The translations under genes were made by a program, and so were the position numbers. Positions 1 through 64,000 of a stretch of 64,000 nucleotides of DNA are shown here, in pieces. Source of the DNA: Candidatus Staskawiczbacteria bacterium RIFCSPHIGHO2_01_FULL_39_25 (GTDB lineage: Bacteria; Patescibacteriota; Minisyncoccia; Minisyncoccales; Staskawiczbacteraceae); the NCBI GenBank assembly GCA_001820095.1, contig MHOO01000003.1, forward strand, positions 987 to 64,986, read 5' to 3'. Within the stretch, counting starts at the first letter, position 1. The number at the start of each line of letters is the position of its first letter. The notes under the pieces were generated by a model. That model was not told the DNA's origin, ran no database searches, and saw only the letters and a program-made list of their open reading frames with translations.

Positions 1-22
1 CCTATGCGTTGTTATTGGAATC

Positions 23-1852
23 ATGTCCAAAAAATGGTGGAAAATATTATTTATTGCGAATGTAGTATTAATATTTTTTGCACTTATATTAATTAATTAT
101 AATTTTATTTGGTGGGCGACATTGCTGGGGTCCGGGTTAATAATAATTTTTGGAGTATTAAGAAGGGATATCTTTGAAGGCAGATGGATGTTTCTGCCGA
201 TGTTTTTCTTAATAGTATCTTTATTTTTTATTCTCTTCAGCCCTCAAATCAGATGGCTGCCCCAGAAGTCATTAGAGGTATATCTGTCCCAGCAAGCTAA
301 TTTCCAAATTGACTTGAAAGCCTTAAAAGCGTCCCCTATATTGGGTTCGGGGCCTGGAACATTTGCCTATGACTTCGCAAAGTATAGGGATAAAGATTTA
401 AATAAAAATCCTTTATGGAATCTTAACTTTAACGCAGGGGCTTCAAAGGTATTGACGAGCTTGGCTACCACAGGAATCTTAGGATTTATCATGCTTATTA
501 CATTGATAGTGTTTCCTCTGTTCTATGGAATTGAATACCTTATTTCTACTTCAAGCCTACCCCAGGAAGAAGCCCCGCATCCAGAGAAAATTTCATTAAT
601 TTTGGGAATTTTGGGTATTTTGTCGGTGGTAAGCTTAGGATATTTCTTTTACAATTCCAGCGTATCATCAGATTTTGTTTACTTTTTTGCCATTGCGGCG
701 CTCGTAGCATTAATATATAAGAACGATAAAGTATATAGCCTTAAGTCATCTTCTTTGCTTACCCTTGCGGTAACCTTTGTTTTCACCGCCATTTTCATTT
801 TTGGCCTCGGATTCTTAATGTTAGACGGGCAGAGGTATTTGGCTGAAGTAAATTATTACCGCGCTATCCAAGCGTTTCGTAGCGGGCAGAAGGACGCCGC
901 TATAGATTATGTGAAGATAGCTGCCAGGAATAACACTAATTTAGACTTGTATTTCAACCAGCTGGCCCTTTTCTCATTTTCAAAACTGCAGGATCAGATT
1001 GTTGAATCTGGCGCAAATGCCCAAAAAGCAGAGGACAAAAAGAAAATTGAAAAGCTATTTTCAGATTCTATCAATGCGGCAAACATCGCCATTGACCTTA
1101 ATAATAAGAATATTGATAATTGGCTTACTAAGGCCTATGTATGCCAAAACCTCATTGGGGTGGTCAATGATGCCGTAGATTGCGCAATACAGTCGTATGA
1201 TAAAGCGCTGGAATTAAATCCTACTAATCCCTATTTCTTAGTCCAGCAGGGCAATACCTATTTAATCCAAGCAAATACGCTGCCGAAAGATTCAGCGCAA
1301 AATAAAGATGCAATCTTGCTGAAAGCTAAAGAAAAATTTGACCAGGCACTTGTCTTAAAAGAAAATTACTCTCTTGCGTACTTGCAGTTGGCGTTAGTGG
1401 CAAGAGCCCAGGGCGATACTACAGAAAAGGTAGCAGCATTAGAAAATGCAAAAAAATATTCTCCTAATGATGCGGAGTTAGCTTTGCAGATAGGCTTAAT
1501 TTACTACCAAGATAAGAATTGGACTAAGGCCCAAGAAGAATTCCAAAGAGCCTTATCTATTTCTCCTAACTACGCCAATGCATTATACTACTCTGGTTTA
1601 ACCTATGATAAACAAGGGCGAAATTCTGATGCTATTGATGCCTTCGCTAAAATTTTAGAGGCAAATCCCAATAACGAAAATATCAAAAAAATCTTAGATA
1701 ACCTAAGAAGCGGAAGAGCGGCATTGGAGGGATTAGTTGCGCAACCGCCAGCTCCCACTACGCCAACCACAAGCCCGGAACCGACCAACCCGCCTTCGGA
1801 GCCAGGAACAGATAGTTCTGAAACTACTAAAAAAGAAACTGATACAAGGTAA
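23..1852 (+). CDS. Multi-pass membrane protein with C-terminal TPR repeats. The frame is open back to the window start, so the N-terminus may be truncated.
   Basis: 609-aa ORF with N-terminal hydrophobic helices, TPR-like repeats (ALQIGLIYYQDKNW, ALYYSGLTYDKQGR) and a Pro/Thr-rich tail. No in-frame stop between nt 2 and 23. Confidence 0.6.
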   Translation: MSKKWWKILFIANVVLIFFALILINYNFIWWATLLGSGLIIIFGVLRRDIFEGRWMFLPMFFLIVSLFFILFSPQIRWLPQKSLEVYLSQQANFQIDLKALKASPILGSGPGTFAYDFAKYRDKDLNKNPLWNLNFNAGASKVLTSLATTGILGFIMLITLIVFPLFYGIEYLISTSSLPQEEAPHPEKISLILGILGILSVVSLGYFFYNSSVSSDFVYFFAIAALVALIYKNDKVYSLKSSSLLTLAVTFVFTAIFIFGLGFLMLDGQRYLAEVNYYRAIQAFRSGQKDAAIDYVKIAARNNTNLDLYFNQLALFSFSKLQDQIVESGANAQKAEDKKKIEKLFSDSINAANIAIDLNNKNIDNWLTKAYVCQNLIGVVNDAVDCAIQSYDKALELNPTNPYFLVQQGNTYLIQANTLPKDSAQNKDAILLKAKEKFDQALVLKENYSLAYLQLALVARAQGDTTEKVAALENAKKYSPNDAELALQIGLIYYQDKNWTKAQEEFQRALSISPNYANALYYSGLTYDKQGRNSDAIDAFAKILEANPNNENIKKILDNLRSGRAALEGLVAQPPAPTTPTTSPEPTNPPSEPGTDSSETTKKETDTR

Positions 1853-1867
1853 GATATGCTAGGAACA

Positions 1868-1897
1868 AAAAAACAGGCTTTAGCCTGTTTTTTTGTT
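1868..1897 (+). terminator. Rho-independent terminator after the TPR protein
   Basis: aaacaggc-ttta-gcctgttt stem-loop followed by a T-run. Confidence 0.7.
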
Positions 1898-1900
1898 CTT

Positions 1901-1971
1901 TCGGGGTACTGGGAGTTGAACCCAGGTCACACGACCCCCAGCCGTGCATAATGCCGTTATACTATACCCCG
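1901..1971 (-). tRNA. tRNA-Pro (anticodon GGG)
   Basis: Reverse complement folds as a cloverleaf: acceptor CGGGGTA/TACCCCG, anticodon stem CACGG/TCGTG with loop CTGGGGG, T-arm CTGGG-TTCAACT-CCCAG. Confidence 0.85.
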
Positions 1972-1976
1972 TACTC

Positions 1977-2110
1977 TTAAAAATTCGAAATTCGAATAGG
2001 ACCTTACAGGGATGACCTGTGGGTCAAGCGAAATTCGAAACAAGTTTTGAAAATTCGTTAGTTTGGAATTTTGGATTTGTTTTGGATTTCGGATTTCGTG
2101 CTTCGGATTT
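1977..2110. repeat. Heptamer-array hairpin element, family C (CGAAATC/GATTTCG units), copy 1
   Basis: On the minus strand it reads TAA|ATCCGAAGCACGAAATCC directly after the rpmB stop. The same junction follows alaS at 25088. Confidence 0.85.
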
Positions 2111-2297
2111 ATACTTTTGCCATTCTTTTAATGCATTTCGCGCACGCTAGCACTCTTTTGCCGCTGGCTAACCTAGCCCACTGCAAGTTGGGGTATTTTC
2201 TTACCTTTTGAGTCGGATTATATTTTCCTCGTAATTTTACCAACGTCCACGACATTCCTGATTTCTTGCCGCAGATGGTACAGATTTTAGAAGCCAT
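2109..2297 (-). CDS. rpmB: 50S ribosomal protein L28
   Basis: 62 aa; MASKICTICGKK...YPNLQWARL...RVLACAKCIK matches the L28 pattern. Confidence 0.85.
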   Translation of the reverse strand: MASKICTICGKKSGMSWTLVKLRGKYNPTQKVRKYPNLQWARLASGKRVLACAKCIKRMAKV

Positions 2298-2298
2298 A

Positions 2299-2433
2299 AT
2301 TGTGAATTATTCTAATTATACTAATTGTTCTAGTTATTCTAAAGAAATCCTAAATCCTAATTTCTCATTTTGACATTCATCGCTTGGGATTTGATTAGGT
2401 TAATTAGAAATTAGGTCAATTAGAATAATTATA
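2299..2433. repeat. Low-complexity hairpin element, family D (TTCTAAT / ATTAGAA units), copy 1
   Basis: Left arm attattctaattatactaattgttctag... is complementary to right arm ...ggttaattagaaattaggtcaattagaataat. A related copy lies at 41407. Confidence 0.8.
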
Positions 2434-2487
2434 TAGTATCTTATCTTCTCTTTTTTTGCAATGTCTGGTATTATTACATAACATCCT

Positions 2488-3111
2488 ATGGATATCGTAG
2501 TCGCTATATTTTCTTTAATCATTTTACTTTTTTCCGTAATCATCCACGAATTAGCTCATGGCAGTGTTGCGTTTTCTTTGGGCGATCCCACGGCAAAGTA
2601 TGAAAAAAGGTTAACCCTGAATCCCTTAAGGCATTTGGATCCTTTTGGTTCTGTTATCTTGCCACTGCTTTTATTCATCAGCGGCAGCGCCGTATTAGTG
2701 GGATGGGCAAAGCCAGTGCCTATAAACCCCTATAATTTTAGAGACCAAAAATGGGGAGCATTCAAAGTTGCCATTGCGGGGCCGTTATCAAATATTGCCT
2801 TGGCATTATTTTTTGGGCTTGCCATACGGGGCATTCCTTATGATGTTTTTTTGCAGGTTCCCGGACTTTTTTTGATTTTTTCTTTCATTGTAAGGATAAA
2901 TTTAATGCTTGCTATTTTTAACCTGGTGCCAATTCCTCCCCTTGATGGTTCATGGATGCTTTTTAAATTATTGCCTGATAGCCTAGAATGGGTAAAAACA
3001 TTTTTGCAGCAATACGGAATCTATATTTTAATATTCCTGTTGTTTTTTGGAGGATTGTACGGAGTAAACTCTATTGCAGAATACTTTTTCCGCCTATTTA
3101 CAGGAATATAG
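2488..3111 (+). CDS. M50-family (site-2 protease-like) membrane zinc metalloprotease
   Basis: HELAHG zinc motif in the first TM helix, multiple TM helices, NLVPIPPLDG motif. Confidence 0.8.
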   Translation: MDIVVAIFSLIILLFSVIIHELAHGSVAFSLGDPTAKYEKRLTLNPLRHLDPFGSVILPLLLFISGSAVLVGWAKPVPINPYNFRDQKWGAFKVAIAGPLSNIALALFFGLAIRGIPYDVFLQVPGLFLIFSFIVRINLMLAIFNLVPIPPLDGSWMLFKLLPDSLEWVKTFLQQYGIYILIFLLFFGGLYGVNSIAEYFFRLFTGI

Positions 3112-3121
3112 TCGAACCCTG

Positions 3122-3150
3122 TTGACTTGATTTGCAATATTTGTTAAACT
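3122..3150 (+). promoter_or_regulatory. Candidate sigma70-type promoter of the str operon
   Basis: TTGACT (3122-3127), 17-nt spacer, TAAACT (3145-3150). Confidence 0.45.
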
Positions 3151-3188
3151 ATCAATGAGTGCAGATGCACTTTTTGTTTTTCTAGTTT

Positions 3189-3359
3189 CTTTGAATTACG
3201 AAATGCTTAATGAAAAGGCGAGTTTCGAGTCTTTTTTCAAAATCTGGGTCGAAAATTCGCAATAATTCTAAAACGTAGCAAGCTACGTTTTAGAATTCTA
3301 TCAAATTTTCACCTTCCAGATTTTGAAAAAATACCTCGAAAGCATTTCGTAATTCAAAG
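3189..3359. repeat. Near-perfect hairpin of about 170 nt immediately upstream of rpsL
   Basis: Perfect paired blocks: 3189-3208/3340-3359 (20 bp), 3232-3247/3316-3331 (16 bp), 3263-3278/3281-3296 (16 bp). Confidence 0.9.
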
Positions 3360-3377
3360 TAATTTAAAATTCACACC

Positions 3378-3794
3378 GTGCCAACAATACACCAGTTAAT
3401 TAAAAAACCCAGAAAAAGCATACAAGCCAAAAAGAAGGGCGTGGCTTTGCATTACGGTTTTAATGTATTGCAAAACAAGCCTTCGCACTATCCATCTCCG
3501 TTTAAAAGGGGGGTATGCATCAAGGTATTTACCCAAACTCCTAGAAAACCAAACTCTGCGTTAAGAAAAGTAGCCAGGGTTAAATTGTCAAATGGCATGG
3601 AGGTAACCGCCTATATTCCAGGGGAAGGCCATAATTTGCAAGAACACTCAGTGGTATTAATTAGGGGGGGAAGAGTAAAGGACTTGCCCGGAGTCAGATA
3701 CCACATTGTGAGAGGTGTGCTAGATACTACAGGGGTTGAAAACAGGAAGCAGGGAAGGTCAAGGTATGGGTCAAAGATGCCTAAAGCTAAATAA
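3378..3794 (+). CDS. rpsL: 30S ribosomal protein S12
   Basis: GTG start; [11 protein letters not shown]...[18 protein letters not shown]. Confidence 0.97.
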
Positions 3795-3821
3795 TTTTCA
3801 AATTGTAAATTGTAAATTCAC

Positions 3822-4292
3822 ATGCGAAGGGCCTATAAAAAACACAAAGTTGCCCCGGACACCTTATACCAAGACGTACAGGTTGCCCAATTGATCAACA
3901 AGGTGATGACCCAGGGGAAAAAGTCAACCGCACAAAAAATTGTGTACATGGCTTTTGATGCCATAAAACAAAAAACCCAAAAAGAGCCCTTGGAGGTTTT
4001 CAAGCAAGCGGTTGAAAATGCTTCTCCCGTATTAGAGGTAAAGCCAAAGAGGATCGGGGGAGCCACGTATCAGGTACCTATGGAGGTGCGGCAGGAACGG
4101 AGGATCTTTTTATCGTTAAAATGGATTATTGACGGAGCAAGGTCTGGAAAAGGCAAATCAATGGCAGAAAAGCTTAGCCAGGAGATCATGAACGTAGCCA
4201 ACAACGAAGGCATGGCAATGAAACGGAAAAACGATATGCATAGAATGGCAGAGGCAAACAAGGCTTTTGCTCATTTTGCGCGCTCTCGCTAG
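3822..4292 (+). CDS. rpsG: 30S ribosomal protein S7
   Basis: 156 aa; [15 protein letters not shown]...AFAHFAR. Confidence 0.97.
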
Positions 4293-4294
4293 AA

Positions 4295-4402
4295 CGTGAA
4301 TTCAGTATCTTGTATCTAGTAGCTAGAATGGAATTTTGAATACAGAATTCAGGATTCTTTTATTCTATTCTAGCTTCCAGCTGCTAGCTCCTAGATTCAA
4401 AT
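4295..4402. repeat. MITE-like palindromic element, family B, copy 1
   Basis: Starts ACGTGAAT just after the rpsG stop. Arms are 7-nt units (GTATCTT/GTAGCTA versus TAGCTTC/TAGATTC). Confidence 0.85.
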
Positions 4403-4404
4403 TT

Positions 4405-6480
4405 ATGAACAGAAGTCATCCTTTAGAAAAACTACGTAACTTCGGAATTATCGCTCACATTGACGCGGGAAAAACAACGGTTTCCGAGCGCCTTTTGTTT
4501 TATACGGGAGTAAGCCATAAAATCGGGGAAGTGCACGAAGGCGATACCGTCATGGACTGGATGCCTCAGGAACGCGAGCGCGGTATTACGATTACCGCAG
4601 CCGCCATTACTATGCAATGGAAAGGCATTCAAATGAACCTTATTGATACCCCCGGCCACATTGACTTTACGGCCGAGGTACAGCGCTCCCTGCGCGTATT
4701 AGACGGCGCTGTGGTAGTGTTTGACGGCGTAGCCGGAGTTGAGCCTCAATCAGAAACGGTATGGCGCCAGGCTGACAAATATGGCACGCCAAGGATTTGT
4801 TTTATCAATAAGCTGGACAGAATGGGTGGAAGTTTTGAAAAGTCATATCAGTCTATTTTAGATAAATTGACGAAAAACGCCGTGGCTATGACCATTCCCA
4901 TTGGAGAAGAAGAACATTTATCAGCCGTAATTGATTTACTGAAAATGAAAGCCATTTATTTTGAGGGCGAGAAAGGAGAAATAGTGGTAGAAAAAGAAAT
5001 TCCGGCGGATATGGTGGGAAAAGCAAAAGCCTGGAGGGAAAAAATGGTAGACCGTATTGCCGGGGAAGACGATGCCTTAACAAATAAATTACTGGGCGGT
5101 GAAGAAATTTCAAACGAAGAACTTATGGCGGCTATGCGAAAAGCTTGCCTGGCGTTTAAGCTGGTGCCGGTATTTTGCGGTTCGGCTTTAAAAAACAAGG
5201 GTACCCAATTTATTTTAGATGCCGTCATTGACTATTTGCCATCGCCTCTAGATATTGGTTTTGTAAAAGGAACCGACCCCAAAACCGGAGCTGAAATTGA
5301 AAGGAAATTTTCTGACACAGAGCCATTTGCAGCTTTGGTGTTTAAAGTTGCCACGGATCCCTTTGTAGGGCAACTTACTTTTTTCAGGGTATATTCAGGC
5401 GTATTAAATAAAGGAACCTATTTATTGAATTCCGTCACCGGAGAACAGGAAAGAATTGCACGGATTTTAAGGATGAAATCCAACTCGCGGGAAGAATTGG
5501 ATGTGATTTACGCTGGCGAAATTGGAGCTACGGTTGGTTTAAAAAATACCATTACCGGCCACACCTTGTGCGATAAGGAAAACCCGGTGGTGCTGGAAAA
5601 AATTTCATTTCCTGAACCGGTTATTTCTATGCGGGTTGAGCCAAAAACCAAGGCTGACCAGGAGAAGCTTATTATGTCTATTCGGAAATTGACCCAGGAA
5701 GACCCAACCTTCAGGATTAAAGAAGATATTGAAACGGGTGAAACTATTATTTCTGGCATGGGCGAACTACACTTAGATATTATTCAAGATCGGCTCAGGC
5801 GTGAATTTAATGTAGACGCAAACTTCGGCAAGCCGCAAGTGGCGTACCGTGAAACGATTACCGCAGAGTCAGAGGCTGAAGAAAAGTATGTGCGCCAATC
5901 CGGTGGAAAGGGGCAATATGGACATGTACGATTAAGGTTAAAGCCTTTGGAGCGAGGCACGGGTTTCCAATTTGTTGATGAAATTAAAGGAGGGGCTATT
6001 CCAAAAGAGTTTATCAAGCCGACCGAAAAGGGCGTGATTGAAGCGCTTGATAAGGGAATTATAGCCGGGTATCCCATGGTTGACGTTGAAGTTACGCTTT
6101 ACGATGGAAGCTTCCACGAAGTGGACTCTTCTGAATTTGCCTTTAAAATTGCCGGATCCATGGCTGTGCAAGCAGGGGCTAAAAAAGCTAAACCGGTTAT
6201 TTTGGAACCCATTATGAAAACCGAAGTAATTACTCCGGATGCTTTTTTTGGAACGGTTATTTCAGATTTAAGCTCTAGAAGAGGGAAAATTGAAGAAACC
6301 AAAGAACGGATGGGAATGAAAGTATTGGATGCTATGGTGCCGTTGTCCGAGATGTTTGGATATGCAACAGCGTTAAGAAGCTTAACAGAAGGCCGAGCAT
6401 CGTTTACTATGGAATTTAATAAATACGAGATTGTTCCAAATAATGTAGCACAGCAAATTATGGAAGGGAAAGTGAAATAA
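4405..6480 (+). CDS. fusA: Elongation factor G
   Basis: [27 protein letters not shown]. The start is moved to ATG 4405 because the upstream ORF extension lies in repeat B1. Confidence 0.97.
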
Positions 6481-6532
6481 TCATTGACTAATTTTTAGAT
6501 ATATAATACAATTAAAACATTAATAAAAACTT

Positions 6533-6662
6533 AACGTGAATCTGGCAGCTAGAAGCTTGAATCTTGAATAGAATACAGAATTCTGAATAATCGTGGCAAA
6601 GCCTATATTCTGAATTCAATATTCCATTCAAGCTACTAGATACTCTATTCTAGATTCTCACA
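6533..6662. repeat. MITE-like palindromic element, family B, copy 2
   Basis: ACGTGAATCTGG...TAGATTCTCAC; imperfect palindrome between fusA and tuf. Confidence 0.85.
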
Positions 6663-6666
6663 AACT

Positions 6667-7860
6667 ATGGCAGAAAAATTTGAGAGGTCCAAGCCTCACG
6701 TAAATATTGGTACCATCGGCCACGTTGACCATGGAAAAACCACGTTGTCAGCCGCAATTATGAAAGTTTCAGGATTGCGCGGTTTTAAGCATACTGAAGC
6801 TGATGTGGATAAAATTGACGCATCTCCGGAAGAAAAGGCACGAGGGGTGACGATTTCTATTACCCACTTGGAAACCGAAACTGCAAAAAGGCACTATGCC
6901 TTGATTGACTGCCCAGGACACGCTGACTACATTAAAAATATGATTACGGGAGCTGCCCAGATGGACGGCGGAATTTTATTGGTTTCTGCTCCAGATGGCC
7001 CTATGCCTCAAACCAAAGAGCACATTCTTTTAGCAAGACAGGTGGGATTACCATCATTGGTGGTATTTATGAATAAAGTTGATATGGTTGATGATCCTGA
7101 AATTTTAGACTTGGTTGAGTCAGAAGTGAGGGAATTATTGAAAAAATATGGGTTCCCAGGAGATGAAACTCCAATTATTAGAGGTTCTGCCTTAAAAGCA
7201 TTATCGGCATCTTCTGTTGATGATCCAGCCGTCAAGCCAATTGTAGAACTGCTTGACGCCGTAGACAGTTATATCCCTGAACCAGTAAGAGAATTAGAAA
7301 AGCCATTTGCCATGGCTATTGAAGACGTGTTCTCCATTGAAGGAAGGGGAACGGTAGCTACGGGAAGAATTGAAAGAGGCGTTGTGCATCCTAACGATGA
7401 AGTTGAAATTATAGGTATCAGGCCGACCCAAAAAACGGTAGTGGTTTCCGTTGAAATGTTCCAAAAGAGCTTAGACGAAGGAAGGGCGGGAGATAATGTG
7501 GGCATTTTATTGAGAGGCTTGAAGAAAGAAGATATTGAACGAGGCCAGGTGCTGGCAAAGCCGGGTTCTATTACCCCTCATACTGAATTTGATAGCGAAG
7601 TATATGTATTAAGCAAGGATGAAGGCGGAAGGCATACGCCATTTTTCACCGGTTATAAGCCTCAGCTTTACATTAGAACTTCTGACATTACCGGAGACGT
7701 AACCTTGCCAGAAGGAACCGAAATGGTAATGCCCGGAGATACCGCAAACCTGAAAGTTAAATTAATTGTGCCGGTAGCATTGGAAGAAAAAGGAAAGTTT
7801 GCTATTAGGGAAGGTGGAAAGACTGTGGGGGCGGGAGTGGTAACAAAGATCACCAAGTAA
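6667..7860 (+). CDS. tuf: Elongation factor Tu
   Basis: [22 protein letters not shown]. Confidence 0.98.
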
Positions 7861-7868
7861 ATTTTCAC

Positions 7869-8252
7869 GTGATGATGGCTCTTAAAAAAGCAACCATAAA
7901 ACCAAAAAAGGCAAAAGCAGAATCTCCGAAAGAGGAAGCGGTAGTTGTTATGCCCAAGCTTAGGATTAAGCTTAAGGCTTACGACCATAAGATTATAGAT
8001 AGTTCGGTCAGGCAGATTATTGATATTGCCAACCGCAGCGGCGTAGAAGTAGTTGGACCGGTGCCCTTGCCAACCGAAATATTAAAATACACGGTGAACC
8101 GATCTACTTTTGTCCATAAAAATGCCAGAGAGCAGTTTGAAATGAGGGTTCACAAAAGAGTCATTGACATCATAAATCCTAATCCTGAAATTATTGAAGC
8201 ATTGCGGGATTTAAACTTGCCATCCGGGGTTGACATCACCATCAAAATTTAA
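7869..8252 (+). CDS. rpsJ: 30S ribosomal protein S10, with a Lys-rich N-terminal extension if the GTG 7869 / ATG 7872 start is real
   Basis: RIKLKAYDHKIIDSS...VHKRVIDI. An alternative start at M28 (7950) would give a canonical length. Confidence 0.93.
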   Translation: MMMALKKATIKPKKAKAESPKEEAVVVMPKLRIKLKAYDHKIIDSSVRQIIDIANRSGVEVVGPVPLPTEILKYTVNRSTFVHKNAREQFEMRVHKRVIDIINPNPEIIEALRDLNLPSGVDITIKI

Positions 8253-8303
8253 TAGTATAGTTAAAATTAAACAATTGTTAACTTTTCCATGATATTTTTT
8301 GAT

Positions 8304-8363
8304 TCACCCGATCAAATAATTTTGCAAAGCAAAATTAGCGCAAGGCGCTATTTGACCGGGTAA
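8304..8363 (+). ncRNA. Three-helix structured element, family H, copy 1
   Basis: Outer stem acccgatcaaa/tttgaccgggt encloses hairpins attttgc-aaa-gcaaaat and tagcgc-aagg-gcgcta. The second copy at 37105 has the same architecture with different hairpin sequences. Confidence 0.6.
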
Positions 8364-8393
8364 AAATATTATAGAATAACAACATTGCCATTG

Positions 8394-8416
8394 AACTGGG
8401 CAATTGCCCAGTTTTT
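8394..8416 (+). terminator. Terminator-like stem-loop 15 nt upstream of the rplC start
   Basis: aactggg-caattg-cccagtt followed by ttttt. Confidence 0.45.
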
Positions 8417-8430
8417 CATTAGAAACAAAG

Positions 8431-9030
8431 ATGAAATTCATTTTAGGAAAAAAAATTGAAATGTCCCAGATGTTTGATGAAAAGGGAAAAGTAATCCCCG
8501 TAACTTTGATTTCAGCGGGGCCATGCGTAGTATTGCAGAAAAAAACCAAAGAAAAAGAAGGATACAATGCCCTGCAGGTGGGTTTTATAAAAATTGAAAA
8601 AAAGAGTAAGGTTAAGAAAACGATGAAGGGAAAAGAATATAGGTACATAAAAGAATTTTTAGTTATTAATGATCAATTATCCAAAAACGTTGGCGATGCA
8701 ATTAATCTTGCTGAATTTAAAGAAGGAGATAAGGTAAATATAGTGGGAATTTCCAAGGGAAAGGGGTTTCAAGGAGCAGTGAAAAGGCATGGGTTTTCAG
8801 GCAGGAATGCAACCCATGGCGCCAAGCACGAAGCCAGAACTGTCGGATCAATCGGGCAAAGGTTTCCTCAGCATACGATCAAAGGGAGAAGAATGCCAGG
8901 AAGGATGGGATACGAAAGGGTTACCGTAAAAAATTTAATAGTCGCAAAAATTGACGCAGAAAATAATATTTTGGCGTTGAAGGGAGCCGTACCGGGACAT
9001 AGAGGTACGTTGCTAGAGATTAGAGGATAG
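8431..9030 (+). CDS. rplC: 50S ribosomal protein L3
   Basis: MKFILGKKIEMSQMFDEKGKVIPVTLI...GFQGAVKRHGF. Confidence 0.95.
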   Translation: MKFILGKKIEMSQMFDEKGKVIPVTLISAGPCVVLQKKTKEKEGYNALQVGFIKIEKKSKVKKTMKGKEYRYIKEFLVINDQLSKNVGDAINLAEFKEGDKVNIVGISKGKGFQGAVKRHGFSGRNATHGAKHEARTVGSIGQRFPQHTIKGRRMPGRMGYERVTVKNLIVAKIDAENNILALKGAVPGHRGTLLEIRG

Positions 9031-9045
9031 GGCGCTTACGGAAGT

Positions 9046-9185
9046 CTTTTGCAATGATGTTAAAAGTACCGATAGTCGAAATTGCCAGCGCAATTTCGCT
9101 ATCTAAATTCTCGGCAGTTTGCGCCGCCAAAGGCGGCGACCATGCCAAACTGCCTGCGAAATTTACTTTTAACATCACTGCAAAA
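9046..9185 (+). ncRNA. 140-nt multi-helix structured element, family G, copy 1 (rplC-rplD spacer)
   Basis: P1 9046-9068/9163-9185 (23 bp). P2 is gatag/ctatc plus cgaaattgc-cagc-gcaatttcg. P3 is ggcagttt/aaactgcc enclosing cgccgcc-aaa-ggcggcg. Junction sequences are identical to the copy at 16276. Confidence 0.65.
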
Positions 9186-9246
9186 GTGAAAATCTTTTCC
9201 ATGCGCTAAAGTAAAATCTTTTATTAGTAATTAGAAATTTGCAGGC

Positions 9247-9888
9247 ATGAAATATCCAGTCTACAATCAAGAGGGCAAAGAGACGGGAGAAGTAAATCTT
9301 CCTAAGGACATATTTGAGGTTCCCTTGAACGCTGATTTGGTGCACCAAGTGGCAATTTCACAGACAGCCAATAAGAGGCAGGTTTCAGCCCATACGAAAG
9401 ACCGGGGTGCAGTACGCGGCGGAGGCAGGAAGCCTTGGAGGCAAAAAGGAACTGGGAGAGCACGAGTAGGGTCTATTAGGTCTCCATTATGGAGGGGCGG
9501 AGGAGTTACGGGAGGCCCAACCAATGAGAAAGTTTATGAAAAGACTATTCCTACTAAAATGAGAAGGAAGGCATTATTTATGGCGCTTAGCCAGAAAGCG
9601 AAAAATAACTTACTGATAGTATTAGATAAATTAGAGATGGAAAACCCAAAGACAAAAATGATGGTAGAAATCATTAAAAAGCTTCCCGGATCAAAAGAAA
9701 GCAGATTAATAACGGCATTGAACGGAGATAAGAAAGTGTTTTTATCAGCAAGGAATATTACAAAAACAAGGGTGGCAGAAGCAAGAAACTTGAATGTGGC
9801 AGATGTGTTAAATTATAAATATCTTATTGTGTCTAAAGACGGAATTAAGGATATAGAGAAGACTTTTGCAAGGCAAAAGTCTGAATAA
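9247..9888 (+). CDS. rplD: 50S ribosomal protein L4
   Basis: GGGRKPWRQKGTGRARVGSIRSPLWRGGG. Confidence 0.95.
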   Translation: MKYPVYNQEGKETGEVNLPKDIFEVPLNADLVHQVAISQTANKRQVSAHTKDRGAVRGGGRKPWRQKGTGRARVGSIRSPLWRGGGVTGGPTNEKVYEKTIPTKMRRKALFMALSQKAKNNLLIVLDKLEMENPKTKMMVEIIKKLPGSKESRLITALNGDKKVFLSARNITKTRVAEARNLNVADVLNYKYLIVSKDGIKDIEKTFARQKSE

Positions 9889-9966
9889 AGAATCTTGTAT
9901 TTGGAAGCTAGAATAAAAAACGATATAACATATTCAATCTTCAAGATACAAAATTCAAGATTCAAA
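9889..9966. repeat. MITE-like palindromic element, family B, copy 3 (short)
   Basis: agaatcttgtatttggaagctagaat...attcaatcttcaagatacaaaattcaagattc. Confidence 0.8.
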
Positions 9967-9969
9967 CAA

Positions 9970-10407
9970 ATGGCTTTATTTGATTTTTTAAAAAGAAAAA
10001 AGGAAGTAGAGAAAGCGAAAGAAAAAATAAAAAAAGAACCGGAAAAAGGGGCGGATAAGGCTTTGGTTGCAAAGCCAAAGAAAGTCGTGGAATCAGACGC
10101 AGAAAAACACGAGAACAAAAAAAATGTAAAGGGATTTTCCTATAGTATTGTAAAAGAACCTCATATTTCTGAAAAATCAACCTTATTAGCAGAAGGCAAT
10201 AAATATACTTTTAAAGTGGATGGCAATGCCAATAAGCCAGAAATAAAAAGATCAGTTGAAGGAATTTATGGGGTAAATGTCTTGGGGGTAAGTATCATAA
10301 AAATTCCAAAAAAGAAAAGAAGGCTAGGAAAAACCGAAGGGTTCAGAAAGGGGTACAGAAAGGCGGTAGTCACTATTAAGAAAGGGCAAAAGATAGAGGT
10401 ATTTTAA
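9970..10407 (+). CDS. rplW: 50S ribosomal protein L23 with a Lys/Glu-rich N-terminal extension
   Basis: IVKEPHISEKSTLL...YTFKVDGNANKPEIKRSVEGIYGV. ATG 9970 is chosen because the upstream ORF part lies in repeat B3. Confidence 0.9.
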   Translation: MALFDFLKRKKEVEKAKEKIKKEPEKGADKALVAKPKKVVESDAEKHENKKNVKGFSYSIVKEPHISEKSTLLAEGNKYTFKVDGNANKPEIKRSVEGIYGVNVLGVSIIKIPKKKRRLGKTEGFRKGYRKAVVTIKKGQKIEVF

Positions 10408-10425
10408 ATTAGTAATTAGTAATTC

Positions 10426-11274
10426 ATGAAGACGTATAAACCAACTACACCAAGCCGAAGAGGAATGACTGGAATTGACTTTTCTTTGCTTACCAAGAAA
10501 AAAGCAGAAAAGAGCCTTTTGAAATATGTCAGAAGAAGCGTTGGAAGGTCCAAAGCATCAGGAAGAATTACCGTACGACATAAAGGCGGAGGGGTAAAAA
10601 AACTCTATAGGATTATAGAATTCAGCCAGAGCATTATGGATGCGCCCGCGAAGGTGATTGCCTTAGAATATGACCCTAATAGGACCGCATTTATTGCACT
10701 AATAGAATATCCTTCAACAGTTTCGGGAAAAGTCCCAAAAAGACAATATATTATCGCCCCGCAGGATTTAAAAGTTGGCGATAGTATTATTTTTTCAGAT
10801 AAGGCGCTTCTTACGGCTGGAAACAGAATGAAGCTAAAAAATATATCGGTGGGGACTGCAGTGTATAACATTGAATTAGAGCCGGGCAGGGGAGGAATTT
10901 TAGTAAGATCAGCGGGGTCAGCAGCCCAAGTATTAGCGCAAGAGCACAGCTTTACCAACTTGAAAATGCCTTCGGGCGAAGTAAGAAGAGTAAAAGATGA
11001 ATGTTTTGCTTCTATAGGAATGGTTTCAAATCCAGAAAACAGATTTTATACGGTAGGAAAGGCAGGCAAATCAAGGCTAAAGGGAAGAAGGCCGCATGTG
11101 AGGGGAAGTGCCATGAATCCTGTTGACCATCCGCACGGAGGGGGCGAGGGCCGCCAGCCCATTGGATTAAAACATCCAAAAACTCCATGGGGTAAACCAG
11201 CATTAGGAGTGAAAACAAGATATCGAAAAAAGTGGACAAACAAATATATTATCAGCCGCAGGAAAAAGAAGTAA
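10426..11274 (+). CDS. rplB: 50S ribosomal protein L2
   Basis: RGSAMNPVDHPHGGGEGR. Confidence 0.97.
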   Translation: MKTYKPTTPSRRGMTGIDFSLLTKKKAEKSLLKYVRRSVGRSKASGRITVRHKGGGVKKLYRIIEFSQSIMDAPAKVIALEYDPNRTAFIALIEYPSTVSGKVPKRQYIIAPQDLKVGDSIIFSDKALLTAGNRMKLKNISVGTAVYNIELEPGRGGILVRSAGSAAQVLAQEHSFTNLKMPSGEVRRVKDECFASIGMVSNPENRFYTVGKAGKSRLKGRRPHVRGSAMNPVDHPHGGGEGRQPIGLKHPKTPWGKPALGVKTRYRKKWTNKYIISRRKKK

Positions 11275-11276
11275 CG

Positions 11277-11392
11277 TGAATATAGAATCTGGTATCTGGA
11301 AGCTAGAATGGAATAAAGAATAGTGAATGTGTATGAAATTCTAAATTCCAAATTCAATTCAAGCTTCAAGATACTAAATTCAAGATTCAAAA
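11277..11392. repeat. MITE-like palindromic element, family B, copy 4
   Basis: CGTGAATATAGAATCTGGTATCTGG...CAAGATACTAAATTCAAGATTCAAA. Confidence 0.85.
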
Positions 11393-11394
11393 CA

Positions 11395-11727
11395 ATGAGC
11401 AGGAGTTTAAAAAAAGGTCCGTTTGTGGATCAAAAATTAATAGAGAAGGTCTTAAAGGTAAGGAAAGAAGAAAAGGTTATTATTAAGACTTGGGCACGAT
11501 ATTCAACTATTTCTCCTGAAATGGTAGGGTTTACCTTTGGCGTGCATAATGGGAAGGAATTTGTTCCGGTATATGTAGGAGAGGATATGGTGGGGCACAA
11601 GTTAGGAGAATTTGCTCCTTCTACCAAGTTTTCAAGGCATGGAGGACGAATGCAGAAAGAGTTAGAGCAAAGATCTGAACAAGCCACCGCGGTAAAAACA
11701 GAAGCAGTAACAAAACCAGCAAAATAA
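11395..11727 (+). CDS. rpsS: 30S ribosomal protein S19 (with C-terminal extension)
   Basis: [12 protein letters not shown]...[13 protein letters not shown]. Confidence 0.95.
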
Positions 11728-11808
11728 CAATTGACAATTGACAATTGACAATTGACAACGTTTTCTAAAATTCGTTGGTCAAATGTTAAATGTCAAAGGT
11801 CAAATGTA
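11728..11808. repeat. Heptamer-array hairpin, family A, (ACAATTG)n / (GTCAAAT)n, copy 1
   Basis: Begins at the nucleotide after the rpsS TAA. Four ACAATTG units, an acg...cgt loop, then a GTCAAAT-type right arm. Confidence 0.9.
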
Positions 11809-11811
11809 GTA

Positions 11812-12291
11812 ATGGAAGTAAAAGTTTCATTGAACAATTTAAGAACGGCGCCACGAAAGTCACGGGAAGTGGTTGATTTAATACGGAATAAAAATGTGGC
11901 ACAAGCTAGGAGCCTCCTTGAGTTTACGGTTAGAAGATCAGCAGAACCTATACTAAAGCTTTTAAATAGCGCGGCAGCTTCGGCAGTACATGATTTTAAA
12001 TTAGAAGAATCTAATTTATACATTTCTAAAGTAACCGTAGATGAGGGGCCGAAATTAAAAAGATGGCATCCTATGTCCCGAGGCAGAGCATATCCTATTA
12101 TCAAAAGAACGTCGCATATTACTCTGATATTGTCAGAGAAATCCGAAGACGGGAGTTTCGGCAGAGCCGAAAACTCTCGCGTCTCGCAAGCACGAAATCC
12201 GAAATCCGAAACCGCCCCAACATTAAAGATTGTTAAAAAAAGCAAGCCAAATCTAAAATCTAAAACCAAGAAAATTAAAAAAAATAAATAA
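11812..12291 (+). CDS. rplV: 50S ribosomal protein L22 with a C-terminal extension of about 50 aa that reads through a family C repeat arm
   Basis: MEVKVSLNNLRTAPRKSREVVDLIR...RTSHITLILSEK core, then SEDGSFGRAENSRVSQARNPKSE... encoded by repeat sequence. Confidence 0.92.
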   Translation: MEVKVSLNNLRTAPRKSREVVDLIRNKNVAQARSLLEFTVRRSAEPILKLLNSAAASAVHDFKLEESNLYISKVTVDEGPKLKRWHPMSRGRAYPIIKRTSHITLILSEKSEDGSFGRAENSRVSQARNPKSETAPTLKIVKKSKPNLKSKTKKIKKNK

Positions 12292-12352
12292 AATTCAAAA
12301 TATGTTTCGAATTTCGATATTCGGATTTCGAATTTCTTTTGCAAAGCAAAAG
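12137..12352. repeat. Heptamer-array hairpin element, family C, copy 2 (the left arm lies inside the rplV ORF)
   Basis: gcacgaaatccgaaatccgaaac (12189-12211) is complementary to gtttcgaatttcgatattcggatttcgaatttc. It ends in the mini-hairpin cttttgc-aaa-gcaaaag just before the rpsC ATG. Confidence 0.85.
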
Positions 12353-12354
12353 CT

Positions 12355-13029
12355 ATGACTCACAAGGTACATCCAAAAGCATTTAGAATAAAAGGAATGG
12401 AGGATTTCAATATCCGCGGTTTTTATGGCAATAAAATGCCTCAGTATTTAGAGGAAGACTTTTTAATTAAGGATTTTCTAAGGGATAAATTATCGGAAGC
12501 GTCGGTTGCAAATATAGAAATAGAGCATTCTGCAAGTAAATTGAATATTATTATTGAAACAGCAAGGCCAGGGCTGATTATAGGGCGAGGAGGAGAAGGA
12601 GTAGAAATATTAAAGAAAGCCATAGAGCAGAAATTAAAAAATTTGAGAAAAACAAGCATTGGGGCTGCGTTAAAGTCTCAGGTGGGGCAAGTAAAAATAG
12701 ATATTAAAGAAATTAAAAACCCGTGGATTTCTGCGATGCTGGTTGCCCAGATGGCTGCTCAGCAAATTGAAAAAAGGATTCCTTTCAGGCAAGTATTAAA
12801 AAGAAGCATAGAGCGGGTGATGCAGAATAAAGAAGTGAAAGGCATAAAAATGGAGGTCTCAGGAAGATTAAACGGCATTGAAATTGCACGAAAAGAATGG
12901 TTAAAGCAAGGCAGAATGCCCCTGCAAACCATACGGGCAGATATTGATTATGCCCAAACGGAAGCGTATTGCACCTATGGAGCCATTGGGGTAAAAGTAT
13001 GGCTATATAAAGGAGAAAAGTTTGAATAA
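12355..13029 (+). CDS. rpsC: 30S ribosomal protein S3
   Basis: KVHPKAFRI...RPGLIIGRGGEG...SGRLNGIEIAR. Confidence 0.96.
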   Translation: MTHKVHPKAFRIKGMEDFNIRGFYGNKMPQYLEEDFLIKDFLRDKLSEASVANIEIEHSASKLNIIIETARPGLIIGRGGEGVEILKKAIEQKLKNLRKTSIGAALKSQVGQVKIDIKEIKNPWISAMLVAQMAAQQIEKRIPFRQVLKRSIERVMQNKEVKGIKMEVSGRLNGIEIARKEWLKQGRMPLQTIRADIDYAQTEAYCTYGAIGVKVWLYKGEKFE

Positions 13030-13110
13030 CAATTGACAATTGACAATTGACAATTGACAACGGTGCATTTAGCTCGTTGGTCAAATGTTAAATGTTAAAA
13101 GTCAAATGTA
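13030..13110. repeat. Heptamer-array hairpin, family A, copy 2
   Basis: TAA|CAATTGACAATTGACAATTGACAATTGACAACG...GGTCAAATGTTAAATGTTAAAAGTCAAATG. Confidence 0.9.
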
Positions 13111-13124
13111 TAAGCATGAGCTTA

Positions 13125-13532
13125 ATGATGCCGAAAAAAGTAAAACACCGAAAGTGGCATAAGGGAAAGACTAAAGGCGTGGAAACAAGAGCAACGGAAT
13201 TGAATTTTGGTAGTTTTGGCTTAAAGGCAATGGGGACTAAATGGATAACCGCCCGCCAAATTGAATCAGCTCGGCGTTACATTATCAGATACATGAAAAA
13301 GGGAGGCAAGTTATGGGTAAGGATTTTCCCAGACAAGCCGGTAACTTCAAAAGGGGAAGAAGTGCCGTTGGGAGGAGGCAAAGGGGCGGTTCACCATTAT
13401 GTATACCCTATAAAACCAGGAAGAATGATTTTTGAAGTGGATGGATTAAAAGAGGAGGTGGCCAGGGAGGCCTTAGTGGGAGCCAGCATCAAGTTGCCAA
13501 TTAAGACAAAATTTGTTAAAAGAGAGAATTAA
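13125..13532 (+). CDS. rplP: 50S ribosomal protein L16
   Basis: MMPKKVKHRKWHKG...ITARQIESARR. The upstream ATGs lie in the repeat arm. Confidence 0.95.
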   Translation: MMPKKVKHRKWHKGKTKGVETRATELNFGSFGLKAMGTKWITARQIESARRYIIRYMKKGGKLWVRIFPDKPVTSKGEEVPLGGGKGAVHHYVYPIKPGRMIFEVDGLKEEVAREALVGASIKLPIKTKFVKREN

Positions 13533-13613
13533 CAAATTTTGTCCTTAAGACTAATTTGTTAAAAGAGAGAATTAACAAATTTTGTCCTTAAGACTAATTT
13601 GTTAAAAGAGAGC
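13511..13613. repeat. 43-bp tandem repeat, 2.4 copies; the first copy is the 3' end of rplP
   Basis: atttgttaaaagagagaattaacaaattttgtccttaagacta starts at 13511, 13554 and (partial) 13597. Each unit contains the 10-bp hairpin aatttgttaa/ttaacaaatt. Confidence 0.95.
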
Positions 13614-13721
13614 AGTAGGATAGTCTATAAAGCTTCTGCGTAGTTTAGCGTCAGTTTAGCGGAGACTCCGCAAAACCAACGCGAAACATAACGCAAAACA
13701 GACGCGAAAGAATTTACAAAA
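13614..13721. repeat. Imperfect hairpin of GCGT/ACGC-containing short units (rplP-rpmC spacer)
   Basis: tctgcgtagtttagcgtcagtttagcgga opposed to tccgcaaaaccaacgcgaaacataacgcaaaacagacgcga. Confidence 0.7.
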
Positions 13722-13913
13722 ATGAAAATTGACGAATTAAGGAAAAAAGATAAAAAAGAATTAGAAAAATCGGTACAAGACTTACAAAAAAAGTTAAGTG
13801 ATGTTAGGTTTAAATTTTCTTCAAATAAGTTAAAAAATGTAAAAGAAATTGCCCAAACAAAAAAAGAAATCGCAAGGATATTAACTATTATTAACGAGAA
13901 AAATTACCAATGA
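13722..13913 (+). CDS. rpmC: 50S ribosomal protein L29
   Basis: 63 aa; MKIDELRKKDKKELEKSVQDLQKKL..., at the operon position between L16 and S17. Confidence 0.9.
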   Translation: MKIDELRKKDKKELEKSVQDLQKKLSDVRFKFSSNKLKNVKEIAQTKKEIARILTIINEKNYQ

Positions 13914-14146
13914 GCAAGAAGAAATTAACAGGAATTGTGGTCTCTGATAAAATGCAAAAAACTGCTGTGGTTAAGGTAGAAAGAATTAAAGAACACCCTA
14001 AATATAAAAGAAGGTATAAAATCCATACCAAGTATAAGGCCCACGATGAAAATAAAGAATATAAAGTGGGAGATAAAGTGGTGATTGAGGAAACCGCGCC
14101 AATTAGTAAAGATAAAAAGTGGAAAGTAATTTCGAAAAACAATTGA
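13910..14146 (+). CDS. rpsQ: 30S ribosomal protein S17
   Basis: KKLTGIVVSDKMQKTAVVKVER...KYKAHDENKEYKVGDKVVIEE. The TGA stop lies inside the first unit of repeat A3. Confidence 0.93.
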   Translation: MSKKKLTGIVVSDKMQKTAVVKVERIKEHPKYKRRYKIHTKYKAHDENKEYKVGDKVVIEETAPISKDKKWKVISKNN

Positions 14147-14225
14147 CAATTGACAATTGACAATTGACAACGTTTTTAGCAAAAATTCGTTGGTTAAATG
14201 TCAAATGTCACATGTCAAATGTCAG
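14140..14225. repeat. Heptamer-array hairpin, family A, copy 3
   Basis: caattgacaattgacaattgacaattgacaacg...ggttaaatgtcaaatgtcacatgtcaaatgtca. Confidence 0.9.
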
Positions 14226-14228
14226 GTT

Positions 14229-14597
14229 ATGATACAGCCAAGGTCAATGTTAAAAGTTGCAGATAATAGCGGAGCAAAAATAATCCAGTGCATTAACGTG
14301 CCTGGCGGAACAAGGAAACGCTATGCCCAAATAGGAGATATTATTGTGGGGGCTGTGAAAAAAGCAGAGCCAAGAAAATTGGTAAAGAAGCATGAGGTGG
14401 TAAAAGCAGTTATTGTACGGCAAAGGAAAGAAATAAGAAGAATAGATGGTTCTTATATACGATTTGATGATAATGCCGTAGTAGTATTAGGAGAGGGAAA
14501 GTTGCCTAAGGGAGGAAGAGTATTTGGCCCCGTAGCAAAAGAGGTCAAAGATAAAGGTTTTGATAAAATAGCCATGATGGCAAGTGAGTTACTATAA
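14229..14597 (+). CDS. rplN: 50S ribosomal protein L14
   Basis: [17 protein letters not shown]...IRFDDNAVV. Confidence 0.96.
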
Positions 14598-14599
14598 AT

Positions 14600-14917
14600 A
14601 TGAAGGTAAAAAAAGGTGACAATGTATTAATAATTTCAGGCAAGGATAAGGGCAGGACTGCAAAGATCTTAAGATCTCTTCCAAAAGAGAGGATGATTTT
14701 AGTTGAAGGAATAAATTTGAAGAGCAAGCACGTTAGGCCGAAAAAACAGGGAGAAAAAGGGCAGGTAGTTAAGGTTCCCGCCTCAATCGATGTGTCAGAT
14801 GTGAAATTTATCTGTCCGAAATGCGGAAAAGCCGCAAGGCTTGGATATAAGATAGAAAGTTCACAAGACAGTATGAAAAAATTTAGAATTTGCAAAAAGT
14901 GCAATTCAGAAGTGTAA
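14600..14917 (+). CDS. rplX: 50S ribosomal protein L24 with a C-terminal CxxC...CxxC zinc-ribbon segment
   Basis: MKVKKGDNVLIISGKDKG... then CPKCG...CKKC. Confidence 0.92.
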   Translation: MKVKKGDNVLIISGKDKGRTAKILRSLPKERMILVEGINLKSKHVRPKKQGEKGQVVKVPASIDVSDVKFICPKCGKAARLGYKIESSQDSMKKFRICKKCNSEV

Positions 14918-14921
14918 AAAT

Positions 14922-15482
14922 ATGCAGAAATTAAAAGAAAAATATAATAAAGAAGTAGTGCCTTTGATGATGGAGAAATTCGGTTATAAAAATCCGATGG
15001 CGGTTCCTAAAATCACCAAAGTCACCCTTAATACTTCTTTTGGCAAGGAGATTGTAAATAAAACTTCCGGCGAACGTGATAAAATGCATGCTTTAGTATT
15101 GCAGGATATGGGTTTGATTGCAGGACAAAAGCCCCGATTGGTAAAATCAAAGAAATCAATTGCTGGATTCAAACTTCGTGAAAGTTTGGAAATTGCTGCG
15201 ATGGTAACCTTAAGGAAAGGCAGGATGTGGGATTTTTTAGAAAGGTTAATTTACCTTTCTTTGCCAAAGTCGCGAGATTTTAAAGGGCTTGAACCAAGAG
15301 GGGTAGATAATGGCGGCAATCTTAACATTGGATTTCGCGAACACATAAACTTTCCCGAGATTTTTACTGAAAAAGAAAAAACAATTCTTGGGCTGGAAGT
15401 TACGGTTTCTACTAATGCTAAGAAAAGGGAAGAAGGGTTAGAATTATTCAGGTTAATGGGATTCCCAATTAAAGAAAAGTAA
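14922..15482 (+). CDS. rplE: 50S ribosomal protein L5
   Basis: LKEKYNKEVVP...NPMAVPKITKVTLN...GNLNIGFREHINFPE. Confidence 0.96.
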   Translation: MQKLKEKYNKEVVPLMMEKFGYKNPMAVPKITKVTLNTSFGKEIVNKTSGERDKMHALVLQDMGLIAGQKPRLVKSKKSIAGFKLRESLEIAAMVTLRKGRMWDFLERLIYLSLPKSRDFKGLEPRGVDNGGNLNIGFREHINFPEIFTEKEKTILGLEVTVSTNAKKREEGLELFRLMGFPIKEK

Positions 15483-15566
15483 CAATTGACAATTGACAAT
15501 TAACAATTGACAACGTTTCGTAAGATTCATTATGTCAAATGTTAAATGTCACATGTTAAATGTCAG
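15483..15566. repeat. Heptamer-array hairpin, family A, copy 4
   Basis: TAA|CAATTGACAATTGACAATTAACAATTGACAACG...TATGTCAAATGTTAAATGTCACATGTTAAATGTCA. Confidence 0.9.
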
Positions 15567-15571
15567 GTAAC

Positions 15572-15757
15572 GTGGCTAAAACATCACAAATAGCAAGTGC
15601 AAAAAAGAAACCAAAATATTCTTCCAGATTAGTAAGACGCTGTTTTAAGTGCGGAAGGAGAAGGGGATTTATGAGGGCCTTTGGATTGTGCAGAATATGT
15701 TTTCGGGAATTAGCTAACAAAGGGGAGATACCGGGAATTAAGAAATCAAGCTGGTAA
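15572..15757 (+). CDS. rpsN: 30S ribosomal protein S14, zinc-binding type Z (61 aa from GTG 15572; ATG 15560 lies in the repeat arm)
   Basis: (M)[60 protein letters not shown]. Confidence 0.93.
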
Positions 15758-15759
15758 AA

Positions 15760-15870
15760 ACGTGAATCTAGAATCTGGTATCTTGTAGCTGGAATACCTG
15801 TCTGCGCAGGCAGGAAATAAAGGAATAACGAATTCAAGCTTCAAGATTCAAAATTCAAGATTCTCACTAA
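15760..15870. repeat. MITE-like palindromic element, family B, copy 5, with a GC-rich apical palindrome
   Basis: ACGTGAATCTAGAATCTGGTATCTTG...; apex cctgtctgcgcaggcagg at 15797-15814. Confidence 0.85.
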
Positions 15871-15872
15871 AA

Positions 15873-16262
15873 ATGACTGATCCAATCACGGACATGTTAA
15901 ATCAAATAAGGAACGCAGAAGCTGTCCAAAAGACAGAGGTTTTGCTGCCTTTCTCAAAATTAAAGAATGAGATTGCTAATATACTATCCCAGAATGGATT
16001 TATTGGAGAAGCAAAAAAAATTGCAAAAGGAAAGAATAAAACGCTGAAAATACATTTAAAGTATGAAAATGGGGTGCCGGCAATAGAGGGAGCCAAAAGA
16101 GTTTCAAAGCCCGGCCAACGGATTTACGTAAAATCAACTGATATTAAGAAAGTAAGGGGAGGGTTTGGTGTTGCAATTATTTCAACCCCAAAGGGATTAA
16201 TGACCAATAGCCAGGCAAGAAAGGCAAAACTAGGAGGAGAAGTTCTTTTAGAAGTTTGGTAG
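15873..16262 (+). CDS. rpsH: 30S ribosomal protein S8
   Basis: MTDPITDMLNQIRNA...GVAIISTPKGLMT. Confidence 0.96.
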   Translation: MTDPITDMLNQIRNAEAVQKTEVLLPFSKLKNEIANILSQNGFIGEAKKIAKGKNKTLKIHLKYENGVPAIEGAKRVSKPGQRIYVKSTDIKKVRGGFGVAIISTPKGLMTNSQARKAKLGGEVLLEVW

Positions 16263-16275
16263 GGCGCTTATAGGG

Positions 16276-16415
16276 CTTTTGCAGCGATTTTAAAAGTACC
16301 GATAGTCGTCCCGACCAGCGTCGGGACGCTATCTAAATTCTCGGCAGTTTATTCCGCTGAAGCGGAAACCATGCTAAACTGCCTGCGAAATTTACTTTTA
16401 AAATCGTTGCAAAAG
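16276..16415 (+). ncRNA. 140-nt multi-helix structured element, family G, copy 2 (rpsH-rplF spacer)
   Basis: Same helices and junctions as 9046-9185, but the hairpins are replaced with compensation: cgtcccgac-cagc-gtcgggacg and ttccgc-tgaa-gcggaa. Confidence 0.65.
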
Positions 16416-16500
16416 AAAAGATATTTCAGTTGTTAAGAATTTTGTAAAAAAAGAGCGCCGATGGATTTTCGACGGTAGCTAGGAAGAGTAGGTTTGAGAG

Positions 16501-16529
16501 TTGACGAAGCACTAAAAATAATATATAAT
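16501..16529 (+). promoter_or_regulatory. Candidate internal sigma70-type promoter upstream of rplF
   Basis: TTGACG (16501-16506), 17-nt spacer, TATAAT (16524-16529). Confidence 0.5.
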
Positions 16530-16585
16530 AATCAATCTATAAAGTCAATTTTTAAATCATAATTCATAAATCGTAAATCACGCAA

Positions 16586-17137
16586 ATGAGCCGAATCGGT
16601 AAAAAATTAATTGAAATTCCTTCTGCTGTAAAAGTGGAATTTGACGGCCAGAATGTGAAAGTTTCAGGGCCAAAAGGGGAATTAAAAACCATAATCCATC
16701 GCGATATTAAAGCGGAAGCGAAAGATGGCAAGATTTTTGTATCCCCTAAAAGCAAGGATGCATCTAATAAGGTGAGAGGATTATGGGGCCTGTACCGGGC
16801 ATTAATTTTTAATATGATACAAGGGGTGGAAAAAGGCTTTGAAAAGAAACTGGAAATTGAGGGTGTTGGTTATAAAGCGGCAGTGCAGGGAGATGAATTG
16901 GTGTTGAACCTTGGATTTGTGAATCCGGTTAAAATTAAAAAGCCCGAAGGAATTACCTTTGCTGTTGAAAAAAATCTTATTACTATTTCAGGAATTAATA
17001 AAGAAGCTGTTGGACAAATTGCCGCAGAAATACGGGCAACTAAAAAAGCAGAGCCATATAAAGGCAAAGGCATTAAATACCAGGGAGAAAGGATTAGGAG
17101 AAAAGAAGGAAAGAAGGTAGTCGCCGCCAAGAAATAG
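16586..17137 (+). CDS. rplF: 50S ribosomal protein L6
   Basis: MSRIGKKLIEIPSAVKVEFDGQNVKVSGPKGEL. Confidence 0.96.
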   Translation: MSRIGKKLIEIPSAVKVEFDGQNVKVSGPKGELKTIIHRDIKAEAKDGKIFVSPKSKDASNKVRGLWGLYRALIFNMIQGVEKGFEKKLEIEGVGYKAAVQGDELVLNLGFVNPVKIKKPEGITFAVEKNLITISGINKEAVGQIAAEIRATKKAEPYKGKGIKYQGERIRRKEGKKVVAAKK

Positions 17138-17248
17138 GAATCTAGATTCTTGTATCTTGAAGCTAGAATACAAAAAAACAAGAGTAGGATTTAGAAATTC
17201 AATATTCAAAATTCTATTCAAGATACCAGATACAAGACTCAAGATTCA
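17138..17248. repeat. MITE-like palindromic element, family B, copy 6
   Basis: ggaatctagattcttgtatcttgaagctagaat...attcaagataccagatacaagactcaagattc. Confidence 0.85.
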
Positions 17249-17256
17249 TTTTGACT

Positions 17257-17598
17257 ATGTTAAAGAAACAACTAAAAAGACAAAGAATACATACCAGGAT
17301 ACGGGCAAAAATTTCAGGTACCAAAGAGCGTCCAAGGCTTTCTGTCTTTAAGTCGGGTAAGCACATGTATGCCCAATTAATAGATGATGAACATGGCAAG
17401 GTATTGGCGGCAGTTTCAGATATAAAGATTAAGAAAGGTACTAAAGTTGGCCATGCTATTGAAGTGGGAAAATTAATTGCAAAAGAAGGGTTAGCCAAAA
17501 AGATTGAAAAAGTAGTATTTGATAGAGGAGGGTTTGTGTTCCATGGAAGGGTAAAAGCAGTTGCTGAAGGTGCCCGCGAAGGCGGTTTGAAATTTTAA
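17257..17598 (+). CDS. rplR: 50S ribosomal protein L18
   Basis: [31 protein letters not shown]...[14 protein letters not shown]. Confidence 0.94.
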
Positions 17599-17615
17599 TA
17601 AACTTAAAATTTCAA

Positions 17616-17703
17616 AACGAATTTCCACAAAAAAACGAATTTTCACGAATAAACGAATTCGTGATTCGTGTGGATTCGTTAGTAAATTCGTGGTAATTCG
17701 TTA
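17616..17703. repeat. Imperfect hairpin of CGAAT/ATTCG units (rplR-rpsE spacer)
   Basis: aaacgaatttccac...aaacgaatt | cgtgattcgtgtggattcgtt...aattcgtt. Confidence 0.75.
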
Positions 17704-17709
17704 AAACAA

Positions 17710-18252
17710 ATGGCAGAAGATACAACAATAAAAAAACCACAGGAATTAGAAAAAGCTTCTCAAAAAGATGATGGCTTTAGGCCGGTCAGAAAGTTTGGTT
17801 CGCGTCCAGGTGCCCCAAAAGATGATTTTGAAACTAAGCTTTTGGATTTAGCAAGGGTTACCAGAGTTACCGGTGGCGGAAAAAGGATGAGTTTTAGGGC
17901 GGTTGTCGTAGCAGGAGATAAAAAAAGCAAAATTGGCATTGGCATAGATAAGGGGAAAGACGTATCCCAGGCAATAGAAAAAGCAACGAGCAGGGCTAAG
18001 AAAAATTTGATTACGGTGGTTATCGTAAATGGAACGATTCCCCACCAAGTGCAGGCAAAAGTAGGACCTGCGGTAATACTATTAAAACCCCAGAGAAAAG
18101 GCAGGGGCCTGGTGGCCGGGGGAGCTGTAAGGGTTATTTGTGACCTAGCAGGCATAAAAAACGTTTCTTCAAAAATTCTTTCTGGATCAAAAAATAAGCT
18201 TAACAATGCGCGGGCAACCATGGAAGCATTGCGCAAGCTAAAAGCTCGCTAA
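17710..18252 (+). CDS. rpsE: 30S ribosomal protein S5
   Basis: RVTRVTGGGKRMSFRAVVVAGD...GRGLVAGGAVR. Confidence 0.95.
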   Translation: MAEDTTIKKPQELEKASQKDDGFRPVRKFGSRPGAPKDDFETKLLDLARVTRVTGGGKRMSFRAVVVAGDKKSKIGIGIDKGKDVSQAIEKATSRAKKNLITVVIVNGTIPHQVQAKVGPAVILLKPQRKGRGLVAGGAVRVICDLAGIKNVSSKILSGSKNKLNNARATMEALRKLKAR

Positions 18253-18330
18253 CAATTGACCATTAACATGTGACCATTGACTGACGACGTCGCGATTGGT
18301 CAATTGTTAATTGTCAAATGTCAATTGTCA
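18253..18330. repeat. Heptamer-array hairpin, family A variant (CCATTGA units), copy 5; it fills the position where rpmD (L30) normally sits
   Basis: TAA|CAATTGACCATTAACATGTGACCATTGAC...GGTCAATTGTTAATTGTCAAATGTCAATTGTCA. Confidence 0.85.
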
Positions 18331-18334
18331 TATT

Positions 18335-18766
18335 ATGCAGATACATCAATTACAACCTATCCATAGCTCCAAGAACAGGAAACGGGTTGGCCGAGGAGGC
18401 AAGAAAGGCACGTATTCTGGAAAAGGAGGGAAGGGCCAAACCGCAAGAGCTGGCAGAAAACTGGCGCCTATTATCAGGGAGCTTATTAAAAGGTATCCAA
18501 AGCTAAAAGGATATCGCAGGTTTGTTTTGGAAAATAATTCAACGGTAGTAAATCTAGACATGCTTAATAAGCATTTCAAAGATGGAGAAGTTGTAAATCC
18601 AGCAAATTTGATTACAAAGGGAATAGTACATATGATAAAAGGCAAAGTTGGAGAGGTGAAGATTCTTGGAAAGGGCGTGTTGGATAAAAAGCTAACTATT
18701 GAAAACTGCAAGGTTTCAGAAACTGCAAAAAAAGCCATTGAAAAAGCGGGCGGCACCGTGAAATAA
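18335..18766 (+). CDS. rplO: 50S ribosomal protein L15
   Basis: MQIHQLQPIHSSKNRKRVGRGGKKGTYSGKGGKGQ. Confidence 0.94.
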   Translation: MQIHQLQPIHSSKNRKRVGRGGKKGTYSGKGGKGQTARAGRKLAPIIRELIKRYPKLKGYRRFVLENNSTVVNLDMLNKHFKDGEVVNPANLITKGIVHMIKGKVGEVKILGKGVLDKKLTIENCKVSETAKKAIEKAGGTVK

Positions 18767-18843
18767 CAATTTACCATTGACATTTGACCATTGACAGCAA
18801 CTTGCGGTTGGTCAATTGTTAATTGTTAAATGTTAATTGTTAA
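18766..18843. repeat. Heptamer-array hairpin, family A variant, copy 6
   Basis: TAA|CAATTTACCATTGACATTTGACCATTGACAGC...GGTCAATTGTTAATTGTTAAATGTTAATTGTTAA. Confidence 0.85.
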
Positions 18844-18846
18844 ACT

Positions 18847-20124
18847 ATGTGGTACGAAAAGATATTACTATTTTTCAAAAATAAAGAACTAAGGAATAAA
18901 TTTCTTTTTGTTTTTGGTCTTTTTTTAGTTTTTAGGATAGCAGCTAATGTTCCCATCCCGGGAATTGGCGTAGAAAATTTAAGAAAATTCTTTGCTGAAA
19001 ACCAGGTATTCGGCCTTTTGAATATATTCTCTGGCGGGGCGTTAAGCAACTTTTCAATTGTGCTGCTCGGCCTAGGCCCTTACATTACTGCTACTATTAT
19101 TTTGCAATTGCTAACCATGGTTTTCCCTGCGTTGGAAAAAATGTATAAAGAAGAAGGAGAAGCAGGCCGGCAGAAATTCAACCAATACGGCAGGCTCTTA
19201 ACTATTCCTTTGGCAGTATTTGAAGGATATGGGATGTTAACGCTCTTTCAGCGACAAGGGGTTATTAGCGCTTTATCACCGGAAATTCTCGTTAGTTCCA
19301 TTATCACTATTGTAGCTGGATCCATGTTTTTAATGTGGATTGGAGAAATTATCACTGAGCAGGGCATAGGAAACGGAATTTCACTGTTAATTTTCGCCGG
19401 TATCGTAGCAAGGCTGCCAATCAATATTTTCCAAACGTTTGTAAGCTGGGATCCATCTAAAATCCCTTCTTATATTTTGTTCTTTGCCTTATCTATCTTG
19501 ATTATTGCAGGGGTAGTACTAATTACCGAAGCCCGCAGGAATATACCGGTCTCATATGCAAAGCGGGTTAGGGGGTCAAAAATGTATGGCGGAGTTTCTA
19601 CGTATCTTCCTTTAAATGTGAACCCCGCAGGAGTTATCCCTATTATCTTTGCTCTTTCCATTCTTCTGTTTCCTAGCATGGTTGCCGGATTTTTTGGGAC
19701 GGTTCCCGGCATGGTGGGAGATGCAGCAAATGCCGTGGCGGCTTTTTTCAATAACCAATGGGTTAACGGTATATTTTACTTTATATTAGTTATTATGTTC
19801 ACCTATTTTTATACTGCTGTCACCTTTAATCCGCAAACTATTGCTGAAAACTTGCAGAAAATGGGCGGATTTATTCCAGGAGTAAGGCCCGGCAGATCAA
19901 CATCTGAATTTTTAAAACATATTTTAAACAGGGTATTATTTACGGGCGCCTTATCTCTTGGGCTCATTGCTGTGTTGCCAAATATTGTTGCGGGCATTAC
20001 CGAGGTTACTAGTTTTACCTTTTTAATTGGAGGCACGTCACTATTAATTATTGTAAGCGTGGTATTGGAAACCATGAGGCAGATCAACGCGCAATTACAG
20101 ATGCGGGAATACGACACTTTTTAA
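18847..20124 (+). CDS. secY: Preprotein translocase subunit SecY
   Basis: 425 aa, 10 TM helices; GIGNGISLLIFAGI, at the operon position after rplO. Confidence 0.97.
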   Translation: MWYEKILLFFKNKELRNKFLFVFGLFLVFRIAANVPIPGIGVENLRKFFAENQVFGLLNIFSGGALSNFSIVLLGLGPYITATIILQLLTMVFPALEKMYKEEGEAGRQKFNQYGRLLTIPLAVFEGYGMLTLFQRQGVISALSPEILVSSIITIVAGSMFLMWIGEIITEQGIGNGISLLIFAGIVARLPINIFQTFVSWDPSKIPSYILFFALSILIIAGVVLITEARRNIPVSYAKRVRGSKMYGGVSTYLPLNVNPAGVIPIIFALSILLFPSMVAGFFGTVPGMVGDAANAVAAFFNNQWVNGIFYFILVIMFTYFYTAVTFNPQTIAENLQKMGGFIPGVRPGRSTSEFLKHILNRVLFTGALSLGLIAVLPNIVAGITEVTSFTFLIGGTSLLIIVSVVLETMRQINAQLQMREYDTF

Positions 20125-20139
20125 TTTGAATGCAAATTA

Positions 20140-20222
20140 AAAAGTGAATTTTCAATTTTTCCCGCAAGGCGGGATCCCGTTTGCGGGAAAATTTTCAATC
20201 AATTTTCAATTACTTAATTTTC
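20140..20222. repeat. AATTTTC-unit low-complexity element (E-like) with two GC hairpins
   Basis: gaattttcaattttt-cccgcaaggcggg-atcccgtttgcggga-aaattttcaatcaattttcaatt. Confidence 0.75.
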
Positions 20223-20226
20223 AAAC

Positions 20227-20252
20227 AAAAATCCGCCTGAGGCGGATTTTTG
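20227..20252 (+). terminator. Rho-independent terminator after secY
   Basis: aaaaatccgcc-tgag-gcggattttt. Confidence 0.7.
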
Positions 20253-20263
20253 AGTAAGTAAAT

Positions 20264-20291
20264 TTGATAAATTTTATATTTTTGATACAAT
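20264..20291 (+). promoter_or_regulatory. Candidate promoter for adk
   Basis: TTGATA (20264-20269), 16-nt spacer, TGaTACAAT extended -10 (-10 hexamer 20286-20291). Confidence 0.45.
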
Positions 20292-20299
20292 GGTTGAAT

Positions 20300-21013
20300 A
20301 TGTCAAAGCAAGTTATTATTTTATTCGGGCCGCCGGGGGCGGGAAAAGGCACGCAGTCAGAGCTCTTATCTGAAAAGATGGGGCTGTATTTATTTGAGAC
20401 CAGCAAAATTCTAGAAAAGGAGTTTAAAAAAGCAGAAGATATGCCAGGAGATTCCCCTGAACGGTTTGTAGAAATTGAAGGCGAAAAATTTGATGTATTA
20501 AATGAAAAAGAAATTTGGAAAAAAGGGGAATTATGCAGTCCGCCGTGGGTAACCTATCTTACGATGAAAGAGTTTAAACGATTACATGATGATGGCGATA
20601 ATTTAATTATTGCGGGATCTCCAAGAACCGTTTACGAAGCCGAACGGGAGATGCCTCTTTTGGCTGAATTATATGGCAAGGAACATATAAAAATAGTACT
20701 AATAGAAATTTCAGCGGATGTAACGGTATTCAGGAACACGCATAGGAAGATTTGCGAGTTAATGCGCCACTCTATTTTATTTAATAAAGAAACCGAAACG
20801 CTGACGATTTGCCCTTTAGACGGTTCTAAATTAATGAAACGCAAAGATCTAGATGATCCCGAAACCATAAAAACAAGGCTTGAACAATATAAAGCAAGAA
20901 CCCTGCCGTTATTCAATTATTTTAAAGAGAATAATTTTAACGTCCATAAAATCAATGGAGAGGGAAGTGTGGCAAAGGTGCATGAAGAAATACTGCGAAT
21001 AGTGGAAGTGTGA
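20300..21013 (+). CDS. adk: Adenylate kinase (long form)
   Basis: MSKQVIILFGPPGAGKGTQ P-loop. The TGA stop is part of the GTGAAT terminus of repeat B7. Confidence 0.85.
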   Translation: MSKQVIILFGPPGAGKGTQSELLSEKMGLYLFETSKILEKEFKKAEDMPGDSPERFVEIEGEKFDVLNEKEIWKKGELCSPPWVTYLTMKEFKRLHDDGDNLIIAGSPRTVYEAEREMPLLAELYGKEHIKIVLIEISADVTVFRNTHRKICELMRHSILFNKETETLTICPLDGSKLMKRKDLDDPETIKTRLEQYKARTLPLFNYFKENNFNVHKINGEGSVAKVHEEILRIVEV

Positions 21014-21146
21014 ATATAGAATCTCATATCTTGAATCTGGAATACCTGCCTGCGCAGGCAGGGAATAAAAGAATACTGAATGTAAAAATTCACATTCTAA
21101 ATTCATTATTCAATTCAAGCTACAAGATACAAAATTCAAGATTCAA
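21009..21146. repeat. MITE-like palindromic element, family B, copy 7, with a GC-rich apical palindrome
   Basis: GTGTGAATATAGAATCTCATATCTTG...; apex cctgcctgcgcaggcagg at 21045-21062. Confidence 0.85.
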
Positions 21147-21151
21147 TTTAG

Positions 21152-21898
21152 ATGATTCATTTAAAAACCTCCGAGGAAGTTCAAATAATGGCTGAAGGGG
21201 GTAAGATTCTGGCAACTGCCTTAAAAGAAATAGAAAAAATGGCAAAGCCGGGAATTACCACCTTAGAACTGGATAGGGCCGCAGAGGCCCTTATTTTAAA
21301 GCACGGCGCAAAACCGGCATTTAAGGGATATGAGGGGTTTCCCTACTCTTTATGTGCATCGGTGAATGATGTGATAGTACATGGATTTCCCTCAAATTAT
21401 CGGTTGAAAGAAGGCGATATTGTCGGGTTGGATTTGGGCGTGTTGTACAAGGGCTATAATACTGATATGGCAGTCACGGTAGCGATAGGCGAGGTTTCAT
21501 TTGAAGCGAGAAGATTGCTGACGGTTGCAAAAAAAGCATTGCGGCTAGGCATCAAAAAAGCGCGCGCAGGCATCACTACGGGCGATATCGGCAATACCAT
21601 TCAGCGATACATTGAAGATCAAGGATATGGCGTAGTAAGGGATTTATGCGGGCATGGCATTGGCAAAGAGGTGCATGAAGAACCCCAAGTCCCTAATTAT
21701 GGGGACAGGCACAAGGGAACCGTATTAAAGGAGGGCATGGTCATTTGCATAGAACCCATGGTGACGGTAGGCAGCCATATGTTAAAGAGAGCAAAAGACG
21801 GCTATGGCTTTGCCACTAAAGACGGATTGCTGGCAGCCCATTTTGAACATACCGTTGCCATTACTAAAGATGGCTGCAAAGTATTAACAGAAATTTAA
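21152..21898 (+). CDS. map: Type I methionine aminopeptidase
   Basis: HGFPSNYRLKEGDIVGLDLG...GHGIGKEVHEEP...EHTV. Confidence 0.96.
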   Translation: MIHLKTSEEVQIMAEGGKILATALKEIEKMAKPGITTLELDRAAEALILKHGAKPAFKGYEGFPYSLCASVNDVIVHGFPSNYRLKEGDIVGLDLGVLYKGYNTDMAVTVAIGEVSFEARRLLTVAKKALRLGIKKARAGITTGDIGNTIQRYIEDQGYGVVRDLCGHGIGKEVHEEPQVPNYGDRHKGTVLKEGMVICIEPMVTVGSHMLKRAKDGYGFATKDGLLAAHFEHTVAITKDGCKVLTEI

Positions 21899-21902
21899 TG
21901 GG

Positions 21903-21929
21903 ACCACCTTTATTTGAAGGTGGTTTTTT
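21903..21929 (+). terminator. Rho-independent terminator after map
   Basis: accacctt-tatttg-aaggtggt followed by tttttt. Confidence 0.7.
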
Positions 21930-21943
21930 GTTACAATAAAGTC

Positions 21944-22687
21944 ATGAAACTCATTGTCGCAAATTGGAAGATGAATCCGGAAAGCGCTCAAAAGGCAACT
22001 GAGCTTTTTGAAGCTGTGAAAAATGGCGTTATAGATACTAAAAACGTTGAAGTGGTTATCTGTCCTCCGTTTGTATATTTGCCGTTATTTTCCGGATTGA
22101 CGCTGGGCGCGCAGAATGTTTTTTTCAAAGAAAAAGGGGCATTTACCGGAGAAGTTTCTCCTGTCATGCTTAAGGATTTAAAAGTGCAATATGTGATTAT
22201 AGGGCATTCAGAAGCCAGAAAGCATTTGAATGAAACCGATGAAATAATCAATAAGAAAGTTAAAGAATGCCTCTTAGTAGGCTTAACGCCAATTCTGTGC
22301 ATCGGGGAAACAATAGAAGAAAAAGAATCAGGCAGGAAAGAAGAAGTGTTAAAAAAGCAAATAACCGAAGGATTAGCCGGAGTGTCAAATGTTAATGGTC
22401 AAATGTCAAATGTAATTATCGCCTATGAGCCGGTATGGGCTATTGGCACCGGGCATAGTTGTTCTTCGGAAGAAACGCAAGAAATGGTGTCAGCCATAAG
22501 AGAAATTATTACAGATTTATATGAGAAAGAATTATCAGATACGATGAGAATTCTGTATGGGGGAAGCGTGGATAGCAAAAATTCAAATTCATATTTAGCT
22601 ATTTCGGGGCTTAGTGGGCTTTTAATTGGATCAGATTCTTTAGATGCCCAGGATTTTATTAAAATAGTAGCGTCAGCTGGCATTTGA
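21944..22687 (+). CDS. tpiA: Triosephosphate isomerase
   Basis: MKLIVANWKMN...IGHSEAR...IAYEPVWAIGTG. Contains the in-frame repeat-derived segment VSNVNGQMSNV. Confidence 0.93.
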   Translation: MKLIVANWKMNPESAQKATELFEAVKNGVIDTKNVEVVICPPFVYLPLFSGLTLGAQNVFFKEKGAFTGEVSPVMLKDLKVQYVIIGHSEARKHLNETDEIINKKVKECLLVGLTPILCIGETIEEKESGRKEEVLKKQITEGLAGVSNVNGQMSNVIIAYEPVWAIGTGHSCSSEETQEMVSAIREIITDLYEKELSDTMRILYGGSVDSKNSNSYLAISGLSGLLIGSDSLDAQDFIKIVASAGI

Positions 22688-22718
22688 CAAATCTTTAGAT
22701 TGCCGTAGTATTAGTGCA

Positions 22719-23246
22719 ATGAGTGAAGAAATTAAAAACGGGCAATTTTTCAGCCCCAGTAAGGGAAATTTAGCATTTAACGAAGTTATAAAAGAAATTT
22801 ATAATTATATTTCGGCTGAACCGGAATTTTTTTATGATATTATAGTAGGATGCGATTCGCCTTCTTCTGACAAGCCATTTTTTCCTATTGCTATTGTAGT
22901 ATTGAGAACGGGAGCTGGCGGCAGGTTCTTTTTGAAAAAAATGCATTACCCCGATGCTTATTTAAAAAGGTTTATGCACATTAATTGGAAGCAGCGGATT
23001 TTGCAAGAAGTGTATTTATCGTGCGAATTAGCCCTCTTGCTGCGGGAAACTTTGGAAAGGGAATTTGGAAAAGCAACTCCTACATTTAACTATCAATTTC
23101 AGTACATTCATGCTGATGTTGGCGAACAGGGAAAAACCAAAGAAATGGTAAAAGAAGTGGTTGGGTTAATCAAGAGCAACGGATTTGAACCCATGATAAA
23201 GCCACATTCTTTTGCGGCGTCAGTAGTGGCTGATAGATACACGTAA
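22719..23246 (+). CDS. Hypothetical protein, possibly YkuK/DUF458-like (RNase H-like fold)
   Basis: 175 aa; pattern YDIIVGCDSPSS...PIAIVVLRTGAGGRFF resembles DUF458. Assigned from memory only. Confidence 0.45.
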   Translation: MSEEIKNGQFFSPSKGNLAFNEVIKEIYNYISAEPEFFYDIIVGCDSPSSDKPFFPIAIVVLRTGAGGRFFLKKMHYPDAYLKRFMHINWKQRILQEVYLSCELALLLRETLEREFGKATPTFNYQFQYIHADVGEQGKTKEMVKEVVGLIKSNGFEPMIKPHSFAASVVADRYT

Positions 23247-23327
23247 TGAATTTAAAATTTGTACTTGAGCTTGCTCAAGGAGCTTGCGCTCTAATTTACA
23301 ATTTGAAATTACTGAATTTTAAAAAAG

Positions 23328-23351
23328 AAACGCCGGAAAGCCGGCGTTTTA
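23328..23351 (+). terminator. Rho-independent terminator
   Basis: aaacgccgg-aaag-ccggcgtttt. Confidence 0.7.
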
Positions 23352-23383
23352 CGTTAAAGAAAATTGTGATATAATTCCATATT

Positions 23384-25090
23384 ATGCAGTCGTATGAATT
23401 ACGTCAAAAGTTTCTGGGTTTTTTCGAGAAACATGGACATAAAATAGTGCCCAGTTCTTCGCTATTGCCTACCGACCCTTCGGTGCTGTTTACTACTGCC
23501 GGAATGCAACAATTCAAACCATATTACACTGGTGAAGCTGATGCTATGGCAGATTTCGGCTCTTTGAATACTGTTTCAATCCAAAAATCAATGCGCACAT
23601 CTGATATTGATGAAGTGGGCGACGATACGCATGATACGTTTTTTGAAATGCTTGGAAATTTCAGTTTTGGTGGATATTGGAAGAAGGAAGCTATTGAATA
23701 TGCTCATGAGTTTATAACTAAAATCGTAGGCTTAGAAATTTCTTATGTTACAGTTTTTAAGGGATCTGATGTTGTTCCAAAGGATAAAGAATCTAAAGAA
23801 ATCTGGAAATCTTTAGGTATTTCTGATGTACGTGAAGAGGGCATGGAAGACGTTTTCTGGGGTCCAACGGGAAGTAATGGTCCGTGCGGTCCTACTACTG
23901 AAATTTATTGCAAAAATGCCAATGGTAAGGATGTAGAAATTTGGAATATTGTGTTCAATGAATTTTTTTGCGATGGTTCACGTGAACAATTATTAGAAGG
24001 AATTGCAAAGTTTACTCCACTTGGTAAAAAGGGGATTGATACGGGCATGGGCTTGGAGCGTCTTGCCATGATAGCTCAAAAAACATCAAACATTTTTGAT
24101 ACCGATTTATTTTCACCGATTATGCGTACTATTCCCGATGTTGAATTACGAATTAAACGAATTATTGCCGATCATTTTCGTTCGTCAGTCTTTTTAATTT
24201 CTGATGGAGTATTACCTTCTAATAAAGACCAAGGCTATATTTTGCGCCGTCTCCTGCGTCGGGCCATGACATATGCAAAAATCAATGGCTTCCCCAAAGA
24301 GGGACCTGCCGATTTAATTCATGCCATTATTGATGTATATAAGGCACAATATCGGGAGCTTGATTCAAATCGCATGAAGATCATAGATATGGTTTATGAA
24401 GAAAGAGAAAAGTTTGGGGCAACTGTAGAAAAAGGGCTAAAAGAGTTAGAGAAAATGCAAAAAATTGATGCAAAAAATGCTTTCTTTCTCTATCAAACTT
24501 TTGGTGTTCCATTTGATATTATTAAAGAGCTGCGTGCAAAAGATCTTAATCAAGGAGCCTTTGAAGATGAATTAAAAAAGCATCAAGAGCTTTCGCGTAC
24601 GGCATCAGCTGGAATGTTTAAGGGGGGATTAGCCGACCATGATCCAAAAACCATTAAATTACACACAGCGCACCATTTGCTTTTGGCGGTGCTTGGAGAG
24701 TTATTTGGCAAGACAGTAAAGCAAAAAGGGAGTAATATTAACCAAGAACGCTTAAGGATTGATTTTTCTTTTGATAGAAAATTAACCGATGAGGAAAAAA
24801 AGAAAATTGAAGCCAGGGTGAATGAAAAAATACAGGAAGGGCTTTTAGTCGTAAAACGGGAAATGCCTAAAGAAGAAGCCGAAAAAATTGGAGCAGAAAT
24901 GGAATTTGGTGTAAAATACGGTAATACGGTATTAGTGTATTTTATTGAAGATAAAAAAGGAAATGTTTTTAGCAAAGAATTTTGCGGAGGCCCTCATGTG
25001 AGCAACACCTCCGAATTAGGAAAGTTTAAGATTATGAAAGAAGAAGCTGTCAGTGCGGGAGTAAGAAGGATTAAAGCAACCCTAGAATAA
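23384..25090 (+). CDS. alaS: Alanyl-tRNA synthetase, short form (568 aa; ends after the editing core, no C-Ala domain)
   Basis: LFTTAGMQQFKPYY, FEMLGNFSFGGY, GMGLERL, HTAHHLL...CGGPHV. Confidence 0.9.
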   Translation: MQSYELRQKFLGFFEKHGHKIVPSSSLLPTDPSVLFTTAGMQQFKPYYTGEADAMADFGSLNTVSIQKSMRTSDIDEVGDDTHDTFFEMLGNFSFGGYWKKEAIEYAHEFITKIVGLEISYVTVFKGSDVVPKDKESKEIWKSLGISDVREEGMEDVFWGPTGSNGPCGPTTEIYCKNANGKDVEIWNIVFNEFFCDGSREQLLEGIAKFTPLGKKGIDTGMGLERLAMIAQKTSNIFDTDLFSPIMRTIPDVELRIKRIIADHFRSSVFLISDGVLPSNKDQGYILRRLLRRAMTYAKINGFPKEGPADLIHAIIDVYKAQYRELDSNRMKIIDMVYEEREKFGATVEKGLKELEKMQKIDAKNAFFLYQTFGVPFDIIKELRAKDLNQGAFEDELKKHQELSRTASAGMFKGGLADHDPKTIKLHTAHHLLLAVLGELFGKTVKQKGSNINQERLRIDFSFDRKLTDEEKKKIEARVNEKIQEGLLVVKREMPKEEAEKIGAEMEFGVKYGNTVLVYFIEDKKGNVFSKEFCGGPHVSNTSELGKFKIMKEEAVSAGVRRIKATLE

Positions 25091-25205
25091 ATCCGAAGCA
25101 CGAAATCCGAAATCCGAAACAAACCTGAATTTTCAAAACATAAAAATTCAAAACTTGTTTCGAATTTCGAGATTCGGATTTCGAATTTCTTTTACGAAGT
25201 AAAAG
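25088..25205. repeat. Heptamer-array hairpin element, family C, copy 3
   Basis: TAA|ATCCGAAGCACGAAATCCGAAATCCGAAAC...GTTTCGAATTTCGAGATTCGGATTTCGAATTTC, then the mini-hairpin cttttac-gaa-gtaaaag. Confidence 0.85.
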
Positions 25206-25209
25206 CAAT

Positions 25210-26487
25210 ATGGCTAAAAAGATCTACGATATTTTACCGCCCAATAAAGTAAACAAACCGAAAGAAGCGGTCAATATTTTTATTGATCATAAAAAGAAAA
25301 GAACCAGAAAAGCACTTGAGCAGCCCCAACCTATAAAAAAGCGTTTTGCATTGAAGGAAATTTTGGTTGGGGGAGGGATTATTGTTTTCTTATGCGGAAT
25401 TTATCTATATAATGTTTTGCAGAGCGTTCAGGTGGAAATTTTGCCAAAACTAGAAGTATTGGCTTTGTCAGAAAAAGTCATGGCAGACATATCAGTCAAA
25501 GAAGTTGATATTGCTAAAAAAATGATTCCCGCTCAGTATTTTTCAGAAGAAAAGAGCGGTTCGCGGGAATTTGACGCAACGGGAAGCGCCTCAAATGAAG
25601 GCAAGGCTACAGGCACCATAAAAATTTATAATAAAATCAGCCCGTCAACGCCTTTTGTGCTTAAGGCGGGAACCCATTTCTTATCTGATTCGGGCAAATA
25701 TTTTGTTACCTTGGAAAGGCTTACTATTCCTGCCGGACAAAAAAATGCGCCGGGGTCCATAAGCGCCAAGGTGCAAGCCGAAGAATCCGGGAAAGAGTAT
25801 AATATCGGGCCTTCTAAGTTTTCTGTTCCGAAGTTATCTGGCACTGAATACTATTATAGTATCTGGGGTGAATCTACGAGCGCTATGACGGGGGGGTATG
25901 CGGGAACAGTAAAAAAAGTAACCGGCGATGATATTTCCCAGGCAAAAGAAGCCCTTACGAAAGAATTGCTAGCCGAAGCAATCGCATCGCTGAAAAATAA
26001 ACTTTCCGCAGAGGACGTTTTATTGGATAACGCTTTAGTAAGCGAAGTTGTTGAAGCTACTTCTAACGTAAACCAAAATACGGTCGTAGAAAAATTTACT
26101 GAACAGGCAAGAGTAAAAGTTTCAGCGTTGGTTTTCAAAAAGCATGATGTGGAAAAGTTTGTCAAAAGTATTGCGGCAGATAATCTGCCGGAAGAAAAAG
26201 ATTTCTTGGAAAAAACCTTAGATATTGCCTATGAACTAGAGTCAGCGGATATGAAAAAAGGGCTGGAAGTTCTTAATTTACAAGCATCGATTCAAACATA
26301 TTACAGGATAGAAACTACGGACTTAATTGATTTATTTGCTTCTAAATCAGCTGAGCAAATAAAACAAATTGTTGTTTCTAGGTATTCTGATAAAATCTCT
26401 GAAACAAAAGTTAAATTCTGGCCGTTTTGGGTGAATAAGGCCCCTAAGGACAAAGATAAAATTAACATCAATTTAAATTTTCAGTAG
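25210..26487 (+). CDS. Hypothetical membrane-anchored protein
   Basis: 425-aa ORF with one N-terminal TM helix (ILVGGGIIVFLCGIYLY); no recognisable motif. Confidence 0.6.
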   Translation: MAKKIYDILPPNKVNKPKEAVNIFIDHKKKRTRKALEQPQPIKKRFALKEILVGGGIIVFLCGIYLYNVLQSVQVEILPKLEVLALSEKVMADISVKEVDIAKKMIPAQYFSEEKSGSREFDATGSASNEGKATGTIKIYNKISPSTPFVLKAGTHFLSDSGKYFVTLERLTIPAGQKNAPGSISAKVQAEESGKEYNIGPSKFSVPKLSGTEYYYSIWGESTSAMTGGYAGTVKKVTGDDISQAKEALTKELLAEAIASLKNKLSAEDVLLDNALVSEVVEATSNVNQNTVVEKFTEQARVKVSALVFKKHDVEKFVKSIAADNLPEEKDFLEKTLDIAYELESADMKKGLEVLNLQASIQTYYRIETTDLIDLFASKSAEQIKQIVVSRYSDKISETKVKFWPFWVNKAPKDKDKININLNFQ

Positions 26488-26516
26488 ATCGTACCTGCTG
26501 TAACTGTGAACATATG

Positions 26517-26545
26517 CCCGCGCTAATAGGCGCGGGTTCTATTTT
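26517..26545 (+). terminator. Rho-independent terminator
   Basis: cccgcgc-taatag-gcgcggg followed by ttctatttt. Confidence 0.65.
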
Positions 26546-26556
26546 GAAGGGAAGTG

Positions 26557-26585
26557 TTGACTAAAAAAGATATATTTGTTAGTAT
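26557..26585 (+). promoter_or_regulatory. Candidate promoter of the infA-rpmJ-rpsM unit
   Basis: TTGACT (26557-26562), 17-nt spacer, TAGTAT (26580-26585). Confidence 0.45.
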
Positions 26586-26598
26586 TTATATTACATAA

Positions 26599-26847
26599 AT
26601 GAATCAAAACGAAGGTACCAATAGCGACCAAAATAGCAAGAAAATTATAAAATGCGAAGGTGTTGTTATGGAGGCTTTGCCAAACGCCTTTTTTAGGGTA
26701 TTATTAAGCGACGGCAGAGAGATTATAGGATTTTTATCGGGTAAAATGAGGCTTAATAAAATCAAGATTTTAACGGGCGATAAGGTAACCATAGAAATGA
26801 CGCCCTATGACGAGAAGAAAGGAAGGATAGTGTATAGGCTAAAATAG
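26599..26847 (+). CDS. infA: Translation initiation factor IF-1
   Basis: [52 protein letters not shown]. Confidence 0.93.
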
Positions 26848-26850
26848 CCA

Positions 26851-26933
26851 ACAATTGACCATTGACAATTAACCATTGACAACGTTTTTAAAAATTCGTT
26901 ATGTCAAATGTTAAATGTCACATGTCAAATGTT
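26851..26933. repeat. Heptamer-array hairpin, family A, copy 7
   Basis: acaattgaccattgacaattaaccattgacaacg-tttttaaaaatt-cgttatgtcaaatgttaaatgtcacatgtcaaatgtt. Confidence 0.9.
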
Positions 26934-26938
26934 ATATT

Positions 26939-27055
26939 ATGAAGGTCAGGCCATCAATAAAAAAAATTTGCAATGACTGCCAGATTGTAAAAAGAGAGGG
27001 AAATTTATACGTTATTTGCAAAAAAAATCCAAAACATAAACAACGCCAAGGCTAA
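26939..27055 (+). CDS. rpmJ: 50S ribosomal protein L36 (38 aa; below the ORF-track cutoff)
   Basis: Own translation: [38 protein letters not shown]. Confidence 0.9.
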
Positions 27056-27140
27056 CCATTGACCATTGACAATTGACCATTGACAACGTTTTTAAAAATT
27101 CGTTATGTCAAATGTCAAATGTCAAATGTCAAATGTCAAA
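27055..27140. repeat. Heptamer-array hairpin, family A, copy 8
   Basis: TAA|CCATTGACCATTGACAATTGACCATTGACAACG-TTTTTAAAAATT-CGTTATGTCAAATGTCAAATGTCAAATGTCAAATGTCAAA. Confidence 0.9.
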
Positions 27141-27142
27141 CT

Positions 27143-27532
27143 GTGCCACGTATCGCAGGGGTAACCATTCCCGAAAATAAAAGAATTGAAGTAGCCATTA
27201 CCTATATTTACGGTATCGGGAGTTCTTTAGGTAGAAAGATTTTAAGCCAGGCAAATATTGACGCTAATAAAAAAGCTAAAGATTTAACCCCCCAAGAAGT
27301 GAACCACTTAAGGGAAATCATTGAAAAAAGCCATAAAATTGAGGGAGATTTAAGAAGGCAAGTGATGGTAAATATAAAAAGACTAAAAGATATTAGCGCA
27401 TGGAGAGGATTGCGGCATGCCAAGAAATTACCCGTGAGAGGCCAAAGAACAAAGACAAATACCAGAACGGTGCGGGGCAATGTAAGAAAAACAATGGGGT
27501 CGGGAAGAAAGCCGGCAGCATCACCAACATAG
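27143..27532 (+). CDS. rpsM: 30S ribosomal protein S13 (GTG start)
   Basis: (M)PRIAGVTIPENKRIEVAITYIYGIG. Confidence 0.95.
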   Translation: MPRIAGVTIPENKRIEVAITYIYGIGSSLGRKILSQANIDANKKAKDLTPQEVNHLREIIEKSHKIEGDLRRQVMVNIKRLKDISAWRGLRHAKKLPVRGQRTKTNTRTVRGNVRKTMGSGRKPAASPT

Positions 27533-27606
27533 TCGAATTTTCAATTTTCAATTTACAATTTTCAATGAGTAGGTGTCAAAATTTCAACAAAGTGAAATTT
27601 TGACAG
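27533..27606. repeat. Family E element (AATTTTC units plus gtcaaaatttc/gaaattttgac hairpin), copy 2, + orientation
   Basis: tcgaattttcaattttcaatttacaattttcaatgagtaggtgtcaaaatttcaacaaagtgaaattttgacag. Confidence 0.85.
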
Positions 27607-27664
27607 ATTTTATTATTTCAAATTAGATCAATTCAAATTGATTTCAAATTTCAAATTAGATATT
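27607..27664. repeat. Family F element (ATTTGAA/TTCAAAT units), copy 1
   Basis: atttcaaattagatcaattcaaattgatttcaaatttcaaattag. Confidence 0.75.
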
Positions 27665-28117
27665 ATGGGGAAAAAACATATCATAGAAACAAATCAAGAG
27701 GACCTTATTAAGGAAAAAGATAAAGTTGATGCAACTCTGAAAAAAGACGTTCGGGTTAAGAGCGCCGACCGCGTTACCGAAGGCAGGGTATATGTATCGT
27801 CTTCTTATAATAACACCATTATTACCCTTACCAATGCCAAGGGGCAGGTTTTATCTAGCAAATCAGCGGGAGCCGTAGGTTTTAAGGGAACTAAGAAAGC
27901 CACTTCCTTTGCTGCTTCCCGTGTGGCAGAAGCCATTGCTAATGTGTCTAAAAAACTAGCCGTAGAAAGAATTGAAGTTTTCATTAAAGGTATAGGGGCG
28001 GGAAGAGAATCAGCGGTAAGGACCTTGGTTAACCAAGGATTAAATGTAGTTTCTATAAAAGATGTTACGCCCATCCCTCATAATGGGGGAAGGCCAAGAA
28101 AAATAAGAAGGGTATAA
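27665..28117 (+). CDS. rpsK: 30S ribosomal protein S11 (with N-terminal extension)
   Basis: GRVYVSSSYNNTIITLTNAKGQVLS...TPIPHNGGRPRKIRR. Confidence 0.95.
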   Translation: MGKKHIIETNQEDLIKEKDKVDATLKKDVRVKSADRVTEGRVYVSSSYNNTIITLTNAKGQVLSSKSAGAVGFKGTKKATSFAASRVAEAIANVSKKLAVERIEVFIKGIGAGRESAVRTLVNQGLNVVSIKDVTPIPHNGGRPRKIRRV

Positions 28118-28122
28118 ATTAT

Positions 28123-28725
28123 ATGGCAGAATTTAAACCATTATCACCAAAATCACCATCCAATGCAAATGATCCTTTTGCCAGTAAGCCTTCATTTGGC
28201 GGTGGACCAGGCGGAAAAAAGAAAAGAACCAAAGCTGCTTCTGAATATAAAAAATCGCTCCAGGAAAAACAGGCTTTAAAACACCTGTATGGCTTATCAG
28301 AGAGGCAGTTTAAACGGTATGTCAAAGAATCGTTAGAGAAAATGCAGAGGGTAGAAAATGTATCCGATGAGCTTATTAAAGCTTTAGAAAAGAGATTAGA
28401 TAACGTGATATTCAGGTTGGGTTTTGCAAAAACCAGAAGCCAATCCCGCCAGCTGGTTAACCATGCTTACTTTTTGGTAAATGGAAAATCGGTGAACATC
28501 CCTTCATTCCAAGTCAAAAAAGGGGATGTGGTAACCATTAAAGAAACAAAAAAGAAAAAAGAAGTTTTCAAAGATTTAGCAGTTAACGTAAAAAAAATGG
28601 AAGCTCCGGTTTGGCTAGATCTTAATAAAAGTACCTTTGAAGCAAAGACTATCGGAGAGCCAAGTTTGGCAGAAGTTAATCCGCCAGTGGAAATATCATT
28701 GGTATTTGAGTTCTATTCACGCTAA
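28123..28725 (+). CDS. rpsD: 30S ribosomal protein S4
   Basis: YGLSERQFKRY...RLDNVIFRLGFAKTRSQSRQLVNHAYFLVNGK. Confidence 0.95.
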   Translation: MAEFKPLSPKSPSNANDPFASKPSFGGGPGGKKKRTKAASEYKKSLQEKQALKHLYGLSERQFKRYVKESLEKMQRVENVSDELIKALEKRLDNVIFRLGFAKTRSQSRQLVNHAYFLVNGKSVNIPSFQVKKGDVVTIKETKKKKEVFKDLAVNVKKMEAPVWLDLNKSTFEAKTIGEPSLAEVNPPVEISLVFEFYSR

Positions 28726-28833
28726 TTCAATGAATTAGCGTGCGAAATTTTAATTGATTGTAATAATGAACAATAAGCAGTGGCCAATGAAATTTATTTC
28801 TGTTCACTGTTTACTGTTCATAAATAAAATTAT
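28726..28833. repeat. Imperfect hairpin (rpsD-rpoA spacer)
   Basis: aatgaacaataagcagtg opposed to cactgtttactgttcat. Confidence 0.6.
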
Positions 28834-29760
28834 ATGATTTCATTTCCATTACCGCCTAAGGTTATTAAAAAAGATGATAACCAGGCCATTTTTGAAATCC
28901 ATGGGCTGTATCCTGGCTACGGGGTAACTATTGGAAATACGTTGCGAAGGGTGTTACTGTCTTCGTTGGAAGGCGTTGCGGTTACCGAAGTAAAAATCAA
29001 AGGTGTTCCCCATGAGTTTTCCACCATACCCGGAGTTTTGGAAGACACCATTATGATTATTTTAAACCTGAAAAATTTGAGGTTTAAAATCCATGAAGGA
29101 AATTCGCAGAAAGTTGAACTGAAGGTGAGCGGAGAGAAAAAGGTTAAAGGGTCTGATTTCAAGATGTTTCCCCAAATAGAGCTTGCCAATCCTGACCTTC
29201 ATTTAGCTACCATTACTGATAAAAAAACCGAGCTTAATATAGAAATTACCATAGAAAAAGGAATCGGTTATGAACCTAAAGATTACCGGAAAATAAAGAA
29301 ATCAGAAATAGGTTCTATTGCTTTGGATGCTATTTTTACCCCTATTAAAAATGTAAATTTTCATGTTGAAAATATGCGCGTAGGGGAAAGGACTGACTTT
29401 GATAAGTTATCCCTTGAAATCCAAACCGATGGAACTATTACCCCCGAAGAAGCCTTTTATCGGGCATGTGAAATAATACTGAAGCACTTCAATATTATTA
29501 TTGAAGGCAAAACAGCAGAATTACCCAAGGCAGATAAAGAAAGCTCTGGTGGCGATGTTGTCATTACCGCCATTGAAGATTTGAAACTATCAACCAGAAC
29601 TGAAAATGCCTTGCTGGAGAACAGCGTTAAAACTATTGCCGGATTGGTAAAGAAATCTGAAAAATCATTGGCTGAATTAGAAGGAATGGGAGACAAGGCA
29701 ATATCAGAAATCAAGAAAAAATTAAAAAAATTGGGGCTTTCATTAAAGTCTGAAGAGTAA
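28834..29760 (+). CDS. rpoA: DNA-directed RNA polymerase alpha subunit
   Basis: GYGVTIGNTLRRVLLSSLEG...IEDLKLSTRTENALLENSVKTIAGL. Confidence 0.96.
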   Translation: MISFPLPPKVIKKDDNQAIFEIHGLYPGYGVTIGNTLRRVLLSSLEGVAVTEVKIKGVPHEFSTIPGVLEDTIMIILNLKNLRFKIHEGNSQKVELKVSGEKKVKGSDFKMFPQIELANPDLHLATITDKKTELNIEITIEKGIGYEPKDYRKIKKSEIGSIALDAIFTPIKNVNFHVENMRVGERTDFDKLSLEIQTDGTITPEEAFYRACEIILKHFNIIIEGKTAELPKADKESSGGDVVITAIEDLKLSTRTENALLENSVKTIAGLVKKSEKSLAELEGMGDKAISEIKKKLKKLGLSLKSEE

Positions 29761-29766
29761 CATTCT

Positions 29767-30117
29767 ATGCGAAAAAGAAATAAAGGCAGAATATTATCAC
29801 GTCTAAAGAACCAGAGAATAGCGTTGTTAAAATCACTAGCGACGAGCCTTTTTTTGCACGGGAAAATAACTACCACCGAAGCCAAGGCTAAAGAGCTTAG
29901 GAAGGTAGCCGAAAAGTTTATTACAAGAGCCCGGGTTAATTCTGTAGCAAATAGGAGGGTATTATCACAGACCATAACTCCCAGTGTAGTAAAAAAACTG
30001 GTTGATGAAATAGCTCCGAATTACGTCCAACGCCAGGGAGGATATACCAGGATTATAAAAATTGGCCCCCGCAAATCAGATGGGGCGAATATGGTTATCA
30101 TTGAACTGGTAAAATAA
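29767..30117 (+). CDS. rplQ: 50S ribosomal protein L17
   Basis: GRILSRLKNQRIALLKSLATSLFLHGKITTTEAKAKELR. Confidence 0.95.
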   Translation: MRKRNKGRILSRLKNQRIALLKSLATSLFLHGKITTTEAKAKELRKVAEKFITRARVNSVANRRVLSQTITPSVVKKLVDEIAPNYVQRQGGYTRIIKIGPRKSDGANMVIIELVK

Positions 30118-30131
30118 TAATCGCTTATCAT

Positions 30132-30494
30132 ATGGAAATAATAAAAAGAGAAAATCATACTATTGATGCAACTGATAAAGTATTGGGCCGGTTAGCCACC
30201 CAAGTTTCCGTTTTGTTGCGAGGGAAAAATAAGGCGGGGTTTGCTCCTTATAAAGATATTGGGGATTTTGTTACCATAAAGCATGTTGATAAATTAAAGT
30301 TCACTGGGAAAAAATTTGATAATAAAATATATTACCATCACTCGTTGTATCTGGGAGGGTTAAAAAAGGCCACTATGAAAGAGCTTTCCATTAAAAAGGG
30401 CCATTCGGAAATATTCAGAAAAGCGGTCATGGGAATGCTGACCAAGAATAAATTGAGGGCCAGGCAAATTAAACGGTTAATATTTGAAAAGTAA
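30132..30494 (+). CDS. rplM: 50S ribosomal protein L13
   Basis: IDATDKVLGRLATQVSVLLRGKNK...YYHHSLYLGGLK. Confidence 0.93.
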   Translation: MEIIKRENHTIDATDKVLGRLATQVSVLLRGKNKAGFAPYKDIGDFVTIKHVDKLKFTGKKFDNKIYYHHSLYLGGLKKATMKELSIKKGHSEIFRKAVMGMLTKNKLRARQIKRLIFEK

Positions 30495-30514
30495 CATTAT
30501 TACAAGCATATACT

Positions 30515-31048
30515 ATGCCAAGAACTAAAAAAACAACTCCAATAGAAAAAGAAATTGAAGCTCCCAAAGAAGCGGTAATGCCGGTTATTTCCGAAGAACA
30601 GGCAGAAAATGGGATGCCCGAAGATTTTCCCATAGAAAAAGAGCTGGCATCAAAGCCAGACCGCTATTTTGAAGCAGTAGGAAGAAGAAAGACTGCCGTA
30701 GCCCGCGTACGTCTTTTTACCAGGGGAGAAAAGCAGTTTTTGATTAACGGAAAACCTTACCAGACGTATTTTACTCTTGAGGAGGACCAGCAAAAATCTA
30801 CCGCTTCTATGAGAAAAATGAAATGCTTGGATAAATTTAAAGTAACTGTCGTGGTAAAAGGTGGAGGGCACAGCGCCCAAGCAGAGGCAGTAAGGCATGG
30901 CACTGCTAGGGTGTTAGTTGATTTTAATAATAATTTTAAGAAACGCTTAAGGAAGGTAGGATATTTAACCCGAGACCCCAGAATGCGAGAGCGAAAAAAG
31001 TTTGGATTAAAACGTGCTAGAAAAGCCCCTCAGTGGGCGAAGAGGTAA
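30515..31048 (+). CDS. rpsI: 30S ribosomal protein S9 (with N-terminal extension)
   Basis: GRRKTAVARVRL...GGGHSAQAEAVRHGTARVL...RDPRMRERKKFGLKRARKAPQWAKR. Confidence 0.93.
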   Translation: MPRTKKTTPIEKEIEAPKEAVMPVISEEQAENGMPEDFPIEKELASKPDRYFEAVGRRKTAVARVRLFTRGEKQFLINGKPYQTYFTLEEDQQKSTASMRKMKCLDKFKVTVVVKGGGHSAQAEAVRHGTARVLVDFNNNFKKRLRKVGYLTRDPRMRERKKFGLKRARKAPQWAKR

Positions 31049-31083
31049 GGGAGGACGTTTGAAACAGTTTACTATTTCTAAAC

Positions 31084-31110
31084 AAAAAGCCACATCATGT
31101 GGCTTTTTGT
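31084..31110. terminator. Bidirectional terminator between convergent rpsI and the PEGA-domain gene
   Basis: aaaaagccac-atcat-gtggcttttt. Confidence 0.75.
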
Positions 31111-31111
31111 T

Positions 31112-32500
31112 TTAGGGAATCAATCTTTCAGAAGCCAGCATATTTTTCTTAGTTAACAAATAGAGCTGCTTATCTGCCTGGCTAAAATATATTTTGAGTG
31201 GATTATTAGTGTTATTTCTCTCAATTTCTATAGTCTTATCATCTCCCAAAGACAGTTTTTCAGGTAATACAACGGTATTAATGTTGCCCCGGGTGTCAGT
31301 TTCAGAAATAGCTACTTTGTCTCCAAGGTTGAAAATTAGGTACTCATTGTTAAGCCAATAGCAATTGCTGATTTTTTCTGAAAATCTGTTTAATAGCATT
31401 TTTTCTGCTGTGGTTGATGGTATGGAAGAAAATAAGATTTCATGGTCGTTGCAGTAAAGTATTTTCTGCCCATCAGGGGAAATTTTAAAGTCTTTTACGG
31501 AACTATAAAAACTTTCCACTATTTTTAAGCTTGGGTTTACCCATAAGAGAAGCTCGTCTTCCTGTAAAAATACTATTCCTGAAATAATTTTTATCTTATA
31601 AGCGCCATTCTTTTTGATATTCAACGGTTGGAGGTTTATTTTACTCTGCAGATTGCCGGCAACATTAGAAGCATACATAAACCCATCATACGAAAACCAG
31701 GTAATAGTTTGGTTTGCTAATTGATAAACAATAACATTTTTCAAGACCGGCAGGCTTTTCTTGCTTGAATAAAGGTTTTTATCTTTAACGAAGAATATTT
31801 CTTGGTTATCCTGGGGGTTGAAAGAAATTTCTTTTGCATTGGTTAATAGGGGGATAACAGTAATGCTAAATTTCGGTAAAATAAGTTTTATGAGAAAATA
31901 ACTGCCTGAAATGTTTATTAGAGCCCGGCTTGAGTCGCCAGACCACTGCAAATCTAAAACTTGTGGCGCTGTGGTGGGCAAATTTATGCCTGCCAACAAA
32001 GACAGGTTTTGCGCCTGCTGGGTTTTAAGGTTGATAATTTTAAAGTCAACTTTCTTATCTGATATAGCCGCCAGCAATAGGTTATTTTCATTAGGCGACA
32101 GGGAAAAGTAATCAACATTGTTATCTAGCAGTTTAAATGTATTATTCTGTTTTATCAAAATGACGTGTTCTAATTTTGTTACCTCATTTTCTTTTACCGC
32201 CAGGTTTTTCTGGTAATCATAGTAACCTTCTTTCTTTATCGCCACCGAATGGGTCTTTGCCGAAAGGTTTTGCACAAACGCAGAATTTGATAGGATGCCG
32301 GTTTTTGTTTTTATTTTAGAGTCAATAATTACCTCGGCTGATGAGGGCAAGGCTTTCACATAAATTCCGCCCGTAGCCACGATTTTTCTTTTTTCAAAAT
32401 CAATCCTATACCCAAGAGAATAAAGCACAATGTAGGGGGTTATAATAAAAAACAGCGCCGCGCAAATTAGCAGTATGATTAGTCTTGTCTTTTTTGTCAT
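31112..32500 (-). CDS. Membrane-anchored protein with a PEGA-like domain and a repeat-rich (beta-propeller-like) region
   Basis: N-terminal TM helix, then SSAEVIIDSK...HSVAIKKEGYYDYQKNLAV (PEGA-type motif). Confidence 0.65.
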   Translation of the reverse strand: MTKKTRLIILLICAALFFIITPYIVLYSLGYRIDFEKRKIVATGGIYVKALPSSAEVIIDSKIKTKTGILSNSAFVQNLSAKTHSVAIKKEGYYDYQKNLAVKENEVTKLEHVILIKQNNTFKLLDNNVDYFSLSPNENNLLLAAISDKKVDFKIINLKTQQAQNLSLLAGINLPTTAPQVLDLQWSGDSSRALINISGSYFLIKLILPKFSITVIPLLTNAKEISFNPQDNQEIFFVKDKNLYSSKKSLPVLKNVIVYQLANQTITWFSYDGFMYASNVAGNLQSKINLQPLNIKKNGAYKIKIISGIVFLQEDELLLWVNPSLKIVESFYSSVKDFKISPDGQKILYCNDHEILFSSIPSTTAEKMLLNRFSEKISNCYWLNNEYLIFNLGDKVAISETDTRGNINTVVLPEKLSLGDDKTIEIERNNTNNPLKIYFSQADKQLYLLTKKNMLASERLIP

Positions 32501-32537
32501 TGAATAATCCTACCAAAAATAGAGCTTAAATTCACTA

Positions 32538-32566
32538 TTGACATACAGATGTATGGGTGATATAAT
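32538..32566 (+). promoter_or_regulatory. Consensus sigma70 promoter with extended -10
   Basis: TTGACA (32538-32543), 17-nt spacer ending TGa, TATAAT (32561-32566). Confidence 0.65.
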
Positions 32567-32596
32567 TAAAGATAGTACCTTACTTTAGCTGAAAGG

Positions 32597-32806
32597 ATGC
32601 CTTCTATGTGGTGGTACGTCTATCATCGGCCATCGGTGCAGAATGGTATGGATGCAAGAATAAGAGAGATTGTACAAGCAAGAACCGCAAAAGAAGCGGG
32701 TGAAAAATTAAGAGAAATTGCAAAAAGAGATGGCAAGGTATTCTGTGCTACATTGCATGGTCCTTACCATAGCATGGAAGAGGCCCAAACCGTGCACAAG
32801 TTGTAA
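32597..32806 (+). CDS. Small hypothetical protein (69 aa) with its own consensus promoter and terminator
   Basis: ORF preceded by gaaagga and flanked by the promoter at 32538 and the terminator at 32816; no recognisable motif. Confidence 0.5.
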   Translation: MPSMWWYVYHRPSVQNGMDARIREIVQARTAKEAGEKLREIAKRDGKVFCATLHGPYHSMEEAQTVHKL

Positions 32807-32815
32807 ATAAAAAAG

Positions 32816-32847
32816 CCTGGTTCTTCATTGAATCAGGTTATTTTTTT
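32816..32847 (+). terminator. Rho-independent terminator
   Basis: cctggtt-cttcattg-aatcagg followed by ttattttttt. Confidence 0.6.
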
Positions 32848-32900
32848 GCAAATTTTTTTGGGTTGACAGCAAAATAAAAAAAGCATAATATAAGCCTACT

Positions 32901-34220
32901 ATGGAACCGGAAATTAAAATCACCAAAGAGTTGCAGGTGGTAACTCTGAAAACAAAAACCGCGGATAAATTCATTATCAGCGGCAATAAAGAATTGGCAG
33001 GAGAGATTGAAGTACGCGGATCTAAAAACGCGGCAGGCCCTGCGCTTGTTGCTTGTTTGCTTACCCAAGAAGAGTGCATCATTGATAACCTGCCTCTTAT
33101 TGAAGATATTTCCATTACCCTTGAAATTTTAAAGGATTTAGGGGCAGAGGTAGAATTTTTGTCGGAGAGAAAAGTAAGAATTAAATGCCAGGACATTAAT
33201 CCTGAAAAAATGGATTTTGTAAAATTTGCAAAGACCAGGATTTCAGTATTATTTTTAGGTCCCTTGTTTGCCCGGTTTAATCAATTTAAATTTCCTTCTC
33301 CCGGCGGAGATAAAATAGGATTGCGGCCGATTACCGTACAACTGAACGCATTAAGAAAACTGGGCGCGCGAATTGAAAAAGAGGGGGAAGCCTATTCGGT
33401 TGAGCGCAACGGGGTTACCGGGAAGGAAATTGTACTGCAGGAATTTTCAGTAACCGCTACCGAAATTATCATGATGGCTTCAGTTTTTGCACAAGGAAAA
33501 ACGGTCATTAAGGGGGCTGCTACCGAGCCACATGTGGAAGATTTGGGAAACATTCTTTTGAAAATGGGGGCGAACATAAAAGGCCACGGTACTCATACTA
33601 TTGAAATTGAGGGTGTTGTATCGCTTCATGGATATGAACATTCGGTGATTGCCGACTACTTAGAGGCGGGAACATTCATGGTGATAGCGGCACTAACTCC
33701 GGGAAGAGTGAAAGTAAAAAACGTTGATTTTAGCCACTTGGATTTATTCTTGTCCAAGCTTGAAGAAATGGGGGTTAACTTTGACAAGGGAGAAAACTCG
33801 GTAACCGTTTTTTATTCCCCGTTTATAAAGCCGGTAAAAGTGCAGGTGCTGCCTCATCCTGGCATTGCTACTGATCTATTGCCTATAATGGTTCCTTTGT
33901 TAACCCGCGCGCAGGGCAAAAGCGTTATCCATGACCCTTTATACGGGGGCAGGTTTGGCTATGTTGATGAGTTAAGAAAAATGGGGGCCGATATAGAAAT
34001 TGTTGACCCGCACCGGTCTTTTGTATTCGGGCCTAACATCTTGAGGGGAATAACCATTGAATCTTCAGACATCAGGGCGGGAGCCGGATTGATTATTGCA
34101 GCCTTGATGGCGGAAGGAAAAACCACGATTAATAATATCTTTCAAATTGACCGCGGATATGAGAGAATAGAAGAACGATTGCAGAAGCTGGGAGCAGACA
34201 TCAGGCGAATTTCAAACTAG
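32901..34220 (+). CDS. murA: UDP-N-acetylglucosamine 1-carboxyvinyltransferase
   Basis: IEVRGSKNAAGPALVACLL...CIIDNLP...DIRAGAGLIIAAL. Confidence 0.95.
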   Translation: MEPEIKITKELQVVTLKTKTADKFIISGNKELAGEIEVRGSKNAAGPALVACLLTQEECIIDNLPLIEDISITLEILKDLGAEVEFLSERKVRIKCQDINPEKMDFVKFAKTRISVLFLGPLFARFNQFKFPSPGGDKIGLRPITVQLNALRKLGARIEKEGEAYSVERNGVTGKEIVLQEFSVTATEIIMMASVFAQGKTVIKGAATEPHVEDLGNILLKMGANIKGHGTHTIEIEGVVSLHGYEHSVIADYLEAGTFMVIAALTPGRVKVKNVDFSHLDLFLSKLEEMGVNFDKGENSVTVFYSPFIKPVKVQVLPHPGIATDLLPIMVPLLTRAQGKSVIHDPLYGGRFGYVDELRKMGADIEIVDPHRSFVFGPNILRGITIESSDIRAGAGLIIAALMAEGKTTINNIFQIDRGYERIEERLQKLGADIRRISN

Positions 34221-34255
34221 CTTGAAATTCGCCCCAATTTAAAATAATATAAATC

Positions 34256-34368
34256 GTCAAAATTTTCCTAGGTCGGGATTTTCCGCTAAAGCGGATAAAT
34301 CTCGCGACCCTATTGTGAAAATTTTGACACCTACTCATTGAAAATTGAAAATTGTAAATTGAAAATTC
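34256..34368. repeat. Family E element, copy 3, inverted relative to copies 2 and 4, with an enlarged hairpin loop
   Basis: The reverse complement reads cgaattttcaatttacaattttcaattttcaatgagtaggtgtcaaaatttt..., matching 27535-27583. Confidence 0.85.
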
Positions 34369-34374
34369 GTTGAT

Positions 34375-35382
34375 ATGTTTAACAATAAAATAGCTATTGA
34401 CCTTGGAACTTGCAACTCCTTAGTATACTTGCGTGGCAAGGGAGTAGTATTAAGCGAACCTTCTGTGGTGGCAATTTCCTTGTCTGATAATAGGATTCTG
34501 GCGGTAGGGGAAGCAGCAAAAGAAATGATAGGCCGGACTCCGGCTGATATTAAGGTATACCGGCCACTTAAAGACGGCGTCATTGCTGATTACAAAGTAA
34601 CTCAGGCAATGATGCGCCATTTCATTGCCAAGGCAACTCCTAACTTTAACTTTTTTAAGCCTGAACTGGTTATTTCGGTTCCTGCCGGCATTACCAGCAC
34701 CGAGAGGAGAGCGGTCATTGAAGCAGCTCTTTCGGCAGGGGCCAGGCAGGCATTTGTAGCCAAAGAGCCAATTTTAGCAGCCATTGGAGCAGGCATACCG
34801 ATTAACTCGTGCTCCGGCCATATGATTATTGATATTGGAGGGGGAACCTCTGAAGTGGCAGTCATTTCTTTGGGCGGTATTGTGACGGCCCATTCGGTAC
34901 GGGTAGCAGGGGATAAAATAGATCTTGCCATTACCGACTACATAAAAAAGAAATACAATTTAGCCATTGGCACCCAATCGGCAGAAGAAATAAAAATAAA
35001 GGTGGGGACAGCGCTCCCGCAGAAAGAACCCAGGTTTATGGAAATCCAGGGACGCGACTTGATTTTAGGTTTGCCAAGAAATATTAAAATATCAAATAAT
35101 GAGGTGTGCGAAGCAATTTCCGATGTATTGGCTGAAATTATCCAGGCGGCGAAACAGGTCTTATCTGAAACTCCGCCAGAGCTTTCCGCTGATATTATGA
35201 ATAAGGGAATTATTATGGCTGGCGGAGGATCATTGCTTCCTAAAATAAATGAGTTAGTTGCTCAAAGCACCGGGGTCCCCTGTTTTATTGCTGAAGAACC
35301 CTTGTTTTGCGTTATCAAGGGCACCGGCACAGTTTTAGAGCATTTAGAGGAATATAAAAAAGTGGTAATGTCAAAAAAATAG
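34375..35382 (+). CDS. mreB: Rod shape-determining protein MreB (paralog 1)
   Basis: IAIDLGTCNSLVY...IIDIGGGTSEVAVISLGGIV...MAGGGSLL. Confidence 0.95.
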   Translation: MFNNKIAIDLGTCNSLVYLRGKGVVLSEPSVVAISLSDNRILAVGEAAKEMIGRTPADIKVYRPLKDGVIADYKVTQAMMRHFIAKATPNFNFFKPELVISVPAGITSTERRAVIEAALSAGARQAFVAKEPILAAIGAGIPINSCSGHMIIDIGGGTSEVAVISLGGIVTAHSVRVAGDKIDLAITDYIKKKYNLAIGTQSAEEIKIKVGTALPQKEPRFMEIQGRDLILGLPRNIKISNNEVCEAISDVLAEIIQAAKQVLSETPPELSADIMNKGIIMAGGGSLLPKINELVAQSTGVPCFIAEEPLFCVIKGTGTVLEHLEEYKKVVMSKK

Positions 35383-35384
35383 AA

Positions 35385-35500
35385 TCTTGAATTTAGTATC
35401 TTGAAGCTTGAATTGAATTTTGAATTTGGAATGTGATGTTTTACATTCAGTATTCTCTTATTCTATTCTAGATTCAAGATACCAGATTCTAGATTCATAG
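35385..35500. repeat. MITE-like palindromic element, family B, copy 8, inverted relative to copies 4 and 9
   Basis: Its reverse complement (tgaatctagaatctggtatcttgaatctagaatagaat...caagatactaaattcaagattc) aligns with 11279-11392. Confidence 0.85.
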
Positions 35501-35504
35501 TGCT

Positions 35505-36458
35505 GTGCACCAAAAACAGTGGGAATTTTTAAAAAATAAATTTGATAACGACCAGCTTTCCCATGCTTATATCTTTGAAGGCCCCGACCAATTAGGCAAG
35601 CAATTTTTAGCTAAGGAATTTATAAAATATATCCACTGCATCGATTCGCTAAAACCCTGCCAAAATTGCGTTAACTGCAAGCTTATAGAAAAGGAAAATT
35701 TTCCGGATTTATTAGTGGTAAGGTCTAATGCCAGCACTACTTCCCTGAAAGAGCAGGTTGATAACATGGAAATTGATATTTCACAGATAAGGAGCGCGCA
35801 GAATTTTTTAAGCTATAAATCGTACTATGGTTCTTTTAAATCAATGATCATAGATAATGCTGATCGGATGAATGTAGAAGCCCAAAGCTGTTTTTTAAAG
35901 CAGCTTGAGGAGCCAAAGGGCAAAACCATCATGATATTGGTTACCGCAAAGCCGCAGATGCTTTTGCCTACCATTTTTTCACGATGCCAAGCTGTTAAGT
36001 TTTTTTTGGCAAGCGCCGGCGAAATTAAAAAATATTTAGAAAGCAAAAATGTTACGGAAAAAAAAGCAGAATACTTAGCGGAATTGAGCGAGGGAAAGCC
36101 AGGAAGGGCGCTGCAATTTTTGGAAAACTCCGCAGCATTAGAGCACGAGCAAAAAACTCTTCAAGATTTATTGCAGGTTATCAATTCAGATTTGGCAACT
36201 AAGTTCCAGTACGTAAAAAAGTTAAACTTGGAAGAAGGCGGCTTTAACCGCATCATGGAAATCTTGCAGCGATATTTCAGGTATTTGCTCTTGCAAAAAA
36301 ACGGTATTCTTTTAAAAAACCCTGCAGTAGAGACTAAAGCATTTACCATGGGGCAGATTAAGAAAATTATTACGCTGATTGAGGACCTTATCCTTCAGGC
36401 ATCGGTTACCAATACCAGCCCCAAGTTGGCGCTGGAAATACTATTAATGGAAATATAA
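35505..36458 (+). CDS. holB: DNA polymerase III delta-prime subunit
   Basis: LSHAYIFEGPDQLGK...CQNCVNC...SRCQAVKF. Confidence 0.8.
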   Translation: MHQKQWEFLKNKFDNDQLSHAYIFEGPDQLGKQFLAKEFIKYIHCIDSLKPCQNCVNCKLIEKENFPDLLVVRSNASTTSLKEQVDNMEIDISQIRSAQNFLSYKSYYGSFKSMIIDNADRMNVEAQSCFLKQLEEPKGKTIMILVTAKPQMLLPTIFSRCQAVKFFLASAGEIKKYLESKNVTEKKAEYLAELSEGKPGRALQFLENSAALEHEQKTLQDLLQVINSDLATKFQYVKKLNLEEGGFNRIMEILQRYFRYLLLQKNGILLKNPAVETKAFTMGQIKKIITLIEDLILQASVTNTSPKLALEILLMEI

Positions 36459-36537
36459 ATCACATAACCCATAACATAGAACGCGTAACAAAAAAAACGG
36501 CGTCGTAATTTGTTCCATGTTCCATGTTTCATGTTCC
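36459..36537. repeat. Heptamer array (GTTCCAT)n preceding frr
   Basis: tgttccatgttccatgtttcatgttccatg, with ATG every 7 nt; the ORF-track start 36517 lies inside it. Confidence 0.8.
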
Positions 36538-37095
36538 ATGAATTATAAGGAATTCATTGACAAAGTAAAACCGGAATTTGAAAAAGCCTTTAAGTTTTTA
36601 GAAGGCGAGATTGCCAAAATAAGGACGTCGCGGGCTTCTCCTGCCTTGGTTGAGGATATTCAGGTAAATTGTTTTGGCAATACCTTTGCGTTAAAGCAGT
36701 TGGCGGCTATTTCCTCTCCCCAGCCAAACCAAATTGCCATACAGCCATGGGATGTTTCTTATATTGAACCGATAGAAAAAGCTATTTTACAATCGGGGCT
36801 GGGCATGTCTTCGGCAGTTGATAAGAATATCATAAGGTTAAGCTTGCCATTGCTTACGGAAGAATATCGGCGTAGTTTAATCAAGGTGTTGAATGAAAAA
36901 TCTGAAGATGCGCGCCAAACCATGCGCCATTGGCGGGAAGATGCTTGGAATAAAATTCAAGCTGCCCAAAAAGAAAAGAAAGTTACCGAAGACGATAAAT
37001 TTAAAGCAAAAGATGAATTGCAGAAAATGATTGATGAATACGGCAAAAAGATCAAGGATCTGATTTCAAAAAAGGAAATGGATATAACTGGATAA
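36538..37095 (+). CDS. frr: Ribosome recycling factor
   Basis: EIAKIRTSRASPALVEDIQV...LSLPLLTEEYRRSL. Confidence 0.95.
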   Translation: MNYKEFIDKVKPEFEKAFKFLEGEIAKIRTSRASPALVEDIQVNCFGNTFALKQLAAISSPQPNQIAIQPWDVSYIEPIEKAILQSGLGMSSAVDKNIIRLSLPLLTEEYRRSLIKVLNEKSEDARQTMRHWREDAWNKIQAAQKEKKVTEDDKFKAKDELQKMIDEYGKKIKDLISKKEMDITG

Positions 37096-37104
37096 ATAAA
37101 AAAG

Positions 37105-37174
37105 TTCACCCGGTCAAATAATTTTTGCTTTTGCAAAAATTAAAATCCTAAGGGATTTTATTTGATCGGGTAAA
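37105..37174 (+). ncRNA. Three-helix structured element, family H, copy 2
   Basis: Outer stem acccggtcaaa/tttgatcgggt encloses atttttgc-tttt-gcaaaaat and aaaatcc-taa-gggatttt. Confidence 0.6.
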
Positions 37175-37212
37175 GAATTAATTGAGAGAAAAGAAAAAGA
37201 ATTATTATAACA

Positions 37213-37291
37213 ACAATTGACAATTAACCATTGACAATTGACAGGAGTAAGAACGCTCGGTCAAATGTCAAATGTCAAATGTCAAATGTCA
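37213..37291. repeat. Heptamer-array hairpin, family A, copy 9
   Basis: acaattgacaattaaccattgacaattgacagg...cggtcaaatgtcaaatgtcaaatgtcaaatgtca. Confidence 0.9.
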
Positions 37292-38417
37292 CGTTGTGTT
37301 TTTAACTTTACTCATTGCTTTCTTGAGCCTCATAGCCTTAATGATTATCCATGAGTTTGGCCATTTTATCATTGCCAAAAAATTCGGCGTTAAGGTGGAA
37401 GAATTCGGCATAGGGTATCCGCCAAGGATTTTTGGCAAAAAATTCGGGGAAACTATATACTCTATCAATCTGGTGCCGCTGGGGGCCTTTGTGAAAATTT
37501 ATGGAGAAGAAGGCGGGATAGATGATTACCGAAGTTTTGCCAACCTTGCCATTTGGAAACGGATTTTAATTGTCTTGGGCGGCGTCATTGCGTTTTGGGT
37601 GGCGTCAGCCATTATTTTTTCTATTGCGTTTACGATAGGGGCTTTTGTTCCCATTGGAGACCAGGATATCCAAGGGTTTGCTAAAACCCATATTGCCATT
37701 GTGGCAATTGAAAAGGCATCTCCCGCTGATATTGCAGGGTTAAAAACGGGCGATAGGGTGATTAACCTTATTAATGCCAGCCAGAACATAGAGGTTAATA
37801 AAATTGCCGATTTCCAAAAATTTATCCAAGACAATAAAGGGAAATCCATTGCCCTAATTATCAGCAGGGATGGCAAGTATATTCCTTTTACTCTTACTCC
37901 GCGGGCGCAACACGGACCAAATGAAGGTCCTCTGGGCGTTGCGGTGGAAAGAATGGCAGAGGTGATTGAAAAACATCCCTGGTATGAGGCTCCGGTGCGG
38001 GGGACTATTTACTGTGTAACGGCTACGGGCAACGCCGTCAAAAGCATTGTTGACGTTCTGACAAGCATGTTTACAGGAAAAGGAGTTCCTGCGGGAGCGG
38101 AATTTGCCGGTCCTGTTGGCATTACGATCTTTTTGGCGCGGGCGGCTGACTACGGCCTTGGTTTTTTCTTGTATTTCATCGGCTCAATTTCTGTGCTGGT
38201 GGCTTTGTTTAACCTGTTTCCTATTCCTGCTTTAGACGGGGGAAAGCTTTTGTTTTTGATCATTGAAAAAATAAAAGGCAGGCCGGTTTCCGTGAAAATA
38301 GAACAAACATTAACGGTTATATTTTTTATTTTATTAATTTCCATGTCAATTTTTATAACTATTAAGTTTGATATCCCTCGCCTTTCAGATTTTTTTCGGG
38401 CAGGCGTTGGCAAATGA
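37272..38417 (+). CDS. rseP: RseP-type M50 site-2 protease with a PDZ domain. The start is uncertain: ATG 37272 lies in the repeat arm, and in-frame GTG 37296 is an alternative.
   Basis: HEFGHF zinc motif, PDZ-like AGLKTGDRVINL, NLFPIPALDGG. Confidence 0.88.
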   Translation: MSNVKCHVVFLTLLIAFLSLIALMIIHEFGHFIIAKKFGVKVEEFGIGYPPRIFGKKFGETIYSINLVPLGAFVKIYGEEGGIDDYRSFANLAIWKRILIVLGGVIAFWVASAIIFSIAFTIGAFVPIGDQDIQGFAKTHIAIVAIEKASPADIAGLKTGDRVINLINASQNIEVNKIADFQKFIQDNKGKSIALIISRDGKYIPFTLTPRAQHGPNEGPLGVAVERMAEVIEKHPWYEAPVRGTIYCVTATGNAVKSIVDVLTSMFTGKGVPAGAEFAGPVGITIFLARAADYGLGFFLYFIGSISVLVALFNLFPIPALDGGKLLFLIIEKIKGRPVSVKIEQTLTVIFFILLISMSIFITIKFDIPRLSDFFRAGVGK

Positions 38418-38531
38418 TTTTTAATTCAAAATTCAAAAACAATTTAAAAGCACTAATTTAAAAACACGTTTTAATATTTTACATTTATCATTGTTTTTAA
38501 ATTTATCATTTTAAATTTGAAATTATACAAT

Positions 38532-39773
38532 ATGCTCCAGTCTAAATTATTCTACAAGACCAATAAAAATAAATCGGCTAATGCAGATTCTGTTTCCCAT
38601 GACCTGTTAATCAGGGCGGGGTACATAGACCAGCTTATGGCTGGCGTATACACCTTTTTGCCACTAGGCTTTAAAGTGTTTAAAAATGTGGAACACATCA
38701 TCAGGGATCATATGGAGCAGATTGGCGGGCAAGAGCTATTAATGCCCGTCTTGCACCCCAAAGAAAATTGGGTGAAAACCGGAAGGATTGAAAAGGAAAA
38801 GGAAATTTTATTTGTGGTAAAAGGCAATGGAGAAAAAGAATACGTGCTTGGCCCAACCCATGAAGAGATAGTGTCGCCATTGGCGCGGAAAATCATCTTT
38901 TCGTATAAAGATTTGCCCTTGTATGTCTTTCAGATACAGGAAAAATTCAGGGATGAGCTGCGGCCCAAGTCAGGGCTGTTAAGGACCCGTGAGTTTGCTA
39001 TGAAAGATTTTTACTCATTCCATGCAAACCAAGCTGACCTTGATTCTTATTATGCGACAGTTGCCAAAGCGTATAAAAATATTTTTTCAGAATGCGGCAT
39101 CGGGAAAATAACCTACCGGACGCTGGCATCGGGCGGAAGCTTTTCAAAATATTCTGATGAATTCCAGATGCTGACCGAGGCCGGCGAAGACACTGTTTTT
39201 ATCTGCAAAAAATGCAAGCTGGCAATTAACAAAGAAATAAAGGCGGAAAATCCATCGTGCCCGGAATGCAAGAATAGCGATTTTGAAGAGAAAAAATCAA
39301 TTGAGGTGGGCAATATTTTTAAGATGGGTACGCGGTACTCATTGCCGTTTGAATTGAAGTTTACCGATAAAGACGGCCACGACAAACCGGTGATTATGGG
39401 TTGCTATGGCATTGGCTTGGGCAGGCTTATGGGGGCAGTAGTGGAGGCATCGCATGACGAGAAGGGAATTATATGGCCAAAAACCATCGCGCCATTCTCG
39501 GTACATTTGCTGCAGCTTGACGGCAAGCCAAAAATACAGGCTGCCGCCAAGAAAATATATGCGCAGTTGCAAAAAGAAAATATTGAAGTATTATACGATG
39601 ATAGGCAGAACAAGGCTGCCGGAGAAAAATTCGCCGATGCTGATTTGCTGGGAATTCCTTATAGGATTGTAGTTTCAGAAAAAACATTTGCAAAAAATTC
39701 TGTGGAATTCAAAGAAAGGGGCAAAGCGGCAATAAAATTGGTAAAAATCAACCAGCTTTCCAAATTATTTTAA
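38532..39773 (+). CDS. proS: Prolyl-tRNA synthetase, short form (no editing insertion) with a CxxC...CxxC segment
   Basis: LIRAGYIDQLMAGVYTFLPLG...REFAMKDFYSF...GCYGIGLGRL. Confidence 0.92.
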   Translation: MLQSKLFYKTNKNKSANADSVSHDLLIRAGYIDQLMAGVYTFLPLGFKVFKNVEHIIRDHMEQIGGQELLMPVLHPKENWVKTGRIEKEKEILFVVKGNGEKEYVLGPTHEEIVSPLARKIIFSYKDLPLYVFQIQEKFRDELRPKSGLLRTREFAMKDFYSFHANQADLDSYYATVAKAYKNIFSECGIGKITYRTLASGGSFSKYSDEFQMLTEAGEDTVFICKKCKLAINKEIKAENPSCPECKNSDFEEKKSIEVGNIFKMGTRYSLPFELKFTDKDGHDKPVIMGCYGIGLGRLMGAVVEASHDEKGIIWPKTIAPFSVHLLQLDGKPKIQAAAKKIYAQLQKENIEVLYDDRQNKAAGEKFADADLLGIPYRIVVSEKTFAKNSVEFKERGKAAIKLVKINQLSKLF

Positions 39774-39782
39774 TTATATTGT

Positions 39783-40844
39783 ATGCTTAATAAACTTTTC
39801 TCATTTTTATCGCTGGATATGGCCATTGATCTTGGAACGGCCAATTCTTTGGTATACGTTAAAGATAGGGGAATCATTATCAATGAACCGTCCGTGGTGG
39901 CCGTCAATAATAAAACGGGCCAGATTTTGTCTATTGGCGAAGAGGCAAAAAAAATGGTGGGGCGCACTCCTTCCTACATTACTGCCACCAGGCCTCTGGT
40001 CAATGGCGTCATATCAGACTTTGAGGTTACCGAGCAGATGCTCAAATACTTTATTGAAAAAGCGGTAGCCGGCAGCAAGAAAATGTTCCGGTTCGGCTAT
40101 ATGCCGAGGGTCATTATTGGAATTCCCTGCGGAGTCACCGAAGTGGAACGGAAAGCCGTGCGAGACGCCGCCAAGAATGCGGGCGCCAGGACGGTTTTTT
40201 TAATTGAGGAGCCGGTGGCTTCAGCCATTGGGGCAAAGCTTCCCATCCAGGAAGCAGGCGGGAATTTCATTGTTGATATTGGCGGGGGGACTACAGAAGT
40301 AGCGGTAATTTCGTTAGGTGGCATTGTGGCATTCCGTAGCTTGCGGGTGGCCGGAGACAAGCTGAATGATGATATTGTCCAGTTTGCCCAAAAGGAATAC
40401 AAGCTTTTAATTGGTGAAAGGACGGCTGAACATATTAAGATAAACATCGGGTCAGCCATGCCCTTAAAAGATAAAAAAGAGATGCCTATGCGCGGGCGTA
40501 ATTTGGTTACGGGGCTTCCAGAAGAGGTGGTTATTTTCAATGATGATGTGCAGAGGGCATTAGAGCGGTCAGTACGCCAGATTGTAGCTGCCATTAAAAC
40601 CACTATTGAAGAAACCCCGCCAGAACTTCTGGCCGACGTGATGACCAATGGCATTTATCTGGCCGGCGGGGGATCGTTGCTTAAGGGTCTTGATGCGCTT
40701 ATTGCCAGAGAAACAAAAATGCCATGCAAAATTATTGATGACCCGTTGACTTCCGTAGTTCGCGGATCGGGCATGGCGTTAGAAAATATAGAAACGCTGA
40801 TAGGATTGGTGCAGAAGGATGAAGAGTGGGCAGGGCCAATCTAA
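39783..40844 (+). CDS. mreB: Rod shape-determining protein MreB (paralog 2)
   Basis: MAIDLGTANSLVY...IVDIGGGTTEVAVISLGGIV...LAGGGSLLKGLD. Confidence 0.93.
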   Translation: MLNKLFSFLSLDMAIDLGTANSLVYVKDRGIIINEPSVVAVNNKTGQILSIGEEAKKMVGRTPSYITATRPLVNGVISDFEVTEQMLKYFIEKAVAGSKKMFRFGYMPRVIIGIPCGVTEVERKAVRDAAKNAGARTVFLIEEPVASAIGAKLPIQEAGGNFIVDIGGGTTEVAVISLGGIVAFRSLRVAGDKLNDDIVQFAQKEYKLLIGERTAEHIKINIGSAMPLKDKKEMPMRGRNLVTGLPEEVVIFNDDVQRALERSVRQIVAAIKTTIEETPPELLADVMTNGIYLAGGGSLLKGLDALIARETKMPCKIIDDPLTSVVRGSGMALENIETLIGLVQKDEEWAGPI

Positions 40845-40912
40845 TTTTCAATTTTCAATTTTAAATTTTCAATAAGTAGGTATCAAAATTTCGACAAAGC
40901 GAAATTTTGATG
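40845..40912. repeat. Family E element, copy 4, + orientation
   Basis: ttttcaattttcaattttaaattttcaataagtaggtatcaaaatttcgacaaagcgaaattttgatgag. Confidence 0.85.
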
Positions 40913-40937
40913 AGTTTAAAATTTATATAAAAAAAGA

Positions 40938-40970
40938 GGCCCCGGGCGCGTAATGCGTCGGGGGCTTTTG
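40938..40970 (+). terminator. GC-rich terminator after mreB paralog 2
   Basis: ggccccgggcgcg-taat-gcgtcgggggc followed by tttt. Confidence 0.6.
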
Positions 40971-41121
40971 GTTTCCAGGGTGCAAAATACGATATTTGAC
41001 TTCATAACTTCATTATAGCATAGGCAAGGGTATATGTCAATAGTTGTGAGAATTTGTCAAGTTTGATAGAATAAATCAACAATATTCGTAATTCGCTTAG
41101 ATTTGTAATTCGTAAGAAGAG

Positions 41122-41409
41122 ATGATTTCTAAAGACCAAGTAAAACATATCGCAAAATTGGCGCGGCTGGAATTAACGGAAAAAGAAACGGAAAAAATGC
41201 AGCATGATTTGTCTGCTATTTTGGATTATTTTAATGTCTTAAAAAAGGTAAAGTCCCAAAAAATTAAAACTACTGAAAAGACCGTAGAGTTGGAGAAAGT
41301 AACACGAGAGGACAAGGTGGGTGAGAAACATCCTGGTGAGGCCGGCGACCTGCTTAGATTAGCTCCCAGCACGAAAGATGGATACATTAAAGTGAAGAAC
41401 ATTTTCTAA
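41122..41409 (+). CDS. gatC: Glu/Asp-tRNA amidotransferase subunit C
   Basis: ISKDQVKHIAKLARLELTEKE...ILDYFNVL. Confidence 0.9.
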   Translation: MISKDQVKHIAKLARLELTEKETEKMQHDLSAILDYFNVLKKVKSQKIKTTEKTVELEKVTREDKVGEKHPGEAGDLLRLAPSTKDGYIKVKNIF

Positions 41410-41546
41410 TTTCTAATTATTCTAATTGTTTCTAATTGACCTAAAGAATTCCTAATCTACGAAATCCCAACGCGTCCAGATAATTAGGCATTTTAGAATT
41501 AGGATTTGATTAGAATAATTAGGTTAATTAGTATAATTAGGTTAAT
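41407..41546. repeat. Low-complexity hairpin element, family D, copy 2
   Basis: taatttctaattattctaattgtttctaattgacc...aattaggatttgattagaataattaggttaattagtataattagg. Confidence 0.8.
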
Positions 41547-41548
41547 TC

Positions 41549-42970
41549 ATGGAAAGTTTACTCGATCTCACCATCTCCCAAGCGCATAACGGTTTGAAAA
41601 ACAAGGATTTTTCTAGTACGGAAATTACCAAAGCCTACTTAGACCAGATAAAAAAAACCGACGGCGCGCTGAATTCTTACCTATCAATAACGGAAGAGCT
41701 GGCAGTAGAACAGGCGGAGGCGGCTGATAAGATTATTGCCACCCAGAAAGAATTTTCTCCTTTACTGGGCGTACCCTGTTCTATAAAAGATGCTATTTTG
41801 GTGCAGGGGGCTCCGTGTACTGCGGCCTCAAAAGTATTGGAAAATTATGTTGCTCCTTATGATGCAACAGTAATTAAAAAATTGAAAAAAGACGGCGCCG
41901 TAATATTAGGCAAAACAAACTTGGATGAATTTGCCATGGGAGTTTCTACAGAAAACTCGGCGTTTCAAGTTACAAAAAATCCGCATGACCAAGCCCATGT
42001 TCCGGGGGGAAGTTCGGGAGGGTCTGCGGCATCGGTAGCTGGCAAGCAAGCCTGCTATTCTTTGGGTTCTGATACGGGAGGGTCTATTAGGCTGCCGGCT
42101 TCTTTCTGCGGGGTAGTGGGGTTAAATCCTACCTATGGAGCGGTTTCTCGCTATGGGTTGATTGCGCTGGCTTCATCATTAGACCAGATAGGGCCTATGG
42201 CAAAAACGGTTGAGGACACGAAAATAGTATTTAACGCCATTTCAGGGAAGGATGCGCTTGATGCCACTTCGGTTGAATATCAATTTGAAGAATCTGAAAT
42301 TTCTTTAAAAGGGCTTACCATTGGCGTTCCCAAAGAGTATTTTGAAAAGGGCATGGATAAAGAGGTAGAGGCCATTATAAAAAATGCCATTAAGAAAGCT
42401 CAAGAACAGGGCGCTAAAATCCAGGAAATCAGCTTGCCTCATACCAAATATGCTATTGCCTGTTACTATATCATTGTGCCTTCGGAAGCTTCCGCCAATT
42501 TAGCAAGATATGATGGTATAAAGTATGGGTTAAGCAAACAAGAATCAAAAGATTTGCTGTCAGTATATGTGCAGTCGCGCGGCGAAGGATTTGGAGCGGA
42601 GCCAAAGCGCAGGATTTTGGTGGGAACCCATGCGCTTTCCAGCGGGTACTACGACGCTTATTATAAAAAAGCCCAAGAGGTGCGGGGATTAATCAGGCAA
42701 GATTTTATTAATGCTTTTAAGAAGGTAGATGTCATTTTTAGCCCGGTCTCTCCATTTCCCGCTTTTAAAGTAGCAGAAAAGGTAGATGACCCGCTTTCTA
42801 TGTATTTGGTGGATGTGTATACTGGGTCGGTAAAGTTGGCGGGGTTGCCTGCTTTATCATTGCCGGCGGGAAAGGCGGGCAAATTACCGGTTGGGCTTCA
42901 GATTATTGGGAACTATTTTGAAGAAAATAAGATATTATCAATTGCCCAGCAGATGGAAAAATTGGTATAA
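41549..42970 (+). CDS. gatA: Glu/Asp-tRNA amidotransferase subunit A
   Basis: GKTNLDEFAMG...GGSSGGSAASVA...GSDTGGSIRLPA. Confidence 0.96.
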   Translation: MESLLDLTISQAHNGLKNKDFSSTEITKAYLDQIKKTDGALNSYLSITEELAVEQAEAADKIIATQKEFSPLLGVPCSIKDAILVQGAPCTAASKVLENYVAPYDATVIKKLKKDGAVILGKTNLDEFAMGVSTENSAFQVTKNPHDQAHVPGGSSGGSAASVAGKQACYSLGSDTGGSIRLPASFCGVVGLNPTYGAVSRYGLIALASSLDQIGPMAKTVEDTKIVFNAISGKDALDATSVEYQFEESEISLKGLTIGVPKEYFEKGMDKEVEAIIKNAIKKAQEQGAKIQEISLPHTKYAIACYYIIVPSEASANLARYDGIKYGLSKQESKDLLSVYVQSRGEGFGAEPKRRILVGTHALSSGYYDAYYKKAQEVRGLIRQDFINAFKKVDVIFSPVSPFPAFKVAEKVDDPLSMYLVDVYTGSVKLAGLPALSLPAGKAGKLPVGLQIIGNYFEENKILSIAQQMEKLV

Positions 42971-42993
42971 TAATTAAACGTTGTAACTTACAT

Positions 42994-43539
42994 ATGACAT
43001 ATTGGGAACAGTGGTATAGTTTATTTGGAATAACCGATTTTATTTACTTTATTTCTTCTCCAAAAATCCAAGAAGAGCTTTTTCCCATAAAGCTGGTGTT
43101 TATCTTTTTTACCATATTTTTCTTGGGCGCCGTCATTTGGTTTTATATGAATAGCAGTTATCTGACCTATAAATTTTCGCAAGATGTGACAGAATTCTTA
43201 TCATGGCAGGCATACGGTTTAAAAGAAGTGAATAAACGTTGGAAAAAAATTATGAAACGGATGGAAACTGATTTAGAGCCGGAATATAAAATAGCAGTGA
43301 TAGAGGCAGATGATTTATTGTATCAAATGCTAGATGAGCGAGGATATGAAGGAGAAACCTTTGAGGAACTGGCTAAGAATGCCAGTAAAAAGATGTCAGT
43401 TAATGTGGAAGACATTTTAGAAGCCCATACGGTAAGGAACTCAATAGTGTACAACCCTGACTTTAAACTGGATGCAGAAACCGCCAGAAAGATGTTATTA
43501 AATTATGAAAACGCCATAAAAAATATCGCCGTTGCTTAG
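42994..43539 (+). CDS. Hypothetical membrane protein
   Basis: 181-aa ORF with one or two N-terminal TM helices; no recognisable motif. Confidence 0.55.
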   Translation: MTYWEQWYSLFGITDFIYFISSPKIQEELFPIKLVFIFFTIFFLGAVIWFYMNSSYLTYKFSQDVTEFLSWQAYGLKEVNKRWKKIMKRMETDLEPEYKIAVIEADDLLYQMLDERGYEGETFEELAKNASKKMSVNVEDILEAHTVRNSIVYNPDFKLDAETARKMLLNYENAIKNIAVA

Positions 43540-43544
43540 CGAAA

Positions 43545-43571
43545 AACTAGCCTTTAGGGGCTAGTTTTTTG
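43545..43571 (+). terminator. Rho-independent terminator
   Basis: ctagcc-tttagg-ggctag followed by tttttt. Confidence 0.65.
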
Positions 43572-43746
43572 TTGCAAAAGTTGTAGAATGAAATCAGCAG
43601 AATTTACTGGTATAGATTAAGACCGGCAGACCACAAAATGGTGCTTAATCCCACTAGGATAATGAGAATAGTCCAGATAATCCTAAAAACTTTTTTCGAT
43701 TTAAATTTCATTTTTTATATTATTTTATTTATATTAGTGAGTATTC

Positions 43747-44175
43747 GTGTTTATTGCCATGATAGCAGATTTTAAAAATAAACAAAAGAAGGGCCCGTGG
43801 AGCAAACTTTTATTTGCTTTGGGGGGCGTGTTAATTTTATTGGTGTTTGTTGTTTTAGTTATTGCAAATATCAAGGTATACAACAAAAGGAAGGAGCTTG
43901 CTACGCAGGTTGATAATTTAAAAAACAAGATAGAAGCTATCCAGCAGAAAAATGAAGATTTAAAAAAGGGCATATCAAAATCAAACGATGATGCCTATAT
44001 AGAAAAGGTGGCGCGAGAGGATCTGGATTTGCAGAAAGAGGGCGAAACAGTAATTTCTTTTATAAAAGCGCCAAACCAGCAGTCATCCAATAATAGAGAA
44101 AAGAGGAATATTCTGCAGGCGTGGCTGGGGTGGGCGAGCAGCGGCTGGGACTGGCTGAAAAATAGTTTTAAATAA
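43747..44175 (+). CDS. Septum formation initiator (FtsB/DivIC-like)
   Basis: Single TM helix, coiled coil (LATQVDNLKNKIEAIQQKNEDLKK) and the IEKVAREDLDLQKEGETVI motif. Confidence 0.7.
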   Translation: MFIAMIADFKNKQKKGPWSKLLFALGGVLILLVFVVLVIANIKVYNKRKELATQVDNLKNKIEAIQQKNEDLKKGISKSNDDAYIEKVAREDLDLQKEGETVISFIKAPNQQSSNNREKRNILQAWLGWASSGWDWLKNSFK

Positions 44176-44179
44176 GTTT

Positions 44180-44253
44180 GCGGGCATCGTATAGTGGCAG
44201 TACGTAACCTTCCCAAGGTTAAAGTGTGAGTTCGATTCTCATTGCCCGCTCCA
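44180..44253 (+). tRNA. tRNA-Gly (anticodon CCC) with encoded CCA
   Basis: Acceptor GCGGGCA/TGCCCGC, anticodon arm TAACC-TTCCCAA-GGTTA, T-arm GTGAG-TTCGATT-CTCAT, then T-CCA. Confidence 0.9.
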
Positions 44254-44357
44254 CTAGAAAACTAATCGGCTTTTTATCGAGGATTTTGACGGCCACGCGA
44301 AGCGCGGCCCACGGTTTTTGTAAGGGGAGAACCGTTCCGTCTGTTCCGAAAAGTCGC

Positions 44358-44385
44358 GCCTCGCGGTTTTGCAAAATGAGGTTCG
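44358..44385. repeat. Left copy of a 28-bp inverted repeat, the core of a diverged GC-rich element of about 130 bp
   Basis: gcctcgcggttttgcaaaatgaggttcg is the exact reverse complement of 45288-45315. Confidence 0.9.
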
Positions 44386-44416
44386 AGCCGACGATTTCTT
44401 TGATTGCAATAACGAA

Positions 44417-44447
44417 TAAAAAAATCCCCAACTTTGGTAAGTTGGGG
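44417..44447 (-). terminator. Terminator of the minus-strand membrane-protein operon
   Basis: ccccaactt-tggt-aagttgggg, with a T-run on the minus strand. Confidence 0.7.
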
Positions 44448-44470
44448 TCTGTTGTTTTTCGACTGCTCTA

Positions 44471-44740
44471 TTAGTGAGTAGCAGTCAATTCCTCGTGTTT
44501 CTGATCTTGAGAATTGTCGGGACTGTATTGCCCCTCTGTTTTCTCAAGTAGGTATTGAATGAATCCTCCGATGCCAGCGCCGATTAATCCAACGCCGAGA
44601 GCAATGACAGGGGTGGGATCCCCCAGTTTTTCGTTTTCATGGTGGATCGCAACCACAATCAGTGCGACCACCCCCAAAACGAAGGGGAATACGTAGAGCA
44701 GAATTAATCCCCACGTCATTTCTCTGATCTTGGTCATCAT
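44471..44740 (-). CDS. Small two-TM membrane protein
   Basis: 89 aa with two hydrophobic helices (one Gly-rich, GVGLIGAGIGGF). The codon region is GC-richer than its surroundings. Confidence 0.55.
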   Translation of the reverse strand: MMTKIREMTWGLILLYVFPFVLGVVALIVVAIHHENEKLGDPTPVIALGVGLIGAGIGGFIQYLLEKTEGQYSPDNSQDQKHEELTATH

Positions 44741-44752
44741 GGCTTGCCTCCT

Positions 44753-45169
44753 TTAGAGTTTGGTGAACGAAACGCAGAACACAACGATCCATACGAGAAT
44801 AAATCCAGCTGGTAAAAAACTAAGGAGCCTATGGAATGTTGGCCCTCTATTGATTCTGTCCCATTCGGGGCCAATGAACACGTTGACTGTATCTGGTTCT
44901 TCCGCGTGCTTCATTTGTGCAAGCCGCGTCTGCCAGTATTCAACCCACTGTTGACTCTTCATGTTGATTAGAAACCATATCACTCCAATGATCATGCCAA
45001 ACAACCCTATGCTGAAAAACAACCCAAACCCTGCATCTCTCGTGAAAAGAACCGAGAGCATCGCCGAATTGATGATCATGAACATCTGGCTCCTTGACCA
45101 TCGTAACGTGACTTCCGTGTTACGCGACATTGCCATGCCAGTGTACATTGCTTTTTCGTCGTTTGTCAT
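44753..45169 (-). CDS. Three-TM membrane protein of unknown function
   Basis: 138 aa. RBS gggaga lies upstream and a consensus-like promoter lies at 45220-45248. Confidence 0.6.
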   Translation of the reverse strand: MTNDEKAMYTGMAMSRNTEVTLRWSRSQMFMIINSAMLSVLFTRDAGFGLFFSIGLFGMIIGVIWFLINMKSQQWVEYWQTRLAQMKHAEEPDTVNVFIGPEWDRINRGPTFHRLLSFLPAGFILVWIVVFCVSFTKL

Positions 45170-45219
45170 GCAAGTTTCTCCCTTCTGGGGATCGAGATTT
45201 GAATGTGCTACACTATCCT

Positions 45220-45248
45220 CTTATACCAAACTAAATACTAAATGTCAA
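45220..45248 (-). promoter_or_regulatory. Candidate promoter of the minus-strand membrane-protein operon
   Basis: On the minus strand: TTGACA (45248-45243), 17-nt spacer, TATAAG (45225-45220). Confidence 0.55.
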
Positions 45249-45287
45249 TTTTTTTTAAATCCAGGGCGAAGCAAAAACGAACGACGG

Positions 45288-45315
45288 CGAACCTCATTTT
45301 GCAAAACCGCGAGGC
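45288..45315. repeat. Right copy of the 28-bp inverted repeat
   Basis: cgaacctcattttgcaaaaccgcgaggc. Confidence 0.9.
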
Positions 45316-45420
45316 GGCCATCAGGCTACCGAGCGGAACGGAAATCTCGTTCAAAACGCACTGGGGAGCCGTTCGCGACGTCCGCCGGTTCGTCGGCCAA
45401 AAATCAAAATGTTTTATTGT

Positions 45421-45588
45421 GGAGTATATATACAACCACGCTAAAACCTATTTTGTGGAAAATTGACGAACGAACCGACGACGAACAAGACCGTATGCCC
45501 GCGGGCACACGGGGCGAAACAAACGACGAGCAAAAATTTTCTGGGCTGGGGGGAGAAAATTTTTGCCGTTAAGGCGAGTAAATTTTAA
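45421..45588. repeat. Left arm of a perfect 168-bp inverted repeat
   Basis: I reverse-complemented it by hand; it is identical at 168/168 positions to 47079-47246. Confidence 0.95.
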
Positions 45589-45633
45589 ATATTGAGAATT
45601 TAGATAAAAGATGATAATATATATGTAAATATT

Positions 45634-46548
45634 ATGAATCAAAAAGGTTTTATTCAAATACCTGTACTCGTCTCAATTATTGTGGGTGTTTTAATTTTGG
45701 GTAGTGGAGGATATTTTGGAGTAAAACAATATAGAAACTATCAATTAGAAAGAATTGAAAAAGAAAAAATTTATCAAACAGAAAAAGAAACTCAACAGCA
45801 AAAAGATTTGGAAGTTGAAAAGTTGAAAAAAGAGGTAGAGGAATTAAAAAATAAGAAACCAGAGGTTGTACAACAAACCATAGTTAAAGAAGTTATTGTG
45901 CCAAAAACAGAAATGGATCTTCCATCTATAATTAAACAATGGAGACCCAGAATAGTCTATATTGTTTGTGAATGGAGGTATTCTGATACTGGAGAAGTTT
46001 ATGCTCAAGGCAGCGGCTCAGGATTACTTTTTGCAAAATCTAAAGACAATTTAGCTTTACTTGTAATGACAAACAAACATGTTTTAGCGGATGGTCAATA
46101 TGTGGCAAGTTCGTGCGATATTTCTTTTCCTAGTTTAAATGAAACATTTAAGGTGAGTACAAATTCTTTGATGGAATCTGTTTCGGGACTTGACTGGGGA
46201 TTAATTCGTTTCCAATCTTCCAACGGATACTTGAATTCTCTTGTTGTATCTGGTCCCATTGAATCATATCCCTCTGTTTGTAAAAAACCTGCGTTAGTAG
46301 GAGATGAAATAGTTATTTTAGGTTATCCTGGAATTGGTTCTCAATCTGATATAACAGCGACAGAAGGAATAATCTCAGGGCGTGATGGAGATTATTACAT
46401 TACCTCTGCTAAAATCGATCGTGGTAATTCTGGTGGAGCTGCTATATCTTTAAAAGACAATTGCTATCTAGGTATTCCAAGTTTTGCACAAGTTGGTCAA
46501 ATAGAATCCTTGGGAAGGATTTTAGACATAGAAGCAGTGTATAAATAA
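45634..46548 (+). CDS. Membrane-anchored trypsin-like (S1/HtrA-type) serine protease with a coiled-coil linker
   Basis: N-terminal TM helix, EKEKIYQTEKETQQQKDLEVEKLKKEVEELK, then TNKHV (His) and DRGNSGGAA (Ser) motifs. Confidence 0.8.
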   Translation: MNQKGFIQIPVLVSIIVGVLILGSGGYFGVKQYRNYQLERIEKEKIYQTEKETQQQKDLEVEKLKKEVEELKNKKPEVVQQTIVKEVIVPKTEMDLPSIIKQWRPRIVYIVCEWRYSDTGEVYAQGSGSGLLFAKSKDNLALLVMTNKHVLADGQYVASSCDISFPSLNETFKVSTNSLMESVSGLDWGLIRFQSSNGYLNSLVVSGPIESYPSVCKKPALVGDEIVILGYPGIGSQSDITATEGIISGRDGDYYITSAKIDRGNSGGAAISLKDNCYLGIPSFAQVGQIESLGRILDIEAVYK

Positions 46549-46561
46549 TCACAGTATTATA

Positions 46562-47068
46562 ATGACAAATGAACTAAAAACATGTAGCGATTGCGGTCAA
46601 GAACTTAGGAGGTGTTTGAAATGCAAACAAGTGATAAAAATTGGTGATGATAAAAGAAAAAGTATTGGATTTAAACTTCTTATTATCTTTATAGTTTTAT
46701 TTTTTGTTTCGATTGTTTTGCTGAATTTTAAATTTGATATATTCTATAAATTGATAGCAGAAAATCAAAGTTTTTTTGGGCAAATAATTTTTATCTTTGC
46801 ATTTTGCATATTAGGAATTTCTTCTAGGGCATTTAGTTTTTATTATAGAGCGAAAAGAGAAGGTTTTGCATGGAGGACATCTAACCCCCAGCAGGTATAT
46901 TTTGTTGAATATTTGATTATTAGTTTTGTAGCTTCGGTTTTTATATTCTCTATTCTAATAATCATGTCGTCGCTGCCAACTTATATTTTTTATCTATTGG
47001 GCGGTTCAGTTGGTATTGTGGCCGGATATAGAGGATATGCATTTTTAGACAATATGAGGATTGGATAG
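46562..47068 (+). CDS. Zinc-ribbon (CxxC-x6-CxxC) protein with four TM helices
   Basis: CSDCGQELRRCLKCKQ followed by hydrophobic helices. Confidence 0.6.
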   Translation: MTNELKTCSDCGQELRRCLKCKQVIKIGDDKRKSIGFKLLIIFIVLFFVSIVLLNFKFDIFYKLIAENQSFFGQIIFIFAFCILGISSRAFSFYYRAKREGFAWRTSNPQQVYFVEYLIISFVASVFIFSILIIMSSLPTYIFYLLGGSVGIVAGYRGYAFLDNMRIG

Positions 47069-47078
47069 TAAAACATAT

Positions 47079-47246
47079 TTTAAAATTTACTCGCCTTAAC
47101 GGCAAAAATTTTCTCCCCCCAGCCCAGAAAATTTTTGCTCGTCGTTTGTTTCGCCCCGTGTGCCCGCGGGCATACGGTCTTGTTCGTCGTCGGTTCGTTC
47201 GTCAATTTTCCACAAAATAGGTTTTAGCGTGGTTGTATATATACTC
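47079..47246. repeat. Right arm of the perfect 168-bp inverted repeat
   Basis: See 45421-45588. It contains the internal palindrome tgcccgcgggca. Confidence 0.95.
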
Positions 47247-47339
47247 TGGTTTAAATAGGGGTAATGGAAGAAAAAATAGAGTAGTAAGCAAAAGAGCCAG
47301 GGATGGGCGTTTATTTATGGAGCAAAATAAAGAAATTGT

Positions 47340-47410
47340 GCCGCTTTAGCTTAGTGGCAAAGCAATGCTTTCGTAAAGCATGGACGCAAGTTCGATTCTT
47401 GCAAGCGGCT
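47340..47410 (+). tRNA. tRNA-Thr (anticodon CGT)
   Basis: Acceptor GCCGCTT/AAGCGGC, anticodon arm ATGCT-TTCGTAA-AGCAT, T-arm GCAAG-TTCGATT-CTTGC. Confidence 0.9.
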
Positions 47411-47446
47411 CTTGATATAACCTTCTCAATATGGTATTAGCTAGAT

Positions 47447-47712
47447 AGCACCAATTTTTAGGGCAGGGTCGGGGGACCTCTGCCTAGCACGACGGCTGAT
47501 GAGACGGTTTGAGTTACCTTGCCAAGGTTGAAACTGCGGCAATGTTTCTCCCTCAACAAGCGGAAGCTTGTTTTATACTGTGACAAGGGCAGGCATTTTT
47601 AGGTTCCGGGCCTGAACCCGCAGCGTATGCTGCTTAGCAGTATATGTTGAGGCCAAAACCTTGGCTCTTAGTCGTCAGGGGCTGTGTGGAATATTACACA
47701 CAGCCCTTTTTT
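47447..47712 (+). ncRNA. Candidate structured RNA or leader of unknown class, ending in a strong terminator upstream of cfa
   Basis: Helices: aacaagc-GGAA-gcttgtt (47555-47572), tatactg/cagtata (47574-80/47638-44), cctcaac/gttgagg (47551-57/47646-52), gcagc-gtat-gctgc (47620-33), gccaaggtt/aaccttggc (47521-29/47657-65). Terminator at 47678-47712. Confidence 0.4.
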
Positions 47713-47743
47713 CTTTATAAAAAATATATTACATTTAAAGAAA

Positions 47744-48856
47744 ATGCCTTACGCCAAACAGTATATTCAATCTCTCTTAGACAGTGCGGGGATTCAAATT
47801 AACGGCCCCAATGCTTTTGATATCCAGGTCTATAATGATCAGTTGTATCGCCGTATGTTAAGGGGTAATTCTTTGGCGCTGGGAGAATCCTATATGGAAG
47901 GATGGTGGGATGCAAAAGAGTTGGATGTATTTTTCTTTAAAATTTTTCAAGCCCGCCTTCATGAAAAAATGGCATGGTCCTGGTCGGAAATTATATCTTT
48001 TTTGCATGCAGTAATTTTTAACCTTGAAACCAAGTCCCGTTCTTTTATTGTCGGCAGGCAGCATTATGATATTGGAAATGATATTTATGCCGCCATGCTT
48101 GGCAAAACGCTTACCTACAGTTGCGGCTACTGGAAAGATGCCCAAAATCTTGACCAAGCGCAAGAGGCAAAACATAACCTTATATGCCAAAAGATAGGGT
48201 TAAAAAAGGGTGATAGAGTGCTGGATATTGGGTGCGGATGGGGGAGTTTCTTGAAATTTGCGGCAAAGGCCTATGGCGCGAAAGGCACGGGCATTACTGT
48301 TTCAAAAGAGCAAGCGGCATTGGCAAAAAATCTTTGCACAGGTTTACCTATAGAAATTCTCTTGCAAGATTATCGCGATACTACGGGAAAATTTGACCAT
48401 ATTGTTTCTGTGGGAATGTTTGAGCATGTAGGAGTGAAAAATTACCGTACCTACATGGAAGATGTGAACAATCTTTTAAAAGACGACGGTTTGTTTCTTC
48501 TTCATACCATTGGTTCAAGCCGTGGCATATCCATTGACCCTTGGATAGAAAAATATATTTTTCCTAATAGCATGCTTCCTTCTGCTGCGCATATTAGCAA
48601 GGCCATAGAGGGTATTTTTGTCATGGAGGATTGGCATAACTTCGGAGCATATTACGATAAAACGCTCATGGCATGGTTTGAAAATTTCAACGCGCATTGG
48701 CTCCAACTGCAATCAAAATACTCTGAAACGTTTTATAGGATGTGGAAGTATTACTTGCTTAGCTGCGCGGCCAGTTTTAGGGCGCGCCATAACCAACTAT
48801 GGCAAATTATCCTTTCAAAAAGGGGAGTAAAAGGAGGATATGTATCGGTAAGATAA
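47744..48856 (+). CDS. cfa: Cyclopropane-fatty-acyl-phospholipid synthase
   Basis: HYDIGNDIY...VLDIGCGWGSF...VSVGMFEHVG. The start is moved to ATG 47744 because the ORF-track start lies inside the terminator hairpin. Confidence 0.92.
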   Translation: MPYAKQYIQSLLDSAGIQINGPNAFDIQVYNDQLYRRMLRGNSLALGESYMEGWWDAKELDVFFFKIFQARLHEKMAWSWSEIISFLHAVIFNLETKSRSFIVGRQHYDIGNDIYAAMLGKTLTYSCGYWKDAQNLDQAQEAKHNLICQKIGLKKGDRVLDIGCGWGSFLKFAAKAYGAKGTGITVSKEQAALAKNLCTGLPIEILLQDYRDTTGKFDHIVSVGMFEHVGVKNYRTYMEDVNNLLKDDGLFLLHTIGSSRGISIDPWIEKYIFPNSMLPSAAHISKAIEGIFVMEDWHNFGAYYDKTLMAWFENFNAHWLQLQSKYSETFYRMWKYYLLSCAASFRARHNQLWQIILSKRGVKGGYVSVR

Positions 48857-48913
48857 CTATCTTTAATTGTTTTTTAAAATATGCTACATTTAAAATACTA
48901 AATCCACTACAAT

Positions 48914-50015
48914 ATGGTCCAAATAACTCAAAATATAGAGGGATTAGAGGAGAAAGTCCATTATTTAGTGGACCGCCTTTGATGTAAATGGAAAGCAAAA
49001 AGAGTTAAAGAAGCTGGAAGCAGAAACACAGGCCCCTGAATTTTGGAAAGACCAGGAAAGGGCAACTGCCGCAAGCCAAAAGATCGCTTTTTTAAAAGAG
49101 GAAATAGAAACAATAGAATCACTGAAAAAAGAATTAATTGACCTAAAAGAGCTGGAGTATTTGACAAAAAGCGATGAAAACCTTAAGAAAGAACTAGAAA
49201 AAAAGTGGAGCGTATTGAAAGAAAAAATTGCCAAAGAAGAATTTAGAATTTTCTTATCTGGCAAATACGACCGCAATAATGCGATTATAGAAATATTTTC
49301 GGGGGCAGGGGGTGTGGATGCCCAGGATTGGGCCACGATGCTTTTGAGGATGTATGAGAGGTATTGCGCACAAAAAAGGTTTTCAGTCCAGGTGTTGCAC
49401 CAGTCGTTTGGGGAGGCAGGCGGGCCGGATGGAAGAATTGGCACAAAATCAGCTACCTTGGAAATAAAAGGGAAGTATGCTTACGGCCTTTTAAAAAAAG
49501 AGACGGGAGTCCATAGATTGGTGCGCATTTCTCCGTTTAGTGCCCAAAAATTGCGCCATACATCTTTTGCGTTGGTTGAGGTTTTGCCGGAAATAGAGCA
49601 GCAAGATACAGAAATTGAAATAAAGCCTGAAGAGTTAAAAATAGATACATTCAGGGCATCAGGGCCTGGGGGGCAGTACGTCAACAAAACGGAATCAGCC
49701 ATACGAATTACCCATATACCAACAGGTCTGGTAGTTTCTTCGCAGTCAGAACGGCTGCAAGGCAAGAATAAGGAACACGCCATGAAAATCCTGTATGCCA
49801 AACTGCATCAGTTGCAAGCAGTAGAACATAAAAAAGAGCTGAAGGAAATTAAGGGCGAATCAATTTCTGCGTCTTGGGGGAACCAGATACGGTCATATGT
49901 CCTGCACCCTTATAGGATGGTAAAAGATTTAAGAACGCAGTATGAAACATCGGACACGGAAGGAGTATTGGATGGGGAATTAGATGAATTTATACAGGCC
50001 GAAATAAGAATCTAG
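48914..50015 (+). CDS. prfB: Peptide chain release factor 2, requiring a programmed +1 frameshift at CTT TGA T (48977-48983)
   Basis: Frame 1 is MVQITQNIEGLEEKVHYLVDRL, then TGA. The +1 frame continues DVNGKQKELKKLEAETQAPEFWKDQERA...SGPGGQYVNKTESAIRITHIPTG. Confidence 0.9.
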
Positions 50016-50121
50016 AATCTGGAATCTTGAATCTGGAATAGAATGCTGAATATGGGGCTTCGTATTCTAAATTCCAAATTCAATTCAAGCTACCAGATAC
50101 TAAATTCAAGATTCAAGTTAT
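50016..50121. repeat. MITE-like palindromic element, family B, copy 9
   Basis: tctagaatctggaatcttgaatctggaatagaat...attcaagctaccagatactaaattcaagattcaag. Confidence 0.85.
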
Positions 50122-50124
50122 AAA

Positions 50125-50805
50125 ATGATAAAATTTCAAAACGTTACAAAAATATATCCTCCAGATACTACCGTGTTGCACGACATTTGTTTTGAAGTAA
50201 AAGAAGGCGAGTTTGTTTCTATTGTAGGCAAGTCGGGTGCCGGAAAGACTACGTTAGTAAAATTGATTCTAGGGTTAGAAGAACCAACTTCTGGCAGTGT
50301 GTTTTTTGCGGGCAAAAATATCAGCGAAGCTTACGGCGCAGATCTCCAGGAAATACGGAGAAAAATAGGCGGTATTTACCAGGATTATAAGCTTCTGCCC
50401 GCAAAAACCGTTTATGAAAATGTAGCTTATGTCATGGCTGTAGAGGGTAAAGAAAACGAAGAAATCATTTCCCAAGTGCCTAAAGTATTAGAGGTTATAG
50501 GCCTTGCGGAAAAAAGCAATAACTTTCCAAAAGAGCTTTCGGGCGGGGAGCAGCAAAGGCTGGCCATTGCAAGGGCTTTGGTAAACCACCCCGATGTGGT
50601 TATTGCCGACGAGCCAACGGGAAACTTGGATCCCTATAACACCTATGAAGTCATAAGGCTTTTGCAGAAAATCCATCAGTCAGGCAAAACGGTTATTTTA
50701 TCAACTCACGATCGGGAAATTGTGAATAAATTAGGCAAGAGGGTCATTACCATAGAAAACGGCAGGGTTGTCCGCGACGAAGAAAAAGGAAGATTCATTA
50801 TCTAA
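50125..50805 (+). CDS. ftsE: Cell division ATP-binding protein FtsE
   Basis: GKSGAGKTT Walker A, LSGGEQQR signature, VVIADEPTGNLD Walker B. Confidence 0.95.
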   Translation: MIKFQNVTKIYPPDTTVLHDICFEVKEGEFVSIVGKSGAGKTTLVKLILGLEEPTSGSVFFAGKNISEAYGADLQEIRRKIGGIYQDYKLLPAKTVYENVAYVMAVEGKENEEIISQVPKVLEVIGLAEKSNNFPKELSGGEQQRLAIARALVNHPDVVIADEPTGNLDPYNTYEVIRLLQKIHQSGKTVILSTHDREIVNKLGKRVITIENGRVVRDEEKGRFII

Positions 50806-50947
50806 TTTGAAATTTGAAATTTGAAATTTGAATTCAATATTTCAATGATTAAATATTGCAATTTGAAAACACGACGTCGGCTTTTAATCATTTCAAATTC
50901 AATTAATTCAAATTGATTTCAAATTGTAAATTGTAAATTTCAAATTC
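50806..50947. repeat. Family F element (ATTTGAA)n / (TTCAAAT)n hairpin, copy 2
   Basis: TAA|TTTGAAATTTGAAATTTGAAATTTGAATTC...CATTTCAAATTCAATTAATTCAAATTGATTTCAAATTGTAAATTGTAAATTTCAAATTC. Confidence 0.85.
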
Positions 50948-51868
50948 GTGAATATGCTTACTAATCTAAAACGGGTTTTTCATTTTGCTTTTATTGATTT
51001 TTATCGCAACAAAGGAATGTCCGTTGCCGCAATTTTTGTATTGACTATTACCATGTTACTGGTAACCGGCCTTTTCTTTATGCGAGGCGTTAGCAATTTT
51101 TTAGTTGAAACCATACAAAATAAAATTGATATTGCCGCGTACTTTAAAGCAGATACTGAAGAAAAAGATATTTTAACCGTTAAAGAAGAAATTTTAAAAG
51201 ATTCTCCTGATATTAAAAGCATCAAATATGTATCACGAGAAGAAGCGTTGAATGATTTTATTGAAAAGCATAAAGATAATAATACTTTTTTAAAATCGTT
51301 AACCGAGGTAGGAGAGAACCCATTTTTAGCTTCTTTGAATATTATTACCAATGGAAGTACTGCCCAATATGAGCAAGTTAGTAATACCCTGCAAAAAGAT
51401 GAGTACGATACATTCATTGAGAAGGTTGATTTTTCTGAAAAAAAAGGTACTATTGAGAAGATTTTCTCAATCACGTCAAATATCAATAAATTTGGGTTAA
51501 TCTTGGGAGCTGTGTTGGTATTGGTAGCGGTATCAGTGGTTTTTAATACCATAAAGCTGATTATTGAATCATCAAAAGACGAAATTGCTACTATGAAAAT
51601 TGTGGGGGCTTCTACCTGGCTGATTAAGGCGCCCTTTATCATTCAGGGAGCAATTTTTGGAGCTATAGCGTTTACTACCTGTCTTTTAGTAACTCTAGCG
51701 GTTACGTACTTTTTATCGCCAGGGTTATCGGTTATTATGCCTGGATTCATCCTGTTTGAATATTTTATACTGAATCTCTGGATGATTATATTAATCCAAT
51801 TAGGTTTCGGGGTTGGATTAGGAATCGCTTCAAGCTTTATTGTGGTAAGAAAGTACCTTAAAGTCTAA
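50948..51868 (+). CDS. ftsX: Cell division permease FtsX
   Basis: Four-TM topology with a large periplasmic loop; IATMKIVGAS motif; adjacent to ftsE. Confidence 0.9.
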   Translation: MNMLTNLKRVFHFAFIDFYRNKGMSVAAIFVLTITMLLVTGLFFMRGVSNFLVETIQNKIDIAAYFKADTEEKDILTVKEEILKDSPDIKSIKYVSREEALNDFIEKHKDNNTFLKSLTEVGENPFLASLNIITNGSTAQYEQVSNTLQKDEYDTFIEKVDFSEKKGTIEKIFSITSNINKFGLILGAVLVLVAVSVVFNTIKLIIESSKDEIATMKIVGASTWLIKAPFIIQGAIFGAIAFTTCLLVTLAVTYFLSPGLSVIMPGFILFEYFILNLWMIILIQLGFGVGLGIASSFIVVRKYLKV

Positions 51869-51912
51869 TTTGAAATTTGAAATTTACAATTTGAAATCAA
51901 TTTGAAATATTA
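51868..51912. repeat. Family F heptamer array, copy 3 (single arm)
   Basis: aatttgaaatttgaaatttacaatttgaaatcaatttgaaat. Confidence 0.75.
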
Positions 51913-51942
51913 GAGTAGAGAAATCAAGAAAAAAATTCAAAA

Positions 51943-52014
51943 TTGCGGGATCGTCTAATGGTAGGACAACAGATTCTGGATCTGTTTATCTTGGTTCGAA
52001 TCCAAGTCCCGCAG
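51943..52014 (+). tRNA. tRNA-Gln (anticodon CTG)
   Basis: Acceptor TGCGGGA/TCCCGCA, anticodon arm ACAGA-TTCTGGA-TCTGT, T-arm CTTGG-TTCGAAT-CCAAG. Confidence 0.9.
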
Positions 52015-52066
52015 CACGCATGGGCTAAGTCGGGTGACCGAGTTGCATATGTAAATTTAAATAAAT

Positions 52067-52390
52067 ATGGGCGAAATTATTACTTACAAATCTAGTCCTA
52101 TCTCTAAGTACTGCCAAATGAAGTTTGGTGATGGAGATAGAATATTAATTTCTGTGGCGCGATCTGGGATTAAAATTGTTAAATTAAAATGGGCAGGTTT
52201 AGTTCCTTCAGAAACTATTTTTCAAATTTCAACAGCTGATCTCTTTTCCGATAATTACAAATTTGCACGAGGTCGACTTACAGAAAGATCGTTTGCGCTT
52301 GATATGTTGGATGTTTTTAAAGAAATATTTTTAAAACTGGATTCGCTTAATGAAGTTAAAGAGGAGCTAAATTTAATCTTCGTGAAATAA
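52067..52390 (+). CDS. Hypothetical protein
   Basis: 107-aa ORF; no recognisable motif. Confidence 0.45.
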   Translation: MGEIITYKSSPISKYCQMKFGDGDRILISVARSGIKIVKLKWAGLVPSETIFQISTADLFSDNYKFARGRLTERSFALDMLDVFKEIFLKLDSLNEVKEELNLIFVK

Positions 52391-52592
52391 AATTTAATCG
52401 TGTTTAAAAAATAATTAACTCAAGAGGAATTTGAATCAATAGCTCGTATAGGAATTTACCAAAAGATGGTTATATCATAAAATCCCTTTTAGGATTTAAG
52501 ACGGAGGGTGAAATAAAAGAAGAAACAAGAATAAATGGTTTTACTGCGAGTGAGGGTTATATTATTGAATCAAACTCATAAATAATAAAATT

Positions 52593-52850
52593 ATGATTCT
52601 TCATCAATGTCCAGAGTGCGATAAATCATTTAATAGTGGGTTAGACCTGTTTAACCACATAGAAAATTATCATCGCCAAATTGGAGCTATAACAAAAGAA
52701 AGCAAATGTCCTTACTGCAATAGTGAAAAAATTATGCCATTAGGCATAGAAAAGAATGGCGATGTTAATATTCAAACAGGGGGACTACAAGGAAAAGAAT
52801 ATCAAATTTATCGTTGCGAAAACTGCACACATCTTTGCAAGGGCAATTGA
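52593..52850 (+). CDS. Small zinc-finger protein (C2H2-type spacing plus a second Cys4 ribbon)
   Basis: CPEC-x12-H-x4-H (CPECDKSFNSGLDLFNHIENYH), then CPYC...CENC. Confidence 0.5.
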   Translation: MILHQCPECDKSFNSGLDLFNHIENYHRQIGAITKESKCPYCNSEKIMPLGIEKNGDVNIQTGGLQGKEYQIYRCENCTHLCKGN

Positions 52851-52879
52851 TTGTATATTTATGAGATTTATGCTATAAT
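52851..52879 (+). promoter_or_regulatory. Candidate promoter of the HD-hydrolase leader
   Basis: TTGTAT (52851-52856), 17-nt spacer ending TGc, TATAAT (52874-52879). Confidence 0.5.
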
Positions 52880-52885
52880 GAAAAT

Positions 52886-53051
52886 GTAGATGTAGATCGA
52901 AAAAAGAAAAACGCTTATTTTTCCCTTTTAGGGTAGGCAATCTGGGAAATCTGCGGAAAGCCAGATGAAATAAGCGACTAATCGTTCAAAGGCGGTTGGG
53001 AGATTTCATTCAGTGTAGTCAGCTGGATTAAATCTCTTAACCGCTTTTTTT
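52886..53051 (+). promoter_or_regulatory. Structured 5' leader (riboswitch- or attenuator-like, class unknown) with an intrinsic terminator
   Basis: Closing helix cgcttattt/aaataagcg (52912-20/52968-76) encloses ccc-tttta-ggg and atctgg-...-ccagat. Terminator gcggttgggag/ctcttaaccgc (52992-53044) plus T7. Confidence 0.4.
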
Positions 53052-53100
53052 GTTGGTCGGCTCAAAGTTAGTAGTTAGGAGTAAGTAAAAAGTAAAAATT

Positions 53101-53718
53101 ATGAATAATATAAATAACAATTTAGTAGAAAAAGCTCTTATTAAAGCTATTGAGCTTCATAAAGGTCAGGTAAGAAAGGGTGATGGTAAAATTCCTTATG
53201 TAGTCCATCCGATTGAAGTGGGCATTATAGTTGCCAGATACACAAACAACCCAGAACTTGTTGCTTCTGCTATTCTCCACGACACAGTAGAGGACTGCAA
53301 TTACTCATTAGAGAAAGTTGAAGAAGAATTTGGCGATGAGGTGAAAAACTTGGTTTCTGCTTTGACCGAAGACAAAACAATACCCGCTTGGATAGACAGA
53401 AAAGTAGAAAATTTACAGAGGTTAAAACTTAACCAAGACGCTTATTTCATTAAAACGGCTGATATTTTGGCAAATATGCGTTCACTGATTTCCGCACTCA
53501 AAGAAGAAGGAGATGTGGTATGGTCTCGGTTTAATACACATAAAGAGATGAAAATGGAATACTTTAAGGCGATTCTACAAGATACAGAAAACTTTCTGCC
53601 AGTGAAATTTCTTGAAGAATATGTTTCTGCTCTCAAAGACCTTGAATACTCTGAATTTTTAGAGAAAAAATCGGCACTCGGCTTTGTGGTTGAGAAATTA
53701 GGACTTGGTAAAAAATAA
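53101..53718 (+). CDS. HD-domain protein of the RelA/SpoT hydrolase type (small alarmone hydrolase-like)
   Basis: AIELHKGQVRKGDGKIPYVVHPIEV...AILHDTVEDC...FGDEVKNLVSALTE. Confidence 0.8.
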   Translation: MNNINNNLVEKALIKAIELHKGQVRKGDGKIPYVVHPIEVGIIVARYTNNPELVASAILHDTVEDCNYSLEKVEEEFGDEVKNLVSALTEDKTIPAWIDRKVENLQRLKLNQDAYFIKTADILANMRSLISALKEEGDVVWSRFNTHKEMKMEYFKAILQDTENFLPVKFLEEYVSALKDLEYSEFLEKKSALGFVVEKLGLGKK

Positions 53719-53920
53719 AAAACTTGAAATTCTTTTGCAGAAACTGCTATACTCTAATTGGAGTAGTGAGAGTTGATATTTTTCAGCATTTGGCTGGAAA
53801 CATTAATGTGTAATAAGTCCGTCATCTGCCTTTGTGCAGTGGATTTGCAAAGTTTGCAAAAGGTGCGGTTAAAAACAGTGGTGGCTTACGGGTCTATCAA
53901 GAGTGCTACTCCAATAAAAA

Positions 53921-53941
53921 ACTCCCAAAAGGAGATTTTTT
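53921..53941. terminator. Short bidirectional stem-loop; probable terminator of the minus-strand R-M operon
   Basis: ctcc-caaaa-ggag flanked by an A-run and a T-run. Confidence 0.45.
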
Positions 53942-53984
53942 ATTTGTAAAAACAAATTTTCTATTATACAGTTATGTTAAAGTT

Positions 53985-54212
53985 TTAAATGAGTGCGTCT
54001 AATTCTAAACGCATTGCTCTCCAATCAAAGGTTCGCAGTTCGTCCAAAAGGGGGAGATTAGAATCAGAACTGTTCAAAACTGGCGTAAAATCGCCAGTTT
54101 TGTTCGTAAAATCGGCTGTTTTGGTCGGTTCGAATTTTTTAAAATCAATAATATCAATGAGCCGCTGATATGGGCTCTCTGGAATATTCATTGTAATTTT
54201 AATAGCTAACAA
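53985..54212 (-). CDS. Small hypothetical ORF downstream of the endonuclease gene
   Basis: 75-aa ORF (possibly starting at the internal MNIPES); no motif. Confidence 0.3.
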   Translation of the reverse strand: MLAIKITMNIPESPYQRLIDIIDFKKFEPTKTADFTNKTGDFTPVLNSSDSNLPLLDELRTFDWRAMRLELDALI

Positions 54213-54225
54213 TTACCTTATCTAC

Positions 54226-55929
54226 CTAAGCCGGTGTCATAGAGAAAGCGGAGGTAATTTTACTAGAAATACCTTGATACCATTCAGCTTCATTGGAGGC
54301 TTTTAGTGCTAAGCTTGCCATTTCGCTCAGGAGTACTTTTATATCCTGAGAATTTGGTTTATTTTGAGCGTTTTTTGCATTTTCAAGCAATCTTCTAAAG
54401 TCATCCAGGGCTAATGGTATAATCGTTGAGCGACCACCGTAATATTGAACATCGGTACGCGAAAGGACAAAGTAATGGGCAAGAGTAGCAGGATTTATTT
54501 GTGGTGCTATAAAAATTGCAAAAACTGGCTTTGTAGTATTCTTCCGATGATTACCATAATGCCGCGATACCGGCTCTCCCTCCATTTCATATTGTCGTTG
54601 CCCTGATGACAAAGTTACCTCAACTATGGCTTCAAAATCAGCATATTTACATACAATATCTGGCGTATTACCTGGTGCTGCGTAAAGTGGCGCACCGTGA
54701 TTATCAACTCGAAAGTTTCCTTCTATTGTTCCGTCATCAAGCATTTCCATAGCTCTCCACGTATTCCATTCAAGAAATAGAGCAGGGTCAGCTATGTCAG
54801 AATTACGAATCCGGTCAAAAGTATCTTGGATATCACTGTATTCCTCATAAGTACGAAGCTTACTTCTTTCTTGGCCAAGTATACGTTCGAGGTTTTTACT
54901 TAGCAATGCAGAGAAAATATCTTTAAGCTCCTCAATCGTCTTTGTGTGTAATGTTTCAATCGGATATTCACTGCTTTGCAAGGCAATATTCTGTATTAAA
55001 CCATCCATATTATCTGTGAGAAGTATCGGAGTTGTTGCTGGAAATAAATAATTTACATATTCTTCTTTTGAATCAAAATCTTGTGATTTTCTTGAAACTG
55101 TCTCAAGGATATAGTCTACATCTTTAGCTCGCTCCGGCATAACAAAAACCCGTAATGATTTTGCATTAAAAGTAAAAAGGCCTGTTGCTCTTAGATATCT
55201 TATCGAAGCATCGGCATAATCAGTATGATTGCGTTGCTTGATTCTAATAAATGATTTTAGCGAAGAGTCGTCTGATTCCCTTGTTGAGATTTCACCGCTT
55301 CTTATTTCTTCTGCAAATAGCGAAGTGAGCTCCTGTTCAAAATATTGTGCAATAAATTCTCTATAATTCACTTGCCGTCGCTCTCTGTTTTTTCGAGCCG
55401 CTTTTCGAAAGTTCTCAATTTTACGCTGGATGGTTTTATAATTTTTATAATTCGTAAGCTTAATAACAAATAAAGCAATTTCCGTTTTACTAAGACCTTC
55501 AAGGTCGCGGACCAGCCGCATTAATTCGAGGTAAGGTTTAACTGCAAATTTTCTATTTTCATCGATATGGTAGGGTGATGGCAATTGAAATTTTAACATC
55601 TGTCTAAGCAGAGTTTCCTCCGGACGGTTACCGTAAATAAAACTATGACCAGCTGGTGTCAACGCTATGACTGGTTTAAGATCAACAAAGCCAAGTGATT
55701 TTGGTCCACGAGTTATGCGATCTCTGGCACTAAAAGCTGGATCAGAAGATTGACTGCCTTCAAAAAATGGCTGGTGTACCAATGCTTCATAATATTCGCG
55801 CTGCGTTTCTGCAGTCCATTTTTTACCTGAAAAGTTTTCGATGAGAAAACGTATCTCATCTTTCATTTTGAAAGGTGATCTTGGAGAAGTTACAAAGAAA
55901 ATAGTCTTTTTGCCTGTAATGATGGCCAT
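54226..55929 (-). CDS. AlwI/BstNBI-family type II (IIS or nicking-type) restriction endonuclease
   Basis: Blocks match my recollection of N.BstNBI/PleI/MlyI: SPRSP, AFSARDR, GLSKTEIALF, DYADASIRYLRATGLF, PGNTPDIVCKYADFEAIVEVTLSSGQRQYEMEGEPVSRHY, IFIAPQIN. Confidence 0.78.
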   Translation of the reverse strand: MAIITGKKTIFFVTSPRSPFKMKDEIRFLIENFSGKKWTAETQREYYEALVHQPFFEGSQSSDPAFSARDRITRGPKSLGFVDLKPVIALTPAGHSFIYGNRPEETLLRQMLKFQLPSPYHIDENRKFAVKPYLELMRLVRDLEGLSKTEIALFVIKLTNYKNYKTIQRKIENFRKAARKNRERRQVNYREFIAQYFEQELTSLFAEEIRSGEISTRESDDSSLKSFIRIKQRNHTDYADASIRYLRATGLFTFNAKSLRVFVMPERAKDVDYILETVSRKSQDFDSKEEYVNYLFPATTPILLTDNMDGLIQNIALQSSEYPIETLHTKTIEELKDIFSALLSKNLERILGQERSKLRTYEEYSDIQDTFDRIRNSDIADPALFLEWNTWRAMEMLDDGTIEGNFRVDNHGAPLYAAPGNTPDIVCKYADFEAIVEVTLSSGQRQYEMEGEPVSRHYGNHRKNTTKPVFAIFIAPQINPATLAHYFVLSRTDVQYYGGRSTIIPLALDDFRRLLENAKNAQNKPNSQDIKVLLSEMASLALKASNEAEWYQGISSKITSAFSMTPA

Positions 55930-57380
55930 GTTATTTCTTTTTTATTCACCGATTTACCATTTGCCTGAAGCGGGTCATTGCCGATAGATAAAAATGTCTT
56001 AATACGATTTTCTGAAACATCAAATGCTTTATTAGATATATCGCAGCCGATGAAATTACATTTTGCTTTAATAGCCGCTATTGCTGAAGAACCACTGCCG
56101 AGAAAAGGGTCGCAAATAGTGTAATTATCACCAGCACTTGCCTTAATCATCATATCAAATACTTCTACTGGTTTCTGGGTTGGATATTGAGCATTGTGTA
56201 TTCTCTTTATTTTCCAAACGTCAGGTATTGATTTACTGCTTAATTTTCTCTTATTACTATTTGTAGCAAACATAATAAATTCGTGCTGTCTCCTAAAGTA
56301 GTGTCCCATGCCTACATTTACTTTATCCCACACAATTACATTTTTAACATCAAAATATTTACGCATTAAAGGCGCTAGCGAAAGTAGGGAAAATGAATCA
56401 AACATGATGTACAAATGTCCGGTATCTTTTTTAAGAACTCTTTTACATTCAGCTAGAAATTCTTTGTAATTTTCTTCAGTATCCTGAAATTCAGCAAACC
56501 ATCGACCATTCTCTTTTCCCTTATCGGCATATTTACCAACTATTCTTCCGCTATGTAGCATCAAATGATTATTCATGCCAGAGTATGCCGGATCAGTGGT
56601 TATCAAATCTATACTGTGATCATCTAACTTTTTAAGGAATCTAATACAGTCGTCTTGAACAATTCTGACGGTTTTGCCTGATGTATAATCTTGTTCATAT
56701 TTCCTGATCGGCGCATCAGATTTCAATGTTTCTGAATTTTGTTTTTTCTCGGTAATGATTTCCGGAATATCTACCCCAGTTTCTTGGATTACATCAATCA
56801 CTATTCCTTGTATTGCAACGTCGCGGCCACTTCTAAAAATCAGAGGTTCCATGCTTTTATTTGCTGGCTGTAAACGTATTTGTCCTTTTTCTTTATAAAA
56901 TTTCTTAAGTGTTGCTTCGTGGTTGTCGATTAGTGCTACCACTTTTTGTCCATTGTTGGCGGTCGTCTGCTGCCGAACCAAAACAATGTCTCCGTTATTA
57001 ATATTTTCATCAATCATACTATCACCAACAACGCGAAGCGCATAGACCTCTGATGAAGCTGGAATTTTACTTTTTGGTACTGCAATTATCTCCTTATTTT
57101 CAATCGCTTCTATGGGTTGGCCGGCAGCAATAGTTCCCAGTAAGGGAACCTTAATCATCGGCTCAGATTCATAGATATCAATCGCGCGAGCATTATTACC
57201 AGCCTTTTTCAAGTATCCCTTTTTAGCAAGAGTTTTTATGTGTTGATGAACAGTAGAAACGGCGGAAAGTTTGAGTCCAGCACAAATTTCCTCAAGTGTG
57301 GGGGGATATTTTTTCTTGCTGATAAACTTCTTAATGAAGTCCAATACCTCTTTTTGTCTTTTCGTAATTGGTAATGGCAT
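55890..57380 (-). CDS. Fusion protein: full-length LexA (wHTH plus S24 autopeptidase) joined to a beta-class N6A/N4C DNA methyltransferase
   Basis: aa 1-200 are LexA-like: TKRQKEVLDFI, cleavage site IAAG (A86-G87), GDSM (S121), TLKKF (K159). aa ~235-496 are the MTase: TDPAY (263-266), YPTQKP, DPFLGSGSS. The 3' end overlaps the endonuclease start by 40 nt. Confidence 0.85.
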   Translation of the reverse strand: MPLPITKRQKEVLDFIKKFISKKKYPPTLEEICAGLKLSAVSTVHQHIKTLAKKGYLKKAGNNARAIDIYESEPMIKVPLLGTIAAGQPIEAIENKEIIAVPKSKIPASSEVYALRVVGDSMIDENINNGDIVLVRQQTTANNGQKVVALIDNHEATLKKFYKEKGQIRLQPANKSMEPLIFRSGRDVAIQGIVIDVIQETGVDIPEIITEKKQNSETLKSDAPIRKYEQDYTSGKTVRIVQDDCIRFLKKLDDHSIDLITTDPAYSGMNNHLMLHSGRIVGKYADKGKENGRWFAEFQDTEENYKEFLAECKRVLKKDTGHLYIMFDSFSLLSLAPLMRKYFDVKNVIVWDKVNVGMGHYFRRQHEFIMFATNSNKRKLSSKSIPDVWKIKRIHNAQYPTQKPVEVFDMMIKASAGDNYTICDPFLGSGSSAIAAIKAKCNFIGCDISNKAFDVSENRIKTFLSIGNDPLQANGKSVNKKEITWPSLQAKRLFSL

Positions 57381-57498
57381 AAAGTTTATTGATGAGGTTA
57401 AATTTAAGTGCTATATTATCATTGTACCGAAAATTTTACGAAAATAGGATAGGGCAGTTTATCCACATATTGTTTACTTTTTTATAGCAACGTTAGTA

Positions 57499-57527
57499 TT
57501 GACATATAAATATCTATAAACTAAAAT
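57499..57527 (+). promoter_or_regulatory. Candidate promoter of the XRE/ImmA operon, with an 8-bp palindrome at the predicted start site
   Basis: TTGACA (57499-57504), 17-nt spacer, TAAAAT (57522-57527); TACATGTA at 57529-57536. Confidence 0.55.
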
Positions 57528-57555
57528 ATACATGTACTAATTAAAATTCAAAATC

Positions 57556-57903
57556 ATGAACAATGAATTTGGCGTAAAACTTAAAAATTTGAGGGAGAAA
57601 CATTTCCCGGGCCATAGTATGCGCAAGGTTGCCGATCTTGTAGCGCCCCAGATTCAGTCCGGTGATTATTTTTTTACCCAGCTAAACAAAATGGAATCTG
57701 GTGTCTTGATCCCCTCCGCAAATTTACTACTAAAAATATTGGATGCCTATAGTGCTGACGCAGAAGAAAGAAAAGAAGTGCTTATCGCATATGCCACCGC
57801 GGCAGCTTTGAAAAAGGTTGATGAAGTGGGACAGGCCTCAAAGCAAAATATCCATCGCGAGGTAGTTGAGAGTTTGCACAGGAAACTTAAAAAGAAAAAT
57901 TAA
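57556..57903 (+). CDS. XRE-family helix-turn-helix regulator (ImmR-like)
   Basis: FGVKLKNLREKHFPGHSMRKVADLV...LNKMESGVLIPSANLLLKILDAY. Confidence 0.8.
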   Translation: MNNEFGVKLKNLREKHFPGHSMRKVADLVAPQIQSGDYFFTQLNKMESGVLIPSANLLLKILDAYSADAEERKEVLIAYATAAALKKVDEVGQASKQNIHREVVESLHRKLKKKN

Positions 57904-58547
57904 TGGGACTAAAAATTACAAAAAAGGGTATTCCTATAGCCAAGCTTTATATTTCCGATGAAGACATTGAGTGGCAGGCCATGGCTGATTTGATTACCTA
58001 CCGAAAAAAGTGGCTTGCTGCTTATGGCAAACCACTAACTGGGCCTCTCGATGTAGATAATTTTATAAAAGAACTTTGGGGTATGGAAGTTACATATGAA
58101 GAATTGCCGCAATCTGCAGACGAGGAATCACTGGGCGTCTTTAAACCGGAAACCCAGGAAGTAATCATTGATCCGGTAGCCTGTAATCACCCTAAAAGAA
58201 TTTCGTTCACTGTCGCCCATGAAGCTGGCCATTTATCACTACACGTATTTCTTTTCGTGGTTAAAGAAGGAAAGTTTGTTGGTTGGAAAAAAGACCACGC
58301 TTCTTGTGACAAAAACTTGGAATATCAAGCAAACCTATATGCTGGCTCGTTATTGGCTCCTGAGCAAGAGATCTGCGGCCTGTTAAAGGAAAAAGGGTTG
58401 TCTATAAATAATTTGATAGCTAATCCAATTGACCTGTCCGCACATCTTGCGTCCTTCCAGGAAAAATTTGGGCTATCTAGGCACGCTTTAGAAATTAGAC
58501 TTAACCGGCTCGGAGTTCCTATGGCAGATGCAAAATATTTGAATTGA
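57903..58547 (+). CDS. ImmA/IrrE-family (COG2856) zinc metallopeptidase
   Basis: HEAGHLSLH (HExxH) motif; TAATG overlap with the XRE gene. Confidence 0.85.
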   Translation: MGLKITKKGIPIAKLYISDEDIEWQAMADLITYRKKWLAAYGKPLTGPLDVDNFIKELWGMEVTYEELPQSADEESLGVFKPETQEVIIDPVACNHPKRISFTVAHEAGHLSLHVFLFVVKEGKFVGWKKDHASCDKNLEYQANLYAGSLLAPEQEICGLLKEKGLSINNLIANPIDLSAHLASFQEKFGLSRHALEIRLNRLGVPMADAKYLN

Positions 58548-58554
58548 GTTATCT

Positions 58555-58584
58555 AAAAAACCGCTTTTTTGAGCGGTTCTTTAG
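58555..58584 (+). terminator. Possible terminator after the ImmA-like gene
   Basis: aaccgc-ttttttga-gcggtt followed by cttt. Confidence 0.45.
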
Positions 58585-58738
58585 GGCACTGAATTTGTCC
58601 TGACAGGATCATCAATGGATTATATGAGTCATAGTTTGATGGCTTAACTCATAAATCCGGTCGACTGATTTTTCTTGTTCTGTATCCATCATAACAGGTT
58701 CGGTGCCCGATAGCAAACCTAACGAAGTTCTTACTAAA

Positions 58739-59020
58739 ATGAGTATATCAGACCAATTGGTAAGGCTAGTCTGGACAAAGGCTATTATTGTTCCCGGGCG
58801 CGACTCAAGCAAAATGCGTAAAGATGCTTGTGGTGCATGGATTCATTGGGAGCAATACGGAAACCGAAACAGTCAATTTGGTTGGGAAGTTGATCACATC
58901 ATCGCTACTACAAGAGGTGGAAGTGATTTAATTTTCAATCTCCGCCCACTACACTGGCAAAACAATGCCAGAAAGTCAGATGGAAGAAGTCTCGTTTGTC
59001 CAGTTACGGCCTCAGCCTAA
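58739..59020 (+). CDS. Small HNH endonuclease (ATG 58739 preferred over GTG 58703)
   Basis: GWEVDHIIATTRGGSDLIFNLRPLHWQNNARKSD. Confidence 0.8.
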   Translation: MSISDQLVRLVWTKAIIVPGRDSSKMRKDACGAWIHWEQYGNRNSQFGWEVDHIIATTRGGSDLIFNLRPLHWQNNARKSDGRSLVCPVTASA

Positions 59021-59059
59021 CCGAAAGCGTTGAAATTCGCTCCGGCCGGAGCATTGTGC

Positions 59060-59092
59060 GTCGCCTTGTTGCAACAGGGCGACTTTTATTTT
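59060..59092 (+). terminator. Rho-independent terminator closing the island
   Basis: gtcgccttg-ttgcaa-cagggcgac followed by ttttatttt. Confidence 0.7.
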
Positions 59093-59280
59093 ATCTTATT
59101 CTTCTCCGGCCAGAAGCTTCTCCATTTGCATAATATCGGCATCCGGGAAGCGCAGCAGTTCTTCCCATTTGGTGTTTATGAACTCGTTCCACTTGGGGAG
59201 CTTTGAAGGGAAGTATCGAGTGACCAGAGAGGGTCGCAAAAAATCGCCAAAGGGGCGATTTTTTGTTACTATAAACGAAT

Positions 59281-61953
59281 ATGCAGACAAGTAGCTGGTA
59301 TTCAAAAAAAGTTTCAGATATCCTCAATGAACTGCAGTCAAACGAGGAGGGATTGAGCGTCAAGGAAGCAGACAGCAGGTTGCAACAATACGGGAAAAAT
59401 AAGTTGCCGGAGGCCAAGCCTGACGGACTTTTGATTATATTCCTTCGTCAATTCAAAAGTCCTTTGATTTACATTCTTTTGGCTGCAGCAATTGTAGTCT
59501 TGGCGATGGGGGAGACAGTAGATTTTCTGATTATCATAGCAGTGCTTACATTTAATGCGATTGTGGGGGCCGTTCAGGAAGGAAGGGCCCAAAACACTCT
59601 GATGGCGTTGAAAAAATATACTACTGCAAAAACCGTTGTATTGAGAGGCGGCATGGAAATAATGGTAAAGGACGAGGATGTGGTTCCAGGAGACGTTATT
59701 ATCCTGCAGGAGGGAAACAAAGTACCGTCTGATGCCCGGGTAATGGTGTCAAACAGCCTTACCCTAGACGAATCCGCTTTTACCGGCGAATCAACGCCAG
59801 TGCATAAAGTCTCTGAAGAATTACATAGAGAGTATTCATCGATTGCAGAACAGAAAAATATTATTTTTAAGGGAACCAATATCGTTTCAGGCAGTGGCAG
59901 GGCAGTGGTTATTGCTACTGGAATCAACACAGAAATAGGTAAAATCGCTAAGCAAATTTCAGCCATAGATACTGAAATTCCCCTTAAAGCAAACATCCGT
60001 TATTTATCGCGGGCTATTATTGTCACCGTGGTGGTTATCGATGTGATGTTACTTATTACGGGACTATTTTCTGGGAAGGGCATCAAAGAAATGTTTACCA
60101 CCGTAGTGTCTCTTTCTGTTTCCGTCATTCCCGAAGGGTTGCCCATTGTCATGACACTAATTCTGGCAACCGGAGTATGGAGGATGTCAAAACGTAATGC
60201 CCTGGTAAAAAGACTTCAGGCAGTTGAAGCATTGGGCCAGGCCCAGGTCATTGCTTTAGATAAGACTGGCACCATTACCAGAAATGAAATGGTGGTGCAG
60301 AAAATCTTCGTTGGTAATACGCTCTATGATGTCGGCGGGACAGGGTATGAGCCAAAGGGAGAAATTAGAATGGGCAAAGAAATGATAGAACCGCTCAACC
60401 ATCCTGATTTGGTTTTTGCCATCAAACACTCAGCTTTGTGTACGGACGCAAGGATTATGTTGTCAGAAGAAGGTAAATGGGTAGCCATGGGAGATCCCAC
60501 GGAAGCGGCATTGCTGGCGGTGTCGCAAAAAATAGGGTTCCATAAAGATTTGCTTGAAAATGAGTTTACAGTAATCAGAGAATTTCCCTTTGACTACCGT
60601 CTTAAATATAGAGTCTCTTTAAGGAAAGACGAAAATCATACTACGTTAATTGTATCGGGCGCGCCGGAAAATATTCTTAATATTTCAAAAAAAGTATGGC
60701 GTAATGGCGAAAGTCATCCGTTATCAGCTGGTGAAAAAGAAGCGCTAAAAAACACATTTGAGAAAATATCAGCGCAAGGATTCCGGGTGGTTGCGCTGGG
60801 AGTGCACAGCAACCCTGCAAAAAACATAACGCCAGGAAAAATATCAAATCTGACATTTGTCGGATTCTTTGCCATGAAAGACCCCCTTAGGGCTGAAATT
60901 TATGATGCCGTTCAAAAAGCATCTAAAGCCGGCATGCGGATTATTATGATTACTGGCGACCACAGAATAACTGCCATGGCAATTGCCAGGGAAGCCGGCA
61001 TTTATAGGGAGGGAGACAGAGTTATGGGCGGGGATGAGTTGGATAAAATGACTGATTTGGAACTTGTCCAAAGGGTCAATGGTGTTTCGGTGTTTGCCAG
61101 AGTTTCTCCAGAGCATAAGTTAAAAATAATCAATGCGTTCAAGGCTAACAAGAAAATAATTGCTATGACGGGAGACGGAGTAAACGATGCGCCATCACTG
61201 GTGGCGGCTGATTTGGGAATTGCCATGGGTCGTATAGGCACCGAAGTAGCAAAAGAGGCGTCGGATATTATACTGTTGGATGATAACTTTACCAGTATTG
61301 TAGCTGCCATAGAAGAAGGGAGGAGTATTTACAAAACCATTAAAAAGGTAATTCTCTACCTTTTCTCTACCAGTTTGGGCGAAGTGTTAACGATTACGGG
61401 AGCCATTTTATTGGGATACCCGCTCCCTATTCTTCCGGCGCAAATAATCTGGCTTAACTTTGTGACTGATGGATTTTTAGATGTTGCCATAGCTATGGAA
61501 CCCAGAGAAGAGAATTTGATCAAGGAAAAATTCAAAAAACCTAATAAATTCTTGGTTGATTCGTTAATGCTGCAAAGGATGTTCCTTATGGCTGTTGTCA
61601 TGATGGCAGGAACATTATTTATTTTTAGCGGATTATTCAAAATGGATTTGATAAAAGCGCAAACTATGTCACTGGTGGTGCTGGCAATCTTCCAGTGGTT
61701 TAACGCATGGAACTGCCGATCGGAAAACAAATCAATTTTCCAGATAAATCCATTTTCAAACCCATTTTTAGTGAGCGCTACGGTTATTGTAATAGTGTTG
61801 CAGTTGCTGGCCGTTTATAGTCCTTTTTTGCAAAAGATATTGCATACGATGCCATTAGCGGCGCATGAGTGGCTCTTAGCTGTTACCGTTGCCTTTTCTA
61901 TAGTCGTCGTAGAAGAATTAAGAAAGTTACTTTATCGAAAATTTAAAAAATGA
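59281..61953 (+). CDS. P-type cation-transporting ATPase (P2, Ca2+/Mg2+-type)
   Basis: TGESTPV, PEGLP, DKTGTIT, TGDHRITA, GDGVNDAPS. Confidence 0.95.
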   Translation: MQTSSWYSKKVSDILNELQSNEEGLSVKEADSRLQQYGKNKLPEAKPDGLLIIFLRQFKSPLIYILLAAAIVVLAMGETVDFLIIIAVLTFNAIVGAVQEGRAQNTLMALKKYTTAKTVVLRGGMEIMVKDEDVVPGDVIILQEGNKVPSDARVMVSNSLTLDESAFTGESTPVHKVSEELHREYSSIAEQKNIIFKGTNIVSGSGRAVVIATGINTEIGKIAKQISAIDTEIPLKANIRYLSRAIIVTVVVIDVMLLITGLFSGKGIKEMFTTVVSLSVSVIPEGLPIVMTLILATGVWRMSKRNALVKRLQAVEALGQAQVIALDKTGTITRNEMVVQKIFVGNTLYDVGGTGYEPKGEIRMGKEMIEPLNHPDLVFAIKHSALCTDARIMLSEEGKWVAMGDPTEAALLAVSQKIGFHKDLLENEFTVIREFPFDYRLKYRVSLRKDENHTTLIVSGAPENILNISKKVWRNGESHPLSAGEKEALKNTFEKISAQGFRVVALGVHSNPAKNITPGKISNLTFVGFFAMKDPLRAEIYDAVQKASKAGMRIIMITGDHRITAMAIAREAGIYREGDRVMGGDELDKMTDLELVQRVNGVSVFARVSPEHKLKIINAFKANKKIIAMTGDGVNDAPSLVAADLGIAMGRIGTEVAKEASDIILLDDNFTSIVAAIEEGRSIYKTIKKVILYLFSTSLGEVLTITGAILLGYPLPILPAQIIWLNFVTDGFLDVAIAMEPREENLIKEKFKKPNKFLVDSLMLQRMFLMAVVMMAGTLFIFSGLFKMDLIKAQTMSLVVLAIFQWFNAWNCRSENKSIFQINPFSNPFLVSATVIVIVLQLLAVYSPFLQKILHTMPLAAHEWLLAVTVAFSIVVVEELRKLLYRKFKK

Positions 61954-62537
61954 AGACGATTTTTGTTATTGCGCTTCTTATAGTAGCTGTCGGACTTATT
62001 AGCAGTATAGGTTATCTTTTGTTTAAAGATAAAACAATTCCTGTTGAGCTATCGGATCAGGCCCAAGAAATAGATAAGGTCGTAAAATTAATAGATTTTT
62101 CTGAAATTAATTCAGAATTTCCATTTTCAGCAAAGATTCCCAAAGAATTTGAAGCGGAGTATATTTCTGAATTGAAGGCGATAAATATATATAATCCAGC
62201 TTTAAGGGGAAGTAATAATATAGAAAAATCCCAGTTGTATATTAGTTTTTTTAAAGCGAGCAGATTTTTAACTTTAAGCACTGTAGACATTACCAAACAA
62301 GATAACATGATTATAAAAGGACACGAAGCTATTTTATATGAAATTACAAAGAAAGATGGAGTGCCTAATTTTGCAGGGCAGCCAGGTTGGAGAAACTTTA
62401 AACACCAAGCGCTAGATATTCGTTTAACAAAAGATAGCCCCAGTTACTTTTACTCATTCGCCTATGTGCCTGATTTAGGAGAAAAAACATTTAATAGCAT
62501 TATTGATTCTCTAGTATTTATGAACCAAGATAACTAA
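61950..62537 (+). CDS. Hypothetical exported/membrane-anchored protein
   Basis: 195-aa ORF; N-terminal TM/signal helix; ATGA overlap with the ATPase stop. Confidence 0.55.
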   Translation: MKTIFVIALLIVAVGLISSIGYLLFKDKTIPVELSDQAQEIDKVVKLIDFSEINSEFPFSAKIPKEFEAEYISELKAINIYNPALRGSNNIEKSQLYISFFKASRFLTLSTVDITKQDNMIIKGHEAILYEITKKDGVPNFAGQPGWRNFKHQALDIRLTKDSPSYFYSFAYVPDLGEKTFNSIIDSLVFMNQDN

Positions 62538-62671
62538 ATGCATCCTAAGCTAGTAATTCCGGGCTGGGATTAAAAGCGTTTACTTTTACATTTGGCAGGG
62601 ACTGTCCTCTTTACGAGAATAGTCCTTTTTTATTACCCCAAGTTTGATATAATAAGAGCGACTGAAATACA

Positions 62672-63550
62672 ATGCGCTCTAAAATATTTTTAATCTTAAT
62701 TGTTTCTTTAGGATTTTTTTCATACAATCCCATCTTAATTGATGCTGCTAACCAGACGAGTGTTATTGAATTGCAGCAGAAAATACAAGCTCTCCAAAAA
62801 GAAATCAAGCGCCTCCAATTACTACTGGTTGACATGAGGCTGAAAAAGGAGCTGGTGTCCGGCTCGTATTTAGTAATGGATGTTTCTGATAATGCCGTCA
62901 TTTCAGAAAAGAATACTCATCAGCGCTACCCCATAGCTTCTCTCACGAAGTTAATGAACGCAGTTATCGCTCTAGAACATATTGATGCCGATAGGACAAT
63001 AACCCTCAACGAGGACATGCTCAAACCCTTAGGATATAGCCCGTCTCTTTTTCTATCTTCAACGGTTAGCGCAAAAAACCTCCTTAAGGCAAGCCTTATC
63101 CAGTCAACCAATGATGCTTCAGAGTCGTTAGCCTACTTTATAGGGACTGCAAAATTTGTAAGCTTAATGAATCAGAAGGCAAAAGAGCTTGGCATGCAAG
63201 ATACCTATTTTTATGACGCTCATGGGTTAAGCCTGTCTAACCAATCTACGGCTTCCGATCTTGCCAAGCTGGTAACGTATATTCAAAAAAACCATCCGGA
63301 AATCTTAGAGATTACCAAGGATAATAACTTTTGGCTTCCTGACCCATCGGGAAAAATGCTGAAATTTAAAAACTTAAATGATTTTTATCGGTTACCCGAA
63401 TTTCTCGGCGGTAAAACCGGTTACTTGCCAGAAGCCAAGGAATCACTGGCTTCGGTGTTTAACCTGGAGGGCAAGTCTGTCATTGTAGTATTGCTCTATT
63501 CTAAAAACCGCCAAGCTGATGTTGCCAAGATTATGAGGAACCTTAAATAA
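62672..63550 (+). CDS. D-alanyl-D-alanine carboxypeptidase (S11 penicillin-binding protein family)
   Basis: SLTKLM (SxxK), QSTND (SxN-like), GKTGY (KTG). Confidence 0.88.
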   Translation: MRSKIFLILIVSLGFFSYNPILIDAANQTSVIELQQKIQALQKEIKRLQLLLVDMRLKKELVSGSYLVMDVSDNAVISEKNTHQRYPIASLTKLMNAVIALEHIDADRTITLNEDMLKPLGYSPSLFLSSTVSAKNLLKASLIQSTNDASESLAYFIGTAKFVSLMNQKAKELGMQDTYFYDAHGLSLSNQSTASDLAKLVTYIQKNHPEILEITKDNNFWLPDPSGKMLKFKNLNDFYRLPEFLGGKTGYLPEAKESLASVFNLEGKSVIVVLLYSKNRQADVAKIMRNLK

Positions 63551-63559
63551 GCAAAAGAC

Positions 63560-63595
63560 GCATGCAAAATCGCCCATATGGGCGATTTTGCATGC
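63560..63595. other. Perfect 16-bp stem-loop after the carboxypeptidase gene (no T-run)
   Basis: gcatgcaaaatcgccc-atat-gggcgattttgcatgc. Confidence 0.8.
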
Positions 63596-63667
63596 GCCCA
63601 ATTGATAATAAAATTTAAATTTAGTAACATGAAGAAATTCTGTAAATTAAAATAAAAAATATTTTTT

Positions 63668-64000
63668 ATGAAAATAGCTATTAATTTAACCAGGGAAAAG
63701 GTGGGAGGGATTACTTCTTCAAACATTAACCTCATCAATTATTTGTATAAGCTTAATTATGAGTTTACAGGTATTGAATTAGTAGGCCGGATGCATATGG
63801 AAGGCCCCGCGCTTTTCAGGTCTTTTGCCCCGGAAATATTTGACCATCATATTATTAGTACCCATCATTTGCCATTACAGAATATTTTAAGACGCAGCAA
63901 TTCTCTGCAAGAAGTGAAAAAAGCCTACCGAGAACCTATAAAAATCATCAGGAAAATTTTACGCCAAACACGGCCGGATGTAGTTTTGTTAAGCGGAACG
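63668..64000 (+). CDS. Glycosyltransferase-like protein, 5' partial (runs off the window)
   Basis: Own translation: MKIAINLTREKVGGITSSNINLINYL...RPDVVLLSGT, an N-terminal pattern typical of GT4-type enzymes; no stop before nt 64000. Confidence 0.55.
   Translation, partial: MKIAINLTREKVGGITSSNINLINYLYKLNYEFTGIELVGRMHMEGPALFRSFAPEIFDHHIISTHHLPLQNILRRSNSLQEVKKAYREPIKIIRKILRQTRPDVVLLSGT

Follow-up and report, generated by a model that had tools for sequence, protein, structure and literature searches.

Why should the protective methyltransferase of a restriction-modification (R-M) operon begin with what looks like a complete SOS repressor? The question is raised by a locus in a 64,000-nt stretch of DNA from Candidatus Staskawiczbacteria bacterium RIFCSPHIGHO2_01_FULL_39_25 (GCA_001820095.1, MHOO01000003.1:987-64986), the whole of which is called the window below. 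In an R-M system, the toxicity of the endonuclease has to be balanced by the protection that the methyltransferase gives, and the controls known to serve such systems are C proteins, methyltransferases bearing a helix-turn-helix (HTH), methylation of the promoter, and antisense RNA (PMC3874152). A preliminary description of the window had read one 496-aa ORF as a full LexA joined, in the same frame, to the methyltransferase of such an operon, and had proposed that this couples R-M expression to the SOS signal. The coding features of the locus are as follows, in coordinates of the window.

54226–55929, minus strand: AlwI-family type IIS restriction endonuclease, 567 aa (Pfam RE_AlwI, 1e-54)
55890–57380, minus strand: LexA–methyltransferase fusion ORF, 496 aa, ATG start
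57183–57371, minus strand: LexA winged-HTH DNA-binding domain, aa 4–66 (Pfam PF01726)
57243–57245, minus strand: Q46 of the recognition helix S42-T-V-H-Q46-H47, aligned on E. coli LexA E45
57120–57125, minus strand: predicted autocleavage bond Ala86–Gly87, aligned on E. coli A84–G85
56796–57146, minus strand: Peptidase S24 domain, aa 79–195 (Pfam PF00717, 2e-31)
57018–57020 and 56904–56906, minus strand: S121 and K159, aligned on E. coli S119 and K156
56613–56795, minus strand: linker between S24 and methyltransferase domains, aa 196–256
56010–56612, minus strand: beta-class N6/N4 DNA methyltransferase domain, aa 257–457 (Pfam PF01555)
56583–56594 and 56085–56111, minus strand: methyltransferase motif IV (DPAY) and motif I (DPFLGSGSS), codons mapped

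The profile searches of both halves that had been proposed as a check matched all three domains (LexA_DNA_bind, 3e-18; Peptidase_S24; N6_N4_Mtase, 9e-28). Aa 4–200 also matched the NCBIfam lexA equivalog TIGR00498 with 196.3 bits against a cut-off of 110.95, and the methyltransferase half scored 98.2 bits against the PF01555 cut-off of 26.7. The self-cleavage site and the Ser/Lys dyad claimed earlier were found at the positions expected from the E. coli protein. In the methyltransferase half, motif IV (aa 263–266) precedes motif I (aa 424–432), and the PDB matches are the beta-class enzymes CcrM, MboIIA, RsrI, and DpnA, in agreement with the class first assigned. DPAY has A in place of the P in D/SPPY, and this is kept in all close homologues. 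The same half is 59–65% identical over the whole aligned stretch (60–69% by local BLASTP) to stand-alone methyltransferases adjoining AlwI endonucleases. The linker is open and holds no internal Met able to start a separate methyltransferase. The identical 496-aa ORF was recovered from at least four independent assemblies (ENA, NCBI (GCA_001822005.1), and Logan), which excludes a frameshift or misjoin, and NCBI labels the protein 'repressor LexA' in Candidatus Staskawiczbacteria bacterium RIFCSPLOWO2_01_FULL_40_39. An AlphaFold2 model of the full protein, built on a 19-sequence alignment, was too poor for analysis of geometry or a fold search (mean pLDDT 62, pTM 0.48), with the cleavage loop and linker below a pLDDT of 50. 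On the evidence of its sequence, the ORF is predicted to encode one bifunctional protein, in which a genuine Patescibacteria-type LexA of 200 aa is joined to the protective methyltransferase of an AlwI-family operon.

The co-oriented endonuclease gene starts within the 3' end of the methyltransferase gene. Its RE_AlwI match spans profile positions 3–441 of 441, and its N-terminus is conserved among homologues, which indicates that the 40-nt overlap described earlier is real. The same M-R(AlwI) pairing occurs at one homologous locus with the fusion (L092) and at one without it (L094). No C gene was present among the genes of the fusion's R-M operon. Upstream lies a divergent XRE gene (57556–57903) paired with an M78 peptidase, for which a consensus promoter scan found a strong divergent promoter at 57499–57527; no conserved gene was found upstream of the other fusions, where 121 upstream proteins gave 11 matching pairs. 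GC and skew profiles from 50 to 62 kb gave no compositional island signal, and a search for an integration signature around 53.6–59.4 kb found only a tRNA-Gln at 51944–52015 and no convincing flanking repeats. A tandem 21-nt repeat at 54084–54125 looks like an operator and was rejected as one, being a hairpin or terminator-like element. Window k-mers revealed no target-site depletion with a specific signal for GATC (105 observed, 165 expected), GGATC (53 observed, 50 expected), or GAGTC.

To what extent is this protein a singular case? Of the 80 LexA loci that come closest to it in species-representative genomes, 78 run in frame past LexA into a methyltransferase, 74 of them as complete genes, and the loci that carry fusions are nearly all from Patescibacteria. 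The database search that had been suggested for the combination of LexA_DNA_bind, Peptidase_S24, and N6_N4_Mtase found it in 72 of the 74 complete fusions. These contain at least 14 methyltransferase clusters, each paired one to one with its own downstream endonuclease family, and the endonuclease partners include TaqI, BglII, HindIII, EcoO109I, PvuII, AlwI, MutH-like, His-Me, HNH, and other types. A second set, of 45 clusters of long sequences (50% identity; about 42 reach 390 aa or more), also holds D12, Eco57I/N6_Mtase, MmeI-type, and C5 methyltransferases; Dam-like and gamma-class enzymes are thereby among the partners. The preliminary description had regarded the architecture as unfamiliar. 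It is not rare, since it is widespread in Patescibacteria and occurs with every major methyltransferase class. Of the refuting condition set in that description, an architecture already common and characterised, the first half thus holds but the second does not: we found no description of LexA–methyltransferase fusions in the searchable literature, though Sanchez-Osuna et al. 2017 (Environ Microbiol, on the SOS response of Patescibacteria) may mention them. Judged by these homologues, the fusion belongs to a large uncharacterised family in bacteria of the candidate phyla radiation (CPR).

A86, G87, S121, and K159 are invariant in both the 74-sequence and the 45-sequence sets, and no catalytically dead LexA variant was seen in either. 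Only 25 columns of the 74-sequence alignment are invariant, all of them in the LexA part of about 200 residues, and 18 are invariant in the 45-sequence set. The LexA part appears to move between partners. In 40 of 77 cases the nearest LexA neighbour bears a different methyltransferase cluster, at up to 91% LexA identity, and near-identical LexA modules lie in unrelated neighbourhoods with different R-M partners and often with serine recombinases nearby. Three stand-alone LexA genes of 211 aa each share their operon with the gene of a DpnI-family endonuclease, and one stand-alone LexA gene lies ahead of a separate methyltransferase gene. Outside the CPR, the same M-R(AlwI) pair occurs without LexA and has an N-terminal extension of about 55 aa in its place. 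A phage-borne origin was rejected, as only two full fusions were found among IMG/VR contigs. Could the joining then be accidental? LexA is always N-terminal, and its partner is always a DNA methyltransferase, of every class, or an endonuclease operon; this constancy argues for selection rather than for accidental fusion.

If the LexA part acts as a repressor, an operator would be expected at the promoter of its own gene. The following elements were assigned upstream of the fusion start.

57421–57426, minus strand: predicted -10 hexamer TACAAT, read from the sequence, sharing one base with the operator
57426–57443, minus strand: predicted LexA operator, direct repeat TTTCGTA-AAAT-TTTCGGT, abutting the -10 hexamer
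57459–57467, minus strand: DnaA-box-like 9-mer TGTGGATAA, upstream of the operator, an association only

Homologous promoters have the same geometry of -10 hexamer and operator (TTTCGGTATAAT and similar), and the consensus operator of the fusion promoters is a direct repeat, TTTC[GT][AG]T-N4-TTTC[GT][AG]T. It was matched at 12 or more of 14 positions in 67 of 76 promoters and perfectly in 48. Strict matches numbered 53 in 709 kb of locus DNA, and 45 of these were on the plus strand within 120 bp upstream of a fusion start; of the remaining eight, four were inverted and fell within the same intergenic region, 41–70 bp from the start, and two more lay 200 and 314 bp upstream. The first half-site in the window, TTTCGTA, is two positions off the consensus, and the consensus promoter scan missed the fusion promoter because its -35 element is poor. 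Across the window, ten loose matches to the box (up to three mismatches) were counted against 8.2 expected by chance, and only the one in the fusion's own promoter was convincing.

The operator sequence varies together with the recognition helix. Residue x of the H-x-H motif tracks positions 5–6 of the half-site, F occurring with TA in 77 of 82 half-sites and Q or E with GG in 39 of 41. When sequences were grouped into 40 LexA clusters at 80% identity, which corrects only partly for shared ancestry, the pairings still held (Q-GG, 14/14; F-TA, 10/12). This half-site specificity switches between LexA proteins that are 70–75% identical. A search of metagenomes for the exact pattern TTTCGGT-N4-TTTCGGTATAAT placed it ahead of lexA at 57 of 80 loci and ahead of uvrA at one, the uvrA gene of that contig having the same box and -10 hexamer. 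Three stand-alone lexA genes (L017, L088, and L090) share the whole promoter layout of DnaA-box-like 9-mer, direct repeat, and -10 hexamer, and a LexA motif in the form of a direct repeat is cited for Patescibacteria in PMC7739468. We conclude that the fusion's own promoter contains a predicted LexA autoregulatory operator. The SOS coupling proposed in the preliminary description gains support, at the level of sequence, from this operator, from the helix covariation, and from the same box before stand-alone lexA genes and one uvrA gene.

The explanation that we favour, and consider fairly probable, is that the LexA part is a self-cleavable autorepressor module which places the M-R operon under SOS control. 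It draws on the domain content, the intact catalytic residues, the recurrence across R-M families, the promoter operator, and the operator/helix covariation, all seen in the sequences; from these we infer that the protein binds DNA, acts as a repressor, and is cleaved under stimulation by RecA, as well as what becomes of the fragments and of their activity. The LexA part would probably dimerise through its S24 domain and bind the direct-repeat SOS box at 57426–57443 over the operon promoter. Transcription of the M-R operon would then be repressed according to the concentration of the methyltransferase, in the way that SsoII/EcoRII-type methyltransferases repress through their short N-terminal HTH. 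When RecA, which is assumed to be encoded in the genome, forms filaments on damaged DNA or on phage DNA, these would trigger self-cleavage at A86–G87 and split the 86-aa DNA-binding domain from a 410-aa S24–methyltransferase body. The operon would be derepressed, and R-M expression would be wired in this way to the SOS signal. Because M and R are co-transcribed in the window, both would be expected to rise on SOS induction. The endonuclease gene is convergent in most homologous loci, no LexA boxes were found at the endonuclease genes of these loci, and some have their own HTH_3 controller; the effect of SOS induction on the M:R ratio would thus vary between systems. The least certain part is the pay-off, which may be extra methylation during repair synthesis of unmodified DNA, a boost of defence on infection, or both. 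Neither recA nor a second lexA was found in the 64-kb window or in 1.6 Mb of homologous loci.

That no second lexA was found also suits a different explanation, which is compatible with the preferred one and which we regard as unlikely, with an appreciable chance all the same. The fusion would be the organism's only, housekeeping LexA and its master SOS repressor, to which an R-M cassette became attached in genome compaction; the SOS regulon would be its main role and R-M control a side effect. The LexA half does pass the lexA equivalog cut-off, its promoter has the layout of the stand-alone lexA genes, the same box stands before uvrA, and nearly all of the closest LexA genes in the species genomes are fused. 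However, the occurrence of near-identical modules in unrelated neighbourhoods, often near serine recombinases, looks like that of a mobile element, and a change of specificity at 70–75% LexA identity would be easier for a regulator of one operator than for one of a whole regulon.

The position of the operator on the promoter would equally be expected if the LexA part did no more than bind DNA and dimerise, as an autorepressor that lets the R-M system establish itself safely in the manner of a C protein or of the HTH of M.SsoII, and if autocleavage had no physiological role. It is established for R-M systems that a methyltransferase can repress itself through an N-terminal HTH bound to an operator overlapping the promoter (PMC3874152), and the short N-terminal extension of the non-CPR homologues of the methyltransferase lies at the same place as LexA. 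Nevertheless, a pure dimerisation role does not require the Ala-Gly bond and Ser/Lys dyad that are invariant in both sequence sets, and we judge this explanation to be distinctly improbable.

A suicide switch resembling abortive infection would make use of the cleavage. Triggered by RecA, it would destabilise or inactivate the methyltransferase while the endonuclease persists, so that unmodified host and phage DNA is cut and the infected or damaged cell dies. Both fragments of cleaved LexA are degraded in E. coli, where cleaved LexA ends in ...VAA and is recognised by ClpX; the predicted new C-terminus after cleavage of the fusion, ...GTIAA, resembles that ending. R-M systems act as toxin-antitoxin-like modules, which kill when the methyltransferase is lost (PMC3874152). 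On the other hand, instability of the 410-aa fragment is hypothetical, and cleavage would also derepress the synthesis of new full-length protein. Moreover, the same LexA module drives DpnI operons that lack a methyltransferase, to which the suicide logic cannot apply. The likelihood of such a switch is therefore very small. Finally, an assembly or frameshift artefact joining two genes is refuted, with practically no probability left to it, by the independent assemblies and by the existence of over 70 divergent orthologues that are likewise fused and in which the linker is open and lacks an internal start.

A wider reading is possible, and we hold it only tentatively as it is more doubtful than the self-cleavable autorepressor itself. 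In a large part of the CPR, the SOS repressor and an R-M methyltransferase would be one cleavable protein, derived from a mobile cassette of promoter, SOS box, and lexA that attaches to every methyltransferase class and to DpnI-type endonucleases. It might be the sole LexA in many tiny genomes, and the conserved upstream DnaA box might add a second, replication-linked input. If this is true, one proteolytic event, set off by DNA damage or by phage replication, would re-set both genome defence and DNA repair. To our knowledge, no direct wiring of a type II R-M system to the SOS signal is known from earlier work, and a cleavable, RecA-responsive repressor inside a methyltransferase would constitute a further mode of R-M control. 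The CPR, which is uncultivated, makes up a major part of the bacterial tree. Because it largely lacks CRISPR and relies on R-M, a restriction rule valid across the lineage would matter for phage-host biology. The covariation of helix and operator (F-TA, Q/E-GG) would provide a specificity code for LexA-type winged HTHs, and the family may represent a set of orthogonal, damage-inducible repressor/operator pairs.

How does the fusion compare with known systems? It shares the Ala-Gly site, the Ser/Lys dyad, and a predicted operator in its own promoter with LexA (TIGR00498; E. coli 1JHH/3JSO and Thermotoga maritima 3K2Z), but at its C-terminal end it has a DNA methyltransferase of 300 aa, and its gene is part of an R-M operon. 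In line with what is cited for Patescibacteria, its operator takes the form of a direct repeat rather than a palindrome. As in C-protein systems (C.PvuII, C.AhdI, and C.Esp1396I), a dedicated transcription factor would set the timing and level of R-M expression, and operator specificities diversify between systems. C proteins are, however, separate small HTH_3 proteins which mainly activate or repress C-R transcription, and the fusion's operon has no such gene; at some homologous loci, R is controlled by a C-like gene alongside the LexA-fused M. Restriction alleviation of type I R-M systems after DNA damage depends on loss of HsdR through ClpXP. It likewise links damage and repair to the R/M balance, but by post-translational proteolysis of the restriction subunit and without a LexA fusion, and no equivalent for type II systems is described in the searchable literature. 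In Thermus prophages, defence genes are co-transcribed with LexA-like (CI-type) repressors (PMC11437467), so that restriction genes share an operon with an S24-type repressor as they do here; the prophage protein, which represses as part of phage lysogeny, is no true LexA and is encoded separately, unfused to a methyltransferase. The HTH autorepressor methyltransferases M.SsoII, M.Ecl18kI, M.EcoRII, and M.ScrFI (PMC3874152) also have an N-terminal DNA-binding module and an operator overlapping their own promoter, by which the methyltransferase level feeds back on R-M transcription. The M.SsoII-type module is a simple HTH of about 70 aa without a protease, whereas that of the fusion is a LexA of 200 aa which includes an S24 autoprotease and has its cleavage site intact. 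Since the fusion is predicted to bind the SOS box of its lineage, its repression, unlike that of the M.SsoII type, should be reversible by a DNA-damage signal. The fusion thus probably works like the SsoII-like class without being a member of it, as its N-terminal module is not a short, protease-less HTH.

The gene described here is a 496-aa ORF followed on the same strand by an endonuclease gene, as listed below.

Features of the operon and its flanks (window coordinates)
54079-54125: hairpin with a 10-bp stem (AAAACTGGCG-TAAAAT-CGCCAGTTTT) and a 21-nt tandem repeat, just past the endonuclease stop
54226-55929, minus strand: AlwI-family endonuclease (full-length family match, 1e-54)
55890-57380, minus strand: LexA-methyltransferase fusion, 496 aa
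57421-57426, minus strand: predicted -10, TACAAT, following the operator
57426-57443, minus strand: predicted LexA operator, TTTCGTA-AAAT-TTTCGGT (direct-repeat match)
57459-57467, minus strand: perfect DnaA-box 9-mer, TGTGGATAA = TTATCCACA
57499-57527: near-consensus promoter for the divergent genes
57556-59020, plus strand: gene for an XRE-type HTH protein of 115 aa, overlapping one for a Peptidase_M78/ImmA-IrrE-like protein of 214 aa; a small HNH protein is encoded next

Pfam assigned LexA_DNA_bind to aa 4-66 of the fusion (3e-18), Peptidase_S24 to aa 79-195 (2e-31), and N6_N4_Mtase to aa 257-457 (9e-28). The NCBIfam lexA equivalog model matched aa 4-200 with 196 bits against a cut-off of 111, and the first 202 aa aligned end to end with the solved structures of Thermotoga maritima LexA (3k2z, 5e-37) and E. 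coli LexA. In the alignment, the A86-G87 bond corresponds to the E. coli cleavage bond A84-G85, S121 and K159 to the catalytic S119 and K156, and Q46 to E45 of the recognition helix. The C-terminal part matched the solved structures of the methyltransferases CcrM, MboIIA, RsrI, and DpnA. The protein is therefore a complete LexA with intact catalytic residues joined to an apparently intact beta-class methyltransferase, in agreement with the preliminary description. The cognate endonuclease is co-transcribed with it, and the 40-nt overlap of the two genes is real because the N-terminus of the endonuclease is conserved. The fusion protein is identical to an NCBI entry, 'repressor LexA' of Candidatus Staskawiczbacteria bacterium RIFCSPLOWO2_01_FULL_40_39. 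The same ORF with identical neighbours is present in ENA, NCBI, and Logan assemblies, which excludes a frameshift or misjoin between the LexA and methyltransferase parts, or another artefact, as the origin of the fusion.

The window carries core chromosomal genes (EF-G, EF-Tu, RpoA, MreB, DNA polymerase III delta'), and the restriction-modification (R-M) operon runs against the strand used by almost every other gene. The hairpin and repeat region is probably a bidirectional terminator for convergent genes. The divergent XRE and M78 proteins may form another damage- or stress-responsive repressor/protease pair. The tetramers GATC (105 sites against a Markov expectation of 165) and TCGA (53 against 97) are depleted in the window. 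Since neither GGATC nor GAGTC was further depleted across the whole window, the target of the AlwI-family system is unreadable from site avoidance.

The possibility that such an architecture is already common and characterised was borne out only in its first half. Fusions are common in public data, where they are auto-annotated as 'repressor LexA' or 'site-specific DNA-methyltransferase', whereas no paper describing or testing them was found in the full-text literature, although a 2017 Patescibacteria SOS paper may mention them. The fusion is also missing from a review of R-M regulation published in 2013 (PMC3874152). A first protein search gave 19 fusion clusters with highly similar LexA halves and methyltransferase halves of at least four subfamilies (TDPAY, two ADPPY types, and SPPY). 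The LexA half was used to select its 80 best-matching loci in species-representative genomes; the frame is open past LexA in 78 of them, and only L017 (Uhrbacteria) and L061 stop early. These 80 loci include 74 complete fusions with extensions of 246-415 aa and one extension of 931 aa; of the 74 aligned proteins, 72 combine LexA_DNA_bind, Peptidase_S24, and N6_N4_Mtase. By record title, nearly all loci belong to Patescibacteria lineages (Paceibacterota, Liptonbacteria, Nealsonbacteria, Jorgensenbacteria, Falkowbacteria, Moranbacteria, and others). Eight loci (L035, L042, L044, L046, L047, L051, L079, L080) bear the MAG labels Gammaproteobacteria, Pseudomonadota, Ignavibacteria, Sphingobacteriaceae, or Bdellovibrionales, and may be mis-binned candidate phyla radiation (CPR) contigs or transfers outside CPR.

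An exhaustive HMMER search of 1.84 billion cluster representatives with the LexA half as the query agreed with this: of the best ~60 relatives, about 42 have an N-terminal LexA and a length of 390-890 aa. Pfam partners in 45 long matches were N6_N4_Mtase (31), D12/Dam-like (5), MmeI-type (4), and C5 cytosine methyltransferases (2), together with the gamma-class models Eco57I (7) and N6_Mtase (5). Clustered at 40% identity, the C-terminal halves form no fewer than 14 groups. The gene directly after the fusion is usually convergent with overlapping stops and corresponds one to one to the methyltransferase cluster; where Pfam recognises it, it is a restriction endonuclease of another family each time (TaqI, BglII, HindIII, EcoO109I, PvuII, MutH/Sau3AI-like, His-Me finger, HNH). 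The window gene is one ordinary member of the family, notable for its AlwI partner and the co-transcribed layout. At some loci, an HTH_3 gene (121-133 aa, C-protein-like) precedes the convergent endonuclease (L016 8498-8863, L031 4074-4457, and L079 8442-8843, each on the minus strand), and therefore a LexA-fused methyltransferase is combined there with a separate controller for the endonuclease. Locus L057 (5998-9384) encodes a 1128-aa fusion (1135 aa from the preceding stop) of LexA, N6_N4_Mtase, and a gamma-class methyltransferase (N6_Mtase/Eco57I/TaqI_C), followed by another methyltransferase-like gene.

The LexA module is grafted onto methyltransferases, repeatedly and within unrelated R-M systems, and not inherited together with them. 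In 40 of 77 fusions the nearest LexA half belongs to a different methyltransferase cluster, with LexA identities of up to 91% in such pairs (L011 and L013), and the nearest LexA relatives of the window fusion (74-78% identical) carry four different methyltransferase families. Its own methyltransferase half is 59-69% identical to stand-alone enzymes, whose named members are from Bacteroidota (Flavobacteriales, Chryseobacterium, Saprospirales) and Chloroflexi; the one homologue looked up, P0030, adjoins an AlwI endonuclease. Four of seven aligned stand-alone homologues (P0030, P0018, P0034, P0056) have, at the place of LexA in the CPR proteins, an N-terminal extension of ~55 aa that gave no Pfam match. 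No conserved synteny was found upstream of the fusions across ~70 loci, where the neighbours are largely unrelated to one another. Large serine recombinases (~530 aa; Resolvase, Recombinase, and Zn_ribbon_recom) lie 1-5 kb from several cassettes (L048 3828-5450, L074, L079, L040, and L001 16829-18412), within 1-2 kb at several fusion loci, a hint that integrative elements carry the cassettes. IMG/VR viral contigs contained only two full fusions.

When the 76 upstream regions were aligned, a direct repeat emerged, TTTC[GT][AG]T-N4-TTTC[GT][AG]T, whose 3' end abuts or shares one base with a TATAAT-like -10. A score of 12/14 or better is reached in 67 regions, 48 of which have a perfect copy. Strict matches number 53 in 709 kb of locus DNA: 45 are on the plus strand, no more than 120 bp ahead of the fusion start. 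Among the other eight, four are inverted copies in this intergenic region at 41-70 bp upstream, and two more are 200 and 314 bp upstream. None of the 53 is at an endonuclease gene. The half-sites within one promoter vary together and covary with the residue x of the helix-3 H-x-H. Phe pairs with TTTCTAT in 77 of 82 half-sites, Gln or Glu with TTTCGG(T/G) in 39 of 41, and His or Tyr with a GA/TA mixture. After collapse to 40 LexA clusters (80% identity), the pairings were Q-GG 14/14, E-GG 5/7, and F-TA 10/12, and the window obeys the rule (Q46 with TTTCGGT). Of the computational evidence for binding of the fused LexA to its own promoter, this covariation is the strongest, and the repeat is a predicted SOS-type operator. 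In a metagenome collection, exact TTTCGGT-N4-TTTCGGTATAAT matched 83 stretches; among the 80 analysed, 57 have it ahead of lexA and one ahead of a Pfam-confirmed uvrA. Of those lexA genes, 25 stand alone (201-213 aa), at least 21 are fusions, and the others are truncated. Judged from sequence, the direct repeat is probably the SOS box of the lineage; a direct-repeat LexA motif is credited to a Patescibacteria SOS study where an Erill laboratory paper cites it (PMC7739468).

A perfect DnaA-box 9-mer is present 0-20 nt upstream of the repeat in 50 of the 76 fusion promoters (0.18 expected from shuffles), with at most one mismatch in 65, and also at stand-alone lexA promoters (L088, L090). This suggests a possible replication-linked second input. 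In 35 of the 76 fusion genes (L008-L087; 1.8 expected) GTCAA stands 8-12 nt ahead of the start codon, and only two have a Shine-Dalgarno-like GGAG; at about this place the window fusion has ATCAA. Downstream of the -10 there is often a palindrome, TATAC...GTATA.

LexA is also linked to restriction outside the fusions. Three stand-alone 211-aa LexA proteins that were looked up (L090 6001-7412, L125 4001-5426, L126 4001-5414), 66-72% identical to the window LexA half, are each followed after 6-20 nt by a gene for a DpnI-family methyl-directed endonuclease, an enzyme that requires no methyltransferase. These operons lie in three different neighbourhoods and share one promoter architecture. A fourth stand-alone LexA has an unfused N6_N4 methyltransferase gene next to it downstream, and P0221, a 204-aa LexA lacking an R-M neighbour, has the same box, inverted, after its -10.

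The fusion could be the only LexA of the cell with R-M genes hitch-hiking on it, and neither a second lexA nor recA is present in the 64-kb window. We consider this the less probable reading, and it is compatible with selected control. That only methyltransferases and endonucleases serve as partners, that the modules show signs of mobility, and that operator specificity shifts rapidly all argue for selection of R-M control. Loss of the methyltransferase as a suicide switch is conceivable but unsupported, and is inapplicable to the DpnI operons. A non-cleaving, C-protein-like role fits poorly with four invariant cleavage residues, the Ala-Gly bond, Ser, and Lys being unchanged in both the species-genome loci and the long HMMER matches.

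In the favoured reading, the fusion would dimerise through its S24 domain, bind the direct repeat, and repress the operon in proportion to methyltransferase abundance; such autorepression is highly probable. RecA filaments would induce cleavage at A86-G87 into an 86-aa HTH fragment and a 410-aa S24-methyltransferase fragment and so derepress the operon, and we lean moderately towards this cleavage being physiological. Any particular pay-off of SOS-linked control can be proposed only tentatively. In the window, methyltransferase and endonuclease would both rise, and for the DpnI operons the outcome of damage would be more restriction. Repression scaled by methyltransferase level is the established logic of HTH-bearing methyltransferases (PMC3874152), and the fusion appears to be methyltransferase-borne autoregulation of this kind, here with a cleavable SOS repressor. 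In most homologues only the methyltransferase is under the box and the endonuclease is convergent, sometimes with its own HTH_3 controller; damage would there raise the methyltransferase relative to the endonuclease, a type II analogue of restriction alleviation.

Follow-up and report, generated by a model that had tools for sequence, protein, structure and literature searches.

In restriction-modification systems of the M.SsoII, M.EcoRII and M.ScrFI type, the N-terminal DNA-binding domain of the methylase acts on its own promoter and sets the levels of both methylase and nuclease. Such auto-regulation has been described for methylases that carry an N-terminal HTH (PMC3874152). LexA, both in E. 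coli and in the direct-repeat-binding forms of Alphaproteobacteria, Acidobacteria and Patescibacteria, is built from a full winged-HTH and an S24 domain, with an Ala-Gly site and a Ser/Lys dyad; direct-repeat LexA motifs have been attributed to Patescibacteria (PMC7739468).

Pairs of an XRE-type repressor and an M78 metallopeptidase act as protease-repressor switches in all characterised members, namely ImmA/ImmR, IrrE/DdrO and CapP/CapH. The ddrO and irrE genes of Deinococcus are not known to lie side by side, and IrrE (PprI) has, besides its peptidase domain, an HTH and a GAF domain, with ssDNA bound between the peptidase and GAF parts. In ImmR/ImmA of ICEBs1 and the phage-type XRE/COG2856 pairs, the peptidase is short and lacks GAF, and the XRE repressor is encoded next to it. 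CapH and CapP, which are translationally coupled (Lau et al. 2022; Calloji et al. 2026), have been reported always to lie upstream of the immune operon that they regulate, encoded on the other strand (Lau et al. 2022), and the CapP paper reports that the cysteine switch is absent from some CapP homologues. COG2856-Xre pairs have also been predicted to form toxin-antitoxin-like or three-component systems (Makarova et al. 2009; PMC2701414).

Here, we analyzed a locus at which a LexA-containing operon and an XRE/M78 pair diverge from a short spacer, within a window of 64,000 nucleotides (the whole stretch of DNA analysed). A first-pass annotation had interpreted the locus as two independent proteolytic switches, sensing damage or infection, placed on one control region.

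Results

Layout of the locus

The spacer between the divergent operons spans 175 bp (57381-57555) at 23% GC, with the minus-strand LexA-MTase ORF starting at 57380 and the XRE and M78 ORFs sharing one base at 57903 (TAATG). For the ORFs, the spacer, this overlap and all quoted motifs, the coordinates given in the first-pass annotation agree with the sequence (Table 1).

Table 1. Features of the divergent locus, in window coordinates.
Feature	Position	Strand	Evidence and remarks
AlwI-family Type II restriction (or nicking) endonuclease, 567 aa	54226..55929	-	PF09491 RE_AlwI, 1.2e-54
LexA-methyltransferase fusion, single 496-aa ORF	55890..57380	-	Pfam, PDB matches, invariant residues
N6/N4 DNA methylase domain	aa 257-457, about 56010-56612	-	PF01555 N6_N4_Mtase, 8.6e-28
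S24 autoprotease/dimerisation domain	aa 79-195, about 56796-57146	-	PF00717 Peptidase_S24, 1.9e-31
LexA winged-HTH	aa 4-66, about 57183-57371	-	PF01726 LexA_DNA_bind, 3.2e-18
Predicted -10 hexamer TACAAT of the LexA-MTase/REase promoter	57421..57426	-	Read from sequence; predicted
Candidate LexA box, direct repeat ATTTTCG-TAAA-ATTTTCG, 11-bp period	57428..57445	-	Includes CGAAAATTTTACG
Perfect DnaA-box consensus TTATCCACA	57459..57467	+	Includes the TATCC arm of GGATA-N8-TATCC; putative DnaA binding
XRE/M78 operon promoter, TTGACA-17-TAAAAT	57499..57527	+	11/12 match, best in 54-59.4 kb
Candidate XRE operator TATCTATA inside the promoter spacer	57511..57518	+	Predicted from four sequences
Candidate XRE operator TACATGTA at the predicted start site	57529..57536	+	Related elements in homologous promoters
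XRE-type HTH repressor, 115 aa	57556..57903	+	HTH_31, 6e-5, weak, below gathering score
M78 metallopeptidase, ImmA/IrrE/CapP-type, 214 aa	57903..58547	+	PF06114, 1.6e-6, above Pfam cut-off
Small HNH nuclease ORF	58703..59020	+	PF01844, 1.6e-4; membership in the XRE/M78 module uncertain

LexA is the N-terminus of a restriction-modification methylase

The minus-strand genes had been described as a LexA-MTase operon. The operon is real and holds both domains, but these are encoded by one fusion ORF rather than two genes, and the Pfam domains show LexA not as a free repressor but as the N-terminus of a Type II restriction-modification methylase. At 496 aa with a C-terminal methylase, the protein differs from the two-domain, ~200-aa architecture of stand-alone LexA. 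Its LexA part retains the full winged-HTH and S24 arrangement and is 65-77% identical to LexA-only proteins of ~200-240 aa, some of them annotated as Patescibacteria LexA; the PDB LexA 3k2z matches over aa 4-199 (3.6e-36), and methylase chains match too. DPAY and FLGSGS motifs are visible in the translated methylase part, and the whole protein is 100% identical to a Candidatus Staskawiczbacteria protein annotated 'repressor LexA'.

The AlwI-family gene is second in the operon and overlaps the methylase gene by 40 bp. Among the window proteins, PADLOC reported MTase_II (1.6e-115) and, for the AlwI-family protein, REase_II, a Type II nicking endonuclease model (4e-56). With methylase motifs and an adjacent restriction endonuclease, the operon is, judged by its sequence, a Type II restriction-modification system.

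What sets the fusion apart from LexA is the covalent link of the repressor part to a DNA methylase and its place as first gene of a restriction-modification operon; after cleavage its S24 domain would remain on the methylase. The fusion resembles the M.SsoII type in having an N-terminal DNA-binding domain that is predicted to bind its own promoter, whereas its regulatory part is a complete cleavable LexA, so that RecA and DNA damage should relieve repression.

LexA-methylase fusions recur with unrelated methylases

We examined the 80 best LexA loci of a genome scan for fusion ORFs. Complete LexA ORFs of at least 400 aa were present at 53 of them, and both LexA domains were found in all 54 fusions (these 53 and the window protein). 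The commonest added domains, in overlapping counts, were N6_N4 (40), C5 (10), D12 (8) and N6_Mtase/Eco57I (1), families of methylase that are unrelated to one another; the neighbouring genes are usually restriction enzymes and match many families of these. The fusion is thus recurrent and not a one-off. Throughout the alignment, the A86-G87 Ala-Gly site, Ser121 and Lys159, the site and dyad shared with LexA, are invariant (54/54), and the LexA part looks proteolytically competent. Our literature search returned no relevant description of LexA-methylase fusions; Sanchez-Osuna et al. 2017 (Environ Microbiol 19:3465), on the Patescibacteria SOS response, lay outside that search and may describe them.

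AlwI orthologues (53-55% identical) follow the LexA-MTase gene at six loci (L001-L006), all of which carry the LexA-MTase-AlwI operon without XRE/M78. More broadly, tblastn, a family HMM and a motif scan of 96 LexA loci detected no XRE or M78 relative at a distance of up to about 4 kb. The identical (100%) fusion occurs on 20 contigs, which represent one population and all share the arrangement of the window; a search among them for strain variants without XRE/M78 found none, only this single context. LexA-methylase fusions are common, and their pairing with XRE/M78 was seen at the window locus alone.

A direct repeat and a DnaA-box sequence are conserved upstream of the fusion genes

The palindromes of the spacer had been put forward as operators, with a comparison of homologous loci as one check. 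We ran this comparison and found that a direct repeat and a DnaA-box sequence are kept instead. TTTCG-N6-TTTCGG occurs exactly once in the window and once per locus, at the same position, in 10/10 homologous loci whose flanks are unrelated. In most of 86 loci scanned, a corresponding 7-mer repeat with co-varying copies lies between -35 and -10, and in most homologous loci a TATAAT-like hexamer adjoins the repeat as it does here. The comparative data reassign CGAAAATTTTACG (57428-57440) to a putative direct-repeat LexA box of 11-bp period next to the TACAAT -10; as with LexA, the predicted operator would lie in the gene's own promoter. Homologous loci keep the direct repeat and not a palindrome, and the reading of CGAAAATTTTACG as a near-palindrome was dropped. 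No consistent extra LexA boxes were seen before convergent restriction genes. The -35 of the restriction-operon promoter is poor.

GGATA-N8-TATCC (57447-57464) was likewise rejected as an inverted-repeat operator: its TATCC side alone is kept, as TTATCCACA, usually in single copy. A perfect DnaA box lies ≤150 bp upstream of 31/57 LexA-MTase genes, compared with 6/2384 background windows, and the whole 64-kb window holds only two. The box is also present upstream of the XRE promoters at three loci (L101, L113 and L177).

The XRE promoter exceeds chance and carries candidate XRE sites

We used 2000 dinucleotide shuffles of the spacer to estimate chance expectation. Per shuffled spacer, 0.02 promoter matches of 11/12 are expected, and the 64 kb hold only five; the near-consensus promoter of the first-pass annotation is borne out in both position and significance. 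TTGACA -35 boxes are found at the equivalent position in L109, L111, L112, L177 and L178. The palindromes fared differently: we observed three 8-bp palindromes (2.0 expected) and one inverted repeat with 5-bp arms (5.3 expected), and we rejected them as operator evidence, their number not exceeding the shuffled expectation in so AT-rich a spacer.

As a bare palindrome, TACATGTA is not above chance either, yet as a candidate operator it gains from comparison with sites of XRE-family promoters, the related CTACATATG or CTACATGA lying in or beside the -10 in L099-L108, L113 and L178. TATCT(A/C) follows the -35 by 6 nt in the window, L177 and L178, and by 4 nt in L109. The window copy of this TATCTA element, TATCTATA, was missing from the first-pass annotation. 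Between both promoters, the stretch TTATCCACAT (57459-57468) is similar to the TATCTACAT element found in XRE promoters, and it could from this similarity be a second XRE site.

The LexA box and its -10 (57421-57445) are separated by 54 bp from the XRE promoter block (57499-57536). With more than 50 bp between the blocks, and with each matching the layout of its own family elsewhere, the description of the spacer as one control region is doubtful.

The M78 protein is CapP-like but has no GAF domain

The M78 protein consists of a peptidase domain and a helical C-terminal domain, and CapP is its best match in both sequence and fold (PADLOC capP, 5e-14; family profile against CapP 7t5t, 5.7e-6). 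Foldseek searches with an AlphaFold model (pLDDT 88) matched CapP, PprI and IrrE with probability 1.0, the model covering part of targets of 240-278 residues (TMt 0.42-0.47); the peptidase fold is that of IrrE (PDB 3dte, 8sln), and the repressor-cleavage logic would be shared too. Past residue 137, the model is essentially all-helical, with only isolated single-residue strand marks. In the family alignment, H106, E107 and H110 of the HEAGH motif are invariant and E140 is nearly so; the M78 protein thus looks proteolytically competent, to judge from its residues.

The 214-aa protein is shorter than E. coli CapP (288) or the solved Thauera chain (291), and it differs from CapP in having neither a GAF domain nor a conserved cysteine past HEXXH: the M78 family alignment holds no conserved Cys between H110 and E140, and its only invariant one, C94, precedes HEXXH. 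The absence of GAF also sets it apart from IrrE, with its HTH and GAF domains, and is a likeness to ImmA. The damage sensing ascribed to the XRE/M78 pair amounts to an analogy, because the M78 protein lacks the C-terminal GAF domain, to which IrrE and CapP owe half of their ssDNA-sensing groove.

That the pair is instead toxin-antitoxin-like (COG2856-Xre class), with no role in gene induction, follows the published prediction for this class (PMC2701414). We consider it highly improbable, given that the characterised relatives are all protease-repressor switches and that Pfam identified no RelE- or PIN-type third gene at the locus.

XRE/M78 homologues lie in mobile and defence contexts

A metagenome scan with the single M78 protein returned nothing, and an alignment-based repeat gave the homologue loci. 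An XRE homologue (33-46% identity) lies directly upstream of the M78 gene at 14 loci. The contexts are mobile or defence-related: the 3' end of a tRNA gene together with a 116-aa ORF and a serine recombinase (L098, L100, L103), a recombinase and a ComM-like Mg-chelatase fragment (L178), or a TOTE-type gene pair on one side and a CBASS-like operon on the other (L108). Most of these loci have no divergent operon, with a tRNA gene or a same-strand gene upstream, and in this the family departs from CapH/CapP. About 20 loci with XRE/M78 homologues had neither LexA nor AlwI, and searching 17 M78 loci by tblastn with LexA-MTase, AlwI, HNH and HD revealed no conserved linkage.

Downstream, no HNH homologue was found beside other XRE/M78 pairs, and HNH as a conserved third gene of the cassette is unsupported, other loci carrying an unrelated 116-aa or 94-aa ORF. 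By eye, a weak terminator-like hairpin can be seen at about 58558-58580, which the scan that ranked the promoter match did not report.

The positions of homologues at element ends (L098, L100, L103 and L178), near recombinases and tRNA genes as in ImmR/ImmA, raise the question of whether the pair is an immunity module left behind by an integrated mobile element or a defence island, controlling itself, nothing, or perhaps the small HNH gene, and placed by island assembly beside tRNA-Gln. The segment from 52.0 to 59.1 kb does begin at this tRNA gene (51944-52015), and its genes are a mixed set (HD, zinc finger, restriction-modification, HNH). Against this stand the GC content, which does not stand out from the surroundings, the ORFs and Pfam domains of 52-59 kb, which include no recombinase or other mobile-element gene, and the good state of the pair itself, with both ORFs intact, catalytic residues conserved, translational coupling and a near-consensus promoter. 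We regard this origin as rather unlikely. Unlike ImmR/ImmA, the window pair has no integrase or element genes near it, and its XRE and peptidase genes follow one another on one strand with a restriction operon opposite.

Discussion

Of the two independent proteolytic switches proposed initially, both modules are real and have conserved catalytic residues; their juxtaposition is not conserved (0/96 LexA loci and 0/about 20 XRE/M78 loci). We favor, with some reserve, the interpretation that two autonomous modules meet in the spacer as mere neighbours, each regulating itself. The conserved XRE/M78 pairing, the pair's own promoter architecture, the separate control blocks and the occurrence of the candidate LexA box once per locus, at the promoter, speak for it.

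The main challenge comes from the placement of the pair, which is exactly that of CapH/CapP: coupled XRE and M78 genes upstream of and opposite to a defence operon. It is conceivable, if doubtful, that XRE/M78 regulates the restriction operon in a CapH/CapP-like manner, with XRE in the shared spacer repressing both P(LexA-MTase) and its own promoter; for full induction of methylase and nuclease, LexA would then have to cleave itself and M78 to cleave XRE, or one of the two events would be enough. The CapP-like peptidase, the position of L108 between two defence systems, and the resemblance of TTATCCACAT, upstream of the restriction-operon promoter, to TATCTACAT are in line with such control, and one would not expect modular regulators of the CapH/CapP type to be kept alongside one particular system. 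The poor -35 of the restriction-operon promoter and the arrangement kept on 20 contigs (one population) also weigh against the autonomous reading. On the other hand, about 60 independent LexA-MTase systems lack such a partner, most XRE/M78 homologues lack a divergent operon, the conserved XRE-type elements are those of the XRE promoter, with about 100 bp between them and the -10 of the restriction operon, and TTATCCACA is equally conserved at LexA-MTase loci without XRE.

For two autonomous modules, we infer the binding, cleavage and induction steps from the domains, catalytic residues, cis-elements and lack of conserved linkage observed here. The fusion would dimerise via its S24 domain and bind the direct-repeat LexA box beside its own -10, so that the methylase and the AlwI-type nuclease are repressed jointly. 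On RecA filaments the fusion would cut itself at A86-G87, freeing the DNA-binding domain from the S24-methylase body and de-repressing the operon, which would make it an SOS-inducible restriction system. The XRE/M78 cassette, of ImmR/ImmA or CapH/CapP type, would be expressed from its near-consensus promoter; the TATCTA and TACATG sites, which flank the -10 of this promoter, are probably bound by XRE, and the M78 peptidase may cleave XRE on some signal.

How restriction-modification systems are switched on safely is known mainly for C-proteins and for methylases with a simple HTH. A methylase with an intact cleavable LexA would tie restriction directly to RecA/SOS signalling; the fusion predicts damage- or infection-inducible restriction and, in very small genomes, LexA and the SOS regulon bound to the possession of restriction-modification. 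With the XRE/M78 pair beside the operon, the locus lends itself to asking whether control by CapH/CapP-type switches extends to restriction systems, and the locus supplies concrete candidate operators, namely the LexA box, the conserved DnaA-box sequence and the XRE sites. More speculatively, and with low confidence, we suggest that in Patescibacteria and neighbouring lineages the SOS repressor may have become part of restriction-modification, with LexA joined in frame to the methylase that happens to be there; one cleavable protein would then serve restriction, methylation and the SOS regulon alike, and here a second, CapH/CapP-like switch in the same promoter region would give two independent inducing signals of damage or infection.

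A LexA-methylase fusion in a restriction operon

The window derives from a Candidatus Staskawiczbacteria (Patescibacteria/CPR) genome, and its 496-aa minus-strand protein is 100% identical to a record of that organism annotated "repressor LexA". The first-pass annotation had described a LexA-MTase operon here; the strand and both domains stand, but the domains belong to a single fusion ORF. PDB LexA chains align to residues 4-199 and PDB methylase chains to the C-terminal half. Because LexA and methylase form one ORF, overlapped by an AlwI-family endonuclease gene, we assign the locus as a Type II restriction-modification operon whose methylase bears a whole LexA.

Features of the restriction operon, the intergenic spacer and the XRE/M78 cassette
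Feature	Position	Strand	Details
AlwI-family endonuclease gene	54226-55929	minus	Pfam 1e-54; PADLOC REase_II; 40-bp overlap with fusion gene
LexA-MTase fusion ORF	55890-57380	minus	496 aa; single, uninterrupted
LexA DNA-binding domain	aa 4-66 of fusion		Pfam 3e-18
S24 peptidase	aa 79-195 of fusion		Pfam 2e-31
N6/N4 DNA methylase	aa 257-457 of fusion		Pfam 9e-28
Predicted -10 (TACAAT) of restriction operon	57421-57426	minus
Putative LexA box (direct repeat)	57428-57445	minus	conserved across homologous loci
DnaA-box consensus TTATCCACA	57459-57467		perfect; just upstream of LexA box
Candidate XRE operator TATCTATA	57511-57518	plus
Candidate XRE operator TACATGTA	57529-57536	plus
XRE protein	57556-57903	plus	115 aa; weak HTH_31 match
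M78 peptidase	57903-58547	plus	214 aa
Small HNH ORF	downstream of M78 gene	plus

The closest relatives of the fusion (64% identity; homologous loci L001-L006) retain the LexA-MTase-AlwI operon, with unrelated upstream neighbours and no XRE/M78 pair there; a group at 44% identity combines LexA-MTase with a second methylase. On its own, the LexA part shares 65-77% identity with LexA-only proteins of ~200-240 aa, several annotated as Patescibacteria-lineage LexA. A genome collection was scanned with a LexA-domain alignment as query, and 53 of the best 80 LexA loci (L017-L096) carried complete LexA ORFs of 460-627 aa, mainly from Patescibacteria MAGs and a few with other labels. Both LexA domains are present in 54/54 proteins (these 53 and the window's), A86-G87, S121 and K159 are invariant in their alignment, and the commonest added domains belong to unrelated methylase families (N6_N4 in 40, C5 in 10, D12 in 8, N6_Mtase/Eco57I in 1; counts overlap). 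Adjacent genes, often convergent, give MvaI/BcnI, TaqI, Bsp6I, AlwI, BsaWI, MamI, NgoFVII or HNH/EndoVII matches, or encode a second methylase. Unfused CPR LexA genes are followed by a DpnI, NmeDI-type or Mrr nuclease, or by a methylase; for the Acidobacteriota-type LexAs examined, the adjacent genes are ordinary ones, e.g. DinB and TonB. Judged from these sequences, fusion of LexA to a methylase is an architecture that recurs.

A direct repeat embedded in the restriction promoter

The spacer and all motifs previously quoted from it are present at their annotated coordinates. Palindromes proposed there as operators carry no weight on their own, being not above expectation in 2000 dinucleotide shuffles of the spacer (23% GC): three 8-bp palindromes were observed against 2.0 expected, and one 5-bp-arm inverted repeat against 5.3. 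The TTGACA-17-TAAAAT promoter does exceed chance, an 11/12 match being expected 0.02 times per shuffled spacer and occurring five times in 64 kb.

Comparison with homologous loci recast one supposed near-palindromic operator as the centre of a direct repeat. Ahead of the fusion gene, one pattern is common to the window and three homologous loci (L001, L003, L007): (A/C)TTTCG-N4/5-ATTTTCGG(G)TA and then a -10-like hexamer. The 64-kb window has a single TTTCG-N6-TTTCGG, within the spacer, which is also present once per locus at the equivalent place in 10/10 homologous loci. Most of 86 loci scanned have a 7-mer direct repeat of 11-bp period between a TTGAC-like -35 and the -10, and the two copies co-vary (TTTTCG/TTTTCG, TTTTCT/TTTTCT, GTTCGG/GTTCGG; TTCGCC/TTCGCC in Acidobacteria). 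The pattern identifies the repeat as a putative LexA box of the GTTC-N7-GTTC type; an Erill-group paper (PMC7739468) credits direct-repeat LexA motifs to the Patescibacteria study. At some fusion loci (L029, L039, L051, L055) the box is reversed and lies 3' of the -10, before the LexA start codon (e.g. AATCGAAAATAAATAGAAAGTCAA), and L051 has boxes at both positions.

The GGATA-N8-TATCC repeat lies where it had been placed, but its TATCC arm falls within the DnaA-box sequence, which has only two perfect copies in the whole window. Of 57 fusion genes, 31 have a perfect box in the 150 bp preceding them, compared with 6/2384 (0.25%) background windows, a strong enrichment whose nominal P overstates independence because the loci are phylogenetically related; its orientation and distance vary. 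This sequence also precedes the XRE promoters of L101, L113 and L177.

Four loci have an unfused LexA gene with a DpnI, NmeDI-type, convergent Mrr or separate methylase gene immediately downstream (L011 3001-4412, L014 3001-4384, L043 4001-5521, L071 3998-6194). All have the same LexA box upstream of LexA, and L011, L014 and L071 also have a perfect DnaA box. Elsewhere in the window, a perfect 168-nt inverted repeat (45422-45589 and 47079-47246), each arm holding a LexA-box-like TGTTCGT-N4-GGTTCGT, flanks a 1.49-kb segment encoding a Trypsin_2-domain protein and a 168-aa ORF; the arrangement may reflect either a segment capable of inversion or an artefact of assembly.

The XRE/M78 cassette

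The TAATG overlap reported for the XRE and M78 genes was confirmed. For the M78 protein, about 50 homologues are known, and their alignment shows conserved residues including H106, E107, H110 and E140 and no conserved cysteine after HEXXH. Its best PADLOC match is capP (5e-14), its family profile matches CapP in the PDB (7t5t, 5.7e-6), and its predicted model (pLDDT 88) matches the CapP, PprI and IrrE folds with probability 1.0. IrrE and CapP build half of their ssDNA groove from a GAF domain, whereas this protein, at 214 aa and essentially all-helical beyond the peptidase core, lacks one; its size is closer to ImmA.

An XRE homologue lies directly upstream of M78 in 14 metagenomic loci, and neither these nor L177-L179 encode LexA-MTase, AlwI or the HNH protein. 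Three loci (L098, L100, L103) run from a tRNA 3' end through the pair and a 116-aa ORF to a serine recombinase. Other contexts include a recombinase with a ComM-like Mg-chelatase fragment (L178), RusA with a phage-like peptidase (L105), a convergent ATPase and C5 methylase (L177), and, in L108 (1125-8429), a divergent Fic and AEP-TOTE helicase pair (TOTE-type) on one side and a co-directional HNH-SAVED and SMODS (CBASS-like) operon on the other. In many loci among L099-L108 and L113 the pair follows a tRNA 3' end, with a serine recombinase ~1 kb downstream. That the window's cassette is a remnant of a mobile element's immunity module seems unlikely to us, and a toxin-antitoxin-like role highly improbable. 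The surrounding interval from tRNA-Gln to a P-type ATPase gene (51944-59100; a 107-aa ORF, a C2H2 zinc-finger ORF, an HD_4 protein, the restriction operon, XRE/M78 and the small HNH ORF) is possibly a variable or defence island. Inspection of its genes revealed no integrase, and its GC content is not distinct.

Promoters of XRE/M78 loci have TTGACA or TTGCAT -35 boxes in common, with TATCT(A/C) a few bases past that box, CTACAT(A)TG around the -10, or both. On the strength of a handful of sequences, TATCTATA and TACATGTA are reasonable XRE-operator candidates. In many of these loci (L099-L108, L113) the XRE start codon is just 6-9 nt past a TACAAT/TACACT -10, implying leaderless mRNAs.

Linkage of the two modules

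Neither tblastn nor a family HMM nor a motif scan detected an M78 or XRE relative within ~4 kb of any of the 96 LexA loci. The identical fusion occurs on 20 contigs, which are uninformative on linkage because 20/20 have one genomic context. The LexA box and -10 (57421-57445) stand 54 bp from the XRE promoter block (57499-57536), each in its own family's layout. Since linkage is not conserved and the blocks are separate, we lean slightly towards two autonomous switches that abut by chance. That XRE/M78 also regulates the restriction operon is possible, if clearly less probable, because descriptions of CapH/CapP regulators place them invariably upstream of the immune operon under their control and on the opposite strand, and TTATCCACAT between the two promoters resembles the XRE-promoter element. 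CapH/CapP are reported alongside many different systems (Lau et al. 2022), so non-conserved linkage would be expected under such control as well. The juxtaposition itself is a single-lineage feature.

Proposed mechanism and significance

Building on the observed architecture, operon structure, conserved catalytic residues and conserved promoter-embedded repeat, we propose that the fusion would dimerize via its S24 domain and repress its own methylase-nuclease operon. RecA filaments would trigger cleavage at A86-G87, detaching the DNA-binding domain and leaving S24-methylase intact, so that DNA damage or phage-induced ssDNA would be followed by a rise in methylase and nuclease. XRE would repress itself and be cleaved by M78.

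Both XRE/M78 switches and auto-regulation by HTH-methylases have been described before. No description of LexA-methylase fusions was found in the literature searched, whose coverage excluded the most relevant paper. We consider the fusion a more general and more interesting result than the juxtaposition.
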